A program made the position numbers and the translations under genes. Positions 1 to 64,000 of a stretch of DNA of 64,000 nt are shown here, piece after piece. Position 1 is the stretch's first letter, and the number at the start of each line of letters is the position of its first letter. Origin of the DNA: Vicugna vicugna (lineage: Eukaryota); the NCBI GenBank assembly GCA_013265495.1, contig MU057701.1, forward strand, positions 1,426,001-1,490,000, written 5' to 3'. The notes under the pieces were generated by a model that worked only from the letters and a program-made list of their open reading frames with translations, was not told the DNA's origin and did no database searches.

Positions 1-99
1 AGGTGAGGTAGGAATGGCCGGGCATGACAGCAGTGCTCTTGTGCAGGGTAAACGCCTACTGCTGCTGCACTAATTGGGGTCCCAGCAGGAAGCAGATGG

Positions 100-460
100 C
101 GCAGTCAGATGGAGCGGGCTGAGGGGGGAGTTTCACAAAGGCGGAGTTTTATAAAGGGTGGGCCGATGTAGGGACATTGAGAGGCACAGCGCGGCAATCC
201 GGGGCTGGCAGCAGTGGGGAGCCGTTACCACTCCCTGAAGGGGCGAAAGTCGGGGGCAGTTACCCAGACTCGGGCAGGGAGGCTGTGGGGAGAGGGCTGC
301 TGGTCTGCCAGGAGCTGTGGCTTCACTAGCGGGAGGGGACGGATGCCCCACAGTTCTCTTCTCCATGGACCTCCCGCCGCCCCACGGGCCTCTCAGGGTG
401 CAGTGAGGAACTGGAATCCAGGAGGGCAAAGGGAAGACACACAGCGTGGGGTCATGGGGT
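100..460. mobile_element. Old ERVL-class LTR fragment (LTR33/LTR16-like, tentative)
   Basis: Degenerate resemblance to recalled ERVL LTR motifs (gttaccac..cctgaaggg..gcagttacc..ggagagggc..aggagctgtggc). Confidence 0.35.
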
Positions 461-624
461 GTCATCTTTTTTTCCAAAGATTTGAGTACATGTTGTGAGT
501 TGGCCTACAAGAAATGTTGTGATTTCTTAACTCCCCACTAGTAGTCTGAGACTTTAGCCAACTCTGGGCGTTATTAGCCTGTGACCCTCAGGACTGGTTC
601 CTTCTCCAAGTCTCTGGCCACTTT

Positions 625-860
625 TCAGAGAAGCCTTCGCTGACCTTCGTATCTAAAATACCCCAGGTTCCCTCTGTCCCATTATCCACCTTATTTTCTC
701 TGTGGCTGTAATCACTCTTGAAGTTAGATTATTTGTCTACTTGTTTATCTGTTTCTACCTCTTCAATGCAAACTCCACGAGAGGTTGACCTTGCCCGACT
801 CGTCCACGGCTCTCTCTGTAGTGCAATGCCTACTATGCGGTATGTGCACAATAAATGTGG
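625..860 (+). mobile_element. LINE-2 3' end fragment
   Basis: cagagaagccttc..ctgacc..tctaaaata..ttatttgt..aaactcca..caataaat pattern. Confidence 0.6.
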
Positions 861-975
861 GTTAAAGCAATGTGTCCCCCAACCCTTCACCATCGTTCCC
901 TCTGGGAGTATGTTGAGTTCTAATACATACCAGGTTCCTGACGTGCCTCACTGGTTGTTTGTGTCTCTTCTCTAG

Positions 976-1075
976 CTCCCCTACTTCATGAACGAGCTAA
1001 CTCTGACGGAACTCGACATGGGGGTAGCTGTGCCAAAAATCCTTCAGGCCTTCAAGCCTTACGTTGATCACCAAG
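976..1075 (+). CDS. TEX2: TEX2 internal coding exon (SMP lipid-transfer domain region), LPYFMNELTLTELDMGVAVPKILQAFKPYVDHQ(G)
   Basis: Acceptor tctcttctctag at 975, donor GTAAC at 1076; 100 nt; translation matches recalled TEX2; phase 1 joins next exon. Confidence 0.95.
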
Positions 1076-3529
1076 GTAACTCTTCATTGACTCTAACGAG
1101 GAACTGAGCTATCTACTTATACTTGTGTGAAAATGTTTCCATCACTGCAGATTGAATACCAAGGCTTTGTTTTTGGGGGCAGTTGGAGGTTTTTTAACCA
1201 TCTATCTTGTGTTTCGTGTCTTCTGTTATTCACAGTCACAGCCTGACGCTGATGGGGAGTAGATCAGGACTTACCCTCCTCATCCTTCTTGTCTTCTGGA
1301 TCCTTACAGGTTAGAGATGCCCACATGCCAGTTATGGGGCCTGAGCTTTTGTGTGGCCCGGTCCTGGACGGCCACAGCTCTTGCCCGGGTGGGAGACAGT
1401 GGGCTGCATTTCAGGCTGCTCACCCCGCGCAGCCTCACGTGCACACCTGCCCCGCCCTGGGCTCTTACCCCAGGAGCTGCCTCTCCTCAGATGTACTGAT
1501 ATCTCTACCTCGCCCTAACTTCTAGGGTGCACATTCTTTGAGCTTCGAGTTTTACATCTTTCTGTTCCTTGCCACTCCTAGTAGGTGCTCAGTAGGGGTT
1601 TAAAAAATGAAGACTTATATTGTCAGACAGTATTTTGAGAGTAAGGCTCTGTGCTCGAGGGAAGTCCTCAAAACTGGCTTTTAAGACATACCGACACATT
1701 ATTTATGCCTACTTGTGTATGTGTGTGTGTGAAAAGTTGATTAGAATGTGTGAAGAGTTTAAATAAAATTGAGATATAAAGATTTATGTGCATTTTGAGG
1801 CATCTTAGTGGAAAAATGAGTACCCAGGAGTTTGGTGAAAAGAAGACTGAAGTAGGCAAGAAGAGTCACGAACAGGAAGGGAAAAATCTCCCCGTCATGG
1901 AAGCATCCAACTTCTTTCTGTAATATCCCTTTCCAAATGAGCCTCTGTCCACTTAAACTGGATTTAGTTACATTATTCCTCAACGGCTCAGGAACAAAGT
2001 CAGGGAGAAAATAATTGTAACTTTTCAAGAGAGTGAGATTTGTTTTGGAGTAAATGTTTTGTAAAATTTATAGACTATAGCATCTACTTTTGTCTCTGTA
2101 TGACTGTATCAGATGGCTCCTGAACATATTTAGTGAAATCAAGTTCTGTGTTGTATACATTTGATGCAAATACAAAGATTTTTTTTTCTAGCAGTACAAT
2201 GAGCAGCTCCAGCAAATCTCTCTAGCAATATTTCAGCTGACACTGAAGCCCATATTTCCAGGTCTTTTAGCATCCCATCGATTTCAGAGAAGGATAGAGC
2301 AGAGAATTATTTGCAAATCCAGAAGTCCATCTAATAGCCTGGTGAGATCACTTGTGACCACTTGATTGTGTCTACACTTTGATGAATCTGAGTGCTCCTA
2401 GCTTTAGTTAACTTCTGGTTTGCTCAGTAAAACTGGAAAGAGTCTTTGCAAATTGTCTAGCTAGAGTTCTTTTAACTGTATGTGAAATTTTACAAGATGC
2501 ATTATCTATGTGTGGAGTGCAGAGCTAGGATCTTCACCCCACTGGCCTACCAGGGCTGCCTGCCTTCCTCTGGCTCTAGCGGGCTCTGGGTTGCTCTTTG
2601 CTCTTTGTCTCTTTAGGAATTGGCTTGTAACTAGCTGGTAAATGATCAGCTAATATAGACTTCCCGAGAATCAGGCTTAAAGAAAGTAAATAATACGTGT
2701 GCATGCTCTATTTTCTAATGCTTTATCTCTTATCTCAGGACTGTGCTTTGTTGAATTAGTAGAAATTTCCAATAAGAGGGGACAGGGCCACAGCTGGGCT
2801 TTGCAGCATCTAAGAAGTGTCCCTGTGGCTGTGAACTCTGCAGCCTCTCGGGGCAGCTTTGTAAGGCTTTGAGTGAAATTCACCAAATGCCTAAGTCTCA
2901 AGTCTGTTTCTTGTTCCTCTGGAGCTGGAGCTGTAGCAAGACATTTTATTATATAGATCAAAGCTTTGCCAGTTTTTAATCCATTTGAGGCTTACTTAAC
3001 TCCTTTCAGGGCAAGTTTTAGAGATCTGCCTGCTTATGTAACAAGGGAGGAAATGTTACTAAAGAAAGGAATGATAAAGACATAAAGCCTGTGGGTTTTA
3101 AAAGTTTGATCAAATTAGGTTTCCAAGTCTGCGAAAGATACATGTGATGGTAAAACAGAAATGAACATGAAGGGAAAATGTGTCTTAGATACCATTGCTC
3201 TAAGATAAACCTTCCCTTTGTGGGGAATTAAAATCAGGAGTGACTTGTTAAAACTGGCTCTGAGAAGCAGAGCTCACTTTTCAGGGACCTGCCACCCAGA
3301 GTAAAGAAGGCTTCAGCAGCTCTCCTGAGGGGTGCCTCCCGGGGATCCCCCACACCCTTTTAAAAAAAATGTTCCTTAACTCGTGCTTATCTGTTGGAGG
3401 CATATGGCTCAGGAGGGATGTTCGGGCCAGAGCTGTCTGGATCTCTCCACCCTCAGGATTCTTGTCTTGAGGCAATGCAGGGGTGATTCTGAGCTCCAGC
3501 TCTGGAGACCCACTGCCGGATTCATGGCT

Positions 3530-3660
3530 CCGTGGCCTCAGACAAGTCCTTAGCCTCCTCGGTAACTCTTCTTTCAGCTGAGGAGACTGATAGCACCTAC
3601 TTGGTAGCTTAAATGAGTTAATACATGAAAGACACTTGGAAAGCATCTGGTGCCAGACGA
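3530..3660 (+). mobile_element. MIR SINE fragment
   Basis: gacaagtccttagcctc..gcacctac..ttaaatgagttaatacatgaaagacactt core. Confidence 0.6.
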
Positions 3661-5184
3661 GCTTGAAGTGGTAACTACTGTTATTTCTGCTGTCATTACT
3701 GCTGCCTTTGCTGCTGCTGCTCTCAGGGAGTTTAGAAAGTGAGGGGCTGTGGTGTTCAGTTGACCCATCCTACAGCTCAAAGGTGGCAGATCCTACCAGA
3801 ACAAATGGAAAGAAAAAGGTGATTCTGGCAGGTCCACTCACCTACACACATCTTTTGGACCTTGCCTGGGGCCTTTATTCAGTGCTGGGACTGAAGTTAC
3901 TTTGCCCCTGGAGTATTGCGGAAAAATGGAACTAGAGTCGGTCTGTTACCAGCCCATCCTCCAGCTAAGCCCTCATCGAGAGAGCAGCTGCCCAGGGCCG
4001 ATCACAGTGACAGGGTCAGACTGCGAGTCTCAGCGCTGACAAGAATGGCACGTGTACTCTCACCAAATGGTATTGCAAAAAGAAAAAATACTTTCTGTGG
4101 AAAGAGGGGGAAAATACCCTTTCGTGGAACTTGGGTGGGGTTGGAGAGAAGAGACTCTAGATTCGGGACCACGTTGACCTTGGAAGGCAGAGCTGTTTCC
4201 AAGAATAGTTTACAGATAGGGAAAGCCAATCATGATGTCTGTCTTAAAAGACACATCCAGATACAAGGAATACTGGTTTTCTGCCGTATCCGAGTGAGCA
4301 GTATGGCACGAGTCTGTTTGCCAAGAACAAAACAATCACTGATGTGCTCTTCTGAGAGCCGAATGACTCAAACACCTGTTCTTGGTAATATGTCATTAAG
4401 TGTTCCATTTTAAGAGCTTTTGTTCCTTGGATGCCAAACGTTGACTTTCAGAGTGAAAGTCAGCCACTAGTTGCAGGTAGAGGGCAGCGGGGGAGCAGAA
4501 GACATGAAGGCCAGGCTCAGGTGAGCAAGGCTTTAGGGTCTTCTACCTCCTTCTGAGCACCAGGTGCCCCATTAAACCTGTTCCAATGAGACTGAAGCCT
4601 TTTAGTGATTTTGATAATAATACAACAATGAGCTGTGGAGTGAAATTATCAGATTTATGCAGCTGCAGTAGGACTGTTCCTGAAGCCCAGGGGTCTATGG
4701 AATAAACTACCAGGGAGAAGGCGGAAGCACCTGTGTTCTGCTTGTCTCTGGTGACACGCGCCAGGGCACGTGTATCACCGCTGGCGGCCGCACCATCTGC
4801 TCTGCACCAGGTGGCTCAGGCCATCCTTCTTCTTTGAGCATAAACTTCCTGAGGACGGGGATTCATCTCAGCATCTTCAGCTCTGATGTCTTGCATTAAG
4901 AACTCAATAAAATTTGGGGAGTGGAGCTGTAACTTTTGCCACAGTCTCCCTCCAAGTAGCGGTGTGGTGGTAACTGATCCTTCTCTCATGAAGCTGAAGG
5001 GAAACAAAAAGGACCGTACGGGTCCTTGCGTTAAGACTGACTGAAGCTTGTCATTTTCATCATCGGTTGTGTTTCCCCTGTTGCCCAGTGAAGGGCTGGC
5101 TTTATAGAGACCTGTTACAGCCAGGCACCACCCTTCACCACGGGACAGCCTCACCACATGAAGACCCCTTGCGTGGGGGAGATC

Positions 5185-5537
5185 TGCTGTGGCCTGAATG
5201 CTTTGTTCCCCCTAGATTCATATGTGGAGGCCCTAACCTGCCACGTGATGGTATTTTGAGACAGAGCCTTTAGAGGTAATTAGGTTTAGATGAGGTCATG
5301 ATGGAATTAATGTCCTCATGGGACTAGAGACCAGAGACATAACTGTCTCTCTCTCTGCCACATGAGGACAGAGAAGGCGGCTGTCTGCAAGCCAGAAAGA
5401 GAGCCCTTACCAGGAATGAACTGACTGGCACCTTGATCTTGGGCTTCCAACCTCCAGAAATGTGCCAAATAAATGTCTATTGTTTCAGCCCCCCCATGTA
5501 TGATATTTTCTTACAGCAGCACAAGCAGACTGAGACA
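5185..5537 (+). mobile_element. MaLR solo LTR (MLT1A-like)
   Basis: TG...CA ends, typical gatgaggtcatg and gcaagccagaaagagagccc motifs, AATAAA, 5-bp TSD agatc/agacc. Confidence 0.85.
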
Positions 5538-8327
5538 AGACCCTTTGTGTTCCCGCCCTTTCCAGAGAACCTCTCAGGACTGACTGCTTTCCTCCATTTA
5601 AAGACTTTTTAAAAAAATTTCCTGTTCCTCAACTTCTGGTCAGGAGTCCAGAAGGAGCCCTGACCCTGCACTCACCCAGGTGAGGTGCATTCAGCTCATC
5701 AAGAGTTAGGGTGCCACTCAGGGCACAGAGTGTGTCCCCACTTCACAGTGTAGCTACTTCTGTCCCTGGTGGGAAAGCTGTTGATTTCATCTTTCAGTCA
5801 TGCAGCGTGGGGCCCCTGACTGACCCTTTACGTAACCAGTCAGCCTCGGCTCCTGTCGTGTGTGCCAAGGCTTTCAGGGCAGTTTTTGCTGCTGAATTTT
5901 GTCACAGAAGCAAGTTTTTCTTTGTACCTAATGTTAAAATAGTCATCTTACTCTTGTTAGAATGCAAACACGTCATATTAAGATGATTTGTTGGAATGTT
6001 TGCAGTTTATATCTGTTTTTAAAGGTTCTCAAACCATCCTTGACTCCTTCATATCTTCACTGAGAATCTGGGCTGAGCAAGGCCCTGTGGGTGGGCCTCG
6101 TGAGACACAGACAATGAGAGAAAAAACAGACCCCATCCCATACGCGGAGTCTCAGTCAGATGTCCACGCCTCGTCCCCTGCCCACCCCAGACAGGGCTCT
6201 GACTGCCCAGTGCAGCCTCTTCCCTCTGGCCCTGTGGCCTCCTCTGGTCTGGTCCCCAGCGGCCGTGGCAGTAGCAGCATGCTTGGCTGCAGCCAGAGTC
6301 GTGGAAGGAAGGAAGTGGACTGGTGGTGGCAGAGAAGGGGGAGAGCCCTGCCAGCACGTGCCAGGCGCTGGGCTGTCCAAGCCGCGTGGTCTCACCTGTG
6401 CAGGTGAGGAGGCCGGTGCACAGAGTGCACAGAGGTCGAGAAACTTCCAGTGAAACTCAAGCCCTGGTAAACTCAAGCCCTGCTCTGTGTGACTGGGCTC
6501 CAGGTGCAATTCCCTCTTCTTTCTGGCCTCAGCTCCCGGCCAGGGGCTGGAGCACACGTCAGTGACTGGAACGTCCTGATGACTAGGGTGTGGGCCAGCT
6601 GCTTACTAAACCTGTATCCATAGCCCCTCATATAAAAATCAGACAAAACCTTCCACTTTATGACAAGTAAAATTCTGGTGCCTTTAATATGACAACCTTC
6701 AAAGACATACATACAAGTAATATTTATAGGAAACCTGACCAGGATTTTCAAAGGAAATGATTATGTCTGAATTCATACAGCAACCAGGTAGTTTGAGTCT
6801 ATTGATTCTTAAGTTAAATAAAGCTGGAGATATGCCACAATATACGTCTTCTTTATTGATGTTCTATTTATACTGAGTTTAAAATTTATTAATATCGTCT
6901 TTTGCCTTAATCCCCTTTCTGCTGGAAGTGATTAATGACTAAGTAATTGTCTTTATTAAAGCAGATGTGCCCTTTATTTCCAGTAACAGTGCCTTTGAAG
7001 AGCAAGCTAATTAATGATTTTTAAGTGTTTAATGTAAGCAAGAAATAAAGCAGTTTTATGAGTTCCTGCAAAGAAGACATTCACAATTGATCTGCATATC
7101 ACTTAATTAAACCAGGTCATTCCTGGAAAATAATTACCTTCAACTATGATAAAAAGAATTCTGTGAAAACAGAGTGGAAATTATTCTGCCTTTAGTGAGG
7201 AATTACACCACTGGTGGTTACTGAGGTTAAGCAAAGCTTTATGTGAGATGGTGTCCAAATAGGGGATGGGTTATTTACTGTAACTGCTTGAAAAGTCTGC
7301 TGTGTGAACAGTGGTTTTAGATTACCTTCCTGCTTCCTTTTAGATGCTGTCATTTGTCTTACAATGATCTCTGTAAAAAGTTTTTATTAACTTTTAAATG
7401 CTCACTTGAAGGATCATGTTTTGACTGAAAGTCCATGAGGCATGGAATTCTGAGTCAGAAAAATCACAGCATAGCCTGTGCTGCCTGTTGAATTACAGGA
7501 GCCTGGGGTAGAAGGTCGTGAGGTGACCCCTGTTTGCGTTTTAGACTTCCGGTCAGTGGCCACGTCTGCTGGTGATCTTCCCAGTGAAATTCCACAAAGC
7601 CAGAAGCCTCTAAGACATGCCCTCATGGACATGAGTGTCTTTTCTAAGGAACAGGTTTTTAAACTAAGGTTCAGAATGGTTCCCCAGATTTATCTAGATA
7701 ATCCCGGGGCTTGAGCATTAACTCTTTTGTTTCCATTACTAGGCAATTTCCAGAAAGAAGAGGGTTCTAAAACATTTTGTCACCATCCTTATTGTACGAA
7801 GCTAAACTTGAACCATTTTCTGTCCCCCTCCTCTTCCACACCCCCGACAAAAGATAACTTTAAGAAAGACAATGAGTCTCACTTGTGTCTTTAAAGAAGA
7901 GCCAAGCTTGCTGTGAAGTCTCTGCACGTCTCTCCTGCCTCTGGCTGGCGGGGGAGTCAGCAGCAGCCCTCCTCCTGGCTTTGCCCTGGGGCGAGCCACC
8001 TCCTCCTGGCGGGGACTGTGTTTCTCACTGAATGCGAGAAGAACCCAGAGGACAGGACCCTTCCAGGGCTAACAAGTGCACGCACGCACTGTGACCATTT
8101 TAATGGATATTGAAATGCTGGCAGCTTGCCAATGCTCGAACTATTTCCAGATGCTTTTTTCAGTCTCCTCTAGCATGCAATAGCAGTACAGGCAATATGT
8201 GTCTGTAGACTTTCAATGTGATACTTACTTAGATACTTCATAAAATTTTATACTGTTGTTTGTAGTCATGTTTTTCTAGGGGGGGAAAAACTTTTTTTTT
8301 TTTTTTTTTTTTTTACCATTTCTCCAG

Positions 8328-8460
8328 GACTCTGGATCGATTTGGAAATGTCCTACAATGGGTCCTTTCTGATGACTCTCGAGACCAAAATGAATTTGAC
8401 CAAACTAGGTAAAGAGCCTCTTGTTGAAGCCCTGAAGGTTGGAGAAATTGGCAAAGAAGG
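8328..8460 (+). CDS. TEX2: TEX2 coding exon, (G)LWIDLEMSYNGSFLMTLETKMNLTKLGKEPLVEALKVGEIGKE(G)
   Basis: T-run/pyrimidine tract and CAG at 8325-8327, donor GTAAGG at 8461; 133 nt; open in the phase inherited from the previous exon. Confidence 0.96.
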
Positions 8461-11400
8461 GTAAGGGGCTATATGAATTTACTAATCCAACCCTGGGGAA
8501 CCAACTTCTCCCTCCAGCCTTGGAGAAGCACTCTGATACGTAGTAGCCTCAGTGTTGATTGAACTTCCATGTAACTGCTTCCCGACCACAGAGGATTTCA
8601 GGGGAGGGTTTCCCGGTTTCATCTCCCACAGACTGTGAGTGCCCACCTCTGCTCAGTGCTTTTGGCCTCAGTGCTGCCAGTGGGGCACACGGTATTGATG
8701 ACCCAGAAAGCATCCCTGACTCAAACCAGCAGGGCAGGCTGCACAATAAAATGCTTTGTGAAGAGAATCATCAACCAGAAAGTCCCTCCTTCAGCTTGCA
8801 GCCACAAAGAGCAGTACGTGGGCCAGGCTAAGGTCCTTAGGAGGTCTGCCTGCTTTAATCACAGTCAGGGTTATTTATAATTAGACGATTGATTTCATAG
8901 CCAAGAGGGTGCTCCTAAAGTGTTTGAGGAGCATTTCCCCTAAATAATAAATACACTGTTGATTTTCTTATTAAATTCCTCTTTGTAGAAGATGGTGCAT
9001 CTGCTCCTGAGTTTGTTTGATTTAGTAAATACTCTCAGTTTGTGTGATAGTTAATGAAGCTGATTTTTTCTTTTTCTTAGATGCCTAGACTGGATAAGTG
9101 GGACTTTCACATTTCCACACATCTTAAAAATGACTGCTTCTGACCACAAATTTAAATTACATTATTGTTTTTACCAAACTGATCATGCTCACTGGAGCCT
9201 GCTTCTCCCATCTTTAGCCCCTTTGCACGGACTTAACAGCACAATGATAGGAAAATGCCACGAGGAGCCACCTTCTCAGGGTCTGAATATAAATATAAGA
9301 CACAGGCTCTTCGGCTTGTGCTCAGTCACAACGCTGACCTGATGCTTGTGTTTGCACATGAGTGACAGCACAGTAGATGGGGTGGCACATACATTTGAAA
9401 ATGTTCTTTCACTGAGATTTTTCTGGTTTATCCAGGTTACTTAATGAAAATGTACCTATTTTTATTGTTGGAGAACTTAATGTGCTGTATGCAATCTAAC
9501 CTGTATCTGTGCTGTTTTCCTTTCACTTTTCTACTGTTGGGTAAAATGTGTGTGGATTCGGCAATCTGTGGATTGTATTTTCCGGTGAGTGGTGTTCCTC
9601 AGCTCTCCATGCAGCATTTCATAACCCTGTCAGTGCTGAGTCTCGTTTGGACCCATGTGACACCATGAGGAAGCTTGTCCTTTCGCTGTGTTCCTGGACA
9701 TAAAGACACCATTTGTAGACCTAGAGAGGATTAAGATCAGGAGTATTTAAGAGGCTTTCCTGGCAGGGAAAGTCGTTCAGACTTCCTTGGCGTGAATTGC
9801 ACGGCCCTGACCTAGCCCTCTAGTCAGACTCAGCTCCGCCCCTGGATGCCCCGCCCCAGCCCCATGCCCAGTCCAGCGCCATCAGTCCAGTCTCATGACA
9901 CCAGAGTTGCAGAACCAGCTGCCGATAAAACCCAGCACCTTAGGCAGAAGCAGTCTTGAAAATGAGGCCTAACTACCTGGGAGCGGGACAGAGCAGAGCT
10001 CAGTCAGAAGCTTTTGTGCAGGGAGCCCTTCGTGGAAATAGCCCTGTACTGGCCCAAAGCCGCTGGGACTCCATTGGAAAGAAGGGTCTTGGCAGCAGGT
10101 GGGCCCCACCACGATCGGGCCCCACCTGAGATCTTTGCCGCTTAGGTGTTCCACATTCACTGTTAGTCATACGGCTCTCTTGGCGCAATTTCAAGTTCAT
10201 GCACTCTGGTTGATCACAGGATAGACATGTTTCTAAGCAAGCAGTGCTTCTCTAGACTGCATGAAAAAAACCACCTGGGTTAGGAATATGATGGCCTTAT
10301 GTTTAATTTGTAATGTATAGCTAAAGTCATTTTTTTTCTAGTAGAGTCGTATAAAATATTTTGCTTCTTGTGAGGGTGTTAAATGTTAAATATTGATGTA
10401 TAATTGGTTGTCATTTAATTTTAAAAGCAAGGAAAAATGCAATTCAAAAGCACTTCACTTGTGAGGAAAAGATCTGGAAAAATGAGCCCTTAACCCTTTT
10501 TTGCATAAAAGGCCCCCTTGGGAATCTGAGAACTCTAGATCCTTCCCCCAGAAAATGCCTACAGAGGCACCATTCGGTTCACAGTTTCTGGGAACTTTGA
10601 GAGCCTCTAAAAGCCCATCCATACATAAGAGCCTAACCCCAGAAGTGATTCGAGGACCCACTTCTCCTCAGTCAGAGCATGGACTCAACCTGAGGCTAGA
10701 GACCAGAGACCAGAGTCCGTGCACCTGCCTAGTGCTGCCCAGCGCTGACATTTCCCTGAGGAGGCCTCTCCCGGAGCAGCCTGTCTGTGCCTGAAGTGCC
10801 CTCCCTTTAGCCCGAGGCCACCTGTCCTGGGCTTCCCTTCTGGGCAGGGCTTGTCCAGAGCCCGCCTCTGCTTTGTCACTGCTTTTGTCAGTCCCCTTTG
10901 AAGGATGCAAACGACTGTGCCCATGGGGCGTCCCTGAGGAGAGGCTGCTCAGCCTGCAGGCGGTCCTGCTTTCCATTCTTGGGTCATCATCCCACGGGTG
11001 GTGTTGAGTTCAGGTCTCTGCCCTTTCACTCTGGTGAAGGCCCTTCCCTTTGAAATGTGGGTGCACTTTATGTTTGCAGACCTGTTTCCTTTAGTCTTTT
11101 TATTTCCCACCTAATCTTGTTACCTATTGGAGTTATGGTAACTTTGGGGCAGTAAGGCACTCAAAATGGAATTCAGGTGGTGAGCTGAGCAGTCCTACTA
11201 ACTTCAGGAGTCGGCCTGAGGGGACCTCAGCGAGTCAGTAAGGGAACTGCTGTGCATAGCGGCTGCTCTTTAAATGGACAAGCGCACTGCAGTGGGGCAT
11301 TTCCTGGAAGGCACCTGCCCATGCTCCAGCCCTGAAGCCTGGCCGCTGCGCCAGTCCCCACGGGGAGGACTCCTGTGACCTCTGTATTGAGCCACTAGTC

Positions 11401-14173
11401 CACAGTATACCTTGGTCCACCACCCTGCCCTGAGAACCTCACGTTCTGGGAGACCAGTGCTTGTAGCCCACACTGTGACTCAGTCTAGCTGCGTGTGTGC
11501 ACGCTCATGGTGTGTCTGTGGCACACGTCTGGAGCCAGTCTCTTTTAAAGAAAATGCATGCACTCTCATGAGTGTGTTCCCCCTCAAAGCAGTCACCTTA
11601 CTGGCCTGTTTAATTATGCATCCTTCACTTAAAAGCGTTTTTTTGGAGCTGCTTTTTAGAGTTGCCTCTGGAGTCTGTGACAATTGTTTTAACTATTCTG
11701 AGTGACAGCAAATCATCTCGCTTTCTAGATGGATTAGATCTTTGAGAAATTGCCGTAAGTCATTCAGCAATGATGGTGGTTATGTGAGGCTAAGAAACGT
11801 TTGATTTAAGACAGAGTATCAGTGATAAAAGAATCCACTTTTTCTTGTGTGTCTGACTCCATGCACATTTCCAGAAAGATTTTTAGCAGAGGCAGCAAAA
11901 CTGGAATAAGCCTTTTCAGGTGGCACTTTGAAAGGATATCACACTCATCTGGAATTCTAAGGTGTGTTTCAAAGAAAACAGGTTTATCGCTTTCTAGCAC
12001 ATCTTATATAAGAATGTGCAGGGTGTCTTTCTCTGAAATTCATGCCGACATCATAAGGTTGAGATCACAAAATGCGTGTCAGTTATCAAACTTGAATACA
12101 GCCAAACATTTCGTTACACTTTTAATTAGTAATTATTCGGTGCTGCATAATACAGCTTCCCAAGCAGAGAGCAGAGAGATACCATTTGGTCAGCATCAGA
12201 ACTTCATGTCATCTGAGCTGTTTTAACTGATGTAGCACTGTCTAAATTATTAACTTCAAACCACGAAATTTGTCCTGTTCTCTGTCCTGCGGAGGATTAA
12301 TTTGGGAACCCAAGAACTCACTGCCGTGCTCAGCCTTTGGCATCTTCTGCCCCAGGTCTGGAAGCTGCCAGATGACAGATACCAGTGGGGACGGCAGGGG
12401 GCAGTGGTTCTGCGGGGTTCACTGTGGTCCAAGATCTTGCTTGAGGTGGCCCTTTGTGCTGGGTAGATTCCTTTCCGGGCAGTGTTAGGTCTGAGCCAGG
12501 GCTCAGTCATTTTACTAATGGAAAAGTAAGATAGGTGTCCGAGATGGTCTTGTTATCTTTGGGGATTTATCTCCTTGACTTTCTTCATCCCAAGGCCCAG
12601 TGTAGACTTTCTTGGGAATCACATCTTGCTCTGTACATTTTATATAATAGGAGAGCTCTCTGAGGGCTGCCTAACCGTGGAAAGCTCTGAGATGGTTTTG
12701 TGATCAGCAGATACACGCGAGCATTTCCTGGATTAGCCAGGCCTCTGATGAAAGGAGGAAGAGTCAGGTGCTGTCCCCGTGGCTAGGGACAAGAGGCTTT
12801 TGTGTCTGCAGAGGGAGTTTCCTTTTAATGCTACACTCAAGCCTGTTGGCTCTAATGTTTCAGAGCCAGGGTTGAGGAGGATCCGGGTGTCCTTCCAGGG
12901 AGGACATTCTCGCGGTCCTCTTACAGCTGGGCTCTTGTTTCAGGGCGGAGATTTCAGTACCCACCGTCTCCCCAGTGCTGGGGCTTCTGCTGGGCTTTCT
13001 AGTCCACACTGGTGGGTGTGCTCTGCCCTTGGGTGTCCCTGGCCCTTGTTGGCCAGGAGATGACTGCCCCCTGGGCTTCTGGTGGTCCCAAGGACAGCAT
13101 TTGAGGAAGACTCTAAAGGAGTACACCTGCAGGGAGATAGGACCTAAACTGTACTGCCTTCCCCTGCCCTGGTGATTTTGTCCTTATCCAAAATACAAGG
13201 CCCACCCTCTGCTCAGTGACCATTGGTAGCTTAATAGTGTTCAGAGACTACTCTGTCCCTTGCTTATTTCATCCACATTGTCTCTAACCCTCAGAGATGG
13301 GCCCTGCCGCCTGTCTTTCTGAAGCGAAGCCACCATCCAGGCAGAGAGGTGCTTTTTGTGGGTCCAAAGCTCTACCAGGACCCCCCACAGTAGGGGGAAC
13401 CTTGATCACTCGCCACTGCTGGTGATCCAGCAACCCCCAGGCCTCTGGAAACTGAGGCTCCACCCTGGAAAGATTAATGAGGGACATTGTTTTCCAGTGA
13501 GGCTTTTTATTACTGCATTTTAAAAACAGTTTTAAATTTGTACTTCTCCAGAAAGTTTCTGGGTTCTCATGTCAGTTGCTCCCTAGAGTCCTTGAGATTT
13601 GTACCTTGTGGTGGTTGTCTTTTTCTGTGACCTTCAGGAGCTGGGGCAGACATGGGGTAAGATACATAATTTCACTAGGAAGGAGTCTTGAACCAAAACT
13701 AACTTGGAGGTAACTTAGCCAGAAAGCATCATAGTTGTTGAACTCAGCCGGAGTCAGCGCACTTGCCTGAACATCCCTGTCATCAGTGAGGTGGTCATGT
13801 TGCCAACATGAGCTGTCACCTCACCGTGCAACCATCCTTCTTTCCACTCACCCTCCCATTGACCACGCTGCACTGTTGACGAAATCACTGCATTTTATGT
13901 GACTGCATCATGCTCCCACCACCTGTCTTTCTGACGCATGCGCGGAATCGAACCCTTCAGGCCCAAGTCCTCTGCGGTCCTGCCAGGGAGCTTGGTGCCA
14001 GAGTCTCCCGGGTAAATCGGGCCAATCCGAAGACTCGGGTTGGGCCTCTTCTGCCAGGTGGGAGGTGGGTGGGAGAGAATGATGACAGATTGATGGTGGT
14101 GGAACGCGTGCTCTTCATAAGCAGAGCCTGGGCGCAGGGCGGGCGGGCTGCCTGGTGACTCCGCCCTGATCAG

Positions 14174-14299
14174 TTGCAGGCCCAGGGCGTTCTGTCTGGC
14201 CGACAGCGACGAGGAGTCCTCCAGTGCTGGCTCCTCGGACGAAGATGACGCGCCAGAGCCCAGCGCGGGAGACAAACCGCTTGTCCCAGGGGCCGAAGG
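14174..14299 (+). CDS. TEX2: TEX2 coding exon with acidic/Ser-rich segment, (G)CRPRAFCLADSDEESSSAGSSDEDDAPEPSAGDKPLVPGAE(G)
   Basis: CAG at 14171-14173, donor GTGAGT at 14300; 126 nt, phase 2-2; matches recalled TEX2 sequence. Confidence 0.93.
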
Positions 14300-15364
14300 G
14301 TGAGTGGGCCCAGCTTCTGGGGTCTTCCGGGGTCAGGGCAGCAAGTTGGGACTGAGCCTTTTTTGCCTTTTCCTGTGATTTTTTTCCTCCTTCACACTGA
14401 GTGGATGGTTTTTGCATTAATAACTCAAAGCCAGTGGCTTAAAATTCCAGGCCCCAAAGCAAAAAGGCCAGTATAGCTTTCCTTAATTAAGAAGGTCCAG
14501 ATCAAAATGGTTTTCTCAGGCCACTGGAGTGGATAATAGAGAACCGAAGGGCACGGTTATGTGAAGGAGCATGAATGACACAATACCTCCCCCTGGTGCT
14601 GGTGGGGCGCAGTACTTGCTTGTTGAGCTTTTAGTTCCTCCACAGCTGAAACATTCAGGTGATTTCTTGGTGACTTTGGAAAACACGGCTTGCTTAGCTG
14701 ATCTTTGGGATCATGAACTTCATTAAGGATCTGTTAATTATTTAAAGTGAATGAAGAAACTAAAATGATAAAGAAACCAGGTGGTTCAGAAGCATTTGTA
14801 AGAGAATGTCATCCTATTCACTTTGAAATCCTACAGAAGCTGAGAAGAGAATCCAGACGTTTGAGGAGTTGGCACTAAAGTTTGTGTGTATTATTTAAAC
14901 TCTACTCATCTTCTAAAGAGTAATTGTTTTCCCTCACACACGTACACATATTATTCCTGATACCCTGCAATGGTGGAGGATTTTAGGAAGCAAATATCCT
15001 CTCTTCTTAGGGCAGACCTGATACAGAAGCTTGCTTTCCTGGCCTGCTAGCATATCAGCTTGATGTAGCTTTTTTCTTTGGATGTTTCTAAGCCGTTTGA
15101 CAAATAGTTGCTGCTCATAGTTGGTGTGACACCATCTAAAATGCAGGCAGTCAGTTCCTGTGTTTTGTGTCCCTGTGGGTGCAGCATGAGTTCTTATTTG
15201 CTATATAGAGATGGTGAGATTTCTCTAAGAGGACACTGAACTTATATTCAGTATTTGAAGGTTACAAAGGGGAGCAGGCGAGATGCCCCTTCTGCTTACA
15301 CTGTGAGAACTCGGTCTGACTATCAAGACTCAGGCTCTGTCTGATGTCTACACCTTGTCTAAGT

Positions 15365-15576
15365 AATAGTACTGAACTGAGGGTTATTTTGTTCCCCTCA
15401 GAGGACATTTAGCAATGTCCAGAGACATTTTTTATTGTCATGACTGCAGAGGAGCGTGTTATTGATGTGTGGCAGGCGGAGGCGGGGGTGCTGCTAAACA
15501 CTGTAGATGGGACAGCGCCCACAGCAGAGAATCACCCAGCCCAAAACATCAGTGGCGCTGCAGTTGAGAAACTCTG
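15365..15576 (+). mobile_element. MER20-like hAT DNA transposon
   Basis: ggacatttagcaatgtccagagacattttt..tgctgctaaaca..gttgagaaactctg. Confidence 0.8.
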
Positions 15577-15667
15577 GTCTGCAGTAAGGTGAACACGGAG
15601 CCACCAAGTTTTTGTTTCGGAAGGAACAAAGTTCATACTAACACCTGTTTGTGTCTCTCATTTAAAG

Positions 15668-15877
15668 GTATGTTGGGGGTCATCGAACAAGTAAGATTAT
15701 GAGATTTGTTGATAAAATTACCAAGTCAAAATATTTCCAAAAAGCCACGGAGACAGAGTTCATTAAAAAGAAGATTGAAGAAGTTTCCAATACACCCCTG
15801 CTACTAACCGTGGAAGTTCAGGAATGTAGAGGAACCTTGGCGGTCAACATCCCACCTCCCCCGACAGACCGAATATG
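15668..15877 (+). CDS. TEX2: TEX2 coding exon, (G)YVGGHRTSKIMRFVDKITKSKYFQKATETEFIKKKIEEVSNTPLLLTVEVQECRGTLAVNIPPPPTDRI(W)
   Basis: AAG acceptor ending 15667, donor GTACGC at 15878; 210 nt; overlaps ORF 15699..15926. Confidence 0.96.
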
Positions 15878-16445
15878 GTACGCAGAGGGCCCCTCAGGGA
15901 CAGCCGGGGTTCCCCATGTTGCATGACCCTAAAAATCCCAGCCTGCTTACCCTTGACGTTGTGGAAAGTACCTTCCCTGGGCAGAATCACTTGCAAACGT
16001 TTTTTGTGGAACCTTAATATTAGTTGTAAATCCAATTCTACTTACTTCTGTGAGTAGTTAATTCACATATTAAGATTCATCTCCACACGCTTGGGAGAGT
16101 TAAGGTTAGTAGGTAAAGTTTATGGGATGAGCTGTTTCTATTCTTGGTCTTCCTCGTCTCTCAAGTCAACCCTTCCCACCAGTAGGAAGAACTGTCACTT
16201 GTTAGGGCTCTTACTCTCTGCCTGGCCTGGGGGGTAACTGCTTCACCTGATCAGTCCTCAAAGCATCCTGTGGAGACAGGGCCAACCTTACGCCTGCATT
16301 ACAGGTGGGGATCACACATCCAGCAGAGTCCTGGGTGGTTAGAGAAGACCCCCCTAGGTCAGACCTGGCTGTTAAGGATGCAGGAGCGTGTGTGCTTGGT
16401 AGTTGTGGCAGAAGGTCTACCTAAAGAGCTGTCATTTAAATGAAC

Positions 16446-16561
16446 CAGTGGGTCTTAACCCCACCTCATACCATAGTCACCTGGGGACTTGTTGAAGCTG
16501 TGCCCAGCCTGTCCCCTAGGATTCAGGGGCTGGGGAACTAAGCCAAGACTGAGAATCACTG
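16446..16561. mobile_element. MER5-like hAT-Charlie fragment
   Basis: cagtgggtcttaacc..tcacctgggga..tgagaatcactg terminal inverted motifs. Confidence 0.55.
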
Positions 16562-17201
16562 AAGTGAATTCCTCGTGGGTCCAGCAGAAGAAAATCACTG
16601 TCTGTAAATTTCAATTTCAATTTCAATTTTAAATTGACATTCCAAGTCCTGTAAAATGTGCATAAGGATATACAGGGATTGCACCAAAGACCTCATTGCA
16701 CCATAAACCACACTCATATGAAAAAGATAGTTCTGTTCTATCATAGAGTGAAAACAGCCTGCTGGTCCACATCCTTAGTGTTCAGAAGGGCTAGTAGGAA
16801 TGTTCACAAGAGGATTTTTTTAATTCACTGATCATTTAATGATGATAATTGTGTTTCCCAGGAAAAACTTTAAAATACCATTTTAGACTTCTTAAAGTAA
16901 TATTTTGACTGGGGAAGAAAAGCCTATAATCTTACCATCCTAAAATAACCACTGCTAATACCTCACTGTGTAGTTTTCCAAGCCTAATAAAAAACGTTTT
17001 TTTTTTTAATATTGAGAGTTGATACAACAAGCTTTGACTTACCAGTTCCCAGGGCCACTGATCAGTAGGAGTTAAAGGCCTCTAGGATGGTGCTACCCAT
17101 TGCATGCTTGAGTGCCTGACTCTTGTTATTGATCCACCAAGATAAGTGTAAATATCAAGAGTGTGGAGAAATATTTATAGCCATTTGCCACTTTAATTGT
17201 A

Positions 17202-17496
17202 CAGGCATACCTCGTCTTACTATGCCTCACTTTACGGAACTTGTAAGATACTGTGTTTTTCACAAATTAAAGGTTTGTGGCAACCCTGCCTTGTCAGATG
17301 ACGGTTTGCATTTTTTAAGCAATAAAGTATTTTTAACTTGAGGTATGTATTTCTTGCACACTTAATGGACCACAATGTAAATATAACGTTTAGATGCACC
17401 AGGAAACCAAAAAGTTCCTATGACTCATTCTATTGCAATATTAGTTTTATTGAGGGGGTCTGGAACGGAGCCCACAGCATCTCCAAGGTGTGCCTG
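17202..17496 (+). mobile_element. Internally deleted Tigger1-type MITE
   Basis: Terminal inverted repeats CAGGCATACCT / AGGTGTGCCTG, TA on the left flank. Confidence 0.85.
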
Positions 17497-18149
17497 GATT
17501 TTTCAAAACATTGGTCCATGATGGATCGAAGTTTTTAGATAGTTTGATAGCACACAGTCTCTTGTCTGGATATTTTTCTCACAATTCTGAGTGCCAGTCC
17601 ACTCCACTGAGAAGCCATGATAATCATGATGTGGAATGTAGAATGAAAAAGCAGGTTACAGAATATTCTCTATTTATATATGCAAATTAGGAGTGTGGAG
17701 GAAATTAACCCCACTTCTGTCAGTGGTCCTGTCTTGGTGAGATTCAGAGAGAGGCAGTGTCTTTTTTTCTGCTTTATATGCTTGTATATTTTGGGTAGAC
17801 ATATACTACTTTCATAAAAATAGAAACAGAAAAGATCCTTGCTATTTTAGAAAAAAACAAACAAACAAACAAAAAGCAATGCCCAGGTCATGGACTTTCC
17901 CAGTGGTGTTTCCTGGCTTTCTTAGTTTGTCAGAACTGTTCTCAAGTTATCACACCCCTGGGTCCAGGGACACAGGGAGTTCACAATTCATACTTGCTGC
18001 CTTGAATTATCTTTTAGAAGCAGTTTTCAGAAGAAGAGAACATGTAAGTAGTGATAAAGCCTCGTGTAAATGAGGAATGTTTGCTCTTGGTACTATTCTC
18101 TTCCTTTCTTAGCTTCTAAATGTGGTTATTACTTATCTTCTTTTAAAAG

Positions 18150-18270
18150 GTACGGTTTCCGGAAGCCACCATATATAGAGCTGAAAGCTCGGCCAAAACT
18201 TGGAGAGAGAGAGGTGACTTTAGTTCATGTGACAGACTGGATAGAGAAGAAACTAGAGCAGGAGTTTCAG
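18150..18270 (+). CDS. TEX2: TEX2 penultimate coding exon, (W)YGFRKPPYIELKARPKLGEREVTLVHVTDWIEKKLEQEFQ
   Basis: AAG acceptor ending 18149, donor GTAAAC at 18271; 121 nt returns to phase 0. Confidence 0.96.
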
Positions 18271-19905
18271 GTAAACCTGCAGTGTCATCTAGTGTTTCAC
18301 GCTGAGTCTAAAAGCTCTGGGTAGAACAGAGTTTCTGAACTTCATGTGGGTCAGGATTCACCTTTGAGAATCTGGCAAAAGCTATGGACTCTCATCCCAG
18401 GAAAGTACACATATGATCAAACAGGCGAAACACTTCAGGCACACCTTCAGAAAGTCTGAAACTCATCCACAGAACCCTGTCCAGTAGTCTTCAGAGGAAA
18501 CCCAAAAGGTAGGGGTCAAAGAGCAAAATGACTGTCTTATACCAGCAGGCCTGGCAAGGGTTCAGCCGTCCACCTGCTGGGGCCATCTTTGGACTTCTTG
18601 TTTGGGTGGAGTATGGAATTGGCCAGCTAGTAGCACCTGGTCAGCAGTCAGGGAAATCGCTCCTGCCTTCTGTGGTACCCACCTTGCTCAGTTTGTTCAT
18701 TTCAGCATTCATGGAAACCATTCCACGTGCCACTACCACCTACTCTGGGAGTCCAAAGATGAATCAGGCCTGTCCCTCCCCTGCAGATCTTCTAGAGTAG
18801 TCTTGAAGTTGACTAAGCCAAAGCTTGTTCTCCAAGCCTGTCTTCTGCATTCTGCCACCAAAGGTAACAGCAGTGTAGCTGAGGCCCCGGAACAAGCTAT
18901 TTCTGTCAAGTTTTCATTAGATATTTGAGGCACAGTTGTCTTTTAAAATTTTATGAGTTAACAGTTTATTTACTTTGTAATGAATTTCACCTTTTGAAGA
19001 AGACCCCTATTATTTTTGCAGCGGTGTATTTTGAGTTATTGCCTTTAAAATTACATTTTTATTATTTAAATATAACTAAAAACCCGTTTCTGGGAAGCTT
19101 AATCTTATCTCCAAAAGGAAGAGTACTTTGAACCTAGTTAGGCTAAAGACAACCTCATGCCTTCAGTATTTTCCCTTTTGTCTTATCTCCCTAGGTCCTA
19201 CATTAGGGATTTGAATGGGCCATCTCTTTCAGGGGTATAGGGGTCGTCTCTTTTAGGGGGCAGACTTTGGGGCCTGGTATTTTTGAGGCAAGTTGGGAAG
19301 TTGAAGGCTAACTGCTTGCATTTCTCCCATAGCCACCTGTTTTGTTTTTGCTTTGGTAAGAAAGCACAGCTGAAGTTGAATACATAGCTAAAATTCACTT
19401 ACATAAATCAGTTTATAAACAGATAGGTAAAGCACTATTCCTATCAATTACGGATTGTCCTTCAGGTCTTCACTGTAGTGAGATTTCTTTCACATGTAGC
19501 TCTGTCTGATTCTGGTTTTAAAAAGAAAAAGCTTGCATTTTGTTGCTAGGATTTAAATGGATAAATTCACTTGGAATATGTGCTTTGGATATAATTTGGA
19601 AATACTGTGAGCAGCTTACGCCAATTCTCTTAGAATAATGTTACTTACCAATTCATGAGTAATTTTATTATATGTACATGAAATCAAAGGCTCCTTCTGC
19701 CTGAGCGTATTGTGTTCTTGTGTTCACATACTGGTGTGAGTCCTCCACACTAAATACTGTTGAGGAATCAGTTTGAAACATGTAGGAAAAGTTGTTTCAT
19801 ATTTTAAAAACTTGCCTAGAGCCTAAAATTACAGTCAGAACAGAGGAGGGCAACAGCCTGAGAAAACAGAGCATTCTTCCACATGGCTGTTCTTTCCCTC
19901 CACAG

Positions 19906-20028
19906 AAAGTTTTTGTCATGCCAAACATGGACGATGTTTATATCCCTATAATGCACTCAGCCATGGATCCTCGCTCTGCATCCAGCCTCCTGAAGGACCC
20001 ACCTGTGGAGGCTGCGGACCAGCTGTGA
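19906..20028 (+). CDS. TEX2: TEX2 terminal coding exon, KVFVMPNMDDVYIPIMHSAMDPRSASSLLKDPPVEAADQL*
   Basis: Acceptor tctttccctccacag ending 19905; TGA at 20026-20028; the six exons total 813 nt (270 aa + stop). Confidence 0.96.
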   Translation, partial: KVFVMPNMDDVYIPIMHSAMDPRSASSLLKDPPVEAADQL

Positions 20029-21520
20029 TGGGTGCAGGTCTGGTGTTCCCAGTATTAGGAAATGGAGCTCAAGGTTTGGGGTTCTTGGCTGCCATCTGGG
20101 CTGTGGCACTGGCCTTCCCTGGTGTCACAGCTTCTGCTCTCTGCCTGCCTGGGCCCACTCCACCGTCAAGTGTCCAGACTGCCTGCTGCAAAGCTCTAAC
20201 TCGGCAAAGGAAACTGGAAGAATCATCAGTGGATCCAGAGATTACAGGTGACTCACACCATGGCTTTCCTACCAGTTTTTTGTGGCAGCAAAAGAGCACA
20301 TGAAGAACAAAGCTGCACAACTGAAAGGCTTCCCCTTGCCTCCTGACGCCTCCAAAGCTTTTCCTCAAGCAGCCAGTGCAGTGGAATGTTCTCTCACTTA
20401 TAGCCTGTGACGTAGCCCTCCACGTGCAGAGAATGTCACTGTGGTTACCTGTGTGGAGGGTGGGAATGGAATTTTGTGAACTGTTCCTTTGGTGATAAAG
20501 ACATATGCATAGCAACCTACTCTTAGTAAATCGTGCGTTTTGGAAGCAACTAGCCATAGAACATACACTCGAACACTGTCAGCTGGGGCGGGGAACAGTG
20601 GGATTCACGTGAACACTGGGCAAAGCCATGAGATCAAACCATCCCCTGCCTTTTACCAACAAGCTAAATCACCTGGTTTCTAACTTATCTCAAATGTTTT
20701 CCTGAGACAAGCGTATGTGAAAATGTCAAACACTGCACATGACTGGAGTGGGGCCAGAAAGCCAGAGCCACTGTCTTTTTCCAGCTGGCACCTCCTGTGT
20801 GCTCTGGGAAGCTTTATGTAGGCATCTTAAATGCTTTAACTGGTTTGGGATGTTTTGCAAATTTCCTTTTCTGATGGCCAAAATGGAGAACTGCTCTTTA
20901 ACATCTTGAGTCTAGACCAAAACTTTGCTCAACATCAAACACTAAAGATCTCAAAATTAATGTGACACTTAACATTGCCAACTTTATTTTGTGCGTTTGT
21001 GTCAGAATATTTAGTTTACAAGTTTCAAGTCTCCCTCAAATTGCATAATTTGCTTTGAGAAGTACACTTAAGATACAATTTTTAAAAATTAAAACTGCGT
21101 TCAACAAACTTTATCTTGGGTAACTTTGGACAACTTACATCTGTGGACAAAGCTAATAGTTTTTTAAACAGCACCTTGCCTGAACATGACTTTAAAGAAG
21201 TTAATATATTGAAAAAATATTTGAACCCTTACTTGATTACTTTAATTGCACCATTAAAATATGACCTAAATTATTGGATCATTCCAGTTGGTGTACTGTT
21301 CTAATTTCTCATTGTGTAGGCCGATTTGCCTGTCAGTCCGCATGTCTTGTTAATTGGTCTTACTTTTGTGCAATAACTATAAAGGCAAAGGACTAGATGC
21401 ACTACTGTGTAGCGATTACACGACTGTATCCTGTTGCACTTAATCAAATAGTATGTGGGGATTTACAATCTTTACAAGCTTGCATTGTTTCACAAAATAA
21501 AGATCTCATGTCAAATACTA
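20029..21520 (+). other. TEX2: TEX2 3' UTR (~1.5 kb; end approximate)
   Basis: Follows the stop codon, AU-rich distal half, ends after AATAAA at 21496-21501. Confidence 0.75.
21496..21501 (+). terminator. TEX2: TEX2 polyadenylation signal AATAAA
   Basis: Canonical hexamer followed by U/GU-rich sequence (gttatttgtactt) about 35 nt downstream. Confidence 0.75.
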
Positions 21521-22146
21521 GATAAGCATCTAAGTTATTTGTACTTAATCCTTAGATAACAGGGACAGGATAAACTGGGTACAGGGTGCCTGGGCCCTCA
21601 GCTGCCAATAGCTGCCTGTTTCTTCGGTGATCACTGTACCTGTCCTAAGGGTCCCAAGGTAGTCCTCACCACAGATGATATAAAGTAGGCAGTATTAATC
21701 CTCAGTTCATATTTTAAGAAGTTCTGCTCCTGAGCTGGAATTTATACCAATCACCTACTAATTCTAACTCAGGGCCCCCTCCAGTTACTGACACCAAAGC
21801 AGTTAGACATGGTGCTTGTGAATACTTTGCCCTTCAGCACATTTCACCTAAGCCCAAGAGAGATCACTGTCGCCTAGATCTGGACTAAGGAGTGATTGTG
21901 CGTTTCTTTAGCGCCTATGTTGTGCCCCGCAATGCACATCTAACTCACCTTCACAAAACCCTGCTGTGAGCTATCTGGGGCACATCCAAAGCAGTTGGCC
22001 CTAAATGTAGGCCACAGCCGGATTCTCATCTCTCCTCCCTGAGGACACCATCCACGCCGCACCTGACTGAACGACGTCTCCCTTAAGTTTTTAACCCTTG
22101 TTTTGGGGGTTCTTTACAGGCCCCCACCCCCAACAGTTCGGTGCCG

Positions 22147-22280
22147 CCGTGTGCCTCGCGGTTAAAAGGGCCGCCGCTGCGGGGGCAGACGGCCCCAGTT
22201 ATGCGCGAGTGCGTGCTCTAGCGCTGCTGCCTGACCCCCGGCGCCACGCGCAGGCGCAGCGAGGGCTCAAAGGCAGCGCA
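22147..22280 (-). ncRNA. SNORA50C: Box H/ACA snoRNA SNORA50C (SNORA76/ACA62 family), 18S rRNA pseudouridylation guide
   Basis: Minus strand shows two hairpins, H box AGAGCA (22219-22214) and ACA three nt from the 3' end (22152-22150). Pocket arms CTTTGAG and CATAACTG...TTTAA are complementary to 18S rRNA CTCAAAG and TTAAA-tc-AGTTATG (U34/U105 region). Position next to SNORD104 fits synteny. Confidence 0.9.
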
Positions 22281-22302
22281 TCGCGACAAAGAACACAAGA
22301 TA

Positions 22303-22639
22303 CTAGCGCTGCGGTCAAACCGTTTTATTTAGATTCGGGGGAGGGTCGAAGGGCTGGAAGAACAAGTAGATCTGACGTCCTCGTCCGGCCCGGGATCTGC
22401 AAGAACGAAAGCAGTGGACTGTAAGTGTGCCCGCAGGACCGCTCCCTTCCCACCGCCACCGCCACCGCCGCAGCCAGGCTCAGACTCTAGTTCGCATCAC
22501 CCTCGTCAGCAGTCTAACACGTGCTTTAATTAGATGTCATCACCGCTGGCCACCCGTCCTCCGCTCGGCTCCCAGGTCCCAAGTCCCGGAACAGACAAAC
22601 TCACCTCTCCAGCTTCACACTCGCTGAAAGGAAAAGGAA
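22303..22639 (-). ncRNA. SNHG25: Small snoRNA host gene (SNHG25-like): exon 1 ~22637-22605, intron 22604-22397 containing SNORD104, exon 2 22396-~22303
   Basis: 5'TOP tract TTCCTTTTCCTTTC (22639-22626), donor GAG|GTGAGT, acceptor ctttcgttcttgcag, AATAAA (22329-22324) with GU-rich downstream element; SNORD104 ends ~80 nt before the 3' splice site, typical for C/D snoRNAs. Confidence 0.8.
22475..22549 (-). ncRNA. SNORD104: Box C/D snoRNA SNORD104 (U104), 28S rRNA 2'-O-methylation guide
   Basis: C box GTGATGA (22543-22537), D box CTGA (22483-22480), internal D' CTGA and C' GTGATGC. Plus-strand agtctaacacgtgc (22511-22524) is the 28S rRNA sense sequence, so the RNA carries the antisense guide. 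Terminal ccag/ctgg stem. Confidence 0.93.
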
Positions 22640-22880
22640 CGGGCCCGGCTTCTACTTAAAGTAGCCGACCGGAGGTGGTTGGGCGGGCTTTACCGCTATT
22701 AGCCAATAGCAGGCCAGACTCCTGCTCACGTGACTTTAAACTGGCCTAATGATTGGCCATGCTCTCTGAGTCCTCCACAGTATAGAATGGTTACACGCCA
22801 ACCATAGAGATGGGCTTCCAGGAAAGACTGAGTCGCGCAGTGTCTTAAATTCTGGTTTCCTTCCCCACCTACGTCGTCAG
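22640..22880 (-). promoter_or_regulatory. Promoter of the snoRNA host gene
   Basis: CpG-rich; GC box 22681-22686, CCAAT 22703-22707, ATTGG 22752-22756, E-box TCACGTGA 22726-22733, just upstream of the TOP start. Confidence 0.7.
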
Positions 22881-23755
22881 CTTGTAATTAGTTTATCTCA
22901 CTATAGTACAAAACCCCGAAACTTTAGAAACCACAGGACGCAGGTAATGCCTAGCCTGCTTGAGATATTCTGTGCCAGGAGCTAGGCTAGGAGCTGAGGA
23001 AATAAAGGTGTTAAACTAGCTTTGCCCCTGAATTTAACGTAGACTATACTATACCTGTAGAAAAAGCATGTTTGAAAGCGCGCTGATGTGCAACCAAAAG
23101 CTGCCTTTGTGATGAATTCGCCTCGTGACCTTGATCACTTAGCCTTTCTGAACCTCAGTTTGTGAAAAACAGGAAAATCAAAAAAGTAAGTGTTGTAAGG
23201 ATTAAATGAATTAATGTCAACCGCCTGGCACACTCTGAGTAGTAAACGAATATTTGTTTTTAAAGGATTGGTATGACGTGGAAGAATTATGTGACTGCTA
23301 TACTGTAATAAATGCTAAAATAGAGCTATAAGCAGCCTACTTTGGAAGCCCAAAGGAGAGAAGGCCTAACTTTGGGAAAGATGAAAGTACTTCTAAGTAC
23401 TGAGCTTATGTAGTGAGCCAGGCCTATTTCTCACAAGTGGGCAGGAAGAATATTCCCCTGCCCGCTGGGTTTGATTTACTGGGAGAGGGAACAGAAAACA
23501 GACCAGCACAATATCTGGTTATCTTTACGTCCTTTGCATGTTTTTCGTGGGAATTCTTTTCCTTTTTTTCTCTTAACTTTTAATAAGGAAAGTATATTGT
23601 TTGTTTGTTTTGTAATAATGAAAGCATTTCAGCCTGAGTTTGTAGTTGAATAAGATTCTTACCTTCCTTATTTTCTACACAGTCTTTATTTAAATTTAGA
23701 AATTCCTCCTTGATCCAAAACAGTAATTATTTTGGCAAGTGTTTTGTAACCTCTA

Positions 23756-24069
23756 TATTGACTTTAAAAAAGAACAAAAGGCATAGCATAAGAGCTGTGC
23801 ACTGAGTGTACTGAGTGTCTTACTGAGAAATATAGCATGAAACACAGCCCTCAGACAGCTCTGAGAAGAGGTGAACTGAAGGAGATAACTGAGGGGCCAG
23901 GATATATGTGATTTTTTTTCCCCCTGGGATAAAAACATGTAATCAAACATCAAGGATGATTGCTAATCACAAAGAACAGATATTTCAAGGCACACTGTGA
24001 GTGACTGCAGTGGCTCATGGCTTGATCCTTGCAGAACTGGAATGGCAGGTAACATTTTTTTTCTTTACA
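23756..24069 (-). mobile_element. ERV LTR remnant (tentative)
   Basis: Ends in ...tctttaca (TGTAAAGA on minus); cagccctcagacagctctgag motif recalled from artiodactyl LTRs. Confidence 0.45.
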
Positions 24070-24375
24070 ATGATTATTTTTGTTACTGTTTAAACTTTTC
24101 TTTTTAATTTTGAAATTTATGACATTGTGGTAGTTTCTACATTGGGAAATGAATTAATGTTTTCTTTGTGGCCTAGAATATGATCTGCTTTTATGAATGT
24201 TCCACAGATTCTTGAAATGAAGATGTTTTCACAATCAAGTGCAGATATTGACATGAAATGTTTATTAATTCAACCTTAGTTGTAATTATATTGTCCACAT
24301 CTCTGTGTATTTTATACTTGATTGGTAGTGTACATACTGTCATTGATTAATAGTGATATGTTAAGATTGTGCTTC

Positions 24376-24777
24376 AAATACCAAAAGCAGGCAAGGATGC
24401 AAAGCAACAAGAACTTCATTACTGTTTGGGAATGCAAAATAGTACAACCATTTTGGAAAAAAGGCTGGACAGTGTCTTGTAAAGTTAAACATACACTTAC
24501 CAAATGATGTGACCCAGCAATCAGTCCCTGGGTATTTACCCAAGAGAATGAAAATTTATGTTCATACAGAATCCTATACGTGAGTGTTTATAACATTATT
24601 CATAATCGCCTAAAACTAGAACCACCTAAAAGCCCTCAGTGGGTGAATGGGTGAATGGTAAGCAGTTGAGATACTGCTATACAACGGAGTGCTACTCAGC
24701 AATAAAATAGAATGAACTATGGGTACATGGTGCACTATGAAGAATCTCAGAGGCGGGAAGGGAGCCATTTTCAAAAG
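24376..24777 (+). mobile_element. Old L1M 3' region, left part (interrupted by the COX6B1 retrocopy)
   Basis: ggcaaggatg..gggaatgcaaaatagtacaaccattttggaaa..gacccagcaat..gaatctca. Confidence 0.8.
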
Positions 24778-25240
24778 CCACGATGGATTGGTGTCTTTGC
24801 TGAAGGTCACACTGAGCTTCCAGCAGCTTAGGGGTGTCTTTAGGGGTCAGCACTATGGCAGAAGGCATCAAGACCAAAATCAGGAACTCCCAGACTGCCC
24901 GCTTTGACAGCTGCTTCCTCAACCAGAACCAGACCAGGAACTGCTGGCAGAACTACCTGGACTCTCACCACTGTGAGAAGGCAGTGACTGCTAAGAGGGG
25001 GATGTCTCCGTGTGCTAATGGTACCCGTGTGTGCACAAGTCCCTCTGCCACATGTCCTGGGTATCAGCCTGGGATGACCGCCTGGTAAAAGGCACATTTT
25101 CTGAAAAGATCTGAACTGGCTCCACCCCACCTCCTCTCCCTTTGTCCTTCTCCCCGGGGTGGTGAAGGGGAACCTGGGTACACGGTGATCCCCACCCTGG
25201 GATCCTGAATCATGGCTTAACTAATAATAAATACTCATTG
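24778..25240 (+). pseudogene. COX6B1: COX6B1 processed pseudogene (cytochrome c oxidase subunit 6B1); former CDS 24855-25114
   Basis: Intronless [49 protein letters not shown], then a 1-nt loss in a G run, then [36 protein letters not shown]; 260 nt versus 261 expected for 86 codons plus stop; AATAAA 25226-25231. Confidence 0.93.
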
Positions 25241-25550
25241 GAAGAACAAAGGCTGTGTATGTGTAAAAGAGTTGGGTGATCAGGCTGGAAGATGGGATGG
25301 AATTAGTGCCTTGACCAGTAAGAAGGACTAAATTCAGGGTGGGTTTTTTTCTTTTTCTTAATTTTTCTTTTAATAAGCTTTGACCACCTCTTTTTTACCA
25401 GACAACAGAGTGAGTGATTATACAAAATAACCTCAAGTTCCTGTGTGTGCTAAAATTTATCTGTATGTTCTCCTTTATTATCTGTACAATTTTGAAAAAC
25501 ATGTTTTGAACCACATGAAAATAGTATAATAAAAACTCTTATATACCCAT

Positions 25551-25830
25551 AAAAAAAGATGCTATGATTCCATTTATATGACATTCTTGAAAAGACAAAA
25601 CTATAAGGATAGAGAATAGATCAAAGAGCTTTCAGGCAATTCAGGGTGTGGAGAGCATTTGACTACAAACAGCAGCACAAAGTCATTTTTTAGGGTGAGA
25701 GAAATTTTCTGTGTCTTGATTGTGGTAGTGGCTACATGACTTTATGTAGTTGTCAAAATGCAGAACTGTTCACCCAAAAGATTTCATTTTACTGTATAAA
25801 ATTTTTTGACAAAAAATTAAAGTTAAAAAA
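25551..25830 (+). mobile_element. Old L1M 3' region, right part
   Basis: tatgattccatttatatgacattcttgaaaagacaaaactata..tcttgattgtggtagtgg; continues the 24376-24777 fragment. Confidence 0.8.
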
Positions 25831-26288
25831 TACACTTCAGTCATTTTCCTTGATTGTTTCTATTTAGTATTTGTGCATTTTGAGGCTATGCTCTTTATTC
25901 TTATTATGGTTTATAGCTGACAATACTTCCATCAAGGCTTACATAGATCTATGTATAAAATAACATTCTAAGCTATTTGTGTCTTTCCTTGAGTTCTGAT
26001 TTATCTTACATTAGCATTACTACTCATGTCTCTTTTTGTTTGTGTTTGTCTGATATAACTGCCTGTCCATTTTTTTTGTATCTTTTTTTTCACTTGTAAA
26101 ATTATTTATTTATTTGTTTGTTTTGATTTACCATGTTATATTAATTTCTGGTGTACAGCATAGCATCCATTTATTTTCTTAACCTTTCCATATTATTTTG
26201 CTTTTAGTGTTCCTTTTATATGAAGCGTATGATTGGATTATAGTGTTTATCCTAATGTGACAGTATTTGCCTTTTAAAAATTCACTTA

Positions 26289-26845
26289 AAGATACATGCA
26301 CCCCAATGTTCATAACAGTACTGTTTACAGTAGCTAAGACACAGCTAACCCAAGTGCCCAACAACAGACAAATTGTTTAGAGAGATGTTGTATGTATATA
26401 TATACACACACATACACACGCACAAACACAATACAGCCATAAAAAAAGAATGAAATATTGCCATTTGCAGCAACATGAATGGACCAAAAGAATATTATAC
26501 TTAGTGAAATACGTCAAAGACAAAGACTATATGATGTGGCTTATATGTGGAATCTAAAAAATTATACAAATGAATGTCTATACAAAACAGAAACAGACTC
26601 ACAGACATAGAGAACAAACTTATGGTTACCAAAGAGGAAGGGACAAATTAGGAGTATGGGATTAACAGATACAAACTACTACACATAAAATAGATAAGCA
26701 ACAAGGATTTATTGTATAGCATAGAAAACTATACCCAATATCTTGTAATAACCTGTAATGGAATATAATCGTCAAAAAAAAACAAATCACTATGCTCTAC
26801 ACTTGAAGCTAATACGATAGTGTAAATCAACTGTGATTTTTTAAA
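26289..26845 (+). mobile_element. Younger artiodactyl-type L1 3' end
   Basis: agatacatgcaccccaatgttcat..gccatttgcagcaacatg..acagactcacagacatagagaacaaacttatggttacc. Confidence 0.85.
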
Positions 26846-26879
26846 TTCTTCTTAAATTTTGATTTTGAAATATCTGCAT

Positions 26880-27560
26880 ACAAAGAGTACATATAAACTA
26901 TATGTGTGATTTGGAGATTGTTAATAAATTGAATATTCATATACTCACCACTTAGTTTAAGAGAAATGACATCATCAGTAACTTTGAAGCTCGCTTTTTG
27001 CCCCTTCTGATTACTTTTCCCTCCCTCACTCTCAGAGAAATCCTGTACTGAATTTTGAGTTTGTCTGGTTTTTCCTTTTTTTTTATACTTTTGCTTCACA
27101 CATTTGTATGTTATTTAGTTTTCCTGACTTTGAACTTTATAGGAATAGAATATACTGTATATATTCTTCTGTGACTTACTCTTTGTATTGCTTAATATTG
27201 GTGATGTTCAAGTTGTGGTGTGTGATGCAACCGGGTTCACTGCTGTGTAGCATCCCAGGACACAATTACACTGCAGTTTATACATCTCTTAGGTTAGATG
27301 TTTACAATGTCTTCTAGTTTTTAATATTTCAAACAAAGCTGCTCTGAACCTTTTTGTGTGCATGCAGAAGTTCCTTTGGGGTATGTACACAGACGCAGAA
27401 TTGCTGGGTAGGCCCATTTCTAACTTTCTAGATAATACCAATTATTTCGCAAAGTGGTTGCTATAATTTGCACTCCCACATTGGCCTACAGTCTCACCAA
27501 TTCTTGATATTGTCAGACTTTTTATATGTTTGCACTATGGTGAGTGTAAAATGATTTCTT
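26880..27560 (-). mobile_element. Degenerate L1M fragment, antisense
   Basis: gaattgctggg..caaagtggttg..aatttgcactccca..tctcaccaa..ttgatattgtcagacttt. Confidence 0.6.
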
Positions 27561-28004
27561 TATCATTGGCCATGTCTTGTCGATTTAGGCCTCTTAGAAA
27601 TGCTGAATCAGCATTTTAATCAGGGTTTATTGGCTGTAAGTGATGGAAACCCAACTCAAACTAGCTTGAGTAAATAGGGGAAGGTTTGGTTAAATCGGGA
27701 AAGGAGAGCAAGTATTTTAAGAGGAAGGACGTGGAAGTTGCCAGGCCTCTTCCAAGCTGATCTCAAGCCAGCTAGAATCAGAACCCAAGCTTGTCCAGGG
27801 CTCCTTGACTGCACTGGGGCTTCTTTTTACGTGTCAACCTTTTCCTTTTGTATTGGCTTTCTTTACAGAATGGAGACAGCTCCTGGGCCTCATACCTCCT
27901 AGCTTTGCCGGTAGAAAGGAAAGGAGTCTCTTTTTGTGGCTCTGGTTGGAGCCAGATTGGGTATAAGCCTACCCATGGGTCAAGTAAAGGTGGTCAGGTG
28001 GGTA

Positions 28005-29166
28005 GCTGTTTTGGTCAACTATTATTGTGTAACAAACCAGTCCACAACTTAGTGGTTTAAAACAGTAGCCATTTTATTATTTCTCACAGTTCTATGGGTT
28101 AACTAGACTTACTATCCAAAAACTGGGTTCGCCTTTTGGTGGGTGTCAAACCGAAAGACAAAACCAAGCCAAAGATCGGAGGATTTATTACTTCAGCAAG
28201 TAAGGAGAACACCTGGCATCTTACACAAAGCAGTGTCCCAGAACAGCAAAGTTGGGGAAGTTTTAAGCAAAGGGACACCCATATTTGGGAAGGGGCTTGA
28301 TAGAGGAGAATTCAGCATAGAACTGGGGTAAAGTTTGACAGAGTCCGGGCTGTAGTTGATTGAAGTCACAATGATCAGAAAAGATCAACATCATTCCTTA
28401 GGTACCGAATCAGTCTGGGGTCTTAGCTTTAACCACTGCCCTCCCCACTGGGCGGGGCCCTTACTTTGGGCCGAACTCAAAGTCGCAGATCAGGTTGTTC
28501 TGTATGTCCCCTGAGGAGGAGCTAGGACTCTCTTATTGCTGAACTATTGTTTCTTTCTATTGCTTTTCCTTTGTTCCTTCCCTCACTTCCCTTAAAATCA
28601 TTCATTACTGAGACTTGTTCAAGGGCAAGCATCGTGGCCATGCTTAGATCACAGAATGACTCAGGCCAGTTCTCTTACATCAAGAAAGCTATGCCTGGTT
28701 CTCTTTCTCTGGAGACCCCCTATCCTATCTGCTTACAGTCTCAGCTAAGAGGGTCTTCCGTTCCATGTGGTGTTGACTGAGGTCACCGTGGGGCTTGGCT
28801 GGTCTGGAACACCCAAAATAGCTCACCTAGATGGCAAGCAGCTGGTGCTGGCTGGCAGCTGGGAGCTGTTGATTAGAACAACCCCATTCTCCATGTGGTC
28901 TGTATGTGGCTTGGGCTTCTGCCAACAAGGCAGCTTGGTTCCAAGAGGGAGCATACGAGAGAGTATGCTAAGAGGAAGGAAATGGTAGTTGCCAGGCCTC
29001 CTAACCATGGGCTGGGAAGTCTCAGAATGTCACATCTGGTCAAAGCCAGTCACAGGGCCAGTCCAAAGGGAAGAGAAATAGCTCTCCCTTTTGATGGGAA
29101 GAGCAGCATGTGCATATATGGAGGGAAAATATTGTTTGGGGCCATCTTTGGAAAATCGCTACCGCA
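28005..29166. mobile_element. MLT1-type MaLR LTR split by a nested ERV LTR
   Basis: tgtgtaacaaacca..acttagtggtttaaaaca..tctcacagttct before 28108; resumes at 28738 through aaagccagtcacagggccagtcca..ggccatctttgg. Confidence 0.65.
28109..28737 (-). mobile_element. ERV1-type solo LTR, antisense
   Basis: Minus strand starts TGTAAGCAGATAGG and ends with a gcgaacccag motif also present at the end of the LTR at 29297-29825. Confidence 0.65.
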
Positions 29167-29296
29167 GTAGATTAAAATGATTGGCTTCGCCTGGGCAGGT
29201 GCACATTAGGGGAGAGTCAACGCCACCTGGCATGACTGCCCCTCTTACAAGGTTGGCCCTGATTCCTGCTCGCTTGCTCCCTCCGGGGTCTGGCAG

Positions 29297-29825
29297 TGAT
29301 AACAGCTGAAACCAAGCAGGTCCCAGGAATTAGGGAAGTGAAAGAAGGCAGAAACAGGAAAAGCAGTTAAACAAGAAAAATAAACAATTAAAAAAAAAAA
29401 CCAGGGATAAAACAGAGTCCTGGTTCCTTTTCAGGGGATACACATGACAGTCTGACACATATCTTTGAGTTGTTCTACAGGAACTAAGACCTCGCTACCC
29501 ACACCCAGGTGGAGGACGGTGACTGCATGCAGAACACAGGCAGGTAGACCCCAGAAGGATGGTTAAGATTCCTGCAACTTCACCCTACCTCACCGCCAAC
29601 CAATCAGGAGAAAGTCATGCCCCCTGCAGCCCTCACCCCAAATGTTGCCTTTAAAAACCCTTCCCTGACAGCCATTGAGGAGTTCATGTCTTCTGAGCAT
29701 GAGCCACCCATACTCCTTGCTTGGCGCCCTGCAGGTAACACTGTGCTTTCCTTCACCACAACCCCGTATCAGTAAATTGGCTTTGCACCAAAGCGGTCAG
29801 CGAACCCAAGTTCAGCTCGGTTACA
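29297..29825 (+). mobile_element. ERV1-type solo LTR
   Basis: TG...ttaCA ends, internal CCAAT (aaccaatca), TATA-like tttaaaaaccc, agtaaa signal, gcgaacccaagttc terminal motif. Confidence 0.7.
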
Positions 29826-29999
29826 CGGTCCCTTGAACACAGTAAACATTTGATAACTTGTTGTTGAATTCCTTCTTCTGAATCTTCTTGTTTGTGTAAC
29901 TGTGCTGGTCAAATGTTTTCCATTCTGCCTTGACAAGAAGATCTCTGGTATTAGCCCTGGTCCCTCCTTCCTTTTCTTGCTGTCGATTAAGACCTAAAC

Positions 30000-30540
30000 A
30001 CACCCTTGTTAACAGTCTCATCATGTCTCTCCAGTGCCTGTCTTTTGCCCTAACGCTCCTGAAAGGTAACTTCAGTCCTGCCTCACTCTGCTGCCTGCCA
30101 GAGAAAGCCCAGCCTGACTCCAGCGCCCCCACACGCCGGCCCACCCTGCCTGCCTGCCTCATCTCCACCTGCTCCTCCTTGCACAAGCCCAGCACGAGCT
30201 AACTGATGAGTCTGCTGGGGCTTCCACAGTGCTTTCCTTTCTCCCTGGAATATCCTTCTCCCTGTCAGCTCTGACTAAAGGCCCAGCCCAGATACCACTT
30301 CTTCCATGAAGCCCTCCCTGCTCTACCCATCCCACTCCCTTCCTTCTGCCAGACCCATCTCTCTCTTGAACACCATACTTCTGTTTCTGACTTTATTCTC
30401 ACCTTCTTTCACTTTTCATAGTTGGCCCTGTACATTGGTTCCCTCTGCACATGTCCTACCACCTTTGGTATCAATCCTTTGCACTCAGGAGCCCTCGATG
30501 ATACTTGTTGAAAGAATGAACGAATATATGAATGAATGAA
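30000..30540 (+). mobile_element. LINE-2 fragment
   Basis: cctggaatatccttctcc..tccatgaagccctccctg..ttgttgaaagaatgaacgaatatatgaatgaatgaa tail. Confidence 0.6.
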
Positions 30541-32253
30541 TGGTAGCCATCCCTGTAGAGGTCAGAGAGGAGGTCATCGGCAAAATGAAGCTGATGAAAT
30601 TTCAGCTGAAGTGTCTTTCTGCTCTAAAATTTGGTTACGTCTGTGAATGAGCTCTTAGGAAGAAGGGAGAGAGAGAACAGGTAAGATTTATATCTCGAGC
30701 CTTAAGAAACCCAGTCTGCAAGGAGGAGAAAGCAGAGAGACAGGAGGAAAGCCAGAAAGTGGTAATACCCAAGGAGGAGAAGTTCAAGAGAAAAAGAACT
30801 GTTCACCTACCTGAACTGAAGAATGGCCCGGGGTCAAAAGTGAAGGAAACCCACCGGGATTTTACAGGAGGAAGAACATTTATGAGCTGCTTGAGAGAAG
30901 TTCCCAGAGCACTGTGTGGAAATAAGCCAGACCCCAGGGGATGAGGAGGGACTGGCCAGTGAGGAAGTGGAGTTACTGTGAGAGGTCGGCCATTTCCACA
31001 TTGGCACCGAGCTAGCCCTTTGATAATATGAGTATACGACAAGCTGGTGCCATTATGGTGGCGTATAGACTTGGCACAGATAGGTGTAAAATACAGCAAC
31101 TCAGACTGAACTTCCTCCCAGAGCAGAAACCCCAGGGGAAGGAAAACTCACTCTTCTCTCCCAGACGGCTGCTCTGTTCTTTTTGTTGGTGGTTCTTTCG
31201 CACAGCCAACCCCCAGGTGAGATGAGGAGACTTAACGTGTTATTTGAAGTAATACCCCTTATCACTACATATTTGTACAAACTTCTGGTGGTTAACAGTA
31301 TTCCAGGGACAGGCCAATCAGGGCTCCTGCCTCACTACATTTCCAGGTTACATAGTGGTACCTTGTCATCATGCTGGCGGAGGGGAAAGAGTAACTACAG
31401 GCTAGTGGTGGAATGTGTTGTAGCATCTGTAGTTGCTTTGACAAACTCTGAAGTTACATAGACAGAGTTCTAATCCAGGTTGTGCCTCTTACGAGGTATA
31501 AGTTACCTGCCTAGCTATTAACCTTTTAAAATTTCAGTGTATCATCTGTAAAATGGGGTTGAGAACACCTAGCTCACAGAACTGCTGTGCGGATGACGTG
31601 ATGGGCCTTTGAAATGTGCGTTTGCACTTTTCCAAACAATAGCCAATAGCCAATAAATCTTGACTAGGATAAGAAACAATCGTTTTTGCAGGACAAGAAA
31701 GTGTGCAGTAGGTTGGCTTCCGTGCTAAAGAGAAGTTCTTCAGAGAGAGTGTCACAATCTTTTCAAATCCAGTCATCCGAGAACAGGAAGAAAATTCTAT
31801 TTACCTAAGAACCAAAGTGCTCACGGCAACAGTGGCGGCTTTTAAAATTTTTTTTCTCTTAAAAAATTAGGATGTGAAGGAGATAAACATTTAGCTTGCT
31901 ACCAGAGACTCTTGCTTCCTCGTTTTACTTATTTCTTAACTACCCCCTACATGAGCTGTAAGTTCAAGTGTGTTTGGGAGCAGCCGCTGCAGCAGCAGAT
32001 CACAAAAAAGAAGTCAAAACAGACTTACTGGTTAAAGACACTGTCCTTTGAGACAGTACAGGAGCTTTCAGCCATGACCTCCCCTTCTGGTTTTACCAGC
32101 TTTTCCTTTCAAGTCTCCTTCAAAAGGAACTGCCCTCTCACTAAATAGCCATCTGCAAACCAAGCTCACAAACATTTTTAAATGAAATTTTGAAGGGTTT
32201 TTAGACAGAATTAAGACAGGCACAGACTTTGGAAGGCTGGATCATAATCTCTT

Positions 32254-32267
32254 CCACTAGAGGGCGA
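32254..32267 (+). promoter_or_regulatory. CTCF motif CCACTAGAGGGCGA
   Basis: Near-consensus CTCF core about 2.6 kb upstream of the ERN1 start. Confidence 0.6.
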
Positions 32268-34339
32268 CATTTGCTAAAATAAATAAAGGGGATTAATGGC
32301 CACAGGAATTAACACCGGACATTGTGAGTGAGCTGGATTCCAGGATCTTGGCTGCCCTTATCACCTGCGGAAACTGGAAAACCAACAGTCTCCACCCCAC
32401 AGGGCTCCACCCCTGGAGATTCTGAATCAGTAGAGGGAAGAGGGCATGAAAAGGTTGGAAATCTGTTTTTTAAAAACTCTCCAAGTTTGGGAACCACTGA
32501 TTTAGAGAGAAGTGAAAATAAGATTTTAACTCACTTTCTCCCCCCACGCCCCTCCTCCCCCCACCCCTGACATATTCAGGTCCTGCCTACTCCAGTTTTT
32601 GTTGGGGGCAAAAAAAAAAAAATATATATATATATATGTATGTATGTATGTGTGTGTATACACATATATATTTCAACCTTAGTGGAAAAAGAGGGCTTAT
32701 CTTTACACCAAGACTATGACCTTTGCCTTGTTTAGAAGATGCTATTTAATACAACTTCCAGAAAGGTCATTTAATCCCCATTTTCAGGTGTTTTATATGG
32801 GCAGGTCCACTTAAAAGGCACGCTACAAAGTATTTCCATTTCTCTCTGTTTTTATCAGTGATGCCCGCTTTTGCTTCATCATAAGCAAAAAGCTGTGTAA
32901 AACAGTACTTGACTATAGAGCAAGACTCTGGTCAATGCTGCCATAAATAAAACCAGAGCTTATCAGTAAGTCAAATGGAGAAGTGCACAAGACATGTGAA
33001 CTGATTAAGCATAAGAACCACCTAACTGGTGCATAAGAAATTCTGAAAACATGTAACAGTGTGGTTAAGGCTTGGAGATTTGGTCTGAGTACAAGATAAA
33101 TATACCTACCTGGCCCAGGGTCCTTGGAACAGAGTTTTTTTTCCTTATTGGATCTTTAAAGTTGATTTATGAGTCAGATTGAGGTAAGCATTCCCCTTTG
33201 TGTTTCTTCTGCTGTGCTTACACGATCACAGTGACATTTTGAATTGTAGAAGGGCTGCTAGAGTTCCAGCAAAGAAAGTTCCCCTCCTAGACTTACTCTA
33301 CTGGAGAAAAATCACTAAAGAAGGGATGTGAAAGCAGCGTTTTCCAGTCAAGCTTCTCTTTTAACTCAGCCCTTACAGATCTTGTTGTCAGCTTGCAAAT
33401 TGGAGCTCTCCCACTACCTGTGGGCTCTTCCCTGGACACTTGGGCCACACTGCTCAGGAGTGAAGGAGCTTCTGTTTCTGCACATCCCTCATCAATTCCA
33501 AACCTCTCCATTTGCATTCAGACATGTACATAACACTATTCAAAATGTATCTACCACTTTCACAGTTGCCAACACTTGTCCTTCTCTTAAACTGGTGTAT
33601 TGGATTCTCCAGCAATGGCGGGGGTTAGTCTCTTGACTGTGATTCAGGCATATTAGGTTGGGAATGGGGAACTCTGTTGATGGGATTTTGGTTTACTATG
33701 AGCATTTCTGCCTGCTGTAGTGGGTTAGGATTGACTCACATGCACTCAGACCAGACATTTGGTCAATTCCCTACTACTTCTTTGTTTTCTCTATCATTGC
33801 TTACTCCTTTCCCCCAAAACTGAAAAAAAATCTTAAGCTGTCATGTGACCAAGTCAGGAAAATTAAGAGAAATTGCTATCCTTGTTTTTCCTCCTAGCAT
33901 ATAGAAATGTTGTGTTCTGAACCTTAGTTTACTCTCTTGTTACAATGTCCTCTCTCCCAGCTTCCATCTCAGTGTAAAGCAGCAAGGGACCGAATGACCA
34001 AAGAGCTGCCTGGCTCCTTAAATTAGCTTAATAGCCCATAACCTTCAAATAGACCTTGTATGAGTCCTCAACAAAACCATTCCCTAAAATGAGTTGTGAC
34101 ACATGTCAAGCTTCACAAGGTCACATCTACAAATGCCACATAAACACACATGACACCAGCAACTGAAATGATTTCTTTCCTGGCTTGTAATTTTTGGCGA
34201 ATGACTTGGCCATGGTTATTCCAAAAGGAACTGATGGCTGTTGGATATGATTGGAGGGGAATTTCTGAGGGCAAAGAAAGGGAAGAAAGGGACCTTCGGA
34301 CTAGCTGAGGCGCAGCTGGAGGACCCCTGGGTTGTGAAC

Positions 34340-35430
34340 TCAGAGACAGCCGGGCGCAGAGCAGAAGCGCCGGGTTTTCTGGAATCCCCTGCCAGCTGTT
34401 GACCCTCGCTGGGGGTGGGGTGGGGGGTCGCCGACGATTCCACCGCGGCAGGACTACGAAGTGGGGACTCTGGATACTAGGCACCGCCAGTTTCCAAGTC
34501 TTGCCCCTGATCAAGTCTGACGCAGCGGGTACCTCGGCGGGGTCAGTGGGACTGCTTGGGGCAGAAAATGCGCCGGCGTGGCGGGGTTGCTGGCTTTCCC
34601 CAGCCCTCAGACAAGCTCCTCGCCTCGATCACTGAGCGCCCTCCGGCGCGGAGCGCAGAGGCCTGGTCCACCTCTGCCGCAGCCGCGGCTGCAGGACGCA
34701 GGGCCAGTCGGAGGCCAGCACCGCCCTTAGCACCGCCCACAACCCCGCCCCTCCCACCACAGCCCCATCCCCAAGCTTGGGCCTCTCCCAGCCTCAGGCC
34801 CGCCCAGAAGCGCCGGCACCAGGCACTTATAGGGTCGGGAATGGGGGTGCCGCCACCGCCTAGTCGGCTCTGCGTCCGCTGAATCCCGGCAGCCGCCGCG
34901 TTGTCGTCGCGGCGCCCCCGCCCGTCTTCTGCCCGCCCGCCTGCCCGCACCGCCCCCTGGAGCCGGCCGGCCCGGCCCGGAGCCAGGGCCGAGTCCTCGC
35001 CATGGATGCCCGGCTGCTGCTGCTGCTGGCGTTGCTGCTGCCCGGCCCCGGGGTGAGTGACCGGGAAGCTTGGGGTAGGGGACAGCGCAGGGCGGACCGG
35101 GGTCCGAGCCGGGAGCGTGGCGGCGGCAGCGGCCCGAGGTCTGGTGCGCCTCGCCGGAGGCGGCGCTGGGCAGGAGCGACGGCCTCCAGACCGGCAGGAG
35201 TGGCGGCCACGGCCGGCCCCGCCGAGGCGTCCACCACCCAGGGGCCTCGCTGGCCAGCGCGGCTGTCACCAGCAGCGCCTCCCGGGCCGCGTGCTCTATG
35301 TTGCAACTTTGTGTCGCTCTGGCGGCATCTGGGAGTCTCCAGAAGGCCCCGGGTCCTTGGGAGGCGGCCCCACCTGCCGGACCCTTCCCACAGGTGGGCG
35401 CCGGCTCTGCCCGGCGGTGGCCGAGGAGGA
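34340..35430 (+). promoter_or_regulatory. ERN1: CpG island / ERN1 promoter and 5' UTR
   Basis: Very high GC and CpG density, several GC boxes, TATA-like TTATAG 34827-34832; 5' UTR from about 34858 resembles recalled ERN1 mRNA leader. Confidence 0.88.
35002..35052 (+). CDS. ERN1: ERN1 (IRE1-alpha) exon 1 coding part, signal peptide MDARLLLLLALLLPGPG
   Basis: Kozak GCCATGG, Leu-rich hydrophobic core, donor GGG|GTGAGT at 35053, phase 0. Confidence 0.95.
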
Positions 35431-38400
35431 AGGACCTACAGGGCCTGTAATCAAGGGGAAGGGAATGTCTTGCGTTTGTAATCCTCGTTTAAACTTTTCA
35501 AAATGCTGTAACTTTGGGAAACGAATGCAACTGGAACTGGGCAGGCATTTTCACCCAAGAGCTTGACTCTTCTTACCTGCCTTGCAGGTTTCTTGGCTGT
35601 GGAGGCAGCGGGTTTCCTTTCGTGCTGCAGGACTTCGTTAGGCAGGTTAAGCGGTGAGAATTGGACTCTTTTTCAAGACCCCCATACGGGACAGCGGTGA
35701 GGCCGCTTTAAAACTTTAAACCAAACACTGCCTCCTCACGGGAGAGCGCCGTGGGGTTGTCCAAAAATGTCTTTTCATCTTTTTCTGGAGGGAAGAGCCT
35801 GGTTTACCTTTGTTTAACTATTTCAGTCCTTCACTCAGGCTGTGGATTTGGACTGGGAGGACATTTTGTGGACAGACTTGCCTTTTTTTTTATTTTGGTT
35901 GGAAGAACCTAAATTAACAAGTGTGGTTTTTTTTTTTTTGTAACTATTGTTCAGGATGTGGGTATGGCACATTGGAGCAGGTCCTGTTTAATGACCTCCA
36001 CTGTGTACTCTTTAATATGGTGTATCAGGTACCAGGTGGCCAGGTGGAGAATTGACTTGTGTGTACCTGAGTACCACAGCATGAACTCTTTGGAGGTTAT
36101 GCATTTTAGGTAAATAATAGTCCATGCTCTTGAGATAACAAGAATTTGGAAGCAGCTGAAGTAATACTGGGCCACCTTTTTCAAATTCAGGGTTTTTTTT
36201 TCCTAAAGGAAAATTTGTACACACTTCACGATAAAACTCATGTAAGTTAAGTTTTCCTTCTAATTTAAAAAAAAGTCCACCTTTACAACTAGGGTCCAAT
36301 TTTGAACTTGAACATTTCATCTTGGATTGGTTAACTGCTGCCTGGCGTCTGTTCACAAATAAGAGTATAAAGAGAATGACCAAAATACATGACACAGAAA
36401 TCAATCATTTCATATCATCCGGACCCAGGTGTACATGATTTTCTTTGCCACAGCTTTCCATTTGCTGTTCTTTCACTGGATTCTAGTGTTTTGGGTTATT
36501 GAATAACTTTGTCTAAAGAGCCAAAAAATAACTATTTCCCTTTTGTTGGGACTGTAGTTTCAGTTCATGTAAATATTTCCTAACTGTATTTAGAAATCCA
36601 AACTTCTCAGAGTTCATGGTATAATAGTCCAGACCCTTATCAGAAGGTTATGTTTTAGTGTTAACTGCTTTTTAGGGAAAAGCTCAGACTTTCACTCCCA
36701 AAATTGTCTACCTGTAAAAATTTTGATCCCCAAACATAGAATTATTGTTTTAAGATTCTAAATGTGACCCAGTGCAGAGCTTGCAGTTAAACTAGGCAGC
36801 AGTGATGTGCAGAACACACTACTGGCTGTAAAATCAGACAAAGCTGAGTTGTTTCTGGTCACTGGCTAGCTGTGCCCTCAGAGTCTTAGAGGCTCAGTTT
36901 CCTGACCTGTGAAATGGGGACAACTAACACTTGTGAAGGGACCTGGTGCATCATCGATAATAATGTAAATTCTCCTTACCACCCTGTAAAGGTGTTTTTT
37001 TTACTCTAAGACATTATTTTTTAAATGTTACACTGTGCCTCTGCAAAGACTATTTTCTTAATGATATTACTTTTTGATTGATGGAGTAACTAGTGCATTG
37101 GAGGCAGTATTGTGATTTTTCTTCAGTGTGTGTCTGAGCCAGACATTGCTTCATCCATGAGCTGAGACTCTACACTGCGGGATCCAAAATGCAGTTACAT
37201 CGATGTTCTTAAGCACTTTAGACTGTGTTTTGTTAATCCAGAATGTGCTGCTTCCACCAGTGAGTTTTCCCCTCCTTGCTAGACCCGGATCTTGTGCCTG
37301 ATGTTGGTTTGTGTTGCATCATTGCTGTCACACCATTGCTGCCCTGGGGTCCTCATTGTTCGGGTGCCACTGCTCTTGGGTAGCAGAGACCTGTAGCCTG
37401 TGAGACAGGATGCTTTCTTCAGCTATACATACACTTGCTTCTATTCAGCTGATGTTTTGGTTTTAGAGGGGAATAAACAACGTCACTGAGAACTGCAGAC
37501 CACGCACTGCGATGATCATCTTGAGACACGAGTCTTAACTAGGCATGACCTTGTTTATCACTTATTCTGATAGTTATCACCTCCATGAATTATCCTAATA
37601 GGAAATATCAGGTATTTATACAGGAGCCAGGAGGAGAATGTTTCATTAAGCTCACCTCCTCCAGACTGCTGGTCATGAAATTAGACTGTAGTTGTGCACA
37701 TGGGTTTGTGTTGTTTCATTAACTTACCTGCCCACTTGGCTTTCCCCAGTAGTATAGCTTCTCAGAGCACAGGAGAATATGTGTGTGAGTGATTCTTGAG
37801 AAAGTTCAGCAGTAGACCATATTCCTGAATATAAAACCAGTGAGCTACAATGTAAAGGTTTCTTCATGTCTGGACGGAATGGCACCACCTGCACGGGCCT
37901 GGGGGATGTGGTTATTTGCCTGCCACCAGCAGTGACTCCATTTTTCTGGTTGAAGAATCACTGAATAACTGTTTCATTTTCATTAGAAACCTCTTTGGTT
38001 TGGAAATCCAGAGTAATCTTTAGGTTCTATATTGTGTGTGTTTCAAAATGATCAAATCTCCTTAAAGAGATGATACAGGGAAGAAAAGCCTAATGTGTCA
38101 TTTTAATGGATTCAGTTTTTATCATGCACACATAACCCGGGGCCTGTAACCTAGCAATATGATTAGAGTGTGATGCTGGCTTAAAAAATAGGGACAGTGA
38201 ATCATAGTCTGTGAATAATAAACATGCTGGTTGGCTCTATTTCCCAGGGGCTGGGGATTTTTGTTTTTCAATCTTTATCTTTACCTATATCTCATGTTGG
38301 TTTCAAACTTCCCTGCCTCATGCTCACAGATACTTAAATGAATGCAACAGACCAGATACAGAGTGAGAAAAGTAGAATTAAAAAAATAATCCCAAAGTCC

Positions 38401-38992
38401 TTGCTTGCATTATTAAAAAAGATTTTTAAATTACTTTTACACAGTCTCGGCACCACTTCTGATTATCTTAGGTTCTTTGTTCACGTAAAAACACGCAGCG
38501 AGTAAAACCATGTGTTCTGTATTTTTGTTCAGTTTTTTTTCCCCCATAGAACCTTTCCTATAACCTGTTAGGAAGTGTTTGAGTGCACCACTGTGTTTGT
38601 CACTTTGAGTAGCACCTTAGTAAATTATCATCCACACAAAAGGCATTTGAGCTTTCTGTGCCCAACCCTGGATTAGGGACTGGGGTCATAATTGACCAGG
38701 GTTGATGTGGTAATAAGCCGTGCTTTACCCTAGTGATCACCCTGCTGGGGTCACCTGGGTTGTTTCGAGTTTTTCTACTATTATAAGAAAAGGTGGATTT
38801 TCTCTTTTTTGAATCTTATGTGTTTGGTGCTTTCTGTATGATAACATGGGAAGATTTGAAAAAAAATCTCAAAGTAGAAATGCTATAAAAAAATTTGTTG
38901 TAAGAAAGTTAGACAGCATAGTCTAAATTAAAAAAAAAAACACCCACAATAAACCTATACTTATATTACCCAAACATTACCTCTATTAACAC

Positions 38993-39995
38993 TTTCTTTA
39001 ATTGACGTGTAGTCAGTTTACAATGTTGTGTCAGTTTCTGGTGTACAGCATAATAGTTCAGTTATACATGTACATACATATATATTCCTTTTCATATTCT
39101 TTTTCATTATAGGTTACTACAAGATATTGAATATGATTTCCTGTGCTATACAGTATAAACCTGTTTATCTATTTTATGTATAGTAGTATCTGCAAATTTC
39201 AAATTCACAATTTATCCCTTCCCACTCCCTTTAACATCTTAACAGCTATATTGACATATAATTCGCATATCATACAATTCACCCACTTAAAATGTACAAT
39301 TCAGTGGTTTTTAGTATATTCACAGAATTATATAACCATCCCCACAATCAGTTTTATGATATTTTCATCATCACTGAAAGAAACTCTGTATCCATTAGCT
39401 GTCATTCCCCATTTCCCAAAAACCTCCCAGTTCCGGTAACCACTGATCGAAATTCTCTCTCTCTAGAGATTTGTCTATTCTGGACATTTTGTATAAATGG
39501 AAGCGTATTACGTGTGATCTCTTGTGTCTGGCTTCTTTCACTTAGCATAATGCTTTCAAGGTTCATCCGTGTTGTAGCATGTGTCAGTGCTTTGTTCCTT
39601 TTTATTGATGAATAATATTCCATTATATGGATATGCCCCACTTTTTTATCCATTCTTTATCTGATGGACATTTGTGTTGTTTCCCCTTTTTGGCTTTTAT
39701 ATGAATAACGCTTCTGTGAATATTTGGGCACAAATTTTTGAATGGCTGTGTATTTTCATTTTTCTTGAGTATATACCGAGGAGTGGGGTTTCTGGGTCAT
39801 GTGATCTAACATTTTGAGGAACTGTTCTCCAGAGCAGCTGCACTATTTCACATTCCCACCTGCAGTATGGAAGGTTCCAGTTTCTCTACATTCTCACCAG
39901 CACTTGATACTGTCTGTCTTTTTGATTATAGTTGTTGTCCTACTGGCTGTGAAGTGCTAACTCCTTATGGTTTTGATTTGCATTTCTCTGATGGT
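38993..39995 (-). mobile_element. Antisense L1 3' ends (younger piece ~38993-39230 abutting older L1M ~39240-39995) in ERN1 intron 1
   Basis: ttacaatgttgtgtcagtttctggtgtacagcat..ccctgtgctatacagta; then tggcttctttcacttagcataatg..ggttttgatttgcatttctctgatg. Confidence 0.85.
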
Positions 39996-41079
39996 TGATC
40001 TACTAATATCTAGAAATAATCCTTCCAGATGTTTTTTTATGTGCACATATTTGCGTAGATGTTTTTCTTCCCCAAACTGGAATACATTATAAATCTTTTT
40101 GTGCTAATAAATTTAATTCTACAACATTATTCCCACTGGCTGTGTAATATTTCTCTGAATGGGCATACCATATTTTGACCACTCGACCATTTAGATACTT
40201 TTAGGCTGTTTTTAATTTTCATTACTATAAACAGTTATGTTAAACCTTATTGCTAAACTCTTGAACTATCTTAATTGCTTAATTATTTCCTTGGGATAAA
40301 TTCCTAGAACTGGAATTTCCTGGTCATACGTGCTCTTTTACAGCCCCCAAGCAATACTGAATGTTTTAAAAAGCACAAAACTAACCTTAAATTGGTTTCA
40401 TGATAGCCATTTTACAGTAAGTATTTTAGCAGGGTGGATTTTAATTCAAGTGAAAATGGAATGTTTAGGTTTTAGTTTGCTTATATTTAGAAGACCTGAA
40501 TAACCAGAACAGTATCCTTATGACACCTTATATACCTTGAAGCTACTGGGAGAATGTTTTATTCTAATTTGTTAATAACTTGTTTGCAGGGTCCTCTGGC
40601 CTGCAGTGGTTTCAGATCAGCTTTCTAGCAGATGTGGCCCCCGTGAGCACCCTGAAATACCTCGGGATAATTCTGTGAGTTTGGTTTTGAGGGTAGGCCA
40701 CCCACTACAGACAAGATTCTTTCGATATTGGTTGTGAGGCCATTTAAAATTTTACCTCAAGACTGTTTGTAAATCAAAAGTTGACGCATTGGTTGTCGCT
40801 TTTGGAGGCCGCAGTTCTTAAAACGCTCATCTGGTCCATACAGCTGCTTTTCCTAGGAAAATTAAAGTACCACTTGACAATAAAGTGAAATGTTTGGTGG
40901 TGTTTTGTTTTGTTTTTCCTACAAACGTACCTGAACTTATTTATCCAAAAGAATGTTGTTTCTTTCAAAACAATCACCCCTTCAGGGTCAATGTTCATGT
41001 CAAACAAATCAGTCCTTTTTTTTTTTTTTTTTTACTTTTCAGTACTTCATTTAATAATTCAACTTTAAAATGAAAAAAC

Positions 41080-41200
41080 GGGGGCAGGGTATAGCTCAAT
41101 GTTAGATCACATGCTTAGCATGCACAAGGTCCTGGATTCCATCCCCAGTACTTCCATTAAAAATAAATAATAATAAAATAAATTTTTAAAAAACAAAAAA
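41080..41200 (+). mobile_element. tRNA-Ala-derived camelid SINE (vic-1 type)
   Basis: gggtatagctcaatg..gcttagcatgcacaaggtcctggattccatccccag head with A-rich tail. Confidence 0.8.
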
Positions 41201-43464
41201 AGGAACTCTGAAAAAGCAAATATTTATTTTTAAGCCGATTATCCTTACACAACTTACAACATTTCCCAATTTCTTCCAGTTCTTGCTTGAATATAACTTT
41301 GATATGGTCCACACTGAAGTTTTGATCTAAACTGTTATTACTCAGCTTGATTACACAATTTATCGAGGACACTTGGATTTTCGGTTGTGTCTAAAAACCA
41401 GTAAAAGACTTTTTATCACGTAGAGGATTCAAAACTATATTCTTTGAAGGGGATTTCCAAAAAAATTCCAGAAACATTGTGGACAGTGGGAGCTCATCTG
41501 GATAAATGTATAGCTTCCCATCACAGTATGTTAGACTCCTTGAAGCGATCTTGCTGGTCTAGTCCATCGAGTCTTAGTAATTTCCCCACCTGACCCCCAC
41601 ATAAAGAATAGGGTGTACATGCATCAGTAACAGTGGGAGCACATTAGAACCTTTGGGAGTAGTATTTGGGGGCACACACTACCCTCGCTCAGGCATCACC
41701 CTGCCCTCCCAAGTTGAACTGTCACTGCTCTGCTGTGTTCCTGGAGCAGACAGATGAGGAAGCTGAGGCCAGAGAGGGCTGGTGACCTGTCCAAGGTCAT
41801 GTGCCGGTGGTGGAACTGAACCTTGGATCTGATTCTCCTGCTTCCCTGAAGGAGCAGCCCCCTCAGTGCTATGTTCTGGTATGTGTGTTAGAACAAGTAA
41901 GTCCTGCTACCCCAGTGACACCTGAGGAGCGGCCACACCATGATGCAGTGGGAGATGGCACCTGGAGAAGGACCAGGAAGAGGAGAAGGTAGATGTTCCT
42001 GTAAGCTTCAGAAAGTACTCGGAAAATGCTCTCGTTCCTCCCAGGAGAGTCGCAGCCTCTTTCCCTTTGTTTCAGTGGGCGAAAGATGCAGCTTTGAGAT
42101 GGAAAGGCTGCCTTCCCCTGAGAATCTCCATCAGGGACATTGACCATTTCCAATGCTGGAGCCAAATCCAGCGATCATGGGGAGAGGGCAGGTTCAGAGG
42201 CTCTTACACCGAATTACAGTTTAAGCTCATTTCTTTGCTTGAGGTCTAATAATATCCAAGCAGGTGCATGTTTTTCAGTCAGATCTTGCCCTGAAATGTT
42301 TCTGAAATAGCAAAACTGAAAGTTCATGTCTTAGACGCCTTTAACCAAAGTTGCTCTTCCATACTGCAGCACAGCCTTCAGCATGGGATCCTGAAAAGAC
42401 AGAACTCTCTAGTCATCACGCTGGGTCTGTGATGTTTGCCTTTGCAGAGGCCCACACCTGCCACAAAGTTCTGGCACCAGGAAGTGTGTGTGTGACTCTG
42501 GGAAGGAGAGTGGCCTTGGCCCTTGGACCGCAGTGGAAGGACATAGGTTAGCTCAGGTGGGTCTCAGGAGAGGGCAGTGAGGGAGAGAGGAGGGGGCTGG
42601 GAAGGTGCCCGCGTTGAGGTGGCACTCTTCTCTTGCTGGCAGGGACCGAGTCTTTCTTACCTTTGCATCCTGCAGGGCATTTAGCACAGCGAGGGGCACG
42701 CAGCAAGTACTGATTGGATTTCTCTTTGAGGCTCTTGAAAACCCATAAAATAAGGAGCTGTCTTTCATCCTCAGGCAAGTGGGTTGTGGAGTTGTGGCTG
42801 AGGGGAAGAAGATCTTGCTTTAGCTGTAATCTGTATTCTTTAATGGGATCTCATCGATAGCATTTCTTTCTACAGAATGAGAGGAGCTTCCTGGATACTT
42901 GCTTGGGTGGACATGATCCCTAGTGTATGGTGCTCTCTTGATGGGCTCCCCTTGTCAGTCATGAGATTAATTTTCCCATTGCCAAACCCCAGAAGATTAA
43001 GTAGTCTGTGAGTATTCCAAATCAGTTTCATTTCTCACGAGCATGATGTTTCGCCATTAAAAAATAAACCTTGATCCAGGGTTGTCCTCTTATGTATGTA
43101 TTAAACATGATTTCCCTAGTTAGTAGACAAATTTTATAATTATAATTCAAAACCACCGCTTCCCCTGGTGGATGATATTCCCCCTCTATTTCAGATGAGG
43201 GAATAATTGTTTGTCTAGGCTGCGGAAGTGTTTGTCATGGAAACCGGATTTTTTCATACATTTTCTGAACAAACAGTGCTGTCAGATCCCTAGAACCTGA
43301 CGCTGTCATTGATCTCCAGTTGCGTTAGAGGAGTTTGTGGACCAAACTAGCTCTGATCTCTTTTCTCTTAAAGCAAATGATCCATGACTCCTCAGGGGGC
43401 TCTAGGAGTGAGAAAAACACCTGTACAGGGGCCACAGCTGCAGCCAGGAGTGTGTTATTTGAGG

Positions 43465-43648
43465 CAGCGCTCCTCCAGCCTGGCTGAATGAATCACCTGG
43501 AGTCACCTGGAGTCCTTTTTAAAAACTATGCCAAGACCCCACCCCAGATGAATGAAGTCAGAATCTCTGAAGGCCAGCATTCTTTCTCTTAAAAAAAAAT
43601 TATTTTTATTAAAGCCCAGATGACTCTAATGTGTAGCCAGGTTGAGGC
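43465..43648. mobile_element. MER5-like hAT fragment
   Basis: gaatcacctggag..ccccaccccaga..tcagaatctct..gatgactctaatgtgtagccagg. Confidence 0.6.
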
Positions 43649-43671
43649 CATCAATAATTTCTGTCCCCTCT

Positions 43672-43808
43672 GGTGGGGAGAGTATAGCTCAAAGTGGTAG
43701 AGCGTATGCTTGGCATCCACAAGGCCCTGGGTTCAATCCCCAGTACCTCCTCTTAAATAAATAAGTAAACCTAATTACCTGCCCCATAAAAATAAATTAA
43801 TTTAAAAA
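43672..43808 (+). mobile_element. tRNA-Ala-derived camelid SINE (vic-1 type)
   Basis: A and B boxes (tagctcaaagtgg, gggttcaatccc), aaacctaattacc body, degenerate TSD aataatttctgtcccctc / aatgatatctgtcccttc. Confidence 0.85.
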
Positions 43809-45239
43809 ATAATGATATCTGTCCCTTCATCCTGGACAGAGCCAGTGTGTCCCCCTGTGCCCTGGACCAGACCCAGGCCAGCTTTGGGCTCATTTTATAG
43901 AGAAGTCAGGGATTAATACATTTTGCTAGTTAGCAACAGAACTAAGAATAGAGAAGCAAGCATTGCGTGTTTTCTAATATACTATATTGCCCAGTTTTAA
44001 AAGACAGATGGATATTTGTTCTTGGAGTACTAACTACTGAAATTGCTTTTTAAAAAATCAGCTTTAACTGATAACTGGCCTTCAACTGAGATAAACTTAG
44101 TTATTGAATTCTAAGATGTTTAGAAGTATTTAAAGTTCCACTTACGCTTACGCACTTCTTTTTGCCTTCTGTCTGTATTAAGAGGCCTAAGGAATCAAAA
44201 CAATATTGTTTTTCTAGGTTGCTTCAATTACCTGGCAGGTAAAACCTCCTCAAGTCTGAAAAGAACCTTCTGTAGCCAGAGTGAAGTAGCCAGAGGGACT
44301 GGGTATGGAAGAAATTTGTGGAAGGATTAAGTTCGAGAGTTAAAGTACTAAGAATGAAGCATATAAACAAAAAGGGACAGGGTGAGAACGTGTATGTTGG
44401 AAGCAAGTCATGAGAGGGTACAGCTGGTGATGCTCTCTTTCCCCTTTCCGGGTGAGAGCTGGATATCTGGGTATTTATCAGCCCTGCAGCCTGAAGGGTT
44501 TTTACAGCACGTGCACAGTTGAAAGGCGCCACGGCAGGAGATGGCCGGTCACCTGTCTCAGCCCCTGCACCAGCCTTCGTTGTTACTCAAAGAATCCTAA
44601 TAGCTGGTTCAGAAACAAGAAGAAACTCACTTCTAAAACTCGCATGGACTGAGCTGAACTAAATCTAAGCTCTGCTGGAACCATGTTGACAAACGTCAGT
44701 AGAATTGGGAGGTCACTCCTTGAAGACAGCCTCAGACCTAACAGTCGGGTCAGCTCCAGGCCCAGAGCTGCGTTTCCCGACCCAGCTTCATGCGGAAAGG
44801 AAATCCCGAGTGGCAGCTGTGCTTCTCAAGTCGGTGGACTGGCGTAGTCTGTCATTTTAGTTGTTTCAAAATGCAGTTTATAGGTACGGTCTTTTGTTTT
44901 CATACATGTTTTGACCCACACATGAAAATGTATTCTTTCAGGGAGCGGAAGCTGAGAGAGGAGGGCTTAGGTACTAGCTCCCTGGGAGACTTTGGACAAA
45001 TGAGTTATGTGCCTCTGTTTCTTCATTTGTACAACAAGGCCATGGAACTAGAAATCTTTCAAGTGGGCTTGTTTCTAAATGTCTTCAAGTTAGGAACCAT
45101 TTAGGTTGAGGGGATGAGTCACCCAGCTGTATCATTTCACGTTCCCTCTTACCTGGGTCATGGAAGGTGGGAGGGCTGCTCTGCCTTGAGCCCCCCAGCT
45201 TCCCAGCTCCTGATGTAGTAGATTCCAGCTGTTCAGCCA

Positions 45240-45520
45240 TTCGTTCATCCACCAATTTTATTGAGTACGTATTATATGTTTGAGGTGTTTGAGGTGCCTG
45301 GGACACATTAATGAACAAAGTAAAGACTCCTGCCCTCATGAAACTTACACCTACTTGGCGGAGACAGACAAGGAACAAGAGCATGATAAATACATAAATA
45401 TACAGAATGTGAGAAGGTGATAAGATTCTGTGGAAAGAAGGAAGACGTGGAGCAGAGCAAGGGAGACGGGGGCCTGGAAGGTGCTGCAGCAGTGGGCTGT
45501 CGTCTCACCAGGTAGGGCTC
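45240..45520 (-). mobile_element. LINE-2 3' end, antisense
   Basis: cattcgttcatcc..ttattgagtac..tcctgccctcatgaaacttaca. Confidence 0.65.
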
Positions 45521-48500
45521 ACCTGTCCCACAGGGCCCAGCCCGAGCGTGGAGCCTTCCCTGCCGGCTGTGTGCTCTAGACGCGAGCCCTCCCGGAGCTC
45601 AAGGCTTGGTGTCAGGGTTACCATACAGGTTTGTCCTCCAGTTTGTTTCTCAGCTCATCTTCAGAAGGGCTGGTGCTGACTACTCATGTTTGTTTGAAAA
45701 TCCTGGGCAAATAGGAGGTTTTGAGTATAATTGTTGTTGATTTTTAACAATAACATAACAAGAGAAAGTTTAAAATTCTGTCAGGGTAACCCCCATGTCT
45801 CAGGGGACAGAGCCAGCAATTCTTTGATTTTTGTGGTGGTTCTGCTCCCAAATGCACATGTGGTGTGTATCAATATATATGGTTGATATAGTATATATAC
45901 CTTTTTTTTAACAAACAAAATTAGTTTTTTTTTTTTGTTTTTGTTTTTGTTTTTTTTGCTGTGGAAGTATTTATAAGATATCCAGATAAACTGAATTACT
46001 ACAAGAAAGGTGTAAAACCAGGTTCGGGGAATCTGACCTCGAAGGTACCACCTCCCTCTGAACAATCCAGTGACCTTATCCAATTGTTCTGTTAGGGTTC
46101 ACTTTCCGCTTGCTGTGTTCTAGTTTTGCAAAGAAGAAAACGGTTTCCTTTACACACAGAGATTAAGGACAAGTTTATCTGTAGTTTTGGTACTAGAACT
46201 GGGGACCAAACCACAGTTGCTTCTAAAACCAACCCTAAGTCACCTTTATCTGATGATTCAGTACTTGGAAGTCTCTGGGGCTTTCGGTGCCAGAGTAAAG
46301 TTCACTGACTTATCTGATTTGTGGTTTGGAAGAGAATAGAGATCTCCCTTTCAGTTTAGGAGGTGGTTGGTTTTAAGAGTCTACATCAAGTATGTGTGCT
46401 TGGGAGTCACCCACCTCCTCCCGCATAACGTTAGTCGATTTCTAATGGTGTTTCTTTTCCCCACTCCGAACACTGAAGTGAATCAGATTATTACTAATTT
46501 CCAGTGTTGCAATATTTCAAGGTAAGTGGAGACACTGGGATGTTGAAAGACCACGATTGGGAATGACTGTGTTCAAAGGCATCAAGACTTCTAAACTATC
46601 AAATTCTTATGTGAGTCTTGGGCATGTTTTGATTGGTTGGGGCCAGAGGAGCCTACAGTAAAGGGTGGGGAGAGATGGGGGCCTGGTAAACCATAGATCA
46701 TCACTCTTCTGAGCTAAAAGGCACATCTAACCCAGTTTTCTTGCTTTATGGAATCGGAAACTGATGCCCAGCGAAATGTAATGACTTACCCAGAGCCTGT
46801 ACAGGACACATATCCCTGTGCCCAGCTCATCTTCTTCTAGCTTCATTTGCCCCAAAAGATGTCTTTTGAGCATGTGTCAGTCTCGTGGGCTTACCTCAGG
46901 AACTTTGGGTTTTTTTAACTTGGAGTTTTAAGGATAATTAACAGGCTTTGGAGTCAACAGGAACACAGGAGAGGCCACGGAATGAGCAGAATGCCTGAGC
47001 GGGGATGTGTGGGCTCAGAGTCTTAGGGAATTACTCTGGGCAGGGCCGGGGCATGTGGCCAGGTCAGCTTCCCGCAGGCACAGGGGTGGAACCTGCCGTC
47101 TCCATCCTTGCATTGAACTATTTCTCTGCTAGATGGTTAACTCCTCGAAGGAGGGAGTCTTACTGGACTTGGGGCTCCAGTGTCTTGTACAAAACCGATC
47201 CTTCTTTCTGTGTATCTGTGGGATAAAATAGAGTCCAGCAAGGGGGTGGGGTTGAAATAAGCAAACTAGCAAGTAAATTGGATGTAGAAAAGTCAGCCAA
47301 CAGGAAGAGGCGCGAAGTAGGGAGTGCCTGGGAGAGATTGATGAATCCTTCGTGTCCTTGCCAACCTCCTAGTAACATGAGACCATGACTTACCTCGTCC
47401 TGTAACGTTACTGCCCCCCGGATTTCTGCCTCCTGGAGCAAAAGTAGCCCTGAAACTGGCTGCAGGTACTGCAGGGAGGGAGCACCCCGGGGAGTAAAAA
47501 TAGGGGGGGTGGCACCCAGATGAAGGGTCTCAGAAAGCAAGAGACCTGGTGGTGGGGGCTGTCCTGTAGGCCACATTTTGTCACAGGAACAGCCTCATTT
47601 ATGAAACTCTCCCATGAAATTTTGGGATGTCAGGCTCCTGTTCAGCTGTAAACCAGCTCAGCAACATTCGTCACATGTTTGTATAAATTAACACACCAGA
47701 GAAAACTCACCTCAGGCGTGAGCCCTGATTGTGTTGGGCACATCTAACGCCTCACCTGAGAGGAGTCTGTCTTTCCCTCCAGATCTGCTTTACCCCAGTG
47801 TGAACACCATGTCCTCCTGCTCTTTCTGTAGGCTGCAGAGCTGACAAGATATGGAAAGACAGTTCTGATTTTTGTGGCCCACTGTGTTCGGGTGCACACT
47901 TGGCCTTCTGCCTGCTTTCCCAGCGCCCTCCTCTGCTTTCTCTCAGCAGCCCTGGCCCGAGAGGTCCTCAGTCCCAGCAAATTCTCTTCAGTCTCAGTGC
48001 CTTTGCACAGGCTGTTGTTCCCTCTGCCCAGGAAATTCTCCCCTTCCCTCCCCACTTCCTGTAGACCTTAACTCAGCTGCTGCTCCTTCAGAAGAACCCG
48101 TGACACGGTGCTGCCCGCCCCCAGCCCTGGGCCTGATCGGGTCCTGTTAACGCGCGCACGGTTCCCTGTACGTCTCTTTCCCGGCACGTGCTGCAGTTCG
48201 CTGTTCTGTTTGTGTGATAGTTTTACTAGCATGGTCCCTTAGACTATAAGCTCCACGGGGGCAGGGGTCAGATCACTGTTGTGATGCGATCCTAGTGTCT
48301 TACACAGTTCTTGATTAATCATCATAAGAACTGACGCCCAAATGGTGCTCACCATACACTCAGAGCTGGACACGTATTAACTCATTTAAATCTCTGTGCA
48401 ATCCTCTGAAGTCAGTGTTACCCCCCATTTCAGAGATGAGAAAACCAAAGCACTGGGAGGTGACCGTCCCGGGTGGTCTAGCTCCAGAGTCAGCCACCTC

Positions 48501-51500
48501 ATACCACCCAGGCACTACAGTGAAGCAAACAGATAACAAATATATGTTGAATTGTTCAGCATCATCACACAACGAGGGCTACTACATAAGCGAGTCTGCA
48601 GCTAATTCAGGTGCAGCCCTAGAACTTATAACGCAGTGCCGATGGGTGAAAACCTTCTCGGCAGTTATACTCTCTTCCTTCTTAAATACCACCAACCAAA
48701 CATATTTTAGCCTTTTCTTAATTATTCTAGATTGTCAGCACCAGCTCTTGTGCGATTGCCATCTGCCTGTGAGGGTAAGAGATGGGGAGCAATTGAGGGT
48801 TGAGACAGAGTGGATAATCAGGTTTTTGAGTTTTGTTTACCTTTCGATGGTATCTTTGGCTCGCGCCAACTTCTTTAGTAAAGTGATCTTCCTTAATATT
48901 TATGTAACTCTTGTCTTTGAGATTCTTAATATGTATTTTGCTTTCTGAGCATTTAAAGGGATGTTGCTGTTCCTCAGCTTTCAAAAGAAAAAACGAATTT
49001 GGAGGCTTGGGCACCTTGCCCCACAGTTCAGATGCCCACGTAAGCCACTCCTCTGACCTGGAGAAACTGGCGGTAAGGTTGGATGACCTCCAGATGAGGC
49101 AGAAGCCTGACCGGGATGGCGACTTCAGGGAGAGGGAGCCCTGGGAGAAGGGAGCCCGTTGGCAGCAGGGCATGTTCCTGTAAAAGCACGTCCCCTCTCC
49201 CCTCCCGGCCCCTGCCAGCCGTTTTTCCTTTCTCAGGAGGGAGTTCTGTCCTCCCTGGTGTCTGGAAGGGCTTCTTCCTTGAACCCAAAGGCTTGGTATC
49301 TCCCTGCTCACAATTCTTCCCTGCGTCTGTTTCCTGCCTGTCATTGACAAGCCGGAGAAAGCAATACTGTTCAATTGTGGCCAGTCCTCTTGCTTTGCTT
49401 TTATTCCTAAGTCCTCAGTTTCCACACCACAGCTCTGTAGGTATGGTTGTGCCAACGCAGCCTGCCCTTCAGTTCCTTACGCTTTCCCATCTCTGTCCGA
49501 ATGTGAGAGAACTGCACCGAGATGTTTACATCGGCCTCTCAGAGGAGCCCAGAAAATAGAAACCCATGGTGAGATTATGGAAATCTGGTGGCATAAGATT
49601 TTCTTTCACATGAAAAAGTCAACATTCAGACCTGTGTTTCCTTCCTTTTTGGGGTGGGGGGAGCACCTTATCCCTGCTAAGCAAAGCAGTCACGGCTGAC
49701 TGCATGAGGCTCATCAGTGTATGTATGTCATTAAAATGGTCCTCGCTGCTCAGAGGAGTCATCCTGCGCTCATCAGTAACGTGCGTTTCCTTGGCACCGG
49801 CATTAAGAGAGTGACCCGTTTCATCAAAGGAATCGGCCATGGCTACTGCGTATCATCATCTTCCTCATCATCAAAGAGCACTTTATTTAAAACCATTAGA
49901 ACTGGGCTGGATAAATGTACTGATGGCTGAGACTGTGACCTTTGACTTTTTGTGGTGTTATTCCCACCCCCTTGGATCTACAGTGGGATGTCAGGAATTT
50001 TTGTCCCAGACATTATTTTAAAGACTCCACCCCGTATAATTTGCAGTGCCTTTTGGTATATTGGGTGTCTATGTAGAATCTACAAATTACATTTTGGTCT
50101 CATCCAAAAGATCCTACCCCCGTATCAGAGCAGTGTGCTGATCTCCATCTGCCTTGGCAGGACTCAAGGAGCCCTGGGCCTCAAGTAATTGAAGCTTCTG
50201 TTTCCCAGAGAACCGTGATTTACAGTAGTGGAATTACAGTGTGGGGTGCTGGGCGGAGGAGCAGAAGGGGAGGCGGAGACCTTGGTTCCGGTCCTGTGTT
50301 AACTGTCTGTGATGCGTTGGGCAACTGACCTCACCTCTCTGGGCCTTGACTTCCTCTCCTGAGAAATGAGAGGTTTGGGGAAGGTGATCTTCTTCACTTC
50401 TTTCCATCTGTGAAATTCTGAAGTTACGTATCCCAGAAGCCATAAACAGTCCCTGCTGACTGATCTGTGCTGTATGGAGCCATTTGGTCATCAGGGACTC
50501 TCCATCTAATTGGAGAGGGGAAGGTGGCCTGGCGGACAGGCCAGCAGGGAAGTGGGTAATCCCCGAATGTGCTTCAGACAATGGGGATTGGGCGAGGGGG
50601 AGTCAGTCTGGCCAGGTATCTCAACTTGAGGCATTTTTCATCGTGTTTGACTTCTATTGTAAAGGTTGGCAACATCTGGCAAGCAGAGGTGGCAATTATG
50701 TCACACATACAGTTGTTTGTAGATAATTTTTATTTAACTAGATCATTTATCCACTTTCTGCTTGACCCCTTCCGTTCCCCCCCACCCCCGTCCCCAAAAG
50801 AAATCTCTCAACAAGTATGAAGAGCTCAATTGACATTTCAGATTAGTTGCTATTATCAGGACTGAAAAATCTGGTATCTAATTGAGTCTTTTTTTCTTCC
50901 CTTGGGGTTTTTGTATGAGGGCTTCCTGATAATAGGTTTAACTGCAGATGGATGTACATACTCAAATGGATCAAATCTGGCTTTTTATACGGCTGCTAGT
51001 CCCCTTATGAATTTACAGTCTAAAACCTTTATTAATTTGTTTATGATGCTGCTCTGTTAATGTGAGTGAGCCTAATAGATTTCTCTGTTTTTTAAGACCT
51101 GAATTGCTGCTGTTTTCTCTGTAGAGATGACAACAAAGTAATGGTGGCAGTACGTGCATTCTAAATCTCAGCCACTAAATGATAGTGAAACCTTGGGTTT
51201 GGGTTTTAATATTTATAAAATGTTTGGGGACCTGAGGGATTTGATGCCACCCTAAGAACAAGGGCTTGGTTCCTTGACCATAGTGTGGTAAAGGGTTTCC
51301 CGTAGAATGTTTCATGCCTCAATGTGCTTCCTCCTTTCCTGGTGTCAGGATAAGTTGACGGCAGAGGGACCATGAAGACAAGTGGAACTGCCAGCTGCTT
51401 GAACTTAGATGCTAATTTAGCCCGGGGCTCCAGAACCAGTTTAGGGGAAGTATGTATTTACCTGTTGTGAAATTAGCTAACCTTTGCACTCAGGAATAAA

Positions 51501-54500
51501 GTGGGCCTATGAGGAACCTTTTATCCAATCCTTTAAAGGAGTAGCCTAAACCCTGAATCGTTAACTGTCTTGAGAGGTGGTGAATTACACCACACACAAG
51601 AATTGCCACAAATACTAGTTTAACACTCTTTGTGGCTTAGTTTGGAAACCACACAGTTCTGTTCAGTTAGGCCTTGCCCTTCACTGCATCCCAGCCAGAC
51701 ACCTGACTCCTATCCAAAGCAAATGTCACGGTTACCTTTATTGACCTAATATCAGGAAACGTAGCAGCTGATAGGCTGGTTGGAAGGAACTATGGTTGAT
51801 GGATTATTGCTGACCTACACACAGGTAAACAAAGCATAACCGAATTTGGCGTGATTCTATAATAGACTGAAATCGTTAAAACATAGACACAATAAAAATT
51901 CTCTCAGTATCACCAGTGTTTTAATTCTGTTCTTAATCTGTAGTCTGTTGAGTTGGGACAAATGCAGTGGGCTTCCTGTGTCACTGTACAGATGGCCGTG
52001 TAGAAGTCTCCATATTTGGAGCTGAGTACTTTACTGTTGGATCAGGTGTGTAAATGAGATGGGAGACGGGGAGCAAGGTTTCAGTAGAATGAAAGTCTTT
52101 GTTGTATTTGTCTACCCAGGCCTTTACCTAAGATACCTTCAAAGGAAGGCCTTTGGGAGGGGTGGTGTAGCCTGCCCTCCTGATGAGTGTGAGGCTGTTA
52201 CACTCACGTGGGCTTTGTTTTTCAACAAGAGACATTATGTAATGGATGTGTGCTGGCATTTACTGGGCACGGATTTCAATCTTCTGCTGCTTTAGTGAAT
52301 TCTTGATGGTTTTTTTGGCCATCATTGGGCACAATCTTCTACCGTGTGACCAAATGGCATTAGAATGACAGCGCTCTGCTTGGTAGTTTTTGAAAGCAAC
52401 CAGAATTGCAAATAGCCAGGCTTTGTTGGAGTTTATAGACTAAAGTAGATAATATGGCTGCAAATAGAATTGTAGACGTAGATGTCTCTTTATTTGAATA
52501 TCGTTTAGTACCTACCAAGGGATTATGTTACATAATACTATACAGTTGAACTGACATATTACTGTGCAGGTTGACTGGGGTTTTTTTGTTTTTTTGTTTG
52601 TTTGTTTTTGGTGAGAAGCCCTATAGGACTGGTATCCGTCATCATGGTATACCAGAAAGTGTCTTACCCATAGCTCTTAAAATCAGCTCACCCATCCTGT
52701 GGCTTTCAGCTCATTCTAGCCAGCAAAAGAATCCAGTCTATTTGCCACTAGCCCTCACCTCTATTCTTACCCATCAGAAACCACCTCCCTTACCCCATCC
52801 ACACAGGCATGTGTGCAGTCTTATTTTCTCTCCGCTTTAAGGTCCTCTGGCATTGGTACATCCGCCGGCAGAGAATGCCCTTCTCACCTCTGAGCATTAT
52901 TGCTAAGATTAATCATTATAAGCTCTGATTCCTTAGCACATTTTACTCCATCTGCAATTTATTATTCTATGTTTGATGACATGCAGTTGTAATCATTCTC
53001 AACATTTCATATGTCCTAAGTAGTAAAACAAAATACCTTGAAATTCTTTCTTTTGTAATCCTTCCCTCACTTGCGTACCTGTTTTGAGTCTGACCTGTAA
53101 TCCTGTAATGTATATATTCATGTCAACCAAAAGTTGCTTCACCATCGCTTTACCTTTGTGGCAAGCTGTCCGGTGGGTTTGAGCCCTGGCAGGGAGCCCT
53201 GCACTGCACGAGGCAGACTGGTTGTTGGTGGCAGGTTGTAGGTTCCAGGAATTAAGGCACACACTATATTGTGTAAGAATATTCTATTGGAAACATGCTA
53301 ATATCCTTGCTAGAGTTACACAAGTATTGTATTTTTAGTTTGGAGGAATGGTTTTCTTGACCTTAAATAAATAAAACTAAAGTTAGGATTATGCAATGTA
53401 ACAGTAATCCAATGAACACTGAGGAAAAATTAGTTTAAAAACAAAAAAACCCAGCCTCTCAGCAAATCCTGGAGATCGATGTGATCCTCCTAAAAGAAAA
53501 ATGTCATTTTGTTATTAGCCAGGTTATTGTATTCTCAGATTACTAGGACTATTTTGGTCTGTTGGGGGTAGGAAGGGGAGAAAATTCACAGGAAAGATTT
53601 TTATTTTAACCATTTTTACTGTTTTTACTTCCACTAAGCTAACACTACTGCACCACACACATTTAACTCCTGAAACATGTACCCTTGGGTTAGATTTCAT
53701 CAATTTGCAGGCCGCCTGAGGCGTGTATGGCTCTCCTGTTGACTGTGAGGGCTTTCTGTGTGTGTGAACGCCTTTTTCGTGGGGGCAGGATGCACAAGTT
53801 TGGGAACCTTAACCGATACTGCAAATCCTCATCACATGTGCCTCACTCTGGGAGCTGGGTGTGAGACACATTTGCATGGCCCCACTCCTTCCCTCTGACT
53901 TCCAGGTGAAAGGTCTGACCCTTGTTATTAGGTAGTCAGTTAACCCTTGGGCTAGCTCTTAAAATGTGGGTCCGAAGCCTAAGAATTGTATTTCTTTGGA
54001 AAATGCAGCCTTTCTGAAAACCCTGATGAGGAGCATGGGGCTGCCCTGTGCTCTGAGTCTTAGGGCAGTGGCCGCCTGCTTCCTGTTGCTCTTCCTCGGG
54101 GACCCGAGGGTGGGTGGAAGTGAGCAGCCACTTCAGTGATCGTCGCGGCAGCTGGAACCGAGCCCGGTGCTTTGCTGGTGGTTCTCCTCCAGCCACTGGT
54201 GAGCTGCCTCTGGCCTGACCCGTCCCAAGTACTGAGTCAGAAACTGTAAGTTTATGTTAGAGGCTGTTTCATTTGTTTTTCTGCTACCTAAACACATCCT
54301 TGTGTCCATAGTGCCTCTTCACTGAAGATATTTTCTAAACAAAGTTATTTCAGAACTCGTTTTAGAAATGGTTTTTTTCTTACTTGAAATACAAGCAGCT
54401 GAGTTAATTAATGCAGGCGCAACTAATAATTAGCTGAGTTTAGAATATTAGAGAATGAAATTGTTGGCGACTCACTACCTTTTAATCATCTCTGTATGAG

Positions 54501-55538
54501 CAGGTGGTAGCTGCTTTCATGTGTTTGTGGGAAATGCAAAGTGAGTGGTGCATTTTATGAAATGGTGTCTCTGCCGGACTTTGTGAAATCTTGCTTTATA
54601 ATCAGAACACTGAACACGAGGATCCAGCCCCAGAATTACGTTTGTTTTCACGGGAGGGCTATCAGGCTGAGCAGGGCAGCAGTAGGAATCAGCCTAAGTG
54701 AAATAAGCTGGTTTTACAGGCGCCCACTTCCCCAGCATCACCTGGCCCGAACTGACAGGCTTCATGGTCCTTGGACTGAGCATTTCCAGAATTGTTATGT
54801 CGGGGTCACCTCGTGTGAGAGGACCAAATAGCTAATGGGTGTCTAGTTTTAGGGTGGACCAGATTACCTGCCACTGCCATTCTCACCCTCCACAGTGTTA
54901 CTGTGATTGGTTTTTAGAAGTCACCGTGGGAGCCAGGAGTATATAACCCACTAATTTGAAAAATGCGTCAGATTCCAGGTAGTCAACTTGAAGCAGATCT
55001 GCAGATTTAGCACTTTCTTCCCTCTTTCAGGCTCCCTGGAAACTAGCATGCATAACTCTAGGGCCTGTTGCTGTTTCCTCCATTGCAAGGGGAAAAGGGA
55101 ACACTGATGGGGTGAAGGTGACGTGCAAGGTCATCACTGTGAAGCAGTGTTTTTAGATGTTGAGGCACAAATAGTTCTCAGCTGTGCTTGGTATCGCACA
55201 AGCCATCTAGACGCTTATTAATTCACTTGAGTTACAGCAACTGTATCTGAAGGCAGGCATTTTTGTGCTTTAAAAAAGGAGGGGGAAAATAGGCAGAGAT
55301 TTTATGATATTAATTTGCCTCATGAAAGAATAACACCGTTCAGAGTGGCTTATTCTAATGTGAAACTGTCAGGAGCTTCAAAGAAGAGAAAAATCTGTCA
55401 AGTGTGATAGGGTTTGTGACGTCACTGTGGACATTGTGATTATCTGTCAGCGCTCTCAGTTGCCAAATTTGACTTCTGGCCAAACTGGGTCTTTCTGAGA
55501 TTTTTAGAAGACTATGTTAGTTATGTGATTAGTGTTTT

Positions 55539-56334
55539 ATTTCGAGTCACCAACCAACCGTAGACAATTGCTCTTCCTGTGGTTTCCAAGATACTCAGAC
55601 GAGGCAGGTGGCTTTTGTTTCCATGCTAGTAGTGGAGCAGCACTGATATGTTTTAGTAAATATTGACCCTTTAAAATGTTAATACTATGATAGGATATAT
55701 TTGAGGGCATTTAGTTTATTATAATTGTACTGTGGGCTTTAATAACAACAGAATTCTTTTATTCTAGATGCTCACTCTTTCTATGATTCTAAACTTTTGT
55801 CCCTTGTTTAGTGGATATTAGTGATCAAAAGTGGTTGGGCTGCCTAATATCCTGAGATGGAAAGTGCTTCTGGAACTTAATGCTGCTCATTGAAGTTATT
55901 TTATTTTATTTTATGTTTTACTGGGTCACTGTTTTTTGTTAATTTCGAGTCACCAACCAACCGTAGACAATTGCTCTTCCTGTGGTTTCCAAGATACTCA
56001 GACGAGGCAGGTGGCTTTTGTTTCCATGCTAGTAGTGGAGCAGCACTGATATGTTTTAGTAAATATTGACCCTTTAAAATGTTAATACTATGATAGGATA
56101 TATTTGAGGGCATTTAGTTTATTATAATTGTACTGTGGGCTTTAATAACAACAGAATTCTTTTATTCTAGATGCTCACTCTTTCTATGATTCTAAACTTT
56201 TGTCCCTTGTTTAGTGGATATTAGTGATCAAAAGTGGTTGGGCTGCCTAATATCCTGAGATGGAAAGTGCTTCTGGAACTTAATGCTGCTCATTGAAGTT
56301 ATTTTATTTTATTTTATGTTTTACTGGGTCACTG
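55539..56334 (+). repeat. Direct tandem duplication, two 393-bp copies (55539-55931 and 55942-56334) with a 10-bp spacer
   Basis: The copies read identical by eye from atttcgagtcacc to ctgggtcactg; period 403. Confidence 0.95.
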
Positions 56335-56470
56335 GTTTATGATAAGAGGATATAATTCAGGGACAGCTAGATGGAAGAGATGCACGGGACAAGGTATGGA
56401 GAAAGGGTGTGGAGCTTCCTCTCCGTGTGCCCTCTCCGAACATACCACTCTTCCAAATCTCCACATGTTG
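56325..56470. mobile_element. MER21-like LTR fragment
   Basis: ggtttat..ggatataattcagggacagctagatggaagagatgca..caaggtatgg..ggagcttcc. Confidence 0.65.
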
Positions 56471-58178
56471 AAACAGAGCAGGATCCTGTGGGGTCTTCCC
56501 TGGTACAGGTCCTTTCCATGTCCCCCCACTTCTTGTAGGAAATAGGTGAAGCTCCTTTAAATTCCAGCTTCTCTTCCACATACTGACTTGTCCATCTCCT
56601 TTCTATTTTATAAAAAAATTCATGCACATTACGTGATCATATTACAGAAACTTTAGAAAACAGAGGAGAAAAAACTGGCTGTAATTTTGCAATATTTTCT
56701 TCATCATTTATATATATATATATGTATATGTATGTATATATTTTTAAAATAGCTTTGCGTATGTATGTGTGTTTAGGACTGTTTTAGTTGCAAGTGACAG
56801 ATATCTCGTTCTAAAACTTAAGCAAAGAGGGGATTTTGCTGCAAGGACTGAGTGTCCCTGAGCCCAAGGACAGGGGCCAGGCCTGAGGAGCAGTGGGAGC
56901 CAGGGCGCCCGCTCCCAGCCTTTCAGCCGTGTTCCTTCCCAGGCTTCTTTCTCAGTTCCTCTCTCTCATCCAGATTTGTGCACGTGGCAGAAAACATATC
57001 CACAGGAATCTCCCAAGTTTAACTTCTCACCGCTTCAACCACCCAGATTGTTCAGCCCAATTCTGATCTGATCCCAGGACCCAGTGTGCAAAATGGCTTT
57101 TCCTGGGCCACTGTTTGGCCGATAGCGGGGTTGAGGGGGTGCTCAGCAGGGGTTCCGCCTGTTGGCCCCCAGATATGCATACATCTTCCCTTTTCACATA
57201 TTCAGCCTTCAGACTGCCCCCGCTTAACATACTGGAGCCATCCCACAACAAGCTGCAGACCCTCCCCCCTCTCACTGGGGGTGGCCCCCAGTCCCCTTTA
57301 GCTGTAGCCCTCTGTGGTCTTATCACAGGGCCACTGTCCTCCCTGCCGAGTGCTCTGGGTGACATGTGTTCCTCTGGTTCAGGTGTGAGCAGGTCCAGAT
57401 GAGGCTTCACCGTCAATACTCTGGACTAAAATAATTTTAACACCCTGAAATTGTTGGTGTACGTGACCTTTGGATTCCAGCTGGGGCAGACCCCACCTAC
57501 CTTCGGGGCTTCTGTTTTCCTAACCAGGGTGTACAGAGACTGATTCCCTAGTTCCAAAGGTGGAGTTAAAAGCAGACTCTTCTTCCTCAGCCTTGAGGCT
57601 TTCCACAGAGAATAGACCCTGCAGTCAGGCTTGTGAGGGCCCTGGGCGAGCGAAGGGCAGAACGTCTCCCCCAGGCCGGACACAGGCTGAGAGGAGGTGA
57701 GCCAGGTTCTGCCTGCCAGGGGGTCTCCACCTGGGAAAAGGAACTCAGGGACTGAGTGTTTGTCCTGCCACCTCGGACTGCCCTGAGGAGACCCATCGGG
57801 CTTTCATTTTCAAGGGGTTAACTTAACTGGGCATCATGCTGGCTCTTACCAAGAGTGACCAGGTATTCTGGGGTCCGGCTCCCGTACACAAGTAACCCTC
57901 CAACCTTTATGTTTAGTGCTAAAAGCCAGCCATACTCCTGTACTTTAAAAATAGCATTTGTGCCAAAATTTGAACTGTTACATTATAAGCAAGTTGCTTT
58001 GGCCTGTGTTTAATTCAAGACCCATAGGAACCAGCTGATTGGTGGGACAGTATCGTGATGAAGGAAGAGAAGAATCTCATTTCAGAGTGGTATCGCTAAG
58101 TGGGTCCAGACCTCAAAAGGATGTTATTCTAGGAAACCATACCAGCTATTGCCTGCATGGGTGTGCGCATGCATGTGT

Positions 58179-58202
58179 ACACACACACACACACACACAC
58201 AC
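58179..58202. repeat. (AC)n microsatellite
   Basis: About 12 AC units. Confidence 0.9.
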
Positions 58203-59103
58203 GGCTGCTATCATGGGAACCGTGTGGATGAGTGTACAGTTCCTAGCGAAGGCAGAGGATAGGCAGACCAAAGAAAAAAATTCTATCCGGTATAATTATA
58301 ACCACAGTGTACATTAAATTTTGGATTCTGTATTTTTAATGTTATATATAAGCTTTTTCTATATTATGGATTTTTTTTCAAGTGATATTTTAATGTTTAC
58401 ATATAATATTCCATTGAGTGTATGTATCATAATTTATTTCAGCCATTTAGATTTAATCGGAAGTTCAGGTCTTTCCATTTTTTGTGTGTTTATAAATGGG
58501 TTGCAGTGAGTATCATTGTGCAAAGAGCTTTATCCAGTATATGGAGTTTGCATTATGTCTTTTATACATTTTATTTTATAACATGTCTCTTTTGAAATCT
58601 TTATATAATGAGAATTGTTTTTTCCAATTTTGCTTTAAACATTTTCCTCTAATTCTTTGCCTTTTAAAACTTCGTGTTTCGTAAGTATGGGTGTGTGGGG
58701 GTGAGTTAGCAGTCTTCTTTATCATGGAGTCTTGCAGGATAACCAGGTTTTCGAAATACAGCCAAGAGAAGGAAGTTGGTCAGGAAGCTGAGTGTACTTT
58801 CTCCCTCTGTTTCAGCGGAGTCTGTCCCTGGATTATTTCAGAATCCGCAGCCCTGGCATGTTAGGGCCTGTGTGCAGGAAGGATTGCTGCTTAGATAGAA
58901 TCAGGCAACCTGGGTTCCAGTCCTGACCAGCTGTTGTCCAGACATGTGCCCTTGATGGGGACTTGTGCTCTTCAGCCTGGATTTCGCCATCTGGATCTTA
59001 GAAAGACAGCTTTGGGGTAACGGGTGGGGGGCTGTCTGTGGTTGTCCACGCCCAAGGTGAAGAATCATATTGACCAGGTAGATTCTTCTACATCTCATTG
59101 CAG

Positions 59104-59224
59104 ATTTTTGGAAGCCCCAGCACTGTGACGCTTCCTGAAACCTTACTGTTTGTGTCAACCCTGGATGGAAGTTTGCATGCTGTCAGCAAGAGGACAGGCT
59201 CCATCAAATGGACTTTAAAAGAAG
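59104..59224 (+). CDS. ERN1: ERN1 exon 2, start of luminal domain [40 protein letters not shown]
   Basis: Acceptor ctcattgcag ending 59103, donor GTAATT at 59225; 121 nt; typical IRE1 motif [13 protein letters not shown]. The gene continues beyond the window. Confidence 0.96.
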
Positions 59225-61664
59225 GTAATTTGGATTTGGTCCTTGGGTGACATGGACGCTTGCTCTCAGCTGCTCCTGAGGGAACATGTTCCAGAAGAAG
59301 AGAAAAGCAGTCATATGTTATTTAATAAAATAAAGAAAGATAATGGAGGCAAGGAGAGGAGAGGAAATTGTACTCAGAGGGGTTTACAGCTTGAATTGTG
59401 ATTGCCTGCTAGGTGCATCAGTTGAAGAGGCAAGTTTTATCTTCTTTTGTTTGTTTGTTTGTTTGTTTTGCTCCTGTTCAGATTTTATGTTTAAATGGCT
59501 CTAGGCTTTTATATTAATAGTTCTGGCTGGTTGGTCTTTACGAAGACAAGCTGCATTAAATTTTTTTTTGTTAAGTTCTAATGATTAGGATCTTGTCATC
59601 GTAATTACAAGAAGGTATCTTCTCTAACCTCAAATGAGTTTACTCATTTGTTTTTATAGAGGCTGAAATAATTAAGAGCTGTAAGATTTGACATGCATCC
59701 AAGTTAGTCGCTTTATTGGCTCTTTACACTGAGGGAAGTCGAAGACTGAGCTTGTTTCTCATTTACTCCACCATGCTTCCATTTTATGATCTTGTCTTCC
59801 TGGTGATAGTTGGCAGAGTGGAGGCCCTCCAGCTGGGAAATTGTGTTCAGTTCCCAAAGTAATCTTCCCGGATAAAACCCAGGCAAATCCTGGGATTTGG
59901 GGCTTTCGGAGTCATCCCTATTACTCTGTCCTGTCATAATTCTCATTTGGTCTTAGATTCAGGTCTGACCAGTGTGTTCTCTTCCGTCACTAATCTGTGA
60001 CTCATTATTCTCCTGAGCACAGCAAGTATTTTTCCTTCATTAATAAAATGTTCCGAAACAGTACCTTAGATGGAAAAATATTGACGTATGTCAGGTCACA
60101 CATCTTCTTGTCAATTCAGCAGCAAACCTGGTTGCCATCCATAGATGACCTTAGCCGGGGTATCGCAGGCTCCCCGCCTCCGCTGCCTGGGCCGGCGTGG
60201 ATCAGCAAGAGCTTTAAGTAACGGAAAGGACCAACTCTGTCAGGAGTGAGGGGTCATGAGAAGACAGGAAGCCCGGTGGTGGCACTGCATTACTAGGCTC
60301 CCAGAATATTACCTGTCTTCTTTCTCCATCATGTTTAAGCAGAGATCTTTGTATTTCAGGATTTCTGATTTTTGTCCAAAGATGAAAATTAACAAGTCAC
60401 AAAAGAATTGAGATCAGCATTTTCACTGTTAAATGTTAGCGCTGGTCCCTCAGTATCAGTATCCCAAGCAGGGCATTTTTGCCCCAAGCCACTTCATTCT
60501 TCTGCTTTACTTTTCCCTGTGTGTATTGTTTTGTTTTTAAAAATTGTATTTATTTTTGCATATATTGTTTTAACTAGGTCTTCTCCAAGTCTAATTTAAT
60601 TTCTGCAAGTAGCTTCAGCTATATCCAGCAAAACTGTGTCCTGCCTTGTTTGTTACGTAGCCAAACATAAGAATCAATCTGTTCTTTCCTCTCACTTAGA
60701 GCTCAAAGAATTTGCCTCCTTTTAAATTTAACACGTGTTTAGAGAACTTAGTCTGTGAAAGACACTGTATGGGGCACAAACAAGGAATAGACAGCCCGTG
60801 CCCTCCAATAGGCCACAGTCTGGGAGGGAGAAATGACAAGTACACAGAACTTCAGCAGAGAGCGGCCTTGTGACCACCAGAGAGGTGCCTGGAACCGCTG
60901 TGGGCCCAGGTCAAGCTGAGGCGGTGGCTGGGGGATAGGCAGGAAAGGCTTTGCGAAGCGTTGTGTTGGAGCTGAGCCTCAGTAGGTGGACTGAATTCCA
61001 ACGGGGAGAGAGGCCTGGAAAGGAGCAAAGGAGGCACCAGGTCTAGGATGTGGGGACAGGTCCAATCTGGGAAGAGCTTAGAGATGGAGGTGGAGGGAGG
61101 GAGGCCAACGGATGCTGAGCCCTGTTGTACTTGAGTGAACAGGAGATTGGGAGCCGTTGGTGTGACTGAGCAGGTGAGTGACCCTGCTTCCAGAACAATC
61201 CAACAGCAGTGTGTGGGCCAAGAAGAGCCGGGAAGGCCAGTGAGACATGGGACAGACCTGAAAAGGGGACTGGGGAAGGGAGGGGGTGGGGAGGATGAGA
61301 GGCATGCCAGAAATAGGATCAGGAGAATCCAACAGCTGGTTCGGTGGGCAGAACAGGGAGGCTAAAGACACTTAAAGGCAGAATTAGAGAAAGCCGATTA
61401 AGGTCTAATAATTTCAAGTAATGAAATTCAGTTCACTGAAATTTTAGTATGTGCTAAGTCTCATTGTTTTTCTGAGAATAAATTGGCTTATTTTAGCTAA
61501 ATTGAGCCCTGGGTATCAGTAGCCTTGATATATATATTTCCATACAAAGATTAAAGATGGTAATAGAGACCCGGAGTTTTTGAATTTAATTTTAATCTTG
61601 CAATTATACCTAAAGATTTCTAAGCTGGTATTTCTAAACCTTTAATATGTAAATAGATTATACA

Positions 61665-62060
61665 GGTATCCAGATACTGTTCTAGGCCCTGAGGATACAG
61701 CAAAGTCCTTGCCCTCATAGAGCTTTCATTCTGTGGGGGAAGCAGTTAAGGAGGTAAATTACATAGTGGTGATAAGGGCTGTGGAGAAAGATAAAGCAGG
61801 GAAGCGGCCTGGGGAGTGCCAGGTGGCCAGCTGGGCTTGGCGTGGGCGGGGCTGCAATTTTACAGGGACAGTCCCACTGAGAAGGCCCCACTGAGAAGGC
61901 TTCAATTATTTGAGCAAGAACTCCTGGAGGCTGGGGAGTCTTTGTGCAGAAGGCAGGGGGTGGGGCGGGGCAGAGGTGGGCGCAGTGCCAGGCAGGGAGC
62001 AGGGAGCGGAAGAGCAGAGGTGAGAGCGGCTGGAGTGGGGCCAGAGGGGAGAAGTAAAAG
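61665..62060 (-). mobile_element. LINE-2 fragment, antisense
   Basis: ctgttctaggccctgaggatacagca..gtccttgccctcatagagctttcattct. Confidence 0.65.
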
Positions 62061-62119
62061 AGCTCAGAGGCCACGTGTTAGGGACTCAGTGCTCCCTTTC
62101 AGAATATATATATTTAGTT

Positions 62120-62350
62120 CTCTTTTTTTAAAGTACAGTTGGCTTACAATATTGTGTTAGTTTCAGGTATACAACATAGTGATTTGTTTTTTTTTCTTTT
62201 TGCAGATTATATTCCATTATAGGTTATTACAAAATATTGGGTATAATTCCCTGTGCTATACAGTAAACCCTTATTGCTTATCTACTTCATACATAGTAGT
62301 TTGTATCTGTTAATCCCGTACATTTGTCTCTTTCCAACTTCCTCTCCCTT
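62120..62350 (-). mobile_element. Short antisense L1 3' end
   Basis: ttacaatattgtgttagtttcaggtatacaacatagtgat..ataggttattac..ccctgtgctatacagta. Confidence 0.8.
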
Positions 62351-62439
62351 CGGAACATTTGTTGTCCCCATCACTGCCTGAAATGCAATTTATAGACAGT
62401 AACGTGCATACACACACAGTTTTAAAAAGAAATGTATTA

Positions 62440-62570
62440 GGGGGAGAGTATAGCTCAGTGGTAGAGTGTGTGCTTAGCATGCACAAGGTTCTGAGTTCAA
62501 TCCCCAGTGCCTCTGTTAAAAAACAAATAAATTAATAAACCTAATTACCTCCCCACACACACAAAAAAAG
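62440..62570 (+). mobile_element. tRNA-Ala-derived camelid SINE (vic-1 type) with perfect 16-bp TSD
   Basis: TSD aaaaagaaatgtatta at 62424-62439 and 62571-62586; A/B boxes; A-rich tail. Confidence 0.9.
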
Positions 62571-63196
62571 AAAAAGAAATGTATTACCTGATTGGTAATC
62601 CGAAATAGTAGGAAAGTGATTTTTCATCACATGTATGTAATTTAACATGGAAACGCTTTGGAGGCATACTGACATACTGACACTGCACCCGTGAATGCTG
62701 TGCTGTTAATGCTGGCTGATAGAAGTGCAGACAGGATGGTGAGTGGATTTCCAAGATGGTGAACAATTCTTGTAACATTTCAAACAACAGAAGTACATTT
62801 TTACTTGATTTACACAGTAGTCACAGTTTGAGAAGATTCATTGGGTAAAATTATGCAAAGGATGCTTTTGCACTTTTATGTAAAGCAGTTCAGGTTGTAG
62901 GCTCAGATAATTATTAAAGGCTTTTGGCCCATGTGAGTGTCTGGCAGGACGTCAGAGCAGCCTGCAGATATGGGTGATTTTCAGCCTACCGAGCATCCCT
63001 GGCCTGCTACACTTAGTACCCGCATTACCACCCAGTTCCTGTGACCACCAGGAAATGCCCTCACAGATTTCCTGAGCACTGCCTGTTGAGCCCTCCCCAT
63101 GGAGACCACAGGTATAGGACCTAGTGGCTGGTGTTAAGAATGTTGGCTTTTTTGAAGCCACTGGAGGAATCTGAGCAGGAGAGTAACACACTCTGG

Positions 63197-63567
63197 TGTC
63201 GTGGACTGAATACTTGTGTCCCCCAAATTCAGATGTTGAAGCCTTATCCCCCAGTGTGCTGGTATTTGGAGGTGGAGCCTTTAGGAAGTGATTAAGTTAA
63301 GATGAGGTCATGAGAGTGGTGCCCCCATAATGAGATTAGTGCCCTTATAAGAAGAGGAAGAGACCAAAGCTCACTCTGTCTCCACCACGTGAGGACACAG
63401 TGAAAAAGCAGCCGTCTGCAAGCCAGGAAGAGGGCTCTCAACGGAACTCAACTATGCTGACCCCCTGATCTTGGACTTCTAGCCTCCAGAACTGTGAGAA
63501 ATAAATGTCTGTTGTTTAAGCCACCCAGGCCATTATTTTGTTACGGCAGCCCAGGCTGACTAAGTCA
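63197..63567 (+). mobile_element. MaLR solo LTR (MLT1A-like)
   Basis: TG...CA ends, TSD tctgg/cctgg, clearly homologous to 5185-5537. Confidence 0.88.
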
Positions 63568-64000
63568 CCTGGCATCCGCTTTACAGGATCAGCAGGTGCT
63601 GGGTTGGGGCTGAACTGATGGGGCCTGGAGGAAGCAGAGACCAGGCAGAGGCTACGGCACCAGTCCAGCTGAGGGAGGACACGGGTTCGGGCCTGAGTGG
63701 GGAGTCAAATTCAGATGGAAGAAATTTGCCAATGCAGACGGACACCTATAAGTCATGAAACTGGGGTTCTGTAAAATGTATACCTGTTATTCCATTTCAT
63801 GGTTTCTTAACTGTTTACTTTTTTTTAAGGGGCCAAAAAACTAGGAATTTTTTTTTTCTTCCCACAGAGCGATTCTGGCAGGTGCTTTTGTTCCTCAACT
63901 TAACATGTGTTGCTGTTCCCAGAAATGGAGATTTCTCACATCACAGCGGCAAACTACACTTAGTACAGAAAACGAGTTTTATTTGTTTTCAAAAACTAAT

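Follow-up and report, generated by a model that had tools for sequence, protein, structure and literature searches.

How is the 5' end of a box H/ACA guide RNA made when the RNA lies outside the introns of its host gene? The question is raised by SNORA50C (also known as ACA62, and in Rfam as SNORA76, RF00598), which is non-intronic and occupies positions 22147–22279 on the minus strand of the window, the whole 64,000-nucleotide stretch of Vicugna vicugna DNA that was analyzed; all features described below are on this strand. The RF00598 model matches it over its full length (1–132; 126.8 bits against a gathering threshold of 37, E = 8e-22) with one basal pair of the 3' hairpin being non-standard, and it carries an H box, AGAGCA (ANANNA), at 22219–22214 and an ACA box at 22152–22150, 3 nt from its 3' end. 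Its first nucleotide, 22279, is 45 nt past an AATAAA hexamer. An independent SNORA50C promoter was considered and rejected on the basis of this 45-nt distance and of the single major start site of the human gene (Migeot 2025, PMC12508059).

The host gene is the orthologue of human SNHG25 (U104/ACA62), the source of two guide RNAs by two routes, and is arranged as exon 1, a 208-nt intron that contains SNORD104, exon 2 and then SNORA50C. A TATA-like TTTAAG of putative function (22655–22660), read from the sequence, lies ~25–30 nt upstream of the inferred start site. Exon 1 (22605–22640, ~21–36 nt) appears to start inside the pyrimidine tract CCTTTTCCTTTC, which reads as 5'TOP-like; its 5' end is uncertain, and the 5' ends of the retrocopies (below) map to 22640–22625. 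It ends with GGAGAG/GTGAGT, where the donor GT is at 22604 and GAG/GTGAGT agrees with 8 of the 9 positions of the donor consensus motif (used for all donor scores given here). Intron 1 (22397–22604) closes with the acceptor TTCTTGCAG/ATCCCG, so exon 2 begins at 22396; exon 2 extends to 22310 if the proximal poly(A) cleavage zone, placed at 22318–22310 of the present-day sequence by the retrocopy ends, is counted in. The intronic box C/D RNA SNORD104 (22478–22546; RF00289, 91.4 bits against a gathering threshold of 40) is 81 nt upstream of the 3' splice site. It is present in a single copy in the genome by genome search, and a 19-base SNORD104 pattern had no match in public metagenome contigs or in public genome contigs. 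With an intronic SNORD104 followed by a non-intronic SNORA50C on one precursor, the locus is a polycistronic-mixed cluster.

Rfam and the reading of the sequence thus bear out the anatomy given in the first-pass annotation, namely host exons, an AATAAA at 22329–22324 and the snoRNA ~45 nt further on. That annotation could not tell whether such a locus had been described, and it has: Weber 2006 (PMC1687206) reports a U104 host gene of two exons whose consensus poly(A) signal is followed by ACA62, the two snoRNAs being separated by 177–225 bp (198 nt here), and Migeot 2025 (PMC12508059) treats human SNORA50C as non-intronic and proposes that a hairpin at the exon junction is cleaved. What is new is the retrocopy evidence in this genome, the layout of the human gene having been published before; because the layout is not new, the value of the locus lies in that evidence and in the mechanism. 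Our cross-species comparison consists of one human sequence (PMC12508059, Dataset EV1), compared by eye, and the text of Weber 2006. The latter describes human read-through antisense to the 3' UTR of the neighbor TEX2; seven open frames from positions 1–21600 of the window gave no Pfam match, and a TEX2 neighbor is only putative here.

Could SNORA50C nevertheless be intronic in some isoforms, with exon 1 or exon 2 joined to sequence further downstream and the guide released from a lariat? The human gene is alternatively spliced in a complex manner (Weber 2006, PMC1687206), and splice signals do exist downstream: a 7/9 donor at 22062 and an unexplained perfect donor, AAG/GTGAGT (9/9), at 21947–21948. 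However, the best of the seven GT sites between 22396 and 22280 agrees with 5 of the 9 donor positions, which leaves exon 2 with no usable donor, and the AG sites in the 300 nt behind SNORA50C are preceded by weak tracts (pyrimidine share 0.63–0.68, against 0.79 at the exon 2 acceptor). The first-pass claim that there is no consensus donor between 22396 and 22280 and no strong acceptor behind the snoRNA therefore holds. None of 12 spliced retrocopies (below) continues into a third exon, and a 1.3-kb retrocopy, L015, is colinear with 1.2 kb of the region, the 9/9 donor having gone unused in it. Migeot 2025 (PMC12508059) likewise classes the human copy as exonic, as it does the Ensembl-annotated mouse copy. 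We consider an alternative intron very improbable; by its splice signals and by the retrocopies SNORA50C is not placed between a host donor and a host acceptor.

The hexamer upstream of SNORA50C has the appearance of a working poly(A) signal. The AATAAA at 22324–22329 is followed by a T/GT-rich element, TATCTTGTGTTCTTTGTC (22285–22302; best 20-nt G+T share 0.80), which ends 5 nt before the snoRNA, so that the canonical mammalian combination of AAUAAA and a U/GU-rich element within ~40 nt downstream is present. From the local base composition 0.0046 AATAAA would be expected in the 117-nt stretch 22396–22280; when scored ad hoc, an equally good G+T-rich stretch follows 10 of all 102 AATAAA on the two strands of the window. 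The hexamer is intact in 9 of the 12 spliced retrocopies and in the human junction sequence (PMC12508059, Dataset EV1), which by eye also shares the GGTTTGA that follows it. Poly(A)-tailed ESTs are reported for the two-exon U104 host gene, which has a consensus signal (Weber 2006, PMC1687206); polyadenylated SNHG25 reads in infected cells are mentioned in PMC11092343, in a form too indirect to weigh. With only 5 nt between the downstream element and the snoRNA, factors on the element might interfere with assembly of the H/ACA particle, which would speak against entry by a cut at this site.

Was this site in fact used? Retrocopies bear on this question as follows. A search of the same genome with exon 2 found the window and 12 further places, all of which span only about the first 84 of the 117 bases of the query, and in all 12 exon 1 is joined directly to exon 2 (11 by a scripted test and L021 by eye), intron 1 being absent; intron 1 was evidently spliced from the RNAs that were copied. 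The likeness of these copies to the window is lost at 22318–22310, that is 6–14 nt past the hexamer, in 11 of the 12 (in the twelfth, L022, the alignment continues spuriously). In the printed flanks, judged by eye, at least 10 of the 12 copies have an A-rich tail and 9 have a C-rich stretch of 4–15 nt at the copy end; if that stretch is counted, the copies end ~20–25 nt past the hexamer, in indirect agreement with the 10–30 nt at which the tail follows the hexamer of a canonical mammalian site. Direct repeats of 7–16 nt, found by script, flank 7 of the 12. The copies are old (75–90% identity) and none of the 12 contains snoRNA sequence. Twelve spliced, mostly A-tailed copies that end just past the hexamer indicate that the proximal site was used in the past. 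Unlike its own retrocopies, the present-day gene lacks the C-rich stretch after GGTTTGACC, where human has GAACCCAA; the presence of this stretch before the tails of the copies and its absence today show that the poly(A) site has changed since copying.

The snoRNA has left retrocopies of its own. There are five RF00598 matches in the genome: the window, one whose top score is for SNORA50, the sister family, and three copies. L001 matches 22281–22137 (–2 to +10 relative to the snoRNA), followed by an (ATAA)n tail and with 11-nt direct repeats; L004 matches 22280–22115; and L003, with an 8-nt direct repeat, matches 22270–22129 by blastn and from about –1 by eye. Exon 2 sequence is absent from all three. 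L015 reaches much further, and is colinear with 22188–20976 (a 1336-nt match at 79% identity); an internal deletion of ~75 nt breaks its alignment, and comparison by eye gives agreement at 17 positions between its first 19 nt and snoRNA nucleotides 1–19. Its other end is 7 nt past a distal AATAAA (20983–20988, 1159 nt behind SNORA50C) and is followed by an A-rich tail, which defines an unspliced 3' extension of the transcription unit at 20976–22146. Clear direct repeats were not seen around L004 or L015. Since L015 starts at snoRNA nucleotide 1 and has a distal, A-tailed end, a polyadenylated RNA that began at the snoRNA 5' end is indicated to have existed, with the distal site used in the past. 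Altogether four copies (L001, L003, L004 and L015) begin at or within a few nucleotides of snoRNA nucleotide 1, and RNAs that started there were evidently available for copying. A run of G5TG5 lies 16 nt behind SNORA50C (22121–22131) and is found in degraded form in L003, L004 and L015; by analogy to G-rich pause sites it may be a pause or auxiliary element. Three partial copies of 21258–20957 (L016–L018), whose ends are not at the distal site, were not used, being uninformative, and might represent a repeat or have come from the other strand.

The same copies bear on two other proposals made in the first-pass annotation. One was that the H/ACA fold makes the 3' end of a capped host RNA, as in telomerase RNA; in the form weighed here this RNA would be a spliced exon 1-exon 2-SNORA50C species of ~286 nt, and the stable or functional one. 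Ensembl does put human SNORA50C within the last SNHG25 exon (PMC12508059), and SNHG25 RNA binds DKC1 (Zeng 2022, PMC9276775). Against this, none of the 16 retrocopies contains an exon 2-snoRNA junction, four begin at or near snoRNA nucleotide 1, and a used poly(A) site lies between exon 2 and the snoRNA, and we regard such a form as very improbable. The other was an RNA of ~400 nt that begins with SNORD104 and ends with SNORA50C, which would be an sno-lncRNA. The two snoRNAs are indeed close together on one precursor, and hybrids of this kind accumulate in S. pombe when cleavage precedes splicing (PMC12508059). However, such an RNA needs intron 1 to be unspliced, and all 12 exon 1-exon 2 retrocopies are spliced; the shared intron that defines sno-lncRNAs (Yin 2012, cited in PMC12084880 and PMC12508059) is absent here, as the exon 2 acceptor lies between the snoRNAs and is the one used in those copies; and SNORD104, which has no second copy in the genome, is linked to SNORA50C in none of the 16. 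We give this form hardly any credence.

The remaining proposal was that cleavage at the poly(A) site creates an uncapped end that a 5'-3' exonuclease trims to the snoRNP. This is the first-pass model that the retrocopies fit best, in both the use of the site and the starts at snoRNA nucleotide 1, but the copies do not locate the entry cut. Retrocopies that start at snoRNA nucleotide 1 are the rule for ordinary intronic snoRNAs as well (Weber 2006, PMC1687206), so these starts are evidence for 5' trimming and not for the position of the cut that precedes it. That the SNORA50C 5' end is reached by a cut at the proximal poly(A) site and subsequent trimming is a reading to which we give an even chance, and its entry point, enzymes and order of events, which we infer, would be as follows: The cleavage and polyadenylation machinery would cut ~10–25 nt past AAUAAA, giving a short spliced poly(A)+ RNA made of exons 1 and 2 (~120–135 nt), while SNORD104 would be released separately from the spliced intron. 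The uncapped downstream piece would be shortened by ~30 nt by a 5'-3' exonuclease, presumably XRN2, which would halt at an H/ACA particle preassembled on SNORA50C and so set the 5' end of the guide. Because the particle would stop the exonuclease, the polymerase would continue for ~1.2 kb to the distal AATAAA, yielding an RNA of the SPA-lncRNA type that begins with the snoRNA and is polyadenylated, and the mature 3' end would then be made by 3'-5' trimming through oligoadenylated intermediates. The additional suggestion that the choice of poly(A) site could determine the ratio between the guides finds no support: the distance from the site to SNORA50C is so short that the polymerase should reach the snoRNA in either case.

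A different entry cut has been proposed for the human gene, by an RNase III at the junction hairpin, which the first-pass annotation did not consider. According to Migeot 2025, transcription reads through the proximal site and, after splicing, an RNase III (possibly DROSHA) cleaves a stem-loop at the exon junction; the rest of exon 2, AAUAAA included, would then be trimmed to the snoRNP by a 5'-3' exonuclease, and the short poly(A)+ RNA would be a dead end. The human data for this route are as follows: degradome ends fall in the loop and on the flanks of, or beside, the junction stem, DROSHA fCLIP signal is present on the spliced RNA, the sequence around the 3' cleavage site is conserved, and nascent long reads hold both snoRNAs (all PMC12508059). 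In addition, shRNAs against SNHG25 lowered SNORA50C and not SNORD104, and a "whole length" cDNA raised SNORA50C (Zeng 2022, PMC9276775), which points to a precursor that retains the snoRNA after splicing. An imperfect hairpin (22340–22395) is also predicted in the window, with the core GGGC.GGA..AGGACG, an 11-nt loop and a 3' arm all in exon 2, and its lowest stem in the minimum-energy fold pairs exon 1 (22610–22605) across the splice junction with exon 2 (22395–22340). The core is conserved, by eye, in that both of its changes relative to the retrocopies turn a G-C pair into G-U and so keep the pairing.

Several observations nevertheless stand against the hairpin as the entry point. The core (–15.7 kcal/mol) folds from exon 2 alone, which suggests that it is independent of splicing, and the fold of the whole spliced RNA, in which the junction-spanning stem appears, is not more stable than those of shuffled sequences (z = +1.7). 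The junction of the mouse gene is listed as "NO STRUCTURE" in the table of Migeot 2025 (PMC12508059), and the terms AAUAAA, CPSF and XRN2 do not occur in the main text of that paper. The hairpin route also gives no reason for the AAUAAA that lies, conserved and used, between hairpin and snoRNA. Finally, the 3' foot of the stem in the human fold of Dataset EV1 (PMC12508059) ends, by our own count, ~10 nt past the hexamer, and the "3' cleavage site" of Migeot 2025 could for this reason be the poly(A) site. We think entry by hairpin cleavage rather unlikely in this gene.

A broader reading of the poly(A)-cut route can be put forward only tentatively: AAUAAA plus snoRNA would be conserved in mammals as a means of turning the "waste" downstream of a poly(A) cut into an ordinary H/ACA guide, the "3' cleavage site" of Migeot 2025 would be the cut of CPSF73, and the snoRNP would block the XRN2 torpedo and thereby force the ~1.2 kb of read-through. 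If true, the gene would provide the first H/ACA-capped RNA of the SPA type, and would be the first case in which the 5'-end pathway of a vertebrate non-intronic snoRNA is defined. No publication connecting the SNHG25 poly(A) signal with formation of the SNORA50C 5' end turned up in a literature search, and neither Weber 2006 nor Migeot 2025 ties the poly(A) cut to that end. The locus is small and conserved and lends itself to a test between two concrete candidate positions of the entry cut, the poly(A) site and the hairpin. If the poly(A) route is true, the published hairpin model for human SNHG25 would have to be reconsidered, and poly(A) sites would be a further source of functional small RNAs, made from the piece downstream of the cut.

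How does this gene compare with systems that are already known? Human SNHG25 has the same two short exons, intronic SNORD104, AAUAAA in exon 2 followed by GGTTTGA, H/ACA RNA at the spacing given above, transcription unit that extends to a distal poly(A) site, and a snoRNA classed as non-intronic; it differs in being from another species, and the window's hairpin has two G-U pairs where the gene's own retrocopies have G-C. The S. pombe snR107/snoU14 locus (mamRNA) also has an intronic and then a non-intronic snoRNA, and a cut is needed to free the 5' end of the second; there Pac1 was found by experiment to cut the junction hairpin (PMC12508059). A poly(A) site between two snoRNAs was raised in the peer-review file of that paper for the S. 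pombe locus only, and the authors state there that no usable poly(A) signal lies between them, whereas one is present here. Among the retroposed snoRNAs (snoRTs) of Weber 2006 (PMC1687206), L001 is like type 1 (mature 5' end, short 3' extension, A-rich tail and direct repeats), with an extension of 10 nt against the stated 0–9, and L003 and L004 are type 2-like. L015, unspliced and internally deleted, is similar to the long ACA62 retroposon of the same paper, a 1436-bp rhesus element that reaches the antisense of the TEX2 3' UTR. In the SPA lncRNAs of the Prader-Willi region an upstream poly(A) cut is followed by XRN2 trimming to a snoRNP and by run-on to a distal site (PMC12084880, citing Wu 2016). 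The retrocopies here attest a used upstream poly(A) site and, in one copy (L015), an RNA with a snoRNA start and a distal poly(A) end, and the shape of L015 and of the rhesus retroposon is exactly SPA-like. The SPAs differ in that they have a box C/D cap, are 16–34 kb long and are stable nuclear lncRNAs, whereas here the cap is H/ACA, the tail is ~1.2 kb, the role of XRN2 is presumed, and the end product is presumably an ordinary guide RNA.

On the minus strand of the window, the host gene reads as follows: a TATA-like TTTAAG (22660-22655), a pyrimidine tract (22637-22626), exon 1 ending in the donor GGAGAG/GTGAGT (22604), a 208 nt intron in which SNORD104 (22546-22478; Rfam, 91.4 bits against a gathering score of 40) ends 81 nt upstream of the acceptor, exon 2 from 22396, the proximal AATAAA (22329-22324), a T/GT-rich run (22302-22285), and a SNORA76 family member (22279-22147; Rfam, 126.8 bits against a gathering score of 37) that by sequence reading starts 45 nt past the hexamer and lies 198 nt 3' of SNORD104. 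Farther 3' on this strand are a G5TG5 run (22131-22121), 16 nt past the snoRNA and recognisable in traces in three retrocopies described below (L003, L004 and L015), and a 9/9 donor, AAG/GTGAGT (21948-21947), about 200 nt past it. Weber 2006 (PMC1687206) equates ACA62 with SNORA76 and places it 177-225 bp 3' of U104, and Migeot 2025 (PMC12508059) names human SNHG25 as the host of both SNORD104 and SNORA50C, so that taken together these reports make SNORA76, ACA62 and SNORA50C one and the same. Elsewhere, tRNA-like Rfam matches just over threshold (window 43678-43751 (+), 38.7 bits, and 62444-62514 (+), 44.5 bits; locus L005:605-671, 31 bits) contain several non-standard pairs and are probably tRNA-derived SINEs, not tRNA genes.

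The first-pass annotation placed the snoRNA just behind its host's poly(A) signal and outside any intron, and this stands. An alternative intron holding SNORA50C is unlikely: the best of the seven GT sites within 22396-22280 matches 5/9 of the donor consensus (8/9 for the exon 1 donor), and AG sites up to 300 nt 3' of the snoRNA have weak pyrimidine shares of 0.63-0.68, against 0.79. Local composition predicts 0.0046 AATAAA in the exon 2-to-snoRNA stretch, and on an ad hoc score an equally good downstream G+T-rich stretch follows 10 of the 102 AATAAA in the window. Minus-strand positions 23000-20400 hold four canonical hexamers, namely an ATTAAA within SNORD104, the proximal AATAAA, an ATTAAA at 21246 and the distal AATAAA at 20988. 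The donor at 21948 has no strong matching acceptor nearby and is possibly a U1 site acting on poly(A)-site choice. Whether the layout had been described was left unsure at first; the feature is real and its layout already known, since Weber 2006 (PMC1687206) found ACA62 behind U104 from human to opossum and Migeot 2025 (PMC12508059) assigns SNORA50C of human to a "polycistronic-mixed" cluster, as its non-intronic member.

Which cut, then, frees the 5' end of SNORA50C? The data leave this question, which is specific, testable and bears on a gap that the field openly acknowledges. To learn which RNAs the locus made in the past, we turned to its retrocopies in the genome from which the window is taken; the genome searches score the best candidates only, so every copy count is a lower bound. 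An exon 2 query found the window and at least 12 further places, each matching only about the first 84 of its 117 bases. Exon 1 is joined directly to exon 2 in 12 of 12 copies (11 by script criterion, L021 by eye), their 5' ends map to 22640-22625, and their likeness to the window (75-90% identity) ends at 22318-22310, 6-14 nt past the hexamer (the alignment of one, L022, overruns spuriously). Nine of the 12 retain the hexamer unchanged, at least 10 have an A-rich tail (flanks read by eye), seven are bracketed by direct repeats of 7-16 nt according to a script, and snoRNA sequence is present in none of the 12. All of these are processed pseudogenes, derived from a short host RNA that was spliced, polyadenylated and cleaved at the proximal site. 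In nine of the 12 (the full set being L007-L013 and L021-L025), the flanks, again read by eye, show 4-15 nt of C-rich sequence (for example CCCCCCACCCC) separating GGTTTGACC from the A tail; at this place today's gene has GCAGCGCTAG (22313-22303, minus strand), and the source gene seems to have lost some 10 nt at its former cleavage site.

The snoRNA left a different set of copies. At least five RF00598 matches were found in the genome: the window, three copies, and one that was rejected as a SNORA76 copy, being really SNORA50. L001 covers the snoRNA from -2 to +10 and continues into an (ATAA)n tail, within 11-nt direct repeats AAAGGTACACA; L004 covers -1 to +32; and L003, with an 8-nt direct repeat, runs from nt 10 by blastn (about -1 by eye) to about +35. 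Exon 2 sequence is present in none of these three. L001 (L001:1490-1660, G000:C10306), a type-1 snoRNA retrocopy of young age (96.6% identity across 145 nt), outscores the window gene on the Rfam SNORA76 family (133.2 against 126.8 bits); about five positions of the window snoRNA depart from both L001 and the family consensus, and one pair at the foot of the window snoRNA's 3' hairpin is broken. L015, a long copy, aligns colinearly with 22188-20976 (79% identity), is unspliced across the donor at 21948, and ends 7 nt past the distal AATAAA in an A-rich tail. Its first 19 nt agree by eye with snoRNA nt 1-19 at 17 positions, after which some 75 nt are deleted internally, a gap that misled the automatic alignment. 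It is this genome's counterpart of the rhesus ACA62 retroposon, 1436 bp long and reaching the antisense of the TEX2 3' UTR (Weber 2006, PMC1687206). Three partial copies of 21258-20957 (L016-L018, 77-84% identity) have ends that do not coincide with the distal poly(A) site, and may come from an opposite-strand transcript or a repeat. SNORD104 occurs once in the genome among the matches listed.

The retrocopy sequences thus show two separate kinds of RNA, exon 1-exon 2-poly(A) RNAs and RNAs beginning at or near snoRNA nt 1, the latter with either a short extension or 1.2 kb reaching the distal poly(A) site. Exon 2 is joined to the snoRNA in 0 of the 16 copies found, which makes unlikely both a telomerase-RNA-like 3' end of the host RNA and a ~400 nt RNA running from SNORD104 to SNORA50C. 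The separation is as predicted by the annotation's remaining model, poly(A) cleavage followed by 5'-3' trimming, but the retrocopies do not place the entry cut. If the proximal site is used, a downstream fragment starting about 30 nt upstream of the snoRNA must remain, and this fragment may be the main source of the guide. We regard poly(A)-site entry as the best-supported mechanism, at about even confidence. Against it stand the age of the retrocopies, the loss since then of the C-rich stretch from the site, and the fact that intronic snoRNAs, too, typically give rise to copies starting at snoRNA nt 1 (Weber 2006, PMC1687206). Further, SNHG25 knock-down lowered SNORA50C and not SNORD104, and a "whole length" cDNA raised SNORA50C (Zeng 2022, PMC9276775), which points to a spliced precursor still holding the snoRNA.

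A serious rival, though we think it the less probable and somewhat doubtful, is the proposal of Migeot 2025 (PMC12508059) that cleavage of a stem-loop across the last exon-exon junction, for which DROSHA is a candidate enzyme, gives access to the SNORA50C 5' end. Human degradome, DROSHA and nascent-read data favour it there, and the spliced exons of the window fold into an imperfect junction-spanning stem (22610-22605 with 22395-22340). The spliced fold as a whole (-34.1 kcal/mol), however, is not above shuffles in stability (z = +1.7), and the hairpin core (-15.7 kcal/mol) folds from exon 2 alone, so splicing is not needed for it; the mouse gene is tabulated as "NO STRUCTURE". By eye, the 3' arm of the hairpin in today's gene has T for C at two positions relative to the retrocopies, which turns G-C into G-U pairs; this is compatible with a kept structure without proving it. 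The main text of that paper does not mention AAUAAA, CPSF or XRN2.

The human SNHG25 junction (Dataset EV1, PMC12508059) has, by eye, the hexamer followed by GGUUUGA as in the window, and the outer stem of its fold pairs exon 1 with bases just past the hexamer, ending by our own count about 10 nt after it; the conserved "3' cleavage site" of Migeot 2025 could hence be the poly(A) cleavage site, which we offer as a lead. In the predicted fold of the window's host RNA, exon 1 likewise pairs (22625-22616 with 22313-22305, minus strand, eight pairs) with the presumed poly(A) cleavage zone, the best exon 1/poly(A)-flank duplex being -14.1 kcal/mol in a separate computation, and such pairing might affect access to the site. 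As for poly(A)-site entry itself, its pattern at this locus is the same as the route described for SPA lncRNAs, in which poly(A) cleavage is followed by XRN2 trimming up to the snoRNP and read-through to a distal site (PMC12084880, citing Wu 2016).
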